A stretch of 31,592 bases of DNA from Clostridia bacterium (GTDB taxonomy: Bacteria > Bacillota > Clostridia > Oscillospirales > CAG-272): assembly GCA_017960705.1 (NCBI GenBank), contig JAGCYR010000173.1, positions 1 through 31,592 of the forward strand. Direction: 5' to 3'. The number at the start of each line of letters is the position of its first letter. Within the stretch, counting starts at the first letter, position 1. The notes below the pieces were generated by a model, which saw nothing but the letters and a program-made list of their open reading frames with translations, had not been told where the DNA came from and did not search any database. Positions 1-31,592 of the stretch are shown here, one piece after another. A program made the translations under genes and the position numbers.

Positions 1-10
1 CAGGGTTCCC

Positions 11-117
11 GCGCAACATATCGCGTTTTGCGGACTAGTCCGTAAAACATATCGCGCGAAACGCGTGCGTTTCGCATATCGCGTTGCGCCTCGCAACATC
101 TCGCGCGGCGAAGCCGC
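11..117. repeat. Array of constant 9-nt linkers (CATATCGCG x3, CATCTCGCG x1) alternating with distinct palindromic hairpins; probably truncated by window start
   Basis: Linkers at 17-25, 48-56, 75-83, 97-105. Spacers 26-47, 57-74, 84-96 and 106-116 are each inverted repeats, read directly from the sequence. Confidence 0.9.
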
Positions 118-121
118 CTTC

Positions 122-970
122 TTACTCTCTGAACTCCCGTAACAGCGACACGCGCTTACTTGAATACCGGTACGCCATCTCAAAGTCGCCGAGCTCGCGG
201 TAGCAGGTCTCGGTGTCCGAGTAGATACGGTAGAGGAAATACGGGGGCAGCTCGCCCGAACTCTTCTTTTCCTCCAAAGCGAGCAGGGTAGTGAGCGCCT
301 CGCGGTAGCGGCGGTTGGTGATCATCTCGCGCGCCTTGCGGTGGAGATTGATCGAATCGCGGTTGCACTCGATCCCGGTCTCGTCGGTCAGGTACAGATA
401 GTCGTTGTAGCCGATCGCCTTTTCCGCCAAAGCGAGGTATTCCTCGCGCCTGACCTCCCAGCGCGGACTTTCGGGAGATTTCGCGACGGCGCGGCAGAGC
501 TCGGCGCGGGCGAGGATCCAGTCGGTCGGGAGGACGGTCTTTTTCGCGTACTCCTTCGCCGCTTCGACGTATTCGGGGATCTTCTTCAGGTTTCCTTCGC
601 GCATCGACCGCTCGGCAAGACCGAGGGCGGCGGCGGAGGCGATGCACGCGACCTCGTCCGCGATCCCGTCCGGTGGCAGCTTGCCGATCAGGGTCATAAC
701 GTCCGCAAACCGTCCCGCCGCGTACGCTTCACGGAGATCCGGCAGCGCCGCCCCGACGGCGAACGCGGTAAAGTCGTCCTCCTCCGAGACGAGGTAGGCG
801 ACCGGGACCGAGAGGGCTTTCGCGATTGCGGAGAGCGAATCGAGAGAGGGAAGACAGTCGCCCCGCTCGATCCGGCAGATCAGGTTGCGCGTCACGGCGT
901 CCCCGGCGACCTCGCGCTGGGTCAGCCCGAGTTCCTTCCGCCGCAGGCGGATCTTCTCGCCGACCGTCAT
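122..970 (-). CDS. XRE-family HTH transcriptional regulator with helical, TPR-like C-terminal region (282 aa)
   Basis: Start MTVGEKIRLRRKELGLTQREVAG at 970 (ATGA overlap with upstream stop). Classic HTH_3 pattern (IERG..LPSLDSL..IAKAL). C-terminus is Ala/Leu/Tyr-rich and helical. The ORF-track 5' extension is not used. Confidence 0.85.
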   Translation of the reverse strand: MTVGEKIRLRRKELGLTQREVAGDAVTRNLICRIERGDCLPSLDSLSAIAKALSVPVAYLVSEEDDFTAFAVGAALPDLREAYAAGRFADVMTLIGKLPPDGIADEVACIASAAALGLAERSMREGNLKKIPEYVEAAKEYAKKTVLPTDWILARAELCRAVAKSPESPRWEVRREEYLALAEKAIGYNDYLYLTDETGIECNRDSINLHRKAREMITNRRYREALTTLLALEEKKSSGELPPYFLYRIYSDTETCYRELGDFEMAYRYSSKRVSLLREFRE

Positions 971-1494
971 AGCTTTTTGAAGATCGAGTTGCCCCGGCAG
1001 TCGATCCCGACCCAAAGGGGCATCTCGGAAAAGACGAAGCGTTTGACCGATTCGCAGCCGAGGTCGTCGTAGGCGATCACCTCGGCGGAAAGAATATGTC
1101 CCGCCGCCAGCGCCCCGCCGCCGCCGAGCGCGCAGAGGTAGGCGGCGCCGTTCCGTTTCAGGGCTTCGTAGACCTCCTCCGAGCGGTCGCCTTTCCCGAT
1201 GGTCAGTTTGAGACCGAGATCGGTTAAGCGCGGCAGATAAAGGTCCATCCGCGACGAGGTGGTCGGACCGCACGAACCGACGGCAAGTCCGTTCTTCGCC
1301 GGGGTCGGTCCCGCGTAGTAGATCGCGGAACTCTCGAGCGGGAAGGGCAGGGGCTCGCCTTTTTCAAGCGCGGCGAAGATCCGCTTGTGCGCGGCGTCAC
1401 GCGCGGTGTAGACCACGCCGGAGAGCCGGATCTGTTCGCCCGCCGAGAGGTCTTTTACCCACGAGGCGAGGTCTTTGGTGTCAAGACGTTTCAT
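967..1494 (-). CDS. Fe-S hydro-lyase beta subunit (class I fumarate hydratase / tartrate dehydratase C-terminal domain)
   Basis: Motifs LSGVVYTARDAAHKR, YYAGPTP, GPTTSSRMD, IGKG, MPLWVGIDCRGNSI. AAAGGA RBS before ATG at 1494. Confidence 0.9.
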   Translation of the reverse strand: MKRLDTKDLASWVKDLSAGEQIRLSGVVYTARDAAHKRIFAALEKGEPLPFPLESSAIYYAGPTPAKNGLAVGSCGPTTSSRMDLYLPRLTDLGLKLTIGKGDRSEEVYEALKRNGAAYLCALGGGGALAAGHILSAEVIAYDDLGCESVKRFVFSEMPLWVGIDCRGNSIFKKL

Positions 1495-1523
1495 ATACTT
1501 CCTTTCGGCGTTCACGCCGTTTT

Positions 1524-2171
1524 TTATTGTCCCGGTTGCAGTACCACGTCGGGCACGCGTCCGACGATCACGGTCTCCGCCGCGGGGAAGGATCCGACGA
1601 TCTCGCGGGTCACGTTCCGACCGGGGAGAAGCACCGTGACCGCCGCCCTCGTTTCAAGGATCACGCGGTGGAGCGTCTGGTTGATCCCGACCGAAATAAA
1701 CTCGCTGCGGACGTTCGTGACGGCGGCGTAGGAGAGCACCGTCTTGAACGATATCGGGAACCCGCGCCCCGAGAGGAACGCCGACCCGGTCAGATTCCCC
1801 GAGGGGATCGTCACTTTACCGCGTTCGGAGAGGGTCTCGCGCAGCTTGCTTTGAAAAAACGCAGAGAGCTTCGTGATCGCGCCCGGGGCGGTTTCGACCG
1901 AGGTGACGGTGCCGTCCGAGGCGCGGGAGAGGGTCACGATCCCGTCGGAATCGAACCCGCCGTCGGAAAACGCCGCCTCCATCGCCTGCGCCGCCGCCTC
2001 GGAGAGCAGAGTTTCGGCTTTGTCGGAGGCAGAAATCTCCAGCTGCCGCCTAAGCGACCCGGACAGTCCCGCGAGCAGGGCGAAAACAAACGCGAGCAGG
2101 GGAAAGATCACCGACGCGGCGGTCTTTTTGCCGACCGTCCGTTTCGCGCGCCGTTTGATGGAAAACGTCAT
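1524..2171 (-). CDS. yunB: Sporulation protein YunB
   Basis: IPSGNLTGSAFLSGRG, SEFISVGINQTLHRV and AETVIVGRVP match YunB. N-terminal TM segment. AGGAG RBS before ATG at 2171. Confidence 0.9.
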   Translation of the reverse strand: MTFSIKRRAKRTVGKKTAASVIFPLLAFVFALLAGLSGSLRRQLEISASDKAETLLSEAAAQAMEAAFSDGGFDSDGIVTLSRASDGTVTSVETAPGAITKLSAFFQSKLRETLSERGKVTIPSGNLTGSAFLSGRGFPISFKTVLSYAAVTNVRSEFISVGINQTLHRVILETRAAVTVLLPGRNVTREIVGSFPAAETVIVGRVPDVVLQPGQ

Positions 2172-2205
2172 AGTCCGCTCCTGTCCCCTTATCGGGGTCC
2201 GGAAC

Positions 2206-2235
2206 ATCCTATGCCGGGTTTTCCTATCCTATACC
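2206..2235 (-). promoter_or_regulatory. sigmaE-like sporulation promoter for yunB
   Basis: Minus strand ggtATA-16 nt-CATAGGAT matches the sigmaE consensus ATA-N16-18-CATAnnnT. yunB is sigmaE-dependent in Bacillus subtilis. Confidence 0.6.
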
Positions 2236-2236
2236 G

Positions 2237-3280
2237 TCAGTCTTCGTCGTGTTTTACGTCGGAGAGGGGATTGCTCTCCATCGCCTGTTTCATCCCCTCG
2301 TCCGAGACGTGGGTGTAGATCTGCGTGGTGTTCAGCTGTTCGTGTCCGAGGATGTCTTTGAGTACCCGGATATCGACCTTTCCGGTCTGGTACATCAGGG
2401 TCGCAGCGGTGTGCCGGAGCTTGTGTACCGAGAGCCCGCGGTTCGAGAGCCCCGCCGCGTTCAGATAGCGGTAAACCATCCACTGCACCGTCTTGACCGA
2501 GATCCGCTGTACCCGGGAGGAGAGAAAGAGCGCGTCGGTGTTCTGCTTGCGCGGGTCCTCCTCCATCCGTTCGCGCAGATAGGAACGGAGGGCGGTGCGG
2601 CAGGCGTCGTTCAGGTAGATCATCCGCTGTTTCGCGCCCTTGCCGGTGACGCGGAGCGAGGTCAGTTCGGGGTCGATATCGGTGAGGTTGATCCCGACCA
2701 GTTCCGAAACGCGCATCCCGCAGTTCAGAAACAGCGTGATGATGGCGTAGTCTCGGACGCGGCTCTTGGATTCAAGGTCGTTTTCGACGGCGGCAAGCAG
2801 GCGGCGGCTCTCTTCAAGGTTCAGAAACTTCGGGAGGGTTGTGCGCTTCTTCGGCCCGTCGATATCGGCGGTCGGATCGTGGCTGATCAGGTGCTTTTTG
2901 GCGTACAGGTATTTGAAGAACGAACGGAGCGCCGAGAGCTTGCGCATCTTCGCCGCCGTCCCGTTCCCGCGTTGCTGGTCGACGTAGAACAGAAACCGAT
3001 AGATGGTCTCGGTCGTCACCCTCTCCATATCGGCGGCGGTGATCCCGCGGACGTCGATCTCCGAAAACTCCTTCGAGTTCGGATCGATCCTCTTTTCGGT
3101 CGCGATCAGATAGCGGAAAAACATCCGAAGATCGGACAGATATTCGCACACGGTCTTATCGCTTTTTCCCTCGATGACCGATTTCTGCGTCGCGTAGTCG
3201 ATCGCGACGGCGGGGAAGAGCTCGATCTCCGAGCCGTGAAGGGTAAGGACAGCCACGCTCTCGCTTCCTTTCTTTTTCAT
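2237..3280 (-). CDS. xerC: Tyrosine recombinase, XerC-like
   Basis: All catalytic motifs present: GMRVSEL (R), GKG (K), HKLRH (HxxR), LGH, TQIY (Y). An alternative GTG start at 3256 has an AAAGGA RBS and fits a TATAAT at 3289-3294 (minus strand). Confidence 0.88.
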   Translation of the reverse strand: MKKKGSESVAVLTLHGSEIELFPAVAIDYATQKSVIEGKSDKTVCEYLSDLRMFFRYLIATEKRIDPNSKEFSEIDVRGITAADMERVTTETIYRFLFYVDQQRGNGTAAKMRKLSALRSFFKYLYAKKHLISHDPTADIDGPKKRTTLPKFLNLEESRRLLAAVENDLESKSRVRDYAIITLFLNCGMRVSELVGINLTDIDPELTSLRVTGKGAKQRMIYLNDACRTALRSYLRERMEEDPRKQNTDALFLSSRVQRISVKTVQWMVYRYLNAAGLSNRGLSVHKLRHTAATLMYQTGKVDIRVLKDILGHEQLNTTQIYTHVSDEGMKQAMESNPLSDVKHDED

Positions 3281-3346
3281 CTGCTTCTATTATACTACAA
3301 AACAAAAATTTTTAGTGAATAAAATGTAAACGAATTGTAATCCGCC

Positions 3347-3375
3347 TTGTTTTTTCTTCCGCGGTCAGTTACAAT
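3347..3375 (+). promoter_or_regulatory. sigmaA-type promoter
   Basis: TTGTTT-17 nt-TACAAT upstream of the gene at 3405. Confidence 0.6.
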
Positions 3376-3404
3376 GAAAAAAGAATCCCCCGGGAGGACG
3401 GAAA

Positions 3405-4010
3405 ATGGAATTTTGGAAAAAGCATTCCTATCAGATCGTGCGCCTGTTCGTCATTCAGATCGGGATCGCGATCTTCGGATTGGTGCTGTCGTTTGCAGTG
3501 ATGACCGCGTTCCGTAATCGGAGCGATTGGCTCCCCCTGCTGATGGTCAGCATCTTTTCGGTTTTGTTTTATCTGTTTCTCCTCTACTCGGTCGCGTGGG
3601 AGATCGGCGGCAAGGACCGGCTGAAGCTGGACGCCGTGCACACCGAATTCAAGGGAAGCACGGGCATTTTCCTCGCGCTTTTTGCCGAGATCCCGAACTT
3701 CCTTTTCGACCTTGTGATGCTGATCGGCGGGATCCTCGTCCGCGCCGGCGCGACGGTCGGCGGCTCCCGTACCTTCGGCGTCGGGTACGCCCCCTCCAAC
3801 TTCCTGAATTCAATGTATACCGGGATCATCCGCAACCTGCTCACGGCGACCGGACTCTCGCAGGACGCGTCCCCGTCCTATTATCTCGTTGCCGCGCTGT
3901 TCTTCCTTGCGTCGACCGTCCCCGCGATCCTGACGATCGGATTCGGCTACTGGATGGGCGTGAACGAGAAACGGATCATCCCCGCCAAGCGCCCCGAAGG
4001 CGGCAAGTAA
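3405..4010 (+). CDS. Hypothetical multi-pass membrane protein (about 5 TM segments)
   Basis: GGAGG RBS, hydrophobic segments, host-like codon usage; family not recognised. Confidence 0.8.
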   Translation: MEFWKKHSYQIVRLFVIQIGIAIFGLVLSFAVMTAFRNRSDWLPLLMVSIFSVLFYLFLLYSVAWEIGGKDRLKLDAVHTEFKGSTGIFLALFAEIPNFLFDLVMLIGGILVRAGATVGGSRTFGVGYAPSNFLNSMYTGIIRNLLTATGLSQDASPSYYLVAALFFLASTVPAILTIGFGYWMGVNEKRIIPAKRPEGGK

Positions 4011-4013
4011 TAC

Positions 4014-4043
4014 CGCATAGAAATAGATCGACCCCCATATCCT
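4014..4043 (+). promoter_or_regulatory. sigmaE-like sporulation promoter for cwlD
   Basis: cgcATA-16 nt-CATATCCT, same spacing as the yunB promoter. cwlD has a sigmaE promoter in B. subtilis. Confidence 0.6.
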
Positions 4044-4070
4044 GTACCGAACGGGAAGGGGGTCTTTTCT
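4030..4070 (+). terminator. Intrinsic terminator of the membrane protein gene, overlapping the cwlD promoter and RBS
   Basis: GACCCCC(4030-4036)/GGGGGTC(4058-4064) stem with inner CCTGT/ACGGG pairing, followed by TTTTCT. Confidence 0.65.
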
Positions 4071-4071
4071 T

Positions 4072-4791
4072 ATGTCCCACGGGTGGTTTTTTCGTCGCTT
4101 TTTCGCGGCGGGTCTGTCGGTCCTGCTTCTTCTTTTGTTTTCCACCCGGACGGTGTTCGCCGGGACGGTCGAGACCGCCGCAGAGCCCCCTCCGACCGTG
4201 ATCCTCGACGCGGGGCACGGCGGACCCGACGGCGGGGCGACCGGGGTCAACGGAGCCCACGACAAGGACCTCAATCTCGCGATGGTTCTTCTGATCGCCG
4301 ACCTGCTCCGGGGAGAGGGGGTCGAGGTGATCCTCACGCGAACCGACGATTCGCTCCCGATCACCGAGGAACAGGACGGATCGGGACATAGGAAACGCTG
4401 GGACGTCACCAACCGGATCGCGTTCACCAAGCTCTATCCCGACGCTCTCTTCGTCAGTATCCACATGAATCTGTATCCCGTCGAAAAGGTCAGCGGACTG
4501 CAGGTCTGGTACGCGAAGACCGCGGGCAGCGCCGAACTTGCGGAAATCGTCCGGCGGCGGGTTGTCGCGGATCTTCAGCCGGAGAACAAACGGCAGTGCA
4601 AACAAGCCGACCGGTCCATCCGTCTGCTCGATTCCGCCGAGAGCGTCGCGATCCTTGTCGAGTGCTGATTTCTCTCCAACCGCGCCGAATGCGAAAAATT
4701 GTGCTCGCCCGATTATCAAAGAGAATTGTCTTTTTCGATTTTCTGTGCTATAATGGAATACGTAAATCAAAGAAACGGGACAAAGAGTTGA
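4072..4791 (+). pseudogene. cwlD: N-acetylmuramoyl-L-alanine amidase (CwlD-like, Amidase_3) interrupted by in-frame TGA at 4666-4668
   Basis: ILDAGHGGPDGG, SIHMN and ILVEC*FLSN motifs. The frame continues past the TGA (FLSNRAECEKLCSPDYQRELSFSIFCAIMEY) to TGA at 4789-4791, giving about 239 aa. The gene symbol rests on motifs plus the sigmaE-like promoter. Confidence 0.8.
4726..4754 (+). promoter_or_regulatory. sigmaA extended -10 promoter for radA, embedded in the cwlD 3' end
   Basis: TTGTCT-17 nt-TATAAT with TGn directly before the -10. Confidence 0.65.
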
Positions 4792-4810
4792 AACAACCGT
4801 TCCCGGGGAG

Positions 4811-6214
4811 TTGAAAATGGCAGTGAACAAACCGCCGAAACCCATCTTCGTCTGCGCCTCCTGCGGAGCGACCGCTTCGCGTTGGGTGGGGCGCTGTCCC
4901 GACTGCGGCGCGTGGAATACGATGGAGGAGACGACCGTTTCCCCCGAGCCCTCCCGCGCCGCTCCCGCGGTCGTCGCCCCGCGTTCCCCAGCCGTCAAGC
5001 TGTCCGACCTCGACGCGCCCTCGTATCTGCGGAGCGGGACGGGGATGGGAGAGCTCGACCGCGTGCTCGGAGGGGGGCTGGTCGAGGGGTCGGTCGTCCT
5101 GATCTCGGGCGAGCCGGGGATCGGTAAATCCACCATCCTGCTCCAGATCTCGGCGCACCTGTCCGAGTCCCGCCGCGTGCTCTACGTGACCGGCGAGGAA
5201 TCGGGGGGACAGATCCGGCTCCGCTACGACCGTCTCGGGGTCAAGGGCGACCAGATCTTTCTTCTGACCGAGACCAATACCGACGCCATCCTCGGCGAGT
5301 GCAAACGCATCTCCCCCGACGTCGTCGTGATCGACTCGGTGCAGACGCTCTATTCCGAGCGCTTCTCTTCGGCTCCCGGTTCGGTAACGCAGGTCAGGGA
5401 AGGGGCGCTCGCCTTCATCACCTACGCCAAGACCGAGGGCGCCGCCGTGTTCTTCGTCGGACACGTCAACAAGGAGGGCGGCATCTCGGGACCCAAGATG
5501 CTCGAACATATGGTCGACGCGGTCCTCTACTTCGAGGGCGAGCGGACCCAGGCGTACCGCATCATCCGCGCGACCAAGAACCGTTACGGCTCGACCAACG
5601 AGATCGGCGTATTTGAAATGAGCGACCGGGGGCTTATCGAGATCCCGAATCCCTCCGAGGTACTGATCTCCGAGCGCCCCAAGAGCGTCAGCGGGAGCTG
5701 CGCCGGCTGCATCCTTGAAGGCACGCGCCCCCTGATCACCGAGATCCAGACGCTGGTGACCCCGACGGTCTACGCCGTCCCGAAACGCACCTCCGACGGC
5801 TTCGACTACAACCGGCTGGGGCTTTTGCTCGCGGTTCTTGAAAGACGGCTGGGGCTCCGCTTCTCCCAGAACGACGTTTACCTCAATATCGCGGGCGGAC
5901 TCCGCCTCGACGAACCGGCGGCGGATCTGTCGGTCGCGCTGGCTCTGATCTCGGGCATCACCGACCGCACGCTTCCCGACGACCTGATCGCCTTCGGCGA
6001 GGTGGGGCTGGCGGGCGAGGTGCGCGCCGTACCCCGTACCGAATACCGGATCAAAGAGGCGGTGCGGCTGGGCTTCCACACCGTCCTGATCCCCAAACGG
6101 CAGAAGAGAAAAGACCTGACCGTTCCGGCGGACGTCAGACTGGTCGGGGTCTCCTCGCTCTACGAGGTTCTGCCCTTCCTCGTCAAGAAAGAGAACGGGG
6201 AAGACGGGAAATGA
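4811..6214 (+). CDS. radA: DNA repair protein RadA/Sms
   Basis: Zn ribbon CxxC...CPDCGAWNT, Walker A GEPGIGKST, KNRYG motif, Lon-like C-terminus. Start may be ATG at 4817. Confidence 0.96.
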   Translation: MKMAVNKPPKPIFVCASCGATASRWVGRCPDCGAWNTMEETTVSPEPSRAAPAVVAPRSPAVKLSDLDAPSYLRSGTGMGELDRVLGGGLVEGSVVLISGEPGIGKSTILLQISAHLSESRRVLYVTGEESGGQIRLRYDRLGVKGDQIFLLTETNTDAILGECKRISPDVVVIDSVQTLYSERFSSAPGSVTQVREGALAFITYAKTEGAAVFFVGHVNKEGGISGPKMLEHMVDAVLYFEGERTQAYRIIRATKNRYGSTNEIGVFEMSDRGLIEIPNPSEVLISERPKSVSGSCAGCILEGTRPLITEIQTLVTPTVYAVPKRTSDGFDYNRLGLLLAVLERRLGLRFSQNDVYLNIAGGLRLDEPAADLSVALALISGITDRTLPDDLIAFGEVGLAGEVRAVPRTEYRIKEAVRLGFHTVLIPKRQKRKDLTVPADVRLVGVSSLYEVLPFLVKKENGEDGK

Positions 6215-7173
6215 AACGCCCGACCCAGCGCGAGACCAATCCCTTTCCGTACAGCGACGACAACAAGCGCTATCACACCTTTGATTACTACCTGAAACGG
6301 AGGTACGGCGGCAAGTGCGCGGTCATCCCGCTCGACGCCGGTTTTTCCTGTCCGAATATCGACGGAACGAAGGGAACGGGCGGCTGCATTTACTGCTCCG
6401 GATGGGGCAGCGGCGACTTCGCTCCGTCGCCCGATCTGCCGCTTTCCGAACAGTACGCCGTCCAAAAGGCGAAAATCTCGGAAAAGTGGACTTGCACCCG
6501 CTTCATCCCGTACCTGCAGGCGCACTCCAACACCTACGCGCCCCTCGAACGGCTGAAACCGGTCTACGATCTTCTGCCGACCCTTCCGGGCGCCGTCGCC
6601 GTCCATATCGCGACCCGCCCCGACTGCCTCTCTCCCGCGATCGGGGAATTGCTCCGCGAACTGTCGGAGAAGATCGATCTGACCGTCGAACTCGGCTTGC
6701 AGACGGTCTCGGACAAAACGGCGGAGATCATCAACAGACGCCATTCCCTCGACGATTTTCGCGCGGGATTCGAGCTTCTGCGGAACGCCGTCCCGAAGGC
6801 GCGGATCTCTGTCCACCTGATCGACGGACTGCCGGGCGAGACCGAGGACGATATGCTCCGCTCCGCGAAAACGGTCGGGGAGATTGGCGCGGACGAGGTC
6901 AAGATCCATCTGCTCCACGTCCTCGACGGAACGCCGCTCGCCGACGCGTACCGGAGAGGGGAATACGTCCCGATGACCTTTGACGGCTATATCGCGATCG
7001 TCGCGGAACAGTTGACTCTGCTCCCGCCCTCCTGCGTGATCGGTCGGTTGACCGGCGACGGCGACCGAAGGACCCTGCTCGCCCCGCTCTGGAGCGTCCC
7101 GAAGCTCGCCGTGATCGACGCGATCGACCGTCTGCTTTTTGAGAACGGCTTGTATCAGGGATGCCGCCTTTGA
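6211..7173 (+). CDS. TIGR01212-family (YhcC/YtqA-like) radical SAM protein
   Basis: DAGFSCPNIDG..GTGGCIYC, TRPDC, VELGLQT and VKIHLLHVL motifs. Confidence 0.9.
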   Translation: MKRPTQRETNPFPYSDDNKRYHTFDYYLKRRYGGKCAVIPLDAGFSCPNIDGTKGTGGCIYCSGWGSGDFAPSPDLPLSEQYAVQKAKISEKWTCTRFIPYLQAHSNTYAPLERLKPVYDLLPTLPGAVAVHIATRPDCLSPAIGELLRELSEKIDLTVELGLQTVSDKTAEIINRRHSLDDFRAGFELLRNAVPKARISVHLIDGLPGETEDDMLRSAKTVGEIGADEVKIHLLHVLDGTPLADAYRRGEYVPMTFDGYIAIVAEQLTLLPPSCVIGRLTGDGDRRTLLAPLWSVPKLAVIDAIDRLLFENGLYQGCRL

Positions 7174-7208
7174 TCCCCCCATCCGATATCGGATCGGGGG
7201 ACTTTTTT
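7174..7208 (+). terminator. Intrinsic terminator after the radical SAM gene
   Basis: TCCCCC-C-ATCCGATATCGGAT-C-GGGGGA followed by a T6 tract. Confidence 0.85.
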
Positions 7209-7284
7209 GCTTTTTTTGTGCATATACGCCAAAAAAGAGCCGGATTATTCTACATCCGGACGGGCGAAAGTTCCGAAAAAGCGA

Positions 7285-7313
7285 TTGATTTTCTTTTTCT
7301 TTTCCTGTATAAT
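7285..7313 (+). promoter_or_regulatory. sigmaA promoter for the EF-G paralogue
   Basis: TTGATT-17 nt-TATAAT. Confidence 0.75.
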
Positions 7314-7371
7314 ATCCCTGTGACGGTCATACGCCGTCTGCATCCCGAAAAAAAGAAGGAGCGCACTCATT

Positions 7372-9450
7372 ATGGAAAAAATCAGCACGAAATCCCTTCG
7401 CAACGTCGTCCTGCTCGGACACGGAGGGAGCGGCAAGACCTCGCTCGCAGAGGCGATGCTCTACCTCACCAAGAATACCGACCGGCTGGGCTCGGTGACC
7501 GCGGGGAACACGGTCTGCGACTATGACCCCGAGGAGATCCGCCGCGGCTTTTCGCTTTCCGCGTCTCTCGCGCCGTTCACCTGGAACGGGATCAAGATCA
7601 ACCTGATGGACACCCCGGGCTACTTCGATTTCGAGGGCGAGGTCCGGCAGTGCGCCCGCGTTGCCGACGCCGCCGTGATCGTCGTGGACGGTAAGACCGG
7701 GATCCAGGTCGGGACCGAGCTCGCGTGGGACCTTGCCACCGACGCGAAGATCCCGAAGGCGTTTTTCATCAACCGTTTCGACGATAACGAAGCGCGGTTC
7801 AAGAAGGTCTACGACGCCCTGCGCGAGAAGTTCGGCGTCGCGGTCTGCCCGGTGCAGATCCCGGTGATCGACGGCTCGGAGGTCGTCGGATTCGCCAACC
7901 TGATCGACCGCGTGATGTATATGTTCGACTCCAAGAGCGGCGGATACACCTGCCTCGACATTCCCGAGAAGCACAACGACTTCATCGAGGAGTTCCGCGG
8001 CATGCTGTTCGAGTCGATCGCGCAGACCAGCGAGGAGCTGATGGAGAAGTTCTTCAACGAGGAAGAGATCACCCGCGACGAGGCGGTCGAGGCTCTTCAC
8101 GAGGGCATCATCCACGGCGAGATCGTCCCGGTCTTCTGCGGCGCCGCCGTCAAGATGTGGGGCATCAAGACCCTGCTCGACACCATCGCCGATTCCTTCC
8201 CGCGTCCCACCGCCCGCAAGGTCGAGCACGGCTTCAGCGAGGACGGCAAGGCGATCGAGATCCCGATCGAACCCGAAGGCGAGACTTCGATTTTCATCTT
8301 CAAGACCGTCGCGGATCCCTTCGTCGGCAAGATGTCTTTCTTCAAGGTGATGAACGGGGAACTCGCAAAAGACGCGACGCTCCGCAACACCACGAACGGA
8401 CAGGTCGAGAAGTTCGGACGGCTCTATATGATGCGCGGCAAGAAGCAGACCGACGTCGAGGTCCTCTGCTGCGGCGATATCGGCGTGACCGCGAAGCTGG
8501 TCAACACCAACACCAACGACACCCTGACCGCGAAGGCGGAGAACTTCCGCTACGCGCCGGTGGTCTTCCCGTCCGCCTATATGACCATGGCGATCGTGCC
8601 GAAGGCGAAGGGCGACGAGGACAAGATCTCGCAGGGCATCACCCGTCTGCTCGAAGAGGATCCCACCTTGAAATACGAGAACAATCCCGAGACCAAGCAG
8701 CTGACCGTTTCGGGTCTCGGCGATATGCACCTCGACGTCCTGACGGCGAAGTTGAAGGCACGCTTCGGGACTTCGGTCGACCTGACCGAGCCGAAGATCG
8801 CCTACCGCGAGACCATCAAGGGCAAGTCCGACGTCGAAGGGAAGCACAAGAAGCAGTCGGGCGGTTCGGGTCAGTACGGTCACGTCAAGATCCGCTTCTC
8901 CCACGGGGAAGAGGAGGGTCTTACCTTCACCGAATCGGTCTTCGGCGGCTCGGTTCCGAAGCAGTACTTCCCGGCGGTCGAAAAGGGACTGCAGGAGTGC
9001 ATGGAACACGGCGTTCTGGCGGGCTACCCGATGGTCAATCTCGCGGCGGAGCTCTACGACGGTTCCTACCACGAAGTCGACTCCAACGAAATCTCCTTCA
9101 AACTCGCCGCGCGGCTTGCGTATAACGCCGGTCTGCCGCTTGCGAAACCCGTTCTGCTCGAGCCGATCGGGACGCTCAAGGTCGTGATCCCCGCAGATTA
9201 CGTCGGCGACGTTTACGGCGATCTGCCGAAGCGCCGCGGCCGCATCATGGGGACCGAGACCGCCGACAAGAACGGCTATCAGGTCGTTGTGGCGGAAGTG
9301 CCGAAGGCGGAGATGGCGGACTACGTGATCTCGCTCCGCGCCATGACCCAGGGCAGAGGACGCTTCGACTACGAAGTCGTCCGCTACGAAGAGGTCCCGG
9401 GACCCATCGCGCAGAAGATCATCGACGAGGCGAAGAAGAACGCCGAATAA
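7372..9450 (+). CDS. Elongation factor G-like protein (EF-G2/FusA2-type paralogue)
   Basis: G1 GHGGSGKTS, DTPGYFDF, domain IV KHKKQSGGSGQYGHV, domain V LLEPI. Lacks canonical RGITI and DTPGH and is not next to rpsL/rpsG/tuf. Confidence 0.92.
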   Translation: MEKISTKSLRNVVLLGHGGSGKTSLAEAMLYLTKNTDRLGSVTAGNTVCDYDPEEIRRGFSLSASLAPFTWNGIKINLMDTPGYFDFEGEVRQCARVADAAVIVVDGKTGIQVGTELAWDLATDAKIPKAFFINRFDDNEARFKKVYDALREKFGVAVCPVQIPVIDGSEVVGFANLIDRVMYMFDSKSGGYTCLDIPEKHNDFIEEFRGMLFESIAQTSEELMEKFFNEEEITRDEAVEALHEGIIHGEIVPVFCGAAVKMWGIKTLLDTIADSFPRPTARKVEHGFSEDGKAIEIPIEPEGETSIFIFKTVADPFVGKMSFFKVMNGELAKDATLRNTTNGQVEKFGRLYMMRGKKQTDVEVLCCGDIGVTAKLVNTNTNDTLTAKAENFRYAPVVFPSAYMTMAIVPKAKGDEDKISQGITRLLEEDPTLKYENNPETKQLTVSGLGDMHLDVLTAKLKARFGTSVDLTEPKIAYRETIKGKSDVEGKHKKQSGGSGQYGHVKIRFSHGEEEGLTFTESVFGGSVPKQYFPAVEKGLQECMEHGVLAGYPMVNLAAELYDGSYHEVDSNEISFKLAARLAYNAGLPLAKPVLLEPIGTLKVVIPADYVGDVYGDLPKRRGRIMGTETADKNGYQVVVAEVPKAEMADYVISLRAMTQGRGRFDYEVVRYEEVPGPIAQKIIDEAKKNAE

Positions 9451-9460
9451 TCCCGACATA

Positions 9461-9546
9461 ACAGGGGACTGCCGCGCCGGAACGGGGAGGATCAGCCGAA
9501 AAACGGTTACCTCCTCCGTTCCCCCGCGTCGGTCCCCCGCGCCTGT
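9461..9546. other. Long imperfect intergenic stem-loop without a U-tract
   Basis: ACAGG/CCTGT, GGGGACTGCCGCG/CGCGTCGGTCCCC, GGAACGGGGAGG/CCTCCTCCGTTCC and a GCCG-AAAAA-CGGT cap. Confidence 0.75.
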
Positions 9547-9573
9547 ACAGACAACACGGAAAAAGGATTCGCT

Positions 9574-10521
9574 ATGAGCAAAAAGAAAAAGACCCCGACG
9601 GAAGAAACCCCGTCGGAGGTTACGTCAGAAGCGAAAAAACCGCAACAAAAGAAAAAACGGCGGCGGCACTTCGGCGACCGCTACGAGGGAAGACGGCTGC
9701 GCACCCTCGCTCCGATGCAGTACGTCATCCCCTACATCATGAAGGTCCGCGCCGACTCTCAAAACCACTTTGAGGATCGGATCGATATGGATATCCTCGA
9801 CGCCTACTGCGCCAAAAAACAGGCGGAGGGGCTGACCGGATTCGGCGCCCTGCACGCGATCCTCGCCGCCTACGTCCGCACCGTCGCGGAGCGCCCGGGG
9901 ATCAACCGTTTCGTCGCGGGTCAGCACGTATACGCGCGGCACAATATCGTCGCGAATATGACCATCAAAAAGAAGATGGGGCTGGATTGTCCCGACACCG
10001 TGATTAAGGTGATCTTCGATCCCTCGGACACCGCCGACGACGTCTACCGCAAGTTCAAAGAGACGGCGGATAAGGCGACCTCCGACGACACCGATTTCGA
10101 CAATACGGCGGGTTTCCTCCGTCACATCCCGGGGCTGGTCCTGCGCGGTGTGATCGGGCTGCTCCGCTTCCTCGACTATTTCGGGCTCCTGCCGCGGGGA
10201 CTGGTCAAAGTCAGCCCCTTCCACGGCTCGCTCGTCATTACCAGTATGGGGTCGCTCGGGATCAACGCGATCTACCACCATCTCTACGATTTCGGCAACG
10301 TCCCCCTCTTTTTCTCGTACGGGAAGCGTCGCACCGAAAACGAGCTGCAGCCCGACGGCACGGTTTGCACCCGCAAGTTCGTCGATCTGCGCGTCGTGAC
10401 CGACGAGCGGACCTGCGACGGGTATTACTACGCCTCGGCGTTCAAGATCATGCAACGGTACCTTTCGCACCCCGATCTCCTCGATTCGCCCCCCGAGACG
10501 GTGAAAGAGGATATAGACTGA
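9574..10521 (+). CDS. Stand-alone 2-oxoacid dehydrogenase E2 / CAT-like acyltransferase-domain protein
   Basis: ITSMGSLGI and DLRVVTDERTCDGYYYASAF resemble E2 core motifs TISNLG and DHRxxDG. No lipoyl domain. Confidence 0.7.
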   Translation: MSKKKKTPTEETPSEVTSEAKKPQQKKKRRRHFGDRYEGRRLRTLAPMQYVIPYIMKVRADSQNHFEDRIDMDILDAYCAKKQAEGLTGFGALHAILAAYVRTVAERPGINRFVAGQHVYARHNIVANMTIKKKMGLDCPDTVIKVIFDPSDTADDVYRKFKETADKATSDDTDFDNTAGFLRHIPGLVLRGVIGLLRFLDYFGLLPRGLVKVSPFHGSLVITSMGSLGINAIYHHLYDFGNVPLFFSYGKRRTENELQPDGTVCTRKFVDLRVVTDERTCDGYYYASAFKIMQRYLSHPDLLDSPPETVKEDID

Positions 10522-10543
10522 CTCCCGAAAAACCGAAAAACAC

Positions 10544-10572
10544 TTGACAAAGGAAACGCGCCGAATTATAAT
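10544..10572 (+). promoter_or_regulatory. Consensus sigmaA promoter
   Basis: TTGACA-17 nt-TATAAT. Confidence 0.88.
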
Positions 10573-10635
10573 ATACTTGTATAGTTTTTTTCACCCGGCG
10601 TCTGCCCGGGAATCCATAAGAAAGCGGTCGGTGAG

Positions 10636-11910
10636 ATGAGAAAAGTCTTCACGTTTCTTCTTATCCTGTTTCCGTTCCTGAATCAGTTCGGGCTGCCGGT
10701 CAAAGTGCCGGTGCTGACCTCTCATTTCTCGATCGGATATCTCGTTCTGCTCCCGGTCGCCCTTATCTGGCTGCTCCTGAAGATCCCGACCGAGGGACTT
10801 TTCAGGATCAAGACCTACGGTTTCTCCGGCTATATCCTGTTCCTTCTCGTCGCTGCTTTCTCTGCTGTGATGGCGCGGCGGAATTCGTTCTACGCCGGCA
10901 ACGGCAAGCTGCTCGATCTCGGGATCTTCATCCTGTTCTGGCTGATCGTTCTGTACGCCTCCCGCGACGTCTTCAACGTGAAGTTCGGGATGGCGTGCTA
11001 TTCCGCCCTCGCCGTGATCTTCTCGGCGTATTTCATCCTGCAGTTCGTCGTATTTGCGATCAAGGGGATCTACCTTCCGACCGTCTTCCGCGATTTCTAC
11101 GTTTTCGGCGGTTCCTACGTCGACGCTTTCAAGGCGACGGGAACCCCCACGTCGCTCTTCACCACGACCGAAGGCTACGCTCTCTACTGTCTGCCCGCCG
11201 TCGCGTATCTGCTCCTCTGGGATCGGATCGGCTTCAACGGGCAGGAATTCATCTGCGCCGTGGTCATTTCGGCGGGTCTGGTACTCACCAAGAACGTGCC
11301 GATCATCGTCGCGCTCTCGTTGATCTGGGGGCTCTACGTCCTGTTCATTCTGGTCTACTTTATCGTCCATCCTTACGACGGGATGTACCGCTTCACGCAT
11401 CAGAAACCCTCGCGCGTCGTGCTGCAGATCGTTTTCCCGCTCGTCGCACTTGCCGGCGGCGCGGCGGTGTAGTTCACCGGCGGCCGTTTCTCCAAGCTGA
11501 TCTCGGGCGTCCTCGGGATGATCCGCGATCCGGCTTTGACCTCGGGATTTGAGGCGGCGGGGCTGGCGGGGAACCACGGCGGGTTTATCCGGCTCTTCGG
11601 CTGCGGCGTCGGGAACGTGAAGAACTACCTCGAGTCCTGCGGCGTGGATCTTCCCGCGAACATGGGCGCGATCGGCTACGTTTTCCTGTCGGTCGGGCTG
11701 GTCGGGCTGATCGTCTACGTCGGCGCGCTCTTCTCGCTGCTCTCGACCCGGCGGGGCAAGTTCGGCTTCGGGATGGCGGCGCTCTCGCTCTTCCTCGCGG
11801 CCTTCGGGAATATGGTGTTCCTCGATATCTCGGTGTTCTGGATCCTGCTCGCGCTTGTCGCGAACGACAACGGCGAGATGTCCTTCCGCAAGTTCCTCCG
11901 ACTCAGATAA
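10636..11910 (+). pseudogene. Polytopic membrane protein (Wzy / O-antigen ligase-like) split by in-frame TAG at 11470-11472
   Basis: ORFs 10636-11472 and 11518-11910 share a frame and the linker reads through with no other stop (424 codons in total). About 11-12 hydrophobic segments. LFGCGVGN and VGLVGLIVY resemble Wzy/WaaL C-terminal motifs; family assignment is tentative. Confidence 0.7.
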
Positions 11911-11949
11911 AAAAACAACCCGGACGGCAAACTTCGTCCGGGTTTTTTT
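11911..11949. terminator. Bidirectional intrinsic terminator between convergent genes
   Basis: A-tract, AACCCGGACG/CGTCCGGGTT stem (11917-11944), T-tract. Confidence 0.9.
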
Positions 11950-11957
11950 ATTTGTTT

Positions 11958-12413
11958 TCAGCGGAAACGGGAATCGTAGGGGGTTGACCCGCCGTTTTTC
12001 TCCGGCTTTTGGATCGCGCCGAAGAGACGGAGCAGGAAATACCCGGCGGTGAAACACACGGCGTAGAGCACGGTGAAGATCATAACCGAGAGGAACACCG
12101 CCGCGGGACCCGAGATCTTGAGTTTTCCCGCCGCGACGAACACGATAAGGAACGCGGCGAGCAGGGTCGCGTAGTGGATCAGGATGCGGAGAACGATATG
12201 CAGCCCCCTGACCGTCAGCAGCCGGTTCGCCAGCGCGACGAGCAGGGAGAACAGAAGGATCAGAAGGAACTGGCGAAGGTTGATCGCCGGATCGAGCAGG
12301 GTCTCGTCCTCGCCGTTGACGATCGCGGCGACGAGGTAGAAGAAGACCGAGATCAGGGTACAGATCACGCAGCTCGAAACAAGGATCTTGCGGACGAACT
12401 CTTTTACCGTCAT
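11958..12413 (-). CDS. Hypothetical 4-TM membrane protein (possibly DUF3021-like)
   Basis: Start MTVKEF at 12413 after a GAAAGG RBS; four hydrophobic helices. Confidence 0.75.
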   Translation of the reverse strand: MTVKEFVRKILVSSCVICTLISVFFYLVAAIVNGEDETLLDPAINLRQFLLILLFSLLVALANRLLTVRGLHIVLRILIHYATLLAAFLIVFVAAGKLKISGPAAVFLSVMIFTVLYAVCFTAGYFLLRLFGAIQKPEKNGGSTPYDSRFR

Positions 12414-12453
12414 GGGGCGCCCTTTCTTTTTCGTTTGGACTTTTTCCGCTACT

Positions 12454-12482
12454 ATCATAGCATATCGCGGACGGGATTGCAA
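12454..12482 (-). promoter_or_regulatory. sigmaA extended -10 promoter, divergent from the nusB promoter
   Basis: Minus strand TTGCAA-17 nt-TATGAT with TGn. Confidence 0.7.
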
Positions 12483-12544
12483 GCCGCTTTCCCGATTCCG
12501 CGTATTTTTTTTATTTTATTCACGCGAAAATCACTCGGAATTGA

Positions 12545-12573
12545 TTGACAAACCGCGATAATAAATGTATAAT
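12545..12573 (+). promoter_or_regulatory. Consensus sigmaA promoter of the nusB operon
   Basis: TTGACA-17 nt-TATAAT. Confidence 0.88.
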
Positions 12574-12643
12574 AAAGTGAATGATATGAATATGATCGGA
12601 GATTTACGTCCGATCGACGGGATAAGAAAGGAACTCCGCGGGT

Positions 12644-13090
12644 ATGGCACAGGAAAGAAATATGACGAGACGCGAGGCGAGAGAGGCGATCGTATCGACC
12701 CTTTTCTCGTATGAATATACGCCCGAAAAGACGGCGGAGGAGCTGAACGCGGAGCGTATCGGCGTGCTCGGCGGGAAAGAGGACCTTTATATCTCCGAGG
12801 CGATCGAGGGGGTGCTTGCGAATCTCTCCGAGATCGACGGGCTGATCGAACGGTCCGCCGTCGGATGGGCGCTCGGGCGCATCTCCCGCGTGTCGCGCGC
12901 GATCCTGCGTCTTGCGTGCTACGAGATGCTGTACCGCCCCGATATCCCGCCGCTGGTCTCGCTCGACGAGGCGGTCGAGCTTGCGAAGAAATTTGACGAC
13001 GAGAACGCCTACACCTTCGTCAACGGCGTTCTGAACCGCGCCATGCAGTCGGAGGAGGTTGCCCGGTCGCGCGGCGGGGAGAAGGGATGA
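12644..13090 (+). CDS. nusB: Transcription antitermination factor NusB
   Basis: TRREARE, W..GRISRVSRAILRLA, DEAVELAKKF and FVNGVL motifs. Confidence 0.95.
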   Translation: MAQERNMTRREAREAIVSTLFSYEYTPEKTAEELNAERIGVLGGKEDLYISEAIEGVLANLSEIDGLIERSAVGWALGRISRVSRAILRLACYEMLYRPDIPPLVSLDEAVELAKKFDDENAYTFVNGVLNRAMQSEEVARSRGGEKG

Positions 13091-14061
13091 ATTCCCCCGT
13101 CTTCGTCGGTTTCGATACCAGCAACTATACTACTTCGCTCGCCGTCGTCGACTCGGAAGACCGGGTGATCGCCAACCTGAAGCAGCCGCTCGCGGTCTCG
13201 GAGGGGGAACACGGTCTGCGCCAGTCCGACGCGGTCTTTCAGCACGTGAAGAACCTGCCCCTGCTCGCCGAGCGCGTCGCCCCGTACCTTGAGGGGCGAG
13301 AGATCCTCGCCGTCGGGGTGTCCGAACGCCCGCGCGACCGCGACGGGTCGTATATGCCGTGTTTTCTCGCGGGGATCGCCGCCGCTTCAAACGCCGCGTC
13401 GCTTTCGGGTCTGCCGCTCTACCGTTTTTCGCACCAGTCCGGGCATCTGATGGCGGCGATCGTGTCGTCGCGCCGCTTCGACCTGCTTGACAAACCCTTC
13501 TACGCCTACCACGTATCGGGCGGGACCACCGAGCTGCTCGCCGTCTCGCGCACCGAAAACGGATTCGATTCCGAGATCGTCGGGGGGACCCGCGACCTCA
13601 ACGCCGGACAGGTGATCGACCGGATCGGCGTCGCGCTTGGAGTACCGTTTCCCGCGGGACCGGGGCTTGAAAAACTCGCTCTCGGCTATACGGGAAAGAT
13701 CCCGAAGAGAAAGCCCGCGGTAAAGGACGGCTTCGTCAACCTCTCGGGGCTTGAAAATCTCGCGCTTGACCTTTACAAGAAAACCGAAGATCCCGGACAG
13801 GTCTCCGCCTTCGTTTTCGAACATATCGCGGAGGCGATCGTCGAAATGACCGCCGAGACGTTTGCCGAATACGGTCCCCGCGACCTGCTCTGCGCCGGGG
13901 GCGTGATGAGCTCGACCATCCTGCGCGGCAGGATCACGGAGCGATTCTCCGCGTCGTTTGCCGAGCCCGCGCTTTCGTCCGACAACGCCGTCGGGATCGC
14001 CGCCCTAACCGCCCGCGCCTATAAACGCGAGAGGGGCGAAGGGGGAAAGGAGACGCCGTGA
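13087..14061 (+). CDS. TsaD/Kae1-like (peptidase M22, ASKHA fold) paralogue of unknown function
   Basis: GFDTSNYTTS, GLRQSDAVFQH, HQSGH (HxxxH), HVSGGTTE, AGQVIDRIGV, SSDNAVG. Confidence 0.85.
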   Translation: MNSPVFVGFDTSNYTTSLAVVDSEDRVIANLKQPLAVSEGEHGLRQSDAVFQHVKNLPLLAERVAPYLEGREILAVGVSERPRDRDGSYMPCFLAGIAAASNAASLSGLPLYRFSHQSGHLMAAIVSSRRFDLLDKPFYAYHVSGGTTELLAVSRTENGFDSEIVGGTRDLNAGQVIDRIGVALGVPFPAGPGLEKLALGYTGKIPKRKPAVKDGFVNLSGLENLALDLYKKTEDPGQVSAFVFEHIAEAIVEMTAETFAEYGPRDLLCAGGVMSSTILRGRITERFSASFAEPALSSDNAVGIAALTARAYKRERGEGGKETP

Positions 14062-15329
14062 ATCAGGAATCCTTCGATATCCCCGTCTCCGCGCCGCAAA
14101 ACGACGGCGTGCTTTCGGTCTCGCAGCTGAATCAATACGTCAAGACGCTCCTTGAGGGCGACGACGTCCTGCAGTCGGTCTCGGTGCGCGGCGAGATCTC
14201 CAACTTCTCGCAGCCCAAATCCGGGCATCTGTATTTCTCGCTCAAAGACGGCGACGGGCTGATCCGCTGCGTGATGTTCCGCTCGCGGGCGCAGTTCGTG
14301 AAGTTCCCGCTGCAGGACGGTCTTTCGGTCGTCGCGCGCGGCGCCGTCACGCTCTACCCGAAGAACGGGGAATACCAGCTTTACGTTTCGGCTCTTTCCC
14401 GCGACGGGGTGGGTTCGCTCTACCTCGCGTACGAGAAGCTTCGCGCCAAACTGGAATCCGAGGGGCTCTTCGACGAGGAACGCAAGAAGCCTCTGCCGCA
14501 GTACCCGAAAAAGATCGGGATCGTCACGTCTCCTACCGGCGCCGCGATCCGTGATATGCTCCGCATCCTGAAACGGAGATTCCCTCCGGCGGAGATCCTG
14601 ATCGTTCCCGCCGCGGTACAGGGCGCGAGCGCCCCCGCGGAGCTTGCCGATGGGATCCGCCGTCTCAACCTGCGGGACGATATCGACGTCATCATCATCG
14701 GACGGGGCGGGGGATCGTTTGAAGACCTGTTCTGCTTCAACGACGAGACCCTCGCGCGAACCGTCGCCGCGTCGAAGATCCCGGTGATCTCGGCGGTCGG
14801 ACACGAAACCGACTTCACCATCTGCGACTTCGTTTCGGATCTGCGCGCCGCCACCCCGTCGAACGCGGCGGAACTCGCCGTTCCCGACCGCGCCGAACTG
14901 CTCTCCGCTCTGTACGCCCTGCCGACCCGTCTTGCGCGCGCCCTGACCCGCGAGAACGAGCGCAGGCGCGAGCGGCTCGATTCGCTCGTCGGCAGACCGA
15001 TCTTTCTTAGACCCGAGACCCTTACCCGCGACCGGATGCGGGACGTCGACGCGTTATCCGACCGCGCCGTGTCCGCCGTCCGCGCCGCGTATTCTTCCAA
15101 GCGCGAGGGATTCACCGCGCTCGCGGCGACCCTGACGGCGCTCAATCCTCTGGCGACGCTGTCCCGCGGCTACGCCATCGCCGAGACCCCGGAGGGAAGA
15201 CCCGTGGTTTCGGTCGGCGAACGCGCCGTGGGCGACCCCGTCGACGTGGTTTTACCGGACGGCAAACTTTCGACCGTCGTCCGCGCGATCACGCCAAAAC
15301 GGCAAATCGGAACAGGAGATGGAAAATGA
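14058..15329 (+). CDS. xseA: Exodeoxyribonuclease VII large subunit
   Basis: VRGEISNF, GHLYFSLKD, GRGGGSFEDL, SAVGHETD, ATPSNAAE, LSRGYA. Confidence 0.96.
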   Translation: MNQESFDIPVSAPQNDGVLSVSQLNQYVKTLLEGDDVLQSVSVRGEISNFSQPKSGHLYFSLKDGDGLIRCVMFRSRAQFVKFPLQDGLSVVARGAVTLYPKNGEYQLYVSALSRDGVGSLYLAYEKLRAKLESEGLFDEERKKPLPQYPKKIGIVTSPTGAAIRDMLRILKRRFPPAEILIVPAAVQGASAPAELADGIRRLNLRDDIDVIIIGRGGGSFEDLFCFNDETLARTVAASKIPVISAVGHETDFTICDFVSDLRAATPSNAAELAVPDRAELLSALYALPTRLARALTRENERRRERLDSLVGRPIFLRPETLTRDRMRDVDALSDRAVSAVRAAYSSKREGFTALAATLTALNPLATLSRGYAIAETPEGRPVVSVGERAVGDPVDVVLPDGKLSTVVRAITPKRQIGTGDGK

Positions 15330-15574
15330 CCGCACCGAAAAATAACGGAAAGAACGAAGCGACCTTCGAAGAGGCGCTTGCGGAACTCGGAAAACTCGTC
15401 GAACAGCTTGAGGGCGGAAAACTCCCGCTCGCCGAGTCGCTCGACGTGTACGAGAAGGCGATCGCCTTGTCCTCCCGTTGTACCAAACTGCTCGAGGACG
15501 CGGAGCAGAAGATCAAGCTGCTCTCGGGCGGCGACGAATGCCCCTTCGATCTCTCCGACGGGGAGGATTCCTGA
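15326..15574 (+). CDS. xseB: Exodeoxyribonuclease VII small subunit
   Basis: TFEEALAEL..LVEQLEGGKLPLAESLDVYEKA..L...C...LEDAEQKI; follows xseA. Confidence 0.95.
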   Translation: MTAPKNNGKNEATFEEALAELGKLVEQLEGGKLPLAESLDVYEKAIALSSRCTKLLEDAEQKIKLLSGGDECPFDLSDGEDS

Positions 15575-15576
15575 CC

Positions 15577-16458
15577 GTGTTTCCCGTGAAGGAAGAACTC
15601 GCGGAGTACGCCGGTCGGGTCGAAAAGCGGCTCGCCGGGCTGATCCCCGACGCCGACCCCGAAACGGTCGTTATCTCCGAAGCTATGCGCTACGCCGCGC
15701 TCGGAGGGGGAAAGCGGATCAGACCCTATCTCGTCTACGCGTTCTCCCGCCTGTCCTCGGGCGACCCCGCCGTTGCGCTCGACTTCGGCTGCGCGCTTGA
15801 GATGATCCATTCGTATTCGCTGGTCCACGACGATCTGCCCGCGATGGACAACGACGTATTGCGGCGTGGGAAACCCACCTGCCACGTCGCCTACGGCGAA
15901 GCCAACGCGATTCTGGCGGGCGACGGTCTTTTGACCCGCGCGTTCGGGGTCGCGGCGGCTTGCAACACCGCAGCGGAGACCGTCCGCCGCGCCGTCGCGG
16001 AGCTATCCGACGCCGCAGGCTACGCCGGGATGGTCGGCGGGCAGACGCTCGATATCGCGACCGAGGGTAAGCTCGTGACCAAAGAAACGCTGACCAAGCT
16101 CCAGCGGCTGAAAACCGGGGCGCTGATCCGCTGCGCCTGCCGGCTCGGGTGTATTTCCGGCGGGCTTTACGACGGAGAACTTTTTGACGCCGCCGACGTC
16201 TACGCCGAGAAGATCGGGCTCGCGTTCCAGGTGATCGACGATATCCTCGACGGCGTGGGGGATCCCGCGCTGCTCGGCAAATCGGTCGGCAAGGACGAGG
16301 CGAGCGGAAAGACCACGTGGCTCTCGCTGCTCGGTAGAGACGGCGCGGAGGCGTTTGCAAACGAACTGACGCGGCAGGCGACCGACGCCGTGAAACCCTA
16401 CGACAAAGAGGGAAGACTCGCTTCTCTTGCGGAGCTCCTTCTCAACCGAAAGAAATGA
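15577..16458 (+). CDS. ispA: Farnesyl/geranyl diphosphate synthase (polyprenyl synthetase)
   Basis: GGKRIRP, FARM HDDLPAMDND..RRGKPT, SARM FQVIDDILD. GTG start at 15577 after GGGAGG. Confidence 0.93.
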   Translation: MFPVKEELAEYAGRVEKRLAGLIPDADPETVVISEAMRYAALGGGKRIRPYLVYAFSRLSSGDPAVALDFGCALEMIHSYSLVHDDLPAMDNDVLRRGKPTCHVAYGEANAILAGDGLLTRAFGVAAACNTAAETVRRAVAELSDAAGYAGMVGGQTLDIATEGKLVTKETLTKLQRLKTGALIRCACRLGCISGGLYDGELFDAADVYAEKIGLAFQVIDDILDGVGDPALLGKSVGKDEASGKTTWLSLLGRDGAEAFANELTRQATDAVKPYDKEGRLASLAELLLNRKK

Positions 16459-17207
16459 TCCGCGCCGACCTGTATCTCGTAAAGGAAGGGCTAGTCTCCG
16501 GGCGCGACGCCGCGAAACGGCTGATCGCCGACGGCAGCGTATTGATCGACGGAAAGACGGTCTCGCGCCCCTCCGCACAGGTGGACGAGACGACCCCGCA
16601 CAAGGTCGAGCTCCCCGAAAAGGGATACGCCAGCCGCGGCGGGCTGAAGCTTGAAGGAGCCCTCGACGCGTCGGGGTTATCCCCGGCGGGGCTGGTCGCG
16701 CTCGATATCGGCGCTTCGGGCGGCGGTTTCACCGATTGTTTGCTCCGGCGCGGCGCCGTTTCGGTCTACGCGCTCGACAACGGGCACGGACAGCTTGCCG
16801 AATTTTTGCGGAAAGATCCCCGCGTGACCGTGATGGAGGGCTATAACGCCCGCGATCTCAAACGCGCGGATTTCCCGATCCCTCCGCGCTTTATCACGAT
16901 GGACGTTTCGTTCATCTCGCAGACGCTGATCCTGCCGTCGCTTGCCGCGATGCTCGATCCCGGTGCGATCCTCGTTTCGCTCGTCAAACCCCAATTCGAG
17001 GTCGGACGGGCGGGGGTCGGACGGGGCGGCATCGTCAAGGATCCGGCGCTCAGGCAGAAAGCGAAGGAGAACGTGATCTCGTTCGCCGCCACCCTCGGTT
17101 TTACCTTCCTCGGCTCCCGCGTCTCGCCCATCCTCGGCGGCGACGGGAACGAGGAATATCTCGTATGGTTCTCGTTCGACGGGAACGGAAAGGACGAAGG
17201 AAAATGA
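16455..17207 (+). CDS. tlyA: TlyA-family rRNA (cytidine-2'-O)-methyltransferase with S4 domain
   Basis: RADLYLVKEGL..R, YASRGGLKL, DIGASGGGFTD, MDVSFIS, LVKPQFE, GGDGNEEY. Confidence 0.93.
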   Translation: MIRADLYLVKEGLVSGRDAAKRLIADGSVLIDGKTVSRPSAQVDETTPHKVELPEKGYASRGGLKLEGALDASGLSPAGLVALDIGASGGGFTDCLLRRGAVSVYALDNGHGQLAEFLRKDPRVTVMEGYNARDLKRADFPIPPRFITMDVSFISQTLILPSLAAMLDPGAILVSLVKPQFEVGRAGVGRGGIVKDPALRQKAKENVISFAATLGFTFLGSRVSPILGGDGNEEYLVWFSFDGNGKDEGK

Positions 17208-18082
17208 AAGCCATCGGCTCGATCCTTTTGCGCCCCAACGCCAAGAAGGACGACGGTTTCGCCGTATCGTGCAAGACCGCCCGTTATCTGATCTCCCGCG
17301 GCGCCGCGGTAACCGTGCCCGACGCGCTTCTCCCCGCGTTTGCGGGGACCGGCGTAACGGGGGAGAAAACGGGTCCCGCGCCCGACCTGATCCTCGCGCT
17401 CGGCGGGGACGGAACGGTGCTCGCCGCGTCTCAGGACGCGATCGCGCGCGACGTGCCGCTGCTCGGGATCAATATGGGGCGGCTCGGGTTTTTGGCGGAG
17501 CTTGAGACCGATCAGCTCGCGCGGCTCGAAGCCCTGTTCACGGGCGACTATACCGTTTCGCGCCGGATGACCCTTTCGGTGACGGCTGACCTCGGGGAAG
17601 GGGAGTTCGAGCTTCCCGGCTGTCCCTTGAACGACGTGGTCTTCTCGCACGACCGCGGCGACGGGCTCGCCCTGCTCTCGCTTTCCGATCAGGCGGGGAA
17701 CGTCATCGATTACCACGCCGACGGGCTGATCCTTGCGACCCCGTCGGGATCGACCGCCTATACGCTCTCGGCGGGCGGACCCGTGATCGACGACGCAATG
17801 GACGCGATCTGCGTGACCCCCGTCTGCCCTCATTCGTTCTTCAACCGCTCGGTCATCTTCGGCTCCGACGCGGTTTTGACGGTCGAGAACCGTTCTCCCC
17901 TCGGGCGCGACGCGACGGTCTCGCTCGACGGGAAGGAGCCGCTGCGCGTACCGTTCGGCGGCGTCGTCACCGTCAAACGCTCGGATCACCCTCTGAAAAT
18001 GCTCTCGCTCGACCGCCACGCCGTCCTCTCCACGCTCAACCGCAAGATGCAGATGGCGGATATGAAGTACCGCAACGAGTAA
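17204..18082 (+). CDS. nadK: NAD kinase
   Basis: LGGDGTVL, GINMGRLGFL, LNDVV, DGLILATPSGSTAYTLSAGGP. ATGA overlap with tlyA. Confidence 0.95.
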   Translation: MKAIGSILLRPNAKKDDGFAVSCKTARYLISRGAAVTVPDALLPAFAGTGVTGEKTGPAPDLILALGGDGTVLAASQDAIARDVPLLGINMGRLGFLAELETDQLARLEALFTGDYTVSRRMTLSVTADLGEGEFELPGCPLNDVVFSHDRGDGLALLSLSDQAGNVIDYHADGLILATPSGSTAYTLSAGGPVIDDAMDAICVTPVCPHSFFNRSVIFGSDAVLTVENRSPLGRDATVSLDGKEPLRVPFGGVVTVKRSDHPLKMLSLDRHAVLSTLNRKMQMADMKYRNE

Positions 18083-18135
18083 ACCCCGTCGGAAGACGAT
18101 AAAAAACGCGATAGATGGAAATAGGAGGATACGAA

Positions 18136-18588
18136 ATGAAAAAGAAAAGACAAGCCGCGATCCTGGAACTCGTCGAGAAGTTCGACATCGACACGCAGGA
18201 GGCGATGCTCGCCCGTCTGAAAGAGGAGGGCTTCACCGTCACGCAGGCGACCGTTTCCCGCGACATCCGCGAACTCAAGCTGGTCAAAGAGAGCGGAAAG
18301 GACGGGAAGGTCCGCTACGCCCTGACCACCAAGCGCGACGCGCAGTCGCCCAAGTTCAACAGCGCCCTGACCGAATCCATCGTCCGGGTGGATTACGCCG
18401 GGAACCTTGTCGTCGTCAAGACCTATCCGGGGCTTGCCAACGCCGTCGCTACCTGCATCGACTCGGTGCGCCTGCCCGAGATCATCGGATGCGTGGCGGG
18501 TGACGACGCGATCCTCGTCGTCGTGCGGAGCGAGGCGGACGCCGCGTCCATCTCGGAGAGCTTCCGCACCATGATCCGGACCATCTGA
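18136..18588 (+). CDS. argR: Arginine repressor
   Basis: TQATVSRDIREL, LVVVKTYPGLA, GCVAGDD. AGGAGG RBS before ATG at 18136. Confidence 0.95.
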   Translation: MKKKRQAAILELVEKFDIDTQEAMLARLKEEGFTVTQATVSRDIRELKLVKESGKDGKVRYALTTKRDAQSPKFNSALTESIVRVDYAGNLVVVKTYPGLANAVATCIDSVRLPEIIGCVAGDDAILVVVRSEADAASISESFRTMIRTI

Positions 18589-18640
18589 CCCTCCCCGCGG
18601 GAGACCGTCCCGCATCGTTCTTCGGAAAGGAAGACAACGG

Positions 18641-20332
18641 ATGCTTTTATCGCTTTATATTGAGAATATCGCGGTCATCCGCCGCCTCTCGGTCGATTTC
18701 TCGTCGGGCTTCACCTCTCTGACGGGAGAGACCGGGGCGGGAAAATCGGTGATCCTCGAGAGCGTCAAGCTCCTCCTCGGCGGCAAGGCGGACAGGGAAC
18801 TGATCCGCTACGGCGAGGAGTCCGCCGCTGTTTCGGCGGTCTTCGGCTCGCTCGGCGCCGCCGCGGAAAACGCGCTCGCCACATCGGGGGTCGATCTTGA
18901 CGAGGACGGCAGCGTGCAGATCCGCCGCACCGTATCGAACGACGGCAAGAGCCGCGCCTGGATCAACGGACAGCCGGTCTCGCTCTCGCTGCTCCGCGAC
19001 GTCGGGCGGTATCTCGTCGACCTGCACGGGCAGAACGAGAACCTGACGCTGCTCGACGAGAAGACATACGTCGCCACCCTCGACGGCTACGCCTCTTTAC
19101 AGCCGAAGGTCGCCGGGTACCGCGAGGTCTATACGAAACTCGAAGAAGTGCGCCGCCGGCTCTCGGAACTCGACCGGGGGGAGGCGGAGCGTCTCCGCAC
19201 CGTCGAGATGCTGCGCTATCAGATCGCGGATATCGACGCGGTCGATCCCAAACCGGGAGAGGACGTAGCACTGGAAGAAAAAGAGAAGAAGATCAAGAAC
19301 CGCGAAAAGATCCTGCGCCAGACTTCTTTCGTCTACCGCGCCCTGAAGGGGGCGGAGCGGGGAAGCGTCCTGTTCCTGCTTGAAAAGAGCGTGCAGGCGC
19401 TCGAACCCTTGTCCGACCTCGTCCCGGAGCTTGCTCCCATCACGGAGGAGCTGTCGGACTGCCGCTACCGGATCGAGGACGCGGCGGAGCGCGTGTACGA
19501 CCTGACCGACGCGGACGACGGCGATCCCACCGCCCTGATCGACAAGATCGAGGGGCGGCTGGACGCGTTCTCCAAACTGAAAAAGAAATACGGCGGCACG
19601 ATCGACGAGGTCATCCGTTTCCGCGAGGAAGCGAAGAAGAAACTCGCTGACCTCGACGCCTCCGACGATACCGTGATCGAACTCCGTGAGAGCGAAAAAA
19701 CGCTCTCCGCCGAGGCAAGACGGCTGGCGCTGTCTCTTCATAAGGAACGCGCCGCCGCCGCGAAGGAACTGGAGAAGAAGATCACCGAGATCCTGCTCTA
19801 CCTCGATATGCCGAAGGTCGTCTTCCGCGTCGAGGTCCGCGACCGCGGGGAGGCGGGGCTGAAAGCCGACGGGTGCGACGACGTCCTGTTCGTCATGAGC
19901 GCGAACGCCGGGGACGAACCTCGTCCGCTCTCTCTCGTCGCCTCCGGCGGCGAGTTGGCGCGTACCTTCCTCGCCCTGAAGTGCGTCCTCTCGGAGAGGG
20001 CGCTCACCCCGACCATGATCTTCGACGAGATCGACACGGGGGTCTCGGGCAAAACGGCGCGCAAGATCGGCTACAAACTATCCGAACTTTCGAAGGGAAC
20101 GCAGGTCTTCGCCGTCACCCATTCGGCGCAGATCGCCTCCCTTGCGGATACGCATCTCCTGATCTATAAGGAGGAAAAAGACGGGAAGACCGAAACGGGG
20201 CTCAGAACCCTCGACCGCGAGGGACGGCTCGACGAACTGTCGCGCATCCTCGGCGGTCTGACCGTCACCGAATCCCAGCGCAACGCCGCGCGGGATATGC
20301 TGGAACGAAAAGAGACCGAGCCCAATCGGTGA
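18641..20332 (+). CDS. recN: DNA repair protein RecN
   Basis: LTGETGAGKS, HGQNE, ASGGELAR, IFDEIDTGVSG, VTHSAQIA, ELSRILGG. Confidence 0.96.
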   Translation: MLLSLYIENIAVIRRLSVDFSSGFTSLTGETGAGKSVILESVKLLLGGKADRELIRYGEESAAVSAVFGSLGAAAENALATSGVDLDEDGSVQIRRTVSNDGKSRAWINGQPVSLSLLRDVGRYLVDLHGQNENLTLLDEKTYVATLDGYASLQPKVAGYREVYTKLEEVRRRLSELDRGEAERLRTVEMLRYQIADIDAVDPKPGEDVALEEKEKKIKNREKILRQTSFVYRALKGAERGSVLFLLEKSVQALEPLSDLVPELAPITEELSDCRYRIEDAAERVYDLTDADDGDPTALIDKIEGRLDAFSKLKKKYGGTIDEVIRFREEAKKKLADLDASDDTVIELRESEKTLSAEARRLALSLHKERAAAAKELEKKITEILLYLDMPKVVFRVEVRDRGEAGLKADGCDDVLFVMSANAGDEPRPLSLVASGGELARTFLALKCVLSERALTPTMIFDEIDTGVSGKTARKIGYKLSELSKGTQVFAVTHSAQIASLADTHLLIYKEEKDGKTETGLRTLDREGRLDELSRILGGLTVTESQRNAARDMLERKETEPNR

Positions 20333-20340
20333 GTTCTGCC

Positions 20341-20399
20341 GGATACCTCCGCCGAATAGAATGAAACAGAAGTTCTGTTCATTCCGACGGAGGTATTCC
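20341..20399 (+). promoter_or_regulatory. Hairpin sequestering the murB Shine-Dalgarno
   Basis: ATACCTCCG(20343-20351) pairs with CGGAGGTAT(20388-20396). Inner GAATGAAACAGAA/TTCTGTTCATTC stem. Confidence 0.7.
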
Positions 20400-20400
20400 A

Positions 20401-21324
20401 ATGAATCGGGAAATCACAGCGGCGATCTCGTCCTGTCTTCTTGACGAACCCTGCCTGACCGTGCGCAAAAACGTCCCGCTCTCCCGTCTGACGAGTATGG
20501 GGGTCGGGGGGAACGCCGATTGCGTTCTTTCTCCGCGCGACGGCGGGTGTATGATCCGTTTGCTTGACCGGCTCCGCCTGTCTTCCGCGCCTTTCCGCGT
20601 GATTGGAAACGGCACCAACCTGATCGCTCCCGACGAGGGCTATCCCGGTATCCTCGTGCAGACGGCGGGGATCGACCGGATCTCGGTCACGGGAAACGTG
20701 CTGGTCGCGGGCGCCGGGGTTCCGCTCGGACGGGCGCTCCGCCGCGCGATGGAGGCGGGGCTATCCGGGCTGGAGGAGCTCTTCGGCATCCCCGGAACGG
20801 TCGGCGGAGCTCTCTATATGAACGCCGGCGCCTACGGGCGTGCCGTTTCCGATTGTCTCCGCTACGCGACGGTCTACCATCCCGCGTCGGGCGAGGTCAC
20901 GGTCAGGACGCCGGGCTCGCTCGTCTTCGGCTACCGGACGGGTTCGATCCGGGAGGAGGGGATGATCGTTCTCTCCGCCGCCTTCGATCTTTCACCCTCC
21001 GACCCCGCGACGGTCGCGGGGAAGATGAACGAAATACTCGAAACAAGAAACGCCGCCCAGCCCACGGGTCTGAAAAGCGCCGGCTCGTTCTTCCGCCGTC
21101 CCGCCCCCGATATCCCGGCGGGAAAATTGATCGCGGAGGCGGGCTGCGCGGGGCTGACCGAGGGGGGCGCCGCCGTCTCGACCCTGCACGCCGGGTTTAT
21201 CGTCAATACCCGCGGAGCTACCGAGCGCGACGTCCGACGGCTCGCGGAGCGGGTGCGGGATATAGTAAAGGAAAAGACCGGCTTCGTTCTGGAGCCGGAG
21301 GTCGAATATCTCTCCGATCTGTAA
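20401..21324 (+). CDS. murB: UDP-N-acetylenolpyruvoylglucosamine reductase
   Basis: GNGTNL, GIPGTVGGALYMNAGAYG, QP...SAGSFFRRP, HAGFIVN, LEPEV. Confidence 0.95.
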   Translation: MNREITAAISSCLLDEPCLTVRKNVPLSRLTSMGVGGNADCVLSPRDGGCMIRLLDRLRLSSAPFRVIGNGTNLIAPDEGYPGILVQTAGIDRISVTGNVLVAGAGVPLGRALRRAMEAGLSGLEELFGIPGTVGGALYMNAGAYGRAVSDCLRYATVYHPASGEVTVRTPGSLVFGYRTGSIREEGMIVLSAAFDLSPSDPATVAGKMNEILETRNAAQPTGLKSAGSFFRRPAPDIPAGKLIAEAGCAGLTEGGAAVSTLHAGFIVNTRGATERDVRRLAERVRDIVKEKTGFVLEPEVEYLSDL

Positions 21325-21370
21325 GGCGGATCGGGAAAACGGGATTGAAAAAGGGAAGGAGGGGAAAGAT

Positions 21371-22273
21371 ATGTCGTTTTCGGGCGATTTCCGGCACTCG
21401 CTGCTTGAAGGGCGGGCGAAGGGCAAATGCTGCCGCGCCGCCTTCGTTTCGGGATATCTCACCGGGGCGGGTACGCTTTGTGACGGCGCCGTCCGTATGA
21501 ACTACGTCGATCCCGAAGCCGCTGCCGTCCTCTCCGAATATCTTCCCGCCTTCGACCGCGCCGCGACCCTCACCGCCGAAGGGGAGCGCCGCGTGAAGAT
21601 CATGACCGTCACCGGACGCGCCGCCGTTGACCTTGCGTCCGACCCCGCGCCCGCGTTCCCCGAGTTCCGGTGCAACCTCTGCAAGGCGAACTACCTTGCG
21701 GGTCTTTTCGCCTCCTGCGGGCGGGTGTCCGACCCCGCGCGGGAATGGAGGCTGGAGTTCTCCTGCGGCGACCACCGCGAACGGCTTCTGTCGGTATTTT
21801 CGCGCCTCGGTTTCGACGCCAAAACGACCGATCGGCGGGACGAGCGGCTGCTCTACCTCCGCTCCTCGTCCGCGATCCTCGATTTCTTCGCCCTGACGGG
21901 GGAGAGCGACTTCTATTTCGGGCTGATGAACGGCTCGATCAAGCGCGAGATCCGCAACAGCGCCAACCGTCTCGCCAACTGCGAGGCGAACAATATCGCG
22001 AAAGCGATCTCGGCGTCGGACGAGCAGGTCAAGGCGATCAGATATCTTGAAAAACACAAACTGACGGGGGGACTCGATCCGACCCTGATCGCGTGCGCGC
22101 GGCTGCGGCTCGAAAACCCCGACAAGACCTTATCGCAGCTTGCGGCGATCGCCGTCCCCCCGGTCTCCCGGGCGGGGCTGAATCACCGTCTGCACCGTCT
22201 CTGCGAGATCGCGGAACAGCACCGCGAAAAGAACGAAGGACAAGCCAAAAAGGGAAAGGAGGCGGCAAAGTGA
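21371..22273 (+). CDS. whiA: DNA-binding protein WhiA
   Basis: CCRAAFVSG, GLFASCGRVSDP...RLEF, NRLANCEANN and VSRAGLNHRL match the WhiA LAGLIDADG-like and HTH domains. Confidence 0.92.
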   Translation: MSFSGDFRHSLLEGRAKGKCCRAAFVSGYLTGAGTLCDGAVRMNYVDPEAAAVLSEYLPAFDRAATLTAEGERRVKIMTVTGRAAVDLASDPAPAFPEFRCNLCKANYLAGLFASCGRVSDPAREWRLEFSCGDHRERLLSVFSRLGFDAKTTDRRDERLLYLRSSSAILDFFALTGESDFYFGLMNGSIKREIRNSANRLANCEANNIAKAISASDEQVKAIRYLEKHKLTGGLDPTLIACARLRLENPDKTLSQLAAIAVPPVSRAGLNHRLHRLCEIAEQHREKNEGQAKKGKEAAK

Positions 22274-25200
22274 GCCGGTTCGTTCATCTCCATCTGCACA
22301 GCGAATACAGTCTGCTCGACGGCGCCTGCCGCGTCCGGGATATCCCGCAGGCGGCGAAGGAGGCGGGGCATACCGCCGTCGCCCTGACCGACCACGGCGT
22401 GCTCTACGGCGCGGTCGCGTTCTACCGTGCGTGTAAGGACGCGGGGATCAAACCCATTATCGGATGCGAGGTCTACGTCGCGGAGCGCAGCCGCTTCAGC
22501 AAAGAGGGAAGATCCGACGCGTCGGGCAACCATCTGATCCTTCTCGTCGAGAACGAGAAAGGGTATAAAAACCTGATCTATCTGGTGTCCAAGAGCTTCA
22601 CCGAGGGCTTCTATTCCAAGCCACGGATCGACCTCGAACTGCTCCGCGCCCATCACGAGGGGCTGATCGCCCTGTCCGCTTGTATGGCGGGGGCGGTGCC
22701 GCGCGCGATCCTCGCGGGGGATATGGAGGGCGCCGTCCGCATCGCGCGCGAACTGAACGCGATCTTCGGGGCGGGGAACTTCTACCTTGAACTGCAGGAC
22801 CACCGGCTGCAGGACGATCAGATGGTCTGCCGCGGGCTCCGTACCGTTTCCGAGCGGACGGGGATCCCCATGGTCGCGACCAACGACGTGCATTATCTCC
22901 GCCGCGCCGACGCCGAAATGCAGCAGCTCCTGCTCTGCATCCAGACCGGGCGCACCGTCGCGGAGGGAAGACCGATCGGCTTTGAGACCGACGAGTTCTA
23001 CTACAAAACGACCGAGGAGATGGAACGGCTCTTCCCGGAGCTCCCCGACGCGCTCGAGAATACCGCCGCGATCGCCGACCGCTGCAGCTTCGACTTCACG
23101 TTCGGAAAATATACGCTCCCGAGTTTCCCGGAGACCGACGGGATCCCCCACGCCCGGGCGCTCCGCGACCTTGCCTTCCGCGGGCTTGACGAACGCGCCG
23201 CGCGCGGCGAGATCGACTTTGCGCTTCACCCGAGAGACGAGGATATCTCGCGTATCGAATACGAGCTTTCGGTCATCGACAAGATGGGGTTCAACGAATA
23301 CTACCTGATCGTCCGCGACTTCGTCACGTGGGCGAAGACCCACGGCGTTCCGGTGGGACCGGGGCGGGGTTCGGGCGCGGGGAGTCTCGTCGCCTACTGC
23401 GTCGGGATCACCGAGGTCGATTCGCTCCGCTTCAACCTTCTGTTTGAACGCTTCCTCAACCCCGAGCGTATCTCGATGCCCGATTTCGACGTCGATTTCA
23501 GCGACGAAAAGCGCGATCGGGTGATCGCCTACGTCAAGGAGAAATACGGAGAAGATCACGTCTCGCAGATCGTGACCTTCGGTACGCTCGCGCCCCGCGC
23601 GTCGGTCCGCGACGTGGGACGGGCGCTCGGGATGCCCTATTCCGACGTCGACCGGGTCGCCGGGAGGATCGGGCTGCAGGACGAGACCATCGACGGCGCC
23701 CTGAAACGCCCGGAACTGCGTGAAATGTACGACTCGTCGGAGGAGACCCGGCGCCTGATCGACACGGCGAAACGGGTCGAGGGGATGCCGCGGCACGCCT
23801 CCACCCACGCCGCCGGTATCGTCATTACCAAAGAGCCGGTCTCGGCTTACGTTCCCCTCGCCGTCAGCGGGGAGGCGACCGTGACCCAGTTCGATATGGA
23901 CACCGTCGCCCTGCTGGGTCTTGTCAAGTTCGACTTTCTCGGCATCCGCTACCTGTCGGTGATCGAGGAGACCGAAACGACGGTACGCAAGAAAGAGCCC
24001 GGATTCGACCTCGCGAAGATCGACCTCGACGATCCCGCGGTCTACCGGATGATCTCGGCGGGGCAGACCCTCGGCGTTTTCCAGCTCGAAAAGAACGGGA
24101 TGCGCCGGGTGCTCCGCCGGCTGAAACCCACCTGCTTCGAGGATCTGATCGCCGTCATCGCGCTCTACCGTCCGGGTCCTATAGACTCGATCGAGACCTT
24201 CGTCCGCCGCAAGCACGGGGAGGAGCCCATCACCTACGAGATCCCCGAACTGAAAGAGATCCTCGACGTCACCTACGGCTGCATCGTCTATCAGGAACAG
24301 GTGATGCAGATCTTCCGTTTGCTCGCCGACTATTCGCTCGCGCGTGCGGATCTGGTGCGCCGCGCCATCTCGAAAAAGAAGGCGGACGTGCTCGAAAAGG
24401 AGCGCAACGCGTTTCTCGAAGGGACCGCGCGGCACGGGATCGACCCCGAAAAGGCGACCGCGTTGTTCGACGAGATCGCTGCGTTCGCCGACTACGCCTT
24501 CAACCGGAACCACGCCGCCGCCTACGCGATGCTGGTCTACCGGACGGCGTACCTGAAAGTGCGCTATCCCCGCGAATATATGGCGGCTCTGATGTCGTCG
24601 GTGGTCGGCAGGACCGACAAGCTCGCCGAATACACCGCCGAATGCGCGCGTTCCGGGATCCGCGTGCTGCCCCCCGACGTCGGGTGCGGCGAGATCGGCT
24701 TCTCGGTCACGCGGGAGGGCATCCGCTTCGGGCTTCTCGCCGTGAAGGGGGTCGGGCGCCAGTTCCTCGAAATGGTGATCGCCGAACGCAACCGCCGTCA
24801 ATTCTCGGATTTCCCGGATCTGATCCGCCGTCTGTCGGGCAGGGAACTCAACCGCCGGCAGGTCGAGGCGCTCATCAAATGCGGCGCGCTCGATTTCTTC
24901 GGGGAGACCCGGCGCACCCTGATCGAGGCGTGCGAATCCCTGATCGCCGCAGAACAGACCAAGGCGCGTTCCGCCGTGTCCGGGCAGATGGATTTCTTCT
25001 CGCTCGGCGGGGAGGACGTCGCCCCCAAGACCGATTATCCCCGGCTCCCCGAATACGACCGGCGGGAGCTGATCGCGTTTGAACGCGACGCCATCGGCAC
25101 GTCGTTTTCGGGCAACCCGCTCGACGATTACGCCGACGACGAGAAGAACACGCCCCACACCCCGCTCTCGGAGCTCCGCCGTTCCCCCGACGAGGAGGAC

Positions 25201-25722
25201 GAGCCCGAGGACGTTCCGGCTGGAGGGGAAAAAGAGACCGTTTCGGTCCTCGGCGTGGTTTCGACCCTGACCGAAAAGGACACCAAAAACGGCGACCGGA
25301 TGGCGTTCCTCACGCTCGCCGACCGGACGGGCGAGATCGAAGTGATCGTTTTCCCGAAGCTGTTCCGCCGCGTCTCTTCGTATCTGCGTCCCGAATCGGG
25401 GATCGCGGTCACGGGAGAGGTCGACCTGAAGGAGGGCGCGAACGCCAAGATCCTCGCGCAGTCGATCCGACCGCTGAGAAAGAACGGCGAGGAGGACAAG
25501 CAGGGAAGAACGCTTTATCTGCGCGTCCCGTCGCTTGATTCCCCCGAGGCGAAGCGGGCGGTCTCGGAGATCGAAAACGAGCCCGGCGAGATCCGCGTCG
25601 TTTTCTACGATCTCACGAAAAAGACCTACGCGAACTACACGGCGCACGGCGCGTCGGGCAGTCCGGGGCAGCTCGCGCGGCTGACCGGGGCGCTCGGAGA
25701 GGGTTCCGTGGTTTTGCGGTAA
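22270..25722 (+). CDS. dnaE: DNA polymerase III alpha subunit DnaE
   Basis: GTG start overlapping the whiA stop. PHP HLHLHSEYSLLDG and NDVHY, GRGSGAGS, PDFDVDF, KFDFLG, OB domain. Confidence 0.96.
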   Translation: MSRFVHLHLHSEYSLLDGACRVRDIPQAAKEAGHTAVALTDHGVLYGAVAFYRACKDAGIKPIIGCEVYVAERSRFSKEGRSDASGNHLILLVENEKGYKNLIYLVSKSFTEGFYSKPRIDLELLRAHHEGLIALSACMAGAVPRAILAGDMEGAVRIARELNAIFGAGNFYLELQDHRLQDDQMVCRGLRTVSERTGIPMVATNDVHYLRRADAEMQQLLLCIQTGRTVAEGRPIGFETDEFYYKTTEEMERLFPELPDALENTAAIADRCSFDFTFGKYTLPSFPETDGIPHARALRDLAFRGLDERAARGEIDFALHPRDEDISRIEYELSVIDKMGFNEYYLIVRDFVTWAKTHGVPVGPGRGSGAGSLVAYCVGITEVDSLRFNLLFERFLNPERISMPDFDVDFSDEKRDRVIAYVKEKYGEDHVSQIVTFGTLAPRASVRDVGRALGMPYSDVDRVAGRIGLQDETIDGALKRPELREMYDSSEETRRLIDTAKRVEGMPRHASTHAAGIVITKEPVSAYVPLAVSGEATVTQFDMDTVALLGLVKFDFLGIRYLSVIEETETTVRKKEPGFDLAKIDLDDPAVYRMISAGQTLGVFQLEKNGMRRVLRRLKPTCFEDLIAVIALYRPGPIDSIETFVRRKHGEEPITYEIPELKEILDVTYGCIVYQEQVMQIFRLLADYSLARADLVRRAISKKKADVLEKERNAFLEGTARHGIDPEKATALFDEIAAFADYAFNRNHAAAYAMLVYRTAYLKVRYPREYMAALMSSVVGRTDKLAEYTAECARSGIRVLPPDVGCGEIGFSVTREGIRFGLLAVKGVGRQFLEMVIAERNRRQFSDFPDLIRRLSGRELNRRQVEALIKCGALDFFGETRRTLIEACESLIAAEQTKARSAVSGQMDFFSLGGEDVAPKTDYPRLPEYDRRELIAFERDAIGTSFSGNPLDDYADDEKNTPHTPLSELRRSPDEEDEPEDVPAGGEKETVSVLGVVSTLTEKDTKNGDRMAFLTLADRTGEIEVIVFPKLFRRVSSYLRPESGIAVTGEVDLKEGANAKILAQSIRPLRKNGEEDKQGRTLYLRVPSLDSPEAKRAVSEIENEPGEIRVVFYDLTKKTYANYTAHGASGSPGQLARLTGALGEGSVVLR

Positions 25723-25737
25723 GCGCGCCGTTTCTCC

Positions 25738-25766
25738 TTGACAATACCAAACGCGCGTGATATACT
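25738..25766 (+). promoter_or_regulatory. sigmaA extended -10 promoter
   Basis: TTGACA-17 nt-TATACT with TGn. Confidence 0.85.
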
Positions 25767-25833
25767 ATACGGTGCCGGAATCCGGGGAAAACGACCGCCC
25801 GTCCGGTTTTTCACGCGAAGAAAGGAAAAAACA

Positions 25834-26529
25834 ATGGTTCTCTGTAACGTCACACCCGACGTGGTGCTGATCCTCGGTCTGTTCCTCGGGCTCGTGCTCG
25901 GGTTCAAGCTTGGCTTCGTCCGCGTCCTTTTCTCGGGATTCTTCAAACGCATCATCGCCCTGATCTGCGCGATCCTGCTCTCCAAGCCCATCGGGCGGCT
26001 GATCGGCGAACGCTTCTTCTACGGCGGGGTCGCCGACTGGATCGAAAAGACGCTGACCAAGGCGCTCGGTGAGAATACCGGCGCGGCGTCGGGGGATACT
26101 CTCTACGAAAATCTCCCGCGCGTGGTGCGCTGGATCGTCGACCTGCTCCATCTCGAAGTGTCCGCCGAGGGGACCATCCGCGAGATCTCCGAGAAGATCG
26201 CCTCTCCCGTCGCCAACGTCATCGGGGTCGTGATCGCGGTCATCCTTCTCTATATCCTGTTCCGGATCGCCTTCGGGCTGTTCCGCGCCATCCTCAACAA
26301 GATCATGAACCTGCCGGTGCTGGTGATCTTCAACAAGATCCTCGGCGTGATCTTCGGCTTCACCTTCGCGGTCCTCTTCCTGTGGCTGATCCTCTCGATC
26401 TACGCCGCGATCGGGGCGCGCTACGCGGGCGATCCCGGCTTCTTTGCAGACTTCGACCTTGAGAAGACGCTCGCCGCCAAATATCTCTCCGGCACGCGTC
26501 CGCTCGATTTCGTGTTCTCCATTAAGTAA
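25834..26529 (+). CDS. CvpA-family membrane protein
   Basis: D..LILGLFLGLVLGFKLGFV N-terminus and NKILGVIFG motif. AAAGGA RBS before ATG at 25834. Confidence 0.7.
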   Translation: MVLCNVTPDVVLILGLFLGLVLGFKLGFVRVLFSGFFKRIIALICAILLSKPIGRLIGERFFYGGVADWIEKTLTKALGENTGAASGDTLYENLPRVVRWIVDLLHLEVSAEGTIREISEKIASPVANVIGVVIAVILLYILFRIAFGLFRAILNKIMNLPVLVIFNKILGVIFGFTFAVLFLWLILSIYAAIGARYAGDPGFFADFDLEKTLAAKYLSGTRPLDFVFSIK

Positions 26530-26570
26530 AGAGACGGGAGAACTTATCAAGAGAAAGTACGGGTAATCCA

Positions 26571-28868
26571 ATGGAAATGCAAATGTGCGCGCGGTGCAAG
26601 AAGCGGCTTGCCGTCGTCTTCATCACCCGCATGGAAAATAATCAGACGGTCAACGAGGGGCTCTGCCTTCGTTGCGCCCGCGAGCTCGGGATCAAGCCGG
26701 TCAGCGATATGCTCGGCAAGATGGGGCTCGACGACGAGGCGATCGAAAAGATGAACTCCGAGATGAACGACGTGGTCGAATCTCTTGCCGACGTATCGAA
26801 CGACGACGGCGAGGACGGCGGCGCGCCGGCGGTCGATATTCCGAAGATCTTTCAGAATCTCGGCTTCCCGATGCCGCAGCGGAAGAGACCCGAGGAGGGC
26901 AAGCCAAACGAGAAACAGAAGCGCGAGCCCAAACGGAAGTTCCTCTCGACTTACTGCCAGAACCTGACCGAACGGGCAAAACAGGGGAAGATCGACCGCA
27001 TCGTCGGGCGCGACAGGGAGCTTTCGCGGGTGATCCAGATCCTTTGCCGCAGACAGAAGAACAATCCGTGTCTCATAGGCGAGCCCGGCGTCGGCAAGAC
27101 CGCCATCGACGAGGCGCTTGCGGTGAAGATCGCGGACGGGGAGGTCCCGGCGCGCTTGAAAGGATCCGAGGTGTGGCTGGTCGACCTGACGGCGCTCGTC
27201 GCGGGTACGCAGTTCAGAGGACAGTTCGAGTCGCGCATCCTCGGTCTGATCAACGAAGTGAAAGAGGCGGGGAACGTCATCCTCGTCATCAACGAAGTGC
27301 ATAATATCGCGGGAGCGGGTGAAGCGGAGGGCAGTATGAACGCCGCCAACATCCTGAAGCCCGCCTTGTCGCGCGGAGAGATCCAGGTGATCGGCGCGAC
27401 CACGATGAAGGAATACCGCAAGTATATCGAGAAGGATTCCGCCCTCGAACGCCGCTTCCAGCCCGTGATCGTCGGGGAACCGTCGGTCGACGACACCGTG
27501 AAGATGCTCGGCGCGATCCGCTCGTATTACGAAAACTACCATCACATCACCATTCCCGACGCGGTGCTCGACGCCGCGGCGAGATTGTCGGAGCGCTATA
27601 TCACCGACCGTTTCCTCCCCGATAAGGCGATCGACCTGATCGACGAAGCGGCGGCGCACGTCGCGCTCTCCTCCACGGCGCTGACCGAGCGTGCGGAGGC
27701 CGAAAAAGCCCTCGCCGAGGTGCAGGAGAAGAAGGCGGCGCTCGAAGCCGAGACCCCCTCCGAGACCGAGGAAGGGAAGAACGAGGAGCTCTACAAGGAG
27801 ATCGCGGATCTCCGCGTGAAGGAGCTCCAGCTGAACCAGAAAAAGACCGAACTCGACGCCGCCTGCGCCGCGCTCACCGTTACGGTGAACGACCTTGCCG
27901 ACGTGATCGAAATCTGGACGGGCATCCCCGCCACCGAGATCCGCGAGACCGAGTTCGAGCAGCTCGACAAGCTCGAGGAACGCATCAAACTCCGCATCGT
28001 CGGGCAGGACGAGGCGGTCTCGACCGTCGTCCGCGCCATCCGCAGAAAGCGGGCGGGCGTTTCGGTGCGCCGTTCCCCCGTCTCGATGATCTTCGCGGGT
28101 CCCACCGGCGTCGGTAAGACCGAGCTGGTCAAGGTGCTCGCCGCCGATCTCTTCAAACAGCCCGATACCCTGATACGGCTGGATATGTCGGAATATATGG
28201 AGAAACATTCGGTCTCCCGGATCATCGGCGCGCCTCCCGGCTACGTCGGATTCGACGAGGCGGGTCAGCTGACCGAGAAGATCCGGCGCCGTCCCTATTC
28301 TGTCGTCCTCTTCGACGAGATCGAGAAGGCGCATCCCGACGTTTTGAACGTTCTTCTCCAGATCCTTGACGACGGACGGGTGACCGACGCGACGGGACGC
28401 ACCGTCAACTTCGAGAACACAGTTATCATTATGACCACCAACGCCGGTTCCGACAAGAGTTCTTCTGTCGTCGGGTTTTCCGAGACCGCAGAGCAGCAGG
28501 GGAAGATCAAGACCGAAAACGCCCTGTCCACCTTCCTCCGCCCCGAGTTCCTGAATCGCGTCGACGCGATCGTGACCTTCCGTTCGCTCGACAAGAACGA
28601 CTTCAACCGGATCGCCTCCATTATGCTGAACGATCTGAAAGAAGTGCTGGACAAGAAGGGCATCCGCCTGACCTGGGACGATTCGATCCCCGCCGTGATC
28701 GCGGAGCGGTCCTTCTCACTCAAGTTCGGCGCGCGCAATATGCGGCGGTTCATCGAGACCGAGGTCGAGGATCCGATCGCGAACGCGGTGATCGCGAATT
28801 ACGCGAGCGGGGTCGCCGGCGTCCATCTCTCGGATAAAGACGGTAAAATCGAGGTCAGTTCGCTCTGA
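26571..28868 (+). CDS. Class I Clp/Hsp100 ATPase with N-terminal Zn-finger (ClpE/ClpC-like)
   Basis: N-terminal CxxC...CxxC, two Walker A motifs (GEPGVGKT, GPTGVGKT), ALERRFQ, M-domain coiled coil, RPEFLNR. NBD1 Walker B is atypical (LVINE). Confidence 0.92.
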   Translation: MEMQMCARCKKRLAVVFITRMENNQTVNEGLCLRCARELGIKPVSDMLGKMGLDDEAIEKMNSEMNDVVESLADVSNDDGEDGGAPAVDIPKIFQNLGFPMPQRKRPEEGKPNEKQKREPKRKFLSTYCQNLTERAKQGKIDRIVGRDRELSRVIQILCRRQKNNPCLIGEPGVGKTAIDEALAVKIADGEVPARLKGSEVWLVDLTALVAGTQFRGQFESRILGLINEVKEAGNVILVINEVHNIAGAGEAEGSMNAANILKPALSRGEIQVIGATTMKEYRKYIEKDSALERRFQPVIVGEPSVDDTVKMLGAIRSYYENYHHITIPDAVLDAAARLSERYITDRFLPDKAIDLIDEAAAHVALSSTALTERAEAEKALAEVQEKKAALEAETPSETEEGKNEELYKEIADLRVKELQLNQKKTELDAACAALTVTVNDLADVIEIWTGIPATEIRETEFEQLDKLEERIKLRIVGQDEAVSTVVRAIRRKRAGVSVRRSPVSMIFAGPTGVGKTELVKVLAADLFKQPDTLIRLDMSEYMEKHSVSRIIGAPPGYVGFDEAGQLTEKIRRRPYSVVLFDEIEKAHPDVLNVLLQILDDGRVTDATGRTVNFENTVIIMTTNAGSDKSSSVVGFSETAEQQGKIKTENALSTFLRPEFLNRVDAIVTFRSLDKNDFNRIASIMLNDLKEVLDKKGIRLTWDDSIPAVIAERSFSLKFGARNMRRFIETEVEDPIANAVIANYASGVAGVHLSDKDGKIEVSSL

Positions 28869-28897
28869 CCGGATAATAAAAGCAGGAGTTTACACCA

Positions 28898-29743
28898 ATG
28901 GCTGAAGAATGCACCCACGATTGTTCGACCTGCTCCGCGGACTGCGGCTCGCGGCAGACGGCGATCGAAAAAGAAAAACAGAACGAAGGCTCAAACGTCC
29001 GCCGCGTGATCGGGATCGTTTCCGGTAAAGGCGGGGTGGGGAAGTCGCTCGTCACGAGCGCCCTCGCCACCATCCTGCGCCGCCGCGACCTCGTGACGGC
29101 GATCCTCGACGCCGACGTGACGGGACCCTCGATCCCCAAGGCGTTCGGGCTGAAACCCGGCACCGTCAAGGGGTGCGAGGGCGGTATGCTTCCTCCGCGC
29201 AGCAAAACGGGCGTTGAGATCATGTCGCTCAACCTGCTCGTCGGCGACGAGACCGAGCCGGTCGTCTGGCGGGGTCCCGTCATCGCGGGGGCGGTCAAGC
29301 AGTTCTGGACCGACGTGGTCTGGGGCGACGTGGACTATATGTTCGTCGATATGCCCCCGGGAACCGGCGACGTTCCGCTGACGGTGTTCCAGAGTCTGCC
29401 CCTCGACGGGATCATCGTGGTCTCCAGCCCCCAGGAACTGGTCTCGATGATCGTCGAAAAGGCGATCCGGATGGCGGAACTGATGAAGATCCCGGTGCTG
29501 GGTCTGGTCGAGAACTACAGTTACGTCAAGTGTCCCGACTGCGGTCGCGAGATCCGCGTTTTCGGAGAGAGTAAGATCGAGGAAACGGCGAAGCGCCTCG
29601 GCGTGCCGCTGCTCGCCCGGATCCCGCTCGATCCCGAACTTGCGAAGCTCGCCGACGCCGGGCAGATCGAACTGCTCGCAAGCCCCGAATTCGAGGCGGC
29701 GGCGGATATGATCGAACGCGCCCTTCCACCGAAAAACGCATAA
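28898..29743 (+). CDS. mrp: Mrp/NBP35 (ApbC) Fe-S cluster carrier ATPase
   Basis: N-terminal Cys cluster CTHDCSTC...C, SGKGGVGKS, DADVTGPS, DMPPGTGD, ENYS..CPDC. Confidence 0.92.
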   Translation: MAEECTHDCSTCSADCGSRQTAIEKEKQNEGSNVRRVIGIVSGKGGVGKSLVTSALATILRRRDLVTAILDADVTGPSIPKAFGLKPGTVKGCEGGMLPPRSKTGVEIMSLNLLVGDETEPVVWRGPVIAGAVKQFWTDVVWGDVDYMFVDMPPGTGDVPLTVFQSLPLDGIIVVSSPQELVSMIVEKAIRMAELMKIPVLGLVENYSYVKCPDCGREIRVFGESKIEETAKRLGVPLLARIPLDPELAKLADAGQIELLASPEFEAAADMIERALPPKNA

Positions 29744-29778
29744 AAAACGGCGTTTTTCCGAACAATAGAATCACTACG

Positions 29779-29810
29779 GTTTCCGGCTGTTTCACGCAGC
29801 CGGAAACTTT
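29779..29810 (+). terminator. Intrinsic terminator of the cvpA-clp-mrp unit
   Basis: Perfect 11-bp stem GTTTCCGGCTG/CAGCCGGAAAC followed by TTT and an AT-rich tail. Confidence 0.75.
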
Positions 29811-29826
29811 GATAATTTTTTCTCAA
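29809..29826. promoter_or_regulatory. Rex-like operator palindrome
   Basis: TTGATAA-TTTT-TTCTCAA versus Rex consensus TTGT(G/T)AA-N4-TT(A/C)ACAA, with two symmetric mismatches. Confidence 0.4.
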
Positions 29827-29842
29827 TTTCAAGAAAATCCTA

Positions 29843-29871
29843 TTGACAAAAACCGACCGTTATATTATAAT
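29843..29871 (+). promoter_or_regulatory. Consensus sigmaA promoter of the hydrogenase/NADH dehydrogenase operon
   Basis: TTGACA-17 nt-TATAAT. Confidence 0.88.
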
Positions 29872-29932
29872 ATTTGATTGAATGCGGAACTGCGGTTCCG
29901 ACCATTTCAGAAAACAAACAGGAGGGGCAAAA

Positions 29933-30418
29933 ATGGCTCGTTTAAGCGAAGCGGCGGTCAAACAGATCAAAGAGATCTGCGACAGATACAAAGATGAAAA
30001 TACGCCGCTTATGATGATCCTCAGCGACGTTCAGAACGAATACGGTTACATTCCGCTGGAGGTACAGGAGGTCGTGTCCGAAAAGACCGGGATCCCCGTC
30101 GCGGAGATCTACGGAGTCGTGACTTTCTACGCCTTCTTCTCCCTGAAACCGAAGGGAAAATACGTGATCGGGTGCTGCCTCGGGACGGCTTGCTACGTCA
30201 AGGGCGCGCAGCTGATCCTTGATAAATTCTCGGATATCCTCGGCATCAAGCCGGGCGAGACGACCGAGGACGGGATGTTCACGCTCGACGCGCTTCGCTG
30301 CATCGGCGCGTGCAGTCTTGCGCCCGCCGTTTCGATCAACGGCAGAGTGTTCCCGAAGATGACCACGGATAGCGTCGAGAAAATCGTGGAAGATTACAGA
30401 GCGGGGGTGTACGCCTGA
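29933..30418 (+). CDS. NuoE/HydC-like [2Fe-2S] subunit of a flavin-based (likely electron-bifurcating) hydrogenase complex
   Basis: IYGVVTFYAFF, CLGTACYVKG, CIGAC. AGGAGG RBS before ATG at 29933. Confidence 0.9.
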   Translation: MARLSEAAVKQIKEICDRYKDENTPLMMILSDVQNEYGYIPLEVQEVVSEKTGIPVAEIYGVVTFYAFFSLKPKGKYVIGCCLGTACYVKGAQLILDKFSDILGIKPGETTEDGMFTLDALRCIGACSLAPAVSINGRVFPKMTTDSVEKIVEDYRAGVYA

Positions 30419-31592
30419 TGATTAAGGATCTGAAACAACTCGAAGAATACTCCAACAAATGTACCGCCTGCATGGACGCGAAACTCAAGGGCGAGGACGG
30501 CAAACGGCACGTTGTCGTCTGCGGCGATACCGGCTGCCTTGCGTCCCACTCCGGCGAGATCATCGAAAAGTTCGAGAAGATGATCGAAGAGAAGAAGCTC
30601 GGAGACAAGGTGACGGTCAACCGCGTCGCCTGCTTCGGCTACTGCTCGCAGGGTCCGTTCGTCAAGATCTATCCCGAGGAGACCACCTACCGCGCCGTCA
30701 AGGTCGAGGACGTCGAGGAAATCGTGGAATCCGATCTGATCGGCGGCAAGATCGTCGACCGTCTGCTCTACGTGGACGAGAAAACGGGGAAGAAGGTCGT
30801 CAAGCAGGACGACATCCCCTACTATAAGAAGCAGGTCCACATCGCCCTTCACGGATGCGGCAGTCTGAACCCCGAGAAGATCGAGGAAGCGTTCGGGGAA
30901 GGCGCGTTCAAGGGACTTGCGAGGGCTCTCACGATGGACCGTCAGGCGGTCATCGACGAGATCCTGAAATCCGGGCTCCGCGGCCGCGGCGGCGGCGGGT
31001 TCCCGACCGGGCGCAAATGGCAGTTCGCCTACGCGCAGCCCGAGGGGACCAAGTACGTCGTCTGCAACGGCGACGAGGGCGACCCCGGCGCGTTCATGGA
31101 CCGTGCGATCCTTGAGGCGAACGCCCTGACCGTCATCGAAGGTATGATGATCGCCGGCTACGCCATCGGCGCGCAGAACGGCTACTTCTACATCCGTGCG
31201 GAGTACCGATCGCCGTCGCCCGTCTGAAACTCGCGATCAAGCAGGCGGAGGAACTCGGACTGATCGGGGACAACATCCTCGGCACCGGCTTCAACTTCCG
31301 CGTGCATATCCGTCTCGGCGCCGGCGCGTTCGTCTGCGGCGAGGAAACGGCGCTTCTGAACGCCATCGAGGGCAAGCGCGGCATGCCCAGGCCCCGTCCC
31401 CCGTTCCCGGCGGTGAAGGGCCTGTGGGGCCAGTCCACCATCATCAACAACGTGGAGACCCTGGCCTGTGTGCCCTACATTCTGCGTGAGGGCGCCGAGA
31501 AGTTTGCCAGCGTCGGCACGGAGAAGTCCAAGGGCACCAAGGTGTTCGCCCTGGGCGGCAAGGTGAATAACGTCGGTCTGGTGGAGCTGCCC
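30418..31592 (+). pseudogene. NuoF/HydB-like FMN/NADH subunit with N-terminal thioredoxin-like [2Fe-2S] domain; 1-nt deletion near 31206-31207; truncated by window end
   Basis: CGDTGC, CFGYCSQGP, GLRGRGGGGFPTG.KW, CNGDEGDPGAFMDR. After YIRAEY the shifted frame resumes PIAVARLK...[13 protein letters not shown]...INNVET. Confidence 0.88.

Follow-up and report, generated by a model that had tools for sequence, protein, structure and literature searches.

What is the short run of hairpins that opens this contig, in which a constant word alternates with palindromes that do not resemble one another? The window, by which we mean the whole 31,592-nt stretch analysed here (C66:1-31592), belongs to a Clostridia genome (G000) of 1.77 Mb in 257 contigs, 84% complete and with 60% GC, and its base 1 is base 1 of contig C66. 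We find that bases 5-117 are the truncated end of an array of a dispersed, fast-turnover intergenic repeat of gut and rumen Clostridia. What the array does, and in which nucleic acid it acts, can be answered with less confidence, and the evidence on these points is set out below.

Within bases 17-117, four linkers alternate with four dissimilar palindromes (Table 1). CATATCGCG is present in three exact copies (17-25, 48-56 and 75-83) and CATCTCGCG in one (97-105), and the spacers at 26-47, 57-74, 84-96 and 106-116, of 22, 18, 13 and 11 nt, are all self-complementary, with 10 bp including one G-T around a 2-nt centre in the first, 8 bp around GT in the second, 5 bp around CCT in the third and 4 bp around GAA in the last. 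A flanking G and C supply an extra closing pair to each stem, leaving linkers of 7 nt; GGCGAAGCC lies within 107-115. The preliminary description of this DNA had given the same linker positions, spacer lengths and palindromes, had proposed the closing G-C pair, which we see at all four hairpins, and had placed the array 4 nt from the stop codon of the neighbouring regulator, as is indeed the distance between the array's last C (117) and the stop codon at 122-124 on the minus strand.

Table 1. Features at the start of the window (positions in nt; window position 1 is the contig start).
Feature	Position	Strand	Remark
Degenerate fifth unit, GTT...AAC, 3-bp stem	5-17	+	Adjoins contig start; array truncated
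Linker 1, ATATCGC	18-24	+	With its closing C and G, equals the 9-nt repeat at 17-25
Hairpin 1, 11 pairs including G30-T43, CTAG centre	25-48	+	
Linker 2, ATATCGC	49-55	+	
Hairpin 2, 9 perfect pairs, GT centre	56-75	+	
Linker 3, ATATCGC	76-82	+	
Hairpin 3, 6 pairs, CCT loop	83-97	+	
Linker 4, variant ATCTCGC	98-104	+	
Hairpin 4, GCGGC-GAA-GCCGC	105-117	+	GNA triloop of the DNA mini-hairpin type
XRE-family HTH regulator	122-970	-	HTH_3, E 8e-9; outside the element
Tyrosine recombinase	2237-3280	-	Phage_integrase and SAM-like N-terminal domain

Palindromy equal to that of the four spacers was found in same-length random genomic windows at frequencies of 1.7e-4, 9e-5, 1.8e-3 and 5.5e-3, giving a joint chance of ~1.5e-13. 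Thermodynamic folding was considered as support for the drawn structure and rejected: for the isolated strand read as RNA, the four-hairpin fold reaches -39.4 kcal/mol against a minimum free energy (MFE) of -44.9 on the plus strand (gap 5.5) and -38.8 against -52.1 on the minus strand (gap 13.3), so that on neither strand is the drawn "beads on a string" arrangement the one of lowest computed energy, and the whole-region folding z-scores are modest (-1.8 to -2.7) because the linker CGCG is able to pair elsewhere. A constant word alternating with variable inserts recalls CRISPR arrays, but the repeat here is 7-9 nt long and each "spacer" is palindromic, whereas CRISPR repeats measure ~23-47 nt and their spacers are not palindromic. 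The tyrosine recombinase ~2 kb from the array adjoins YunB and the fumarase subunit and is probably a housekeeping enzyme of the Xer type.

The array is one of many. CATATCGCG occurs 73 times in the genome against ~14 expected, and its clusters form arrays on at least nine contigs, including C31, C106, C191, C211, C214, C242, C26 and C17; the genome-wide pattern search that had been proposed as a check thus returned a multi-copy, clustered element. When arrays were sought irrespective of linker, as chains of short hairpins, at least 38 strict arrays emerged with five or six linker types, among them ATATCGC, (A)CATCAT(T), AATTCAC, ACATCAC/ACTTCAC and TCATAAC, of the general form A-N-W-T-C-R-Y; CATCAT, ATATCGC and AATTCAC are over-represented as gaps between hairpins. 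The palindromes are short, nearly perfect and GC-rich, are closed by G-C or T-A, and comprise 107 different spacers in 135 units, which bears out the earlier impression that structure is kept while stem sequence varies. The arrays are extragenic, occur in both orientations and run from 3 to ~30 units (~20-30 on C242 and C17), and paralogous arrays differ unit by unit. On C17 and C242, long arrays of a single orientation fill the space between a terminator and the TTGACA/TATAAT-like promoter of the next gene. At the head of both (C17:5050-6050 and C242:500-1450) stand a T/C-rich stretch, TCAC and a GCCGCG...CGCGGC hairpin, which gives them a polarity like that of a leader; blocks of differing linker type succeed one another, with whole-block duplications ~420 nt apart. 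One AATTCAC array (C194:1493-1565) lies inside an ORF called by a crude gene finder, which may mean that the array has inserted into a gene or that the call is wrong.

Arrays of this kind also explain why the assembly is fragmented: C66, C191 and C211 end within ATATCGC arrays and the array on C106 lies ~220 nt from the contig start, in line with the earlier suggestion that the window edge is a contig edge at which a multi-copy element broke the assembly. Leftward extension brought no other contig end of this genome that overlaps the window start, exact-protein look-ups of the regulator and the fumarase subunit made for the same purpose returned no match, and neither did an exact 36-nt search of JGI metagenome contigs. 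Relative to the upstream gene, 25 arrays are co-directional and 8 opposed, a count that we do not rely on because two-fold symmetric elements confound it. Array orientation had no robust link with GC skew or regional gene direction (11 of 38 on the G-rich strand, the loci being non-independent), and in this fragmented genome GC skew does not track gene direction either.

Is the repeat new? An Rfam search of window bases 1-600 on both strands at E<=10 gave no match, Gut-1 included. Sister arrays (C31 and C17 of this genome and those of two relatives) match RF01706, the Gut-1 model, over its full length at 27-40 bits, where the gathering threshold is 50 bits, and the genome as a whole holds 10 RF01706 matches at E<=0.001 (best E 1.4e-6). 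In the RF01706 consensus GUGAAAU links three hairpins, and the model takes the opposite strand from the one read in the preliminary description; the window shows the same layout, consecutive short hairpins with a constant 7-nt linker (18-117). Gut-1, too, is a series of short, GC-rich hairpins whose stems vary, and it comes from uncultured gut Clostridia. On the Gut-1 strand, which is also the sense strand of the regulator, the window reads GCGAUAU or GCGAGAU and not GUGAAAU (GCGAUAU differs in 2 of 7 letters), and one of its four loops is UUC; genome-wide the loops fit the Gut-1 CUUCG type, since UNC on the modelled strand is GNA on the other. The earlier remark that the array could not be assigned to a named family needs amending: Rfam leaves the window copy unscored at E<=10, but its architecture is that of Gut-1.

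Gut-1 was described from human-gut metagenomes with 43 examples, the sole statement on its occurrence (Weinberg et al. 2010, PMC2864571), and was rated a confident RNA from covariation (PMC2864571). We found no paper after 2010 that discusses its biology. Among 151 genomes of the order, 68 have RF01706 matches, 50 of them above the cut-off, spread over 44 of 97 genera and with up to 29 scored copies per genome. With matches dispersed and multi-copy across the order, Gut-1 is better seen as a dispersed repeat and the window array as its linker variant. As published, Gut-1 is a fixed three-hairpin "sRNA", whereas the arrays here range from 3 to ~30 units, turn over rapidly, come with several linker words in a single genome and include two-fold symmetric forms, which suggests that Gut-1 is one catalogued linker variant of a much larger hairpin-and-linker class.

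Does the array belong to either of its neighbours? Three close relatives (G211, G213 and G214) share the regulator and fumarase gene at 81-83% DNA identity, and the neighbouring 692-aa protein is 96-98% identical. G211 has rpsT, a bidirectional terminator and the regulator stop at this site, and the array is absent; G213 has the same arrangement plus a TCATAAC array of 3-4 hairpins; G214 carries a ATTACATA array of at least 14 units, inside which its contig ends, leaving the rpsT side unseen; and the genome studied here carries ATATCGC, again with the contig ending inside. The three arrays share one polarity on the window plus strand, which is the rpsT strand in G211 and G213. None of the 24 more distant members of the genus (regulator at most 43% identical) has an array beside the regulator. 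Among the genomes sampled, the genus is very heterogeneous: G014, for example, has 46% GC against 60% here, and the regulator's best match in the genus is 43% identical. At a second orthologous site (C214 of this genome, G214:C41 and G212:C69) the ATATCGC linkers align and the hairpins differ in number and sequence, and the orthologous arrays L059 and L062 show compensatory stem changes that fit RNA as well as DNA.

Because the same spacer in relatives holds no array or one with another linker, neither neighbour's transcript includes the array as a conserved part, and the array is not a dedicated or conserved regulator of the adjacent XRE gene. The preliminary description had considered the 3' UTR of a convergent gene; synteny supplies that neighbour, rpsT, yet in the relatives that keep the rpsT/regulator junction the rpsT terminator precedes the array position. 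Our own rpsT lies on C117, and past its terminator follow 395 nt with a small ORF (C117:3-227) on the regulator's strand, open at the contig edge. By synteny with the three relatives C117 should abut the left end of the window, so that at least ~400 nt would have been inserted between rpsT and the regulator, in which case the window array may be the first half of an element heading the inserted small gene.

A different gene family keeps far closer company with the arrays. Each of the three PF05635 (23S_rRNA_IVP, Avd-like) genes in this genome has a two-fold symmetric element ahead of it. The element runs from a long terminator-like hairpin through a GTGAAGT/GTGAATT-type half in Gut-1 orientation, a centre and a half with complementary linkers to the gene; in one instance it stands before a gene for a DUF6560 membrane protein instead. 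PF05635 is present in 36 of the 41 genomes of the genus. Since the strict array finder undercounts, having missed three PF05635 loci evident by eye, we scored these loci by a repeated word (one 6-letter word recurring at least five times within 330 nt) with the downstream side as control. Such a word is found upstream in 25 of 29 loci and downstream in 4 of 30, one of the four belonging to the start of the following cassette. Linker words vary among loci, and at least nine canonical Gut-1 matches are found on the strand of a PF05635 gene, 138-231 nt upstream of it. At six loci (L017, L049, L051, L053, L065 and L072) the element starts with the long terminator-like hairpin, which repeatedly has a TTTGTCT...GACAAA-type core; this hairpin recurs after tRNA genes and after the rumA-like gene and may thus be part of the element and not of the gene that precedes it.

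In the PF05635 tree, genes group according to linker type, with 18 label changes against 24.7 after shuffling; none of 200 shuffles gave so few. The genome's own three paralogues sit in separate clades: L018 and L019 group with same-linker genes of other species, and L017 stands beside a gene whose linker differs by one letter. Genes of the family are flanked by tRNA genes and by a conserved upstream gene that, read by eye, appears to be a rumA-like methyltransferase; the seven loci that share this upstream gene carry three linker types and three protein clades, which indicates that gene and array travel together and does not imply co-evolution. Across the 151 genomes, PF05635 is present in 59 and absent from 9 of those with Gut-1, and present in 13 and absent from 70 of those without (odds ratio 35, Fisher p = 3e-19, the genomes being non-independent and one array per PF05635 gene being linked by construction). 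Stratification by family gives a Mantel-Haenszel odds ratio of 25 (p = 6e-9, with genomes still non-independent). Array copies far exceed PF05635 genes, for example 28 to 3 and 26 to 2.

The simplest pairing of the two does not hold. In G014 (1.64 Mb) the four PF05635 loci use ATATCAC, ATTTCAT, TATTCAT and ATATCGC, and 9-10 of the 12 orphan arrays use TATATCAT, TCATAAC or CATCA, for which there is no cognate PF05635 locus, a result that rules against a strict model of one linker type per PF05635 gene. In the genome studied here we found no assembled PF05635 partner for ATATCGC. Two further loci of G014 deserve mention: at C10, ~172,000-172,200, upstream of the PF05635 gene at 171667-171975, about five TATTCAY-type 7-mers stand side by side without hairpins, and at C19:6682-6805 six perfect tandem 18-nt units (TTCCTCGGGAA plus TTTCTTC) are followed by a different seventh hairpin, probably an unrelated conventional tandem repeat caught by the hairpin-chain finder.

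Might gene and array nonetheless form one machine? The genes headed by arrays are PF05635 members of the four-helix-bundle kind, like Avd of the diversity-generating retroelements (DGRs); a reverse transcriptase (RVT_1, PF00078) was not found in the 84%-complete genome, which makes them non-DGR members with no assigned role, and with neither a reverse transcriptase nor a Y1 transposase found there the system is neither a DGR nor REP-RAYT. Avd is a pentamer. The nearest solved structure, 2RLD, has five chains of one sequence in its entry. Tentatively, arrays and non-DGR PF05635 proteins might constitute a single undescribed nucleoprotein system in which a ring-shaped protein reads single-stranded linkers, a proposal to which we give clearly less than an even chance. 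The 4-5 linkers per half-element would then possibly serve one protomer of a pentamer each, the PF05635 gene would be headed by its own array, and orphan arrays would be further sites of binding or propagation. We keep this proposal in play because of the upstream bias at PF05635 loci, the tree and the odds ratio; its strict one-protein-one-linker form is weakened by the G014 orphan arrays and the missing ATATCGC partner.

Is it as DNA or as RNA that the hairpins matter? We oriented all 135 units by their linker and counted loops and pairs. On the ATATCGC strand, GNA loops number 56 and TNC loops 4 (GAA 25, GCA 19, GGA 12, GTA 1), and TT, as C-TT-G, occurs 18 times against one AA. The GCGAAGC sequence that had been taken as a cue for plus-strand folding is thus representative of the genome, whereas the other cue, a G-T wobble, fails: among 781 stem pairs, 746 are Watson-Crick (95.5%), with 6 G.T, 10 A.C and 19 transversion mismatches. 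Wobble-type mismatches are not enriched on either strand and are no commoner than transversions, as expected if neither RNA strand is filtered. Stems so poor in wobble pairs are unlike the usual selected RNA helix and would suit either palindromes that are produced or maintained as DNA, or units of very recent origin. C-GNA-G and CTTG are classic, very stable DNA mini-loops (review PMC13037366), and it is C-GNA-G triloops of the d(GCGNAGC)/d(GCGNNAGC) mini-hairpin type that dominate one strand of the arrays. The mini-hairpin is a biophysical motif and not a family of genomic elements; its loops suggest a single-stranded DNA form.

We consider it about an even bet (roughly 0.5) that the repeat functions and propagates as DNA. 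The strand with ATATCGC and the GNA and CTTG loops would, when single-stranded or extruded, fold into a row of mini-hairpins that tucks away palindromes of variable length and leaves the constant linkers exposed as single-stranded words at even spacing. These would be read by a sequence-reading partner, for which the PF05635 family is the best candidate, and arrays would grow, shrink and reshuffle unit by unit through their identical linkers. We found no enzyme able to move or build units among the families searched (PF01797 and PF00078) in the 84%-complete genome.

The chief competitor is that the array works once transcribed, as a 3' UTR here and as a 5' UTR or small RNA elsewhere, showing GCGAUAU-type linkers to an RNA-binding protein that would make it a sponge, an autoregulatory operator or a stabiliser. 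Before the array we found no intrinsic terminator of the regulator, only weak consensus matches that lack a proper T tract; the array itself does not form an intrinsic-terminator stack, and in relatives the bidirectional rpsT terminator lies outside it, so the array is probably transcribed as the regulator's 3' UTR in Gut-1 orientation. At the three PF05635 loci of this genome the ribosome-binding site directly abuts the last linker, so that half probably lies in a 5' UTR. Gut-1 is, moreover, a curated RNA family with covariation, its canonical matches upstream of PF05635 lie on the gene's strand, and the minus strand of the window folds with z = -2.7. Against these points, many arrays sit between a terminator and a promoter, several PF05635 loci having their promoter after the arrays; a transcript through a two-fold symmetric element would carry both linker strands; G.U-type mismatches show no enrichment on either strand; the UNC triloops of the Gut-1 strand correspond to no known stable RNA loop, GNA and CTTG being on the other strand; and a close relative dispenses with the array at this very site. 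Four bovine-gut metatranscriptomes yielded sparse contigs of related strains and none over window bases 1-400, at very low depth. Loop and wobble statistics together with the mixed positions lead us to lean towards a DNA-level element over an RNA-level one, which we regard as unlikely.

Could the arrays instead do nothing at all? Template switching or slippage, favoured at a certain linker word, might create palindromes and keep them perfect, and these would spread by recombination and be tolerated in spacers, which would account for the rapid gain, loss and linker swap at one site, the unit-wise differences among paralogous arrays, near-perfect stems without wobble enrichment, and the hairpin-less linkers at the G014 PF05635 locus. 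We think a functionless by-product improbable, given linkers that stay identical while hairpins diverge at an orthologous site, a constant loop polarity with respect to the linker, the regular two-fold arrangement seen ahead of a single gene family at 25 of 29 loci, and the strong genome-level co-occurrence with that family. The earlier proposal of a REP/BIME-like substrate for an HUH (RAYT/IS200-like) single-strand nuclease draws on a real likeness to REP, BIME and REPIN elements: dispersed extragenic palindromes that form intergenic arrays and interrupt assemblies, a constant word of a few letters at the base of the hairpin, strand polarity, stable loops of the DNA type and arrays in both orientations. 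Yet Y1_Tnp (PF01797), the RAYT domain, was not found in the 84%-complete genome where control genomes were positive; REP hairpins are conserved in sequence within a genome, whereas here they are free to vary and the linker is conserved; and units within a half share one orientation while REP/BIME units alternate. That proposal is, in our view, very improbable. Integron attC sites, which lie at cassette boundaries, are recognised by structure rather than sequence, but the array units are far smaller. A chance pattern or assembly artefact, which the position at a contig end might evoke, is of negligible probability against a joint chance of ~1e-13 and the same architecture inside contigs of this and many independent assemblies.

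To our knowledge, Gut-1 has been listed in Rfam from 2010 onwards as an "sRNA" of three hairpins to which no biology has been assigned, and we know of no studied member of PF05635 other than the Avd subunit of diversity-generating retroelements. To this our analysis adds the turnover at orthologous sites, the loop and wobble statistics, the failed test of strict specificity and a quantitative association with PF05635. Hypervariable hairpin-and-linker arrays are present in about half of the order's sampled genomes, in up to dozens of copies each; they are gained, lost and swapped at single sites among close relatives, break metagenome assemblies, and form a repeat class that annotation pipelines and MAG assemblers currently ignore. 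Should arrays and PF05635 proteins prove to be a single nucleoprotein system, the Gut-1 motif and a large orphan branch of PF05635 would each gain their first function.
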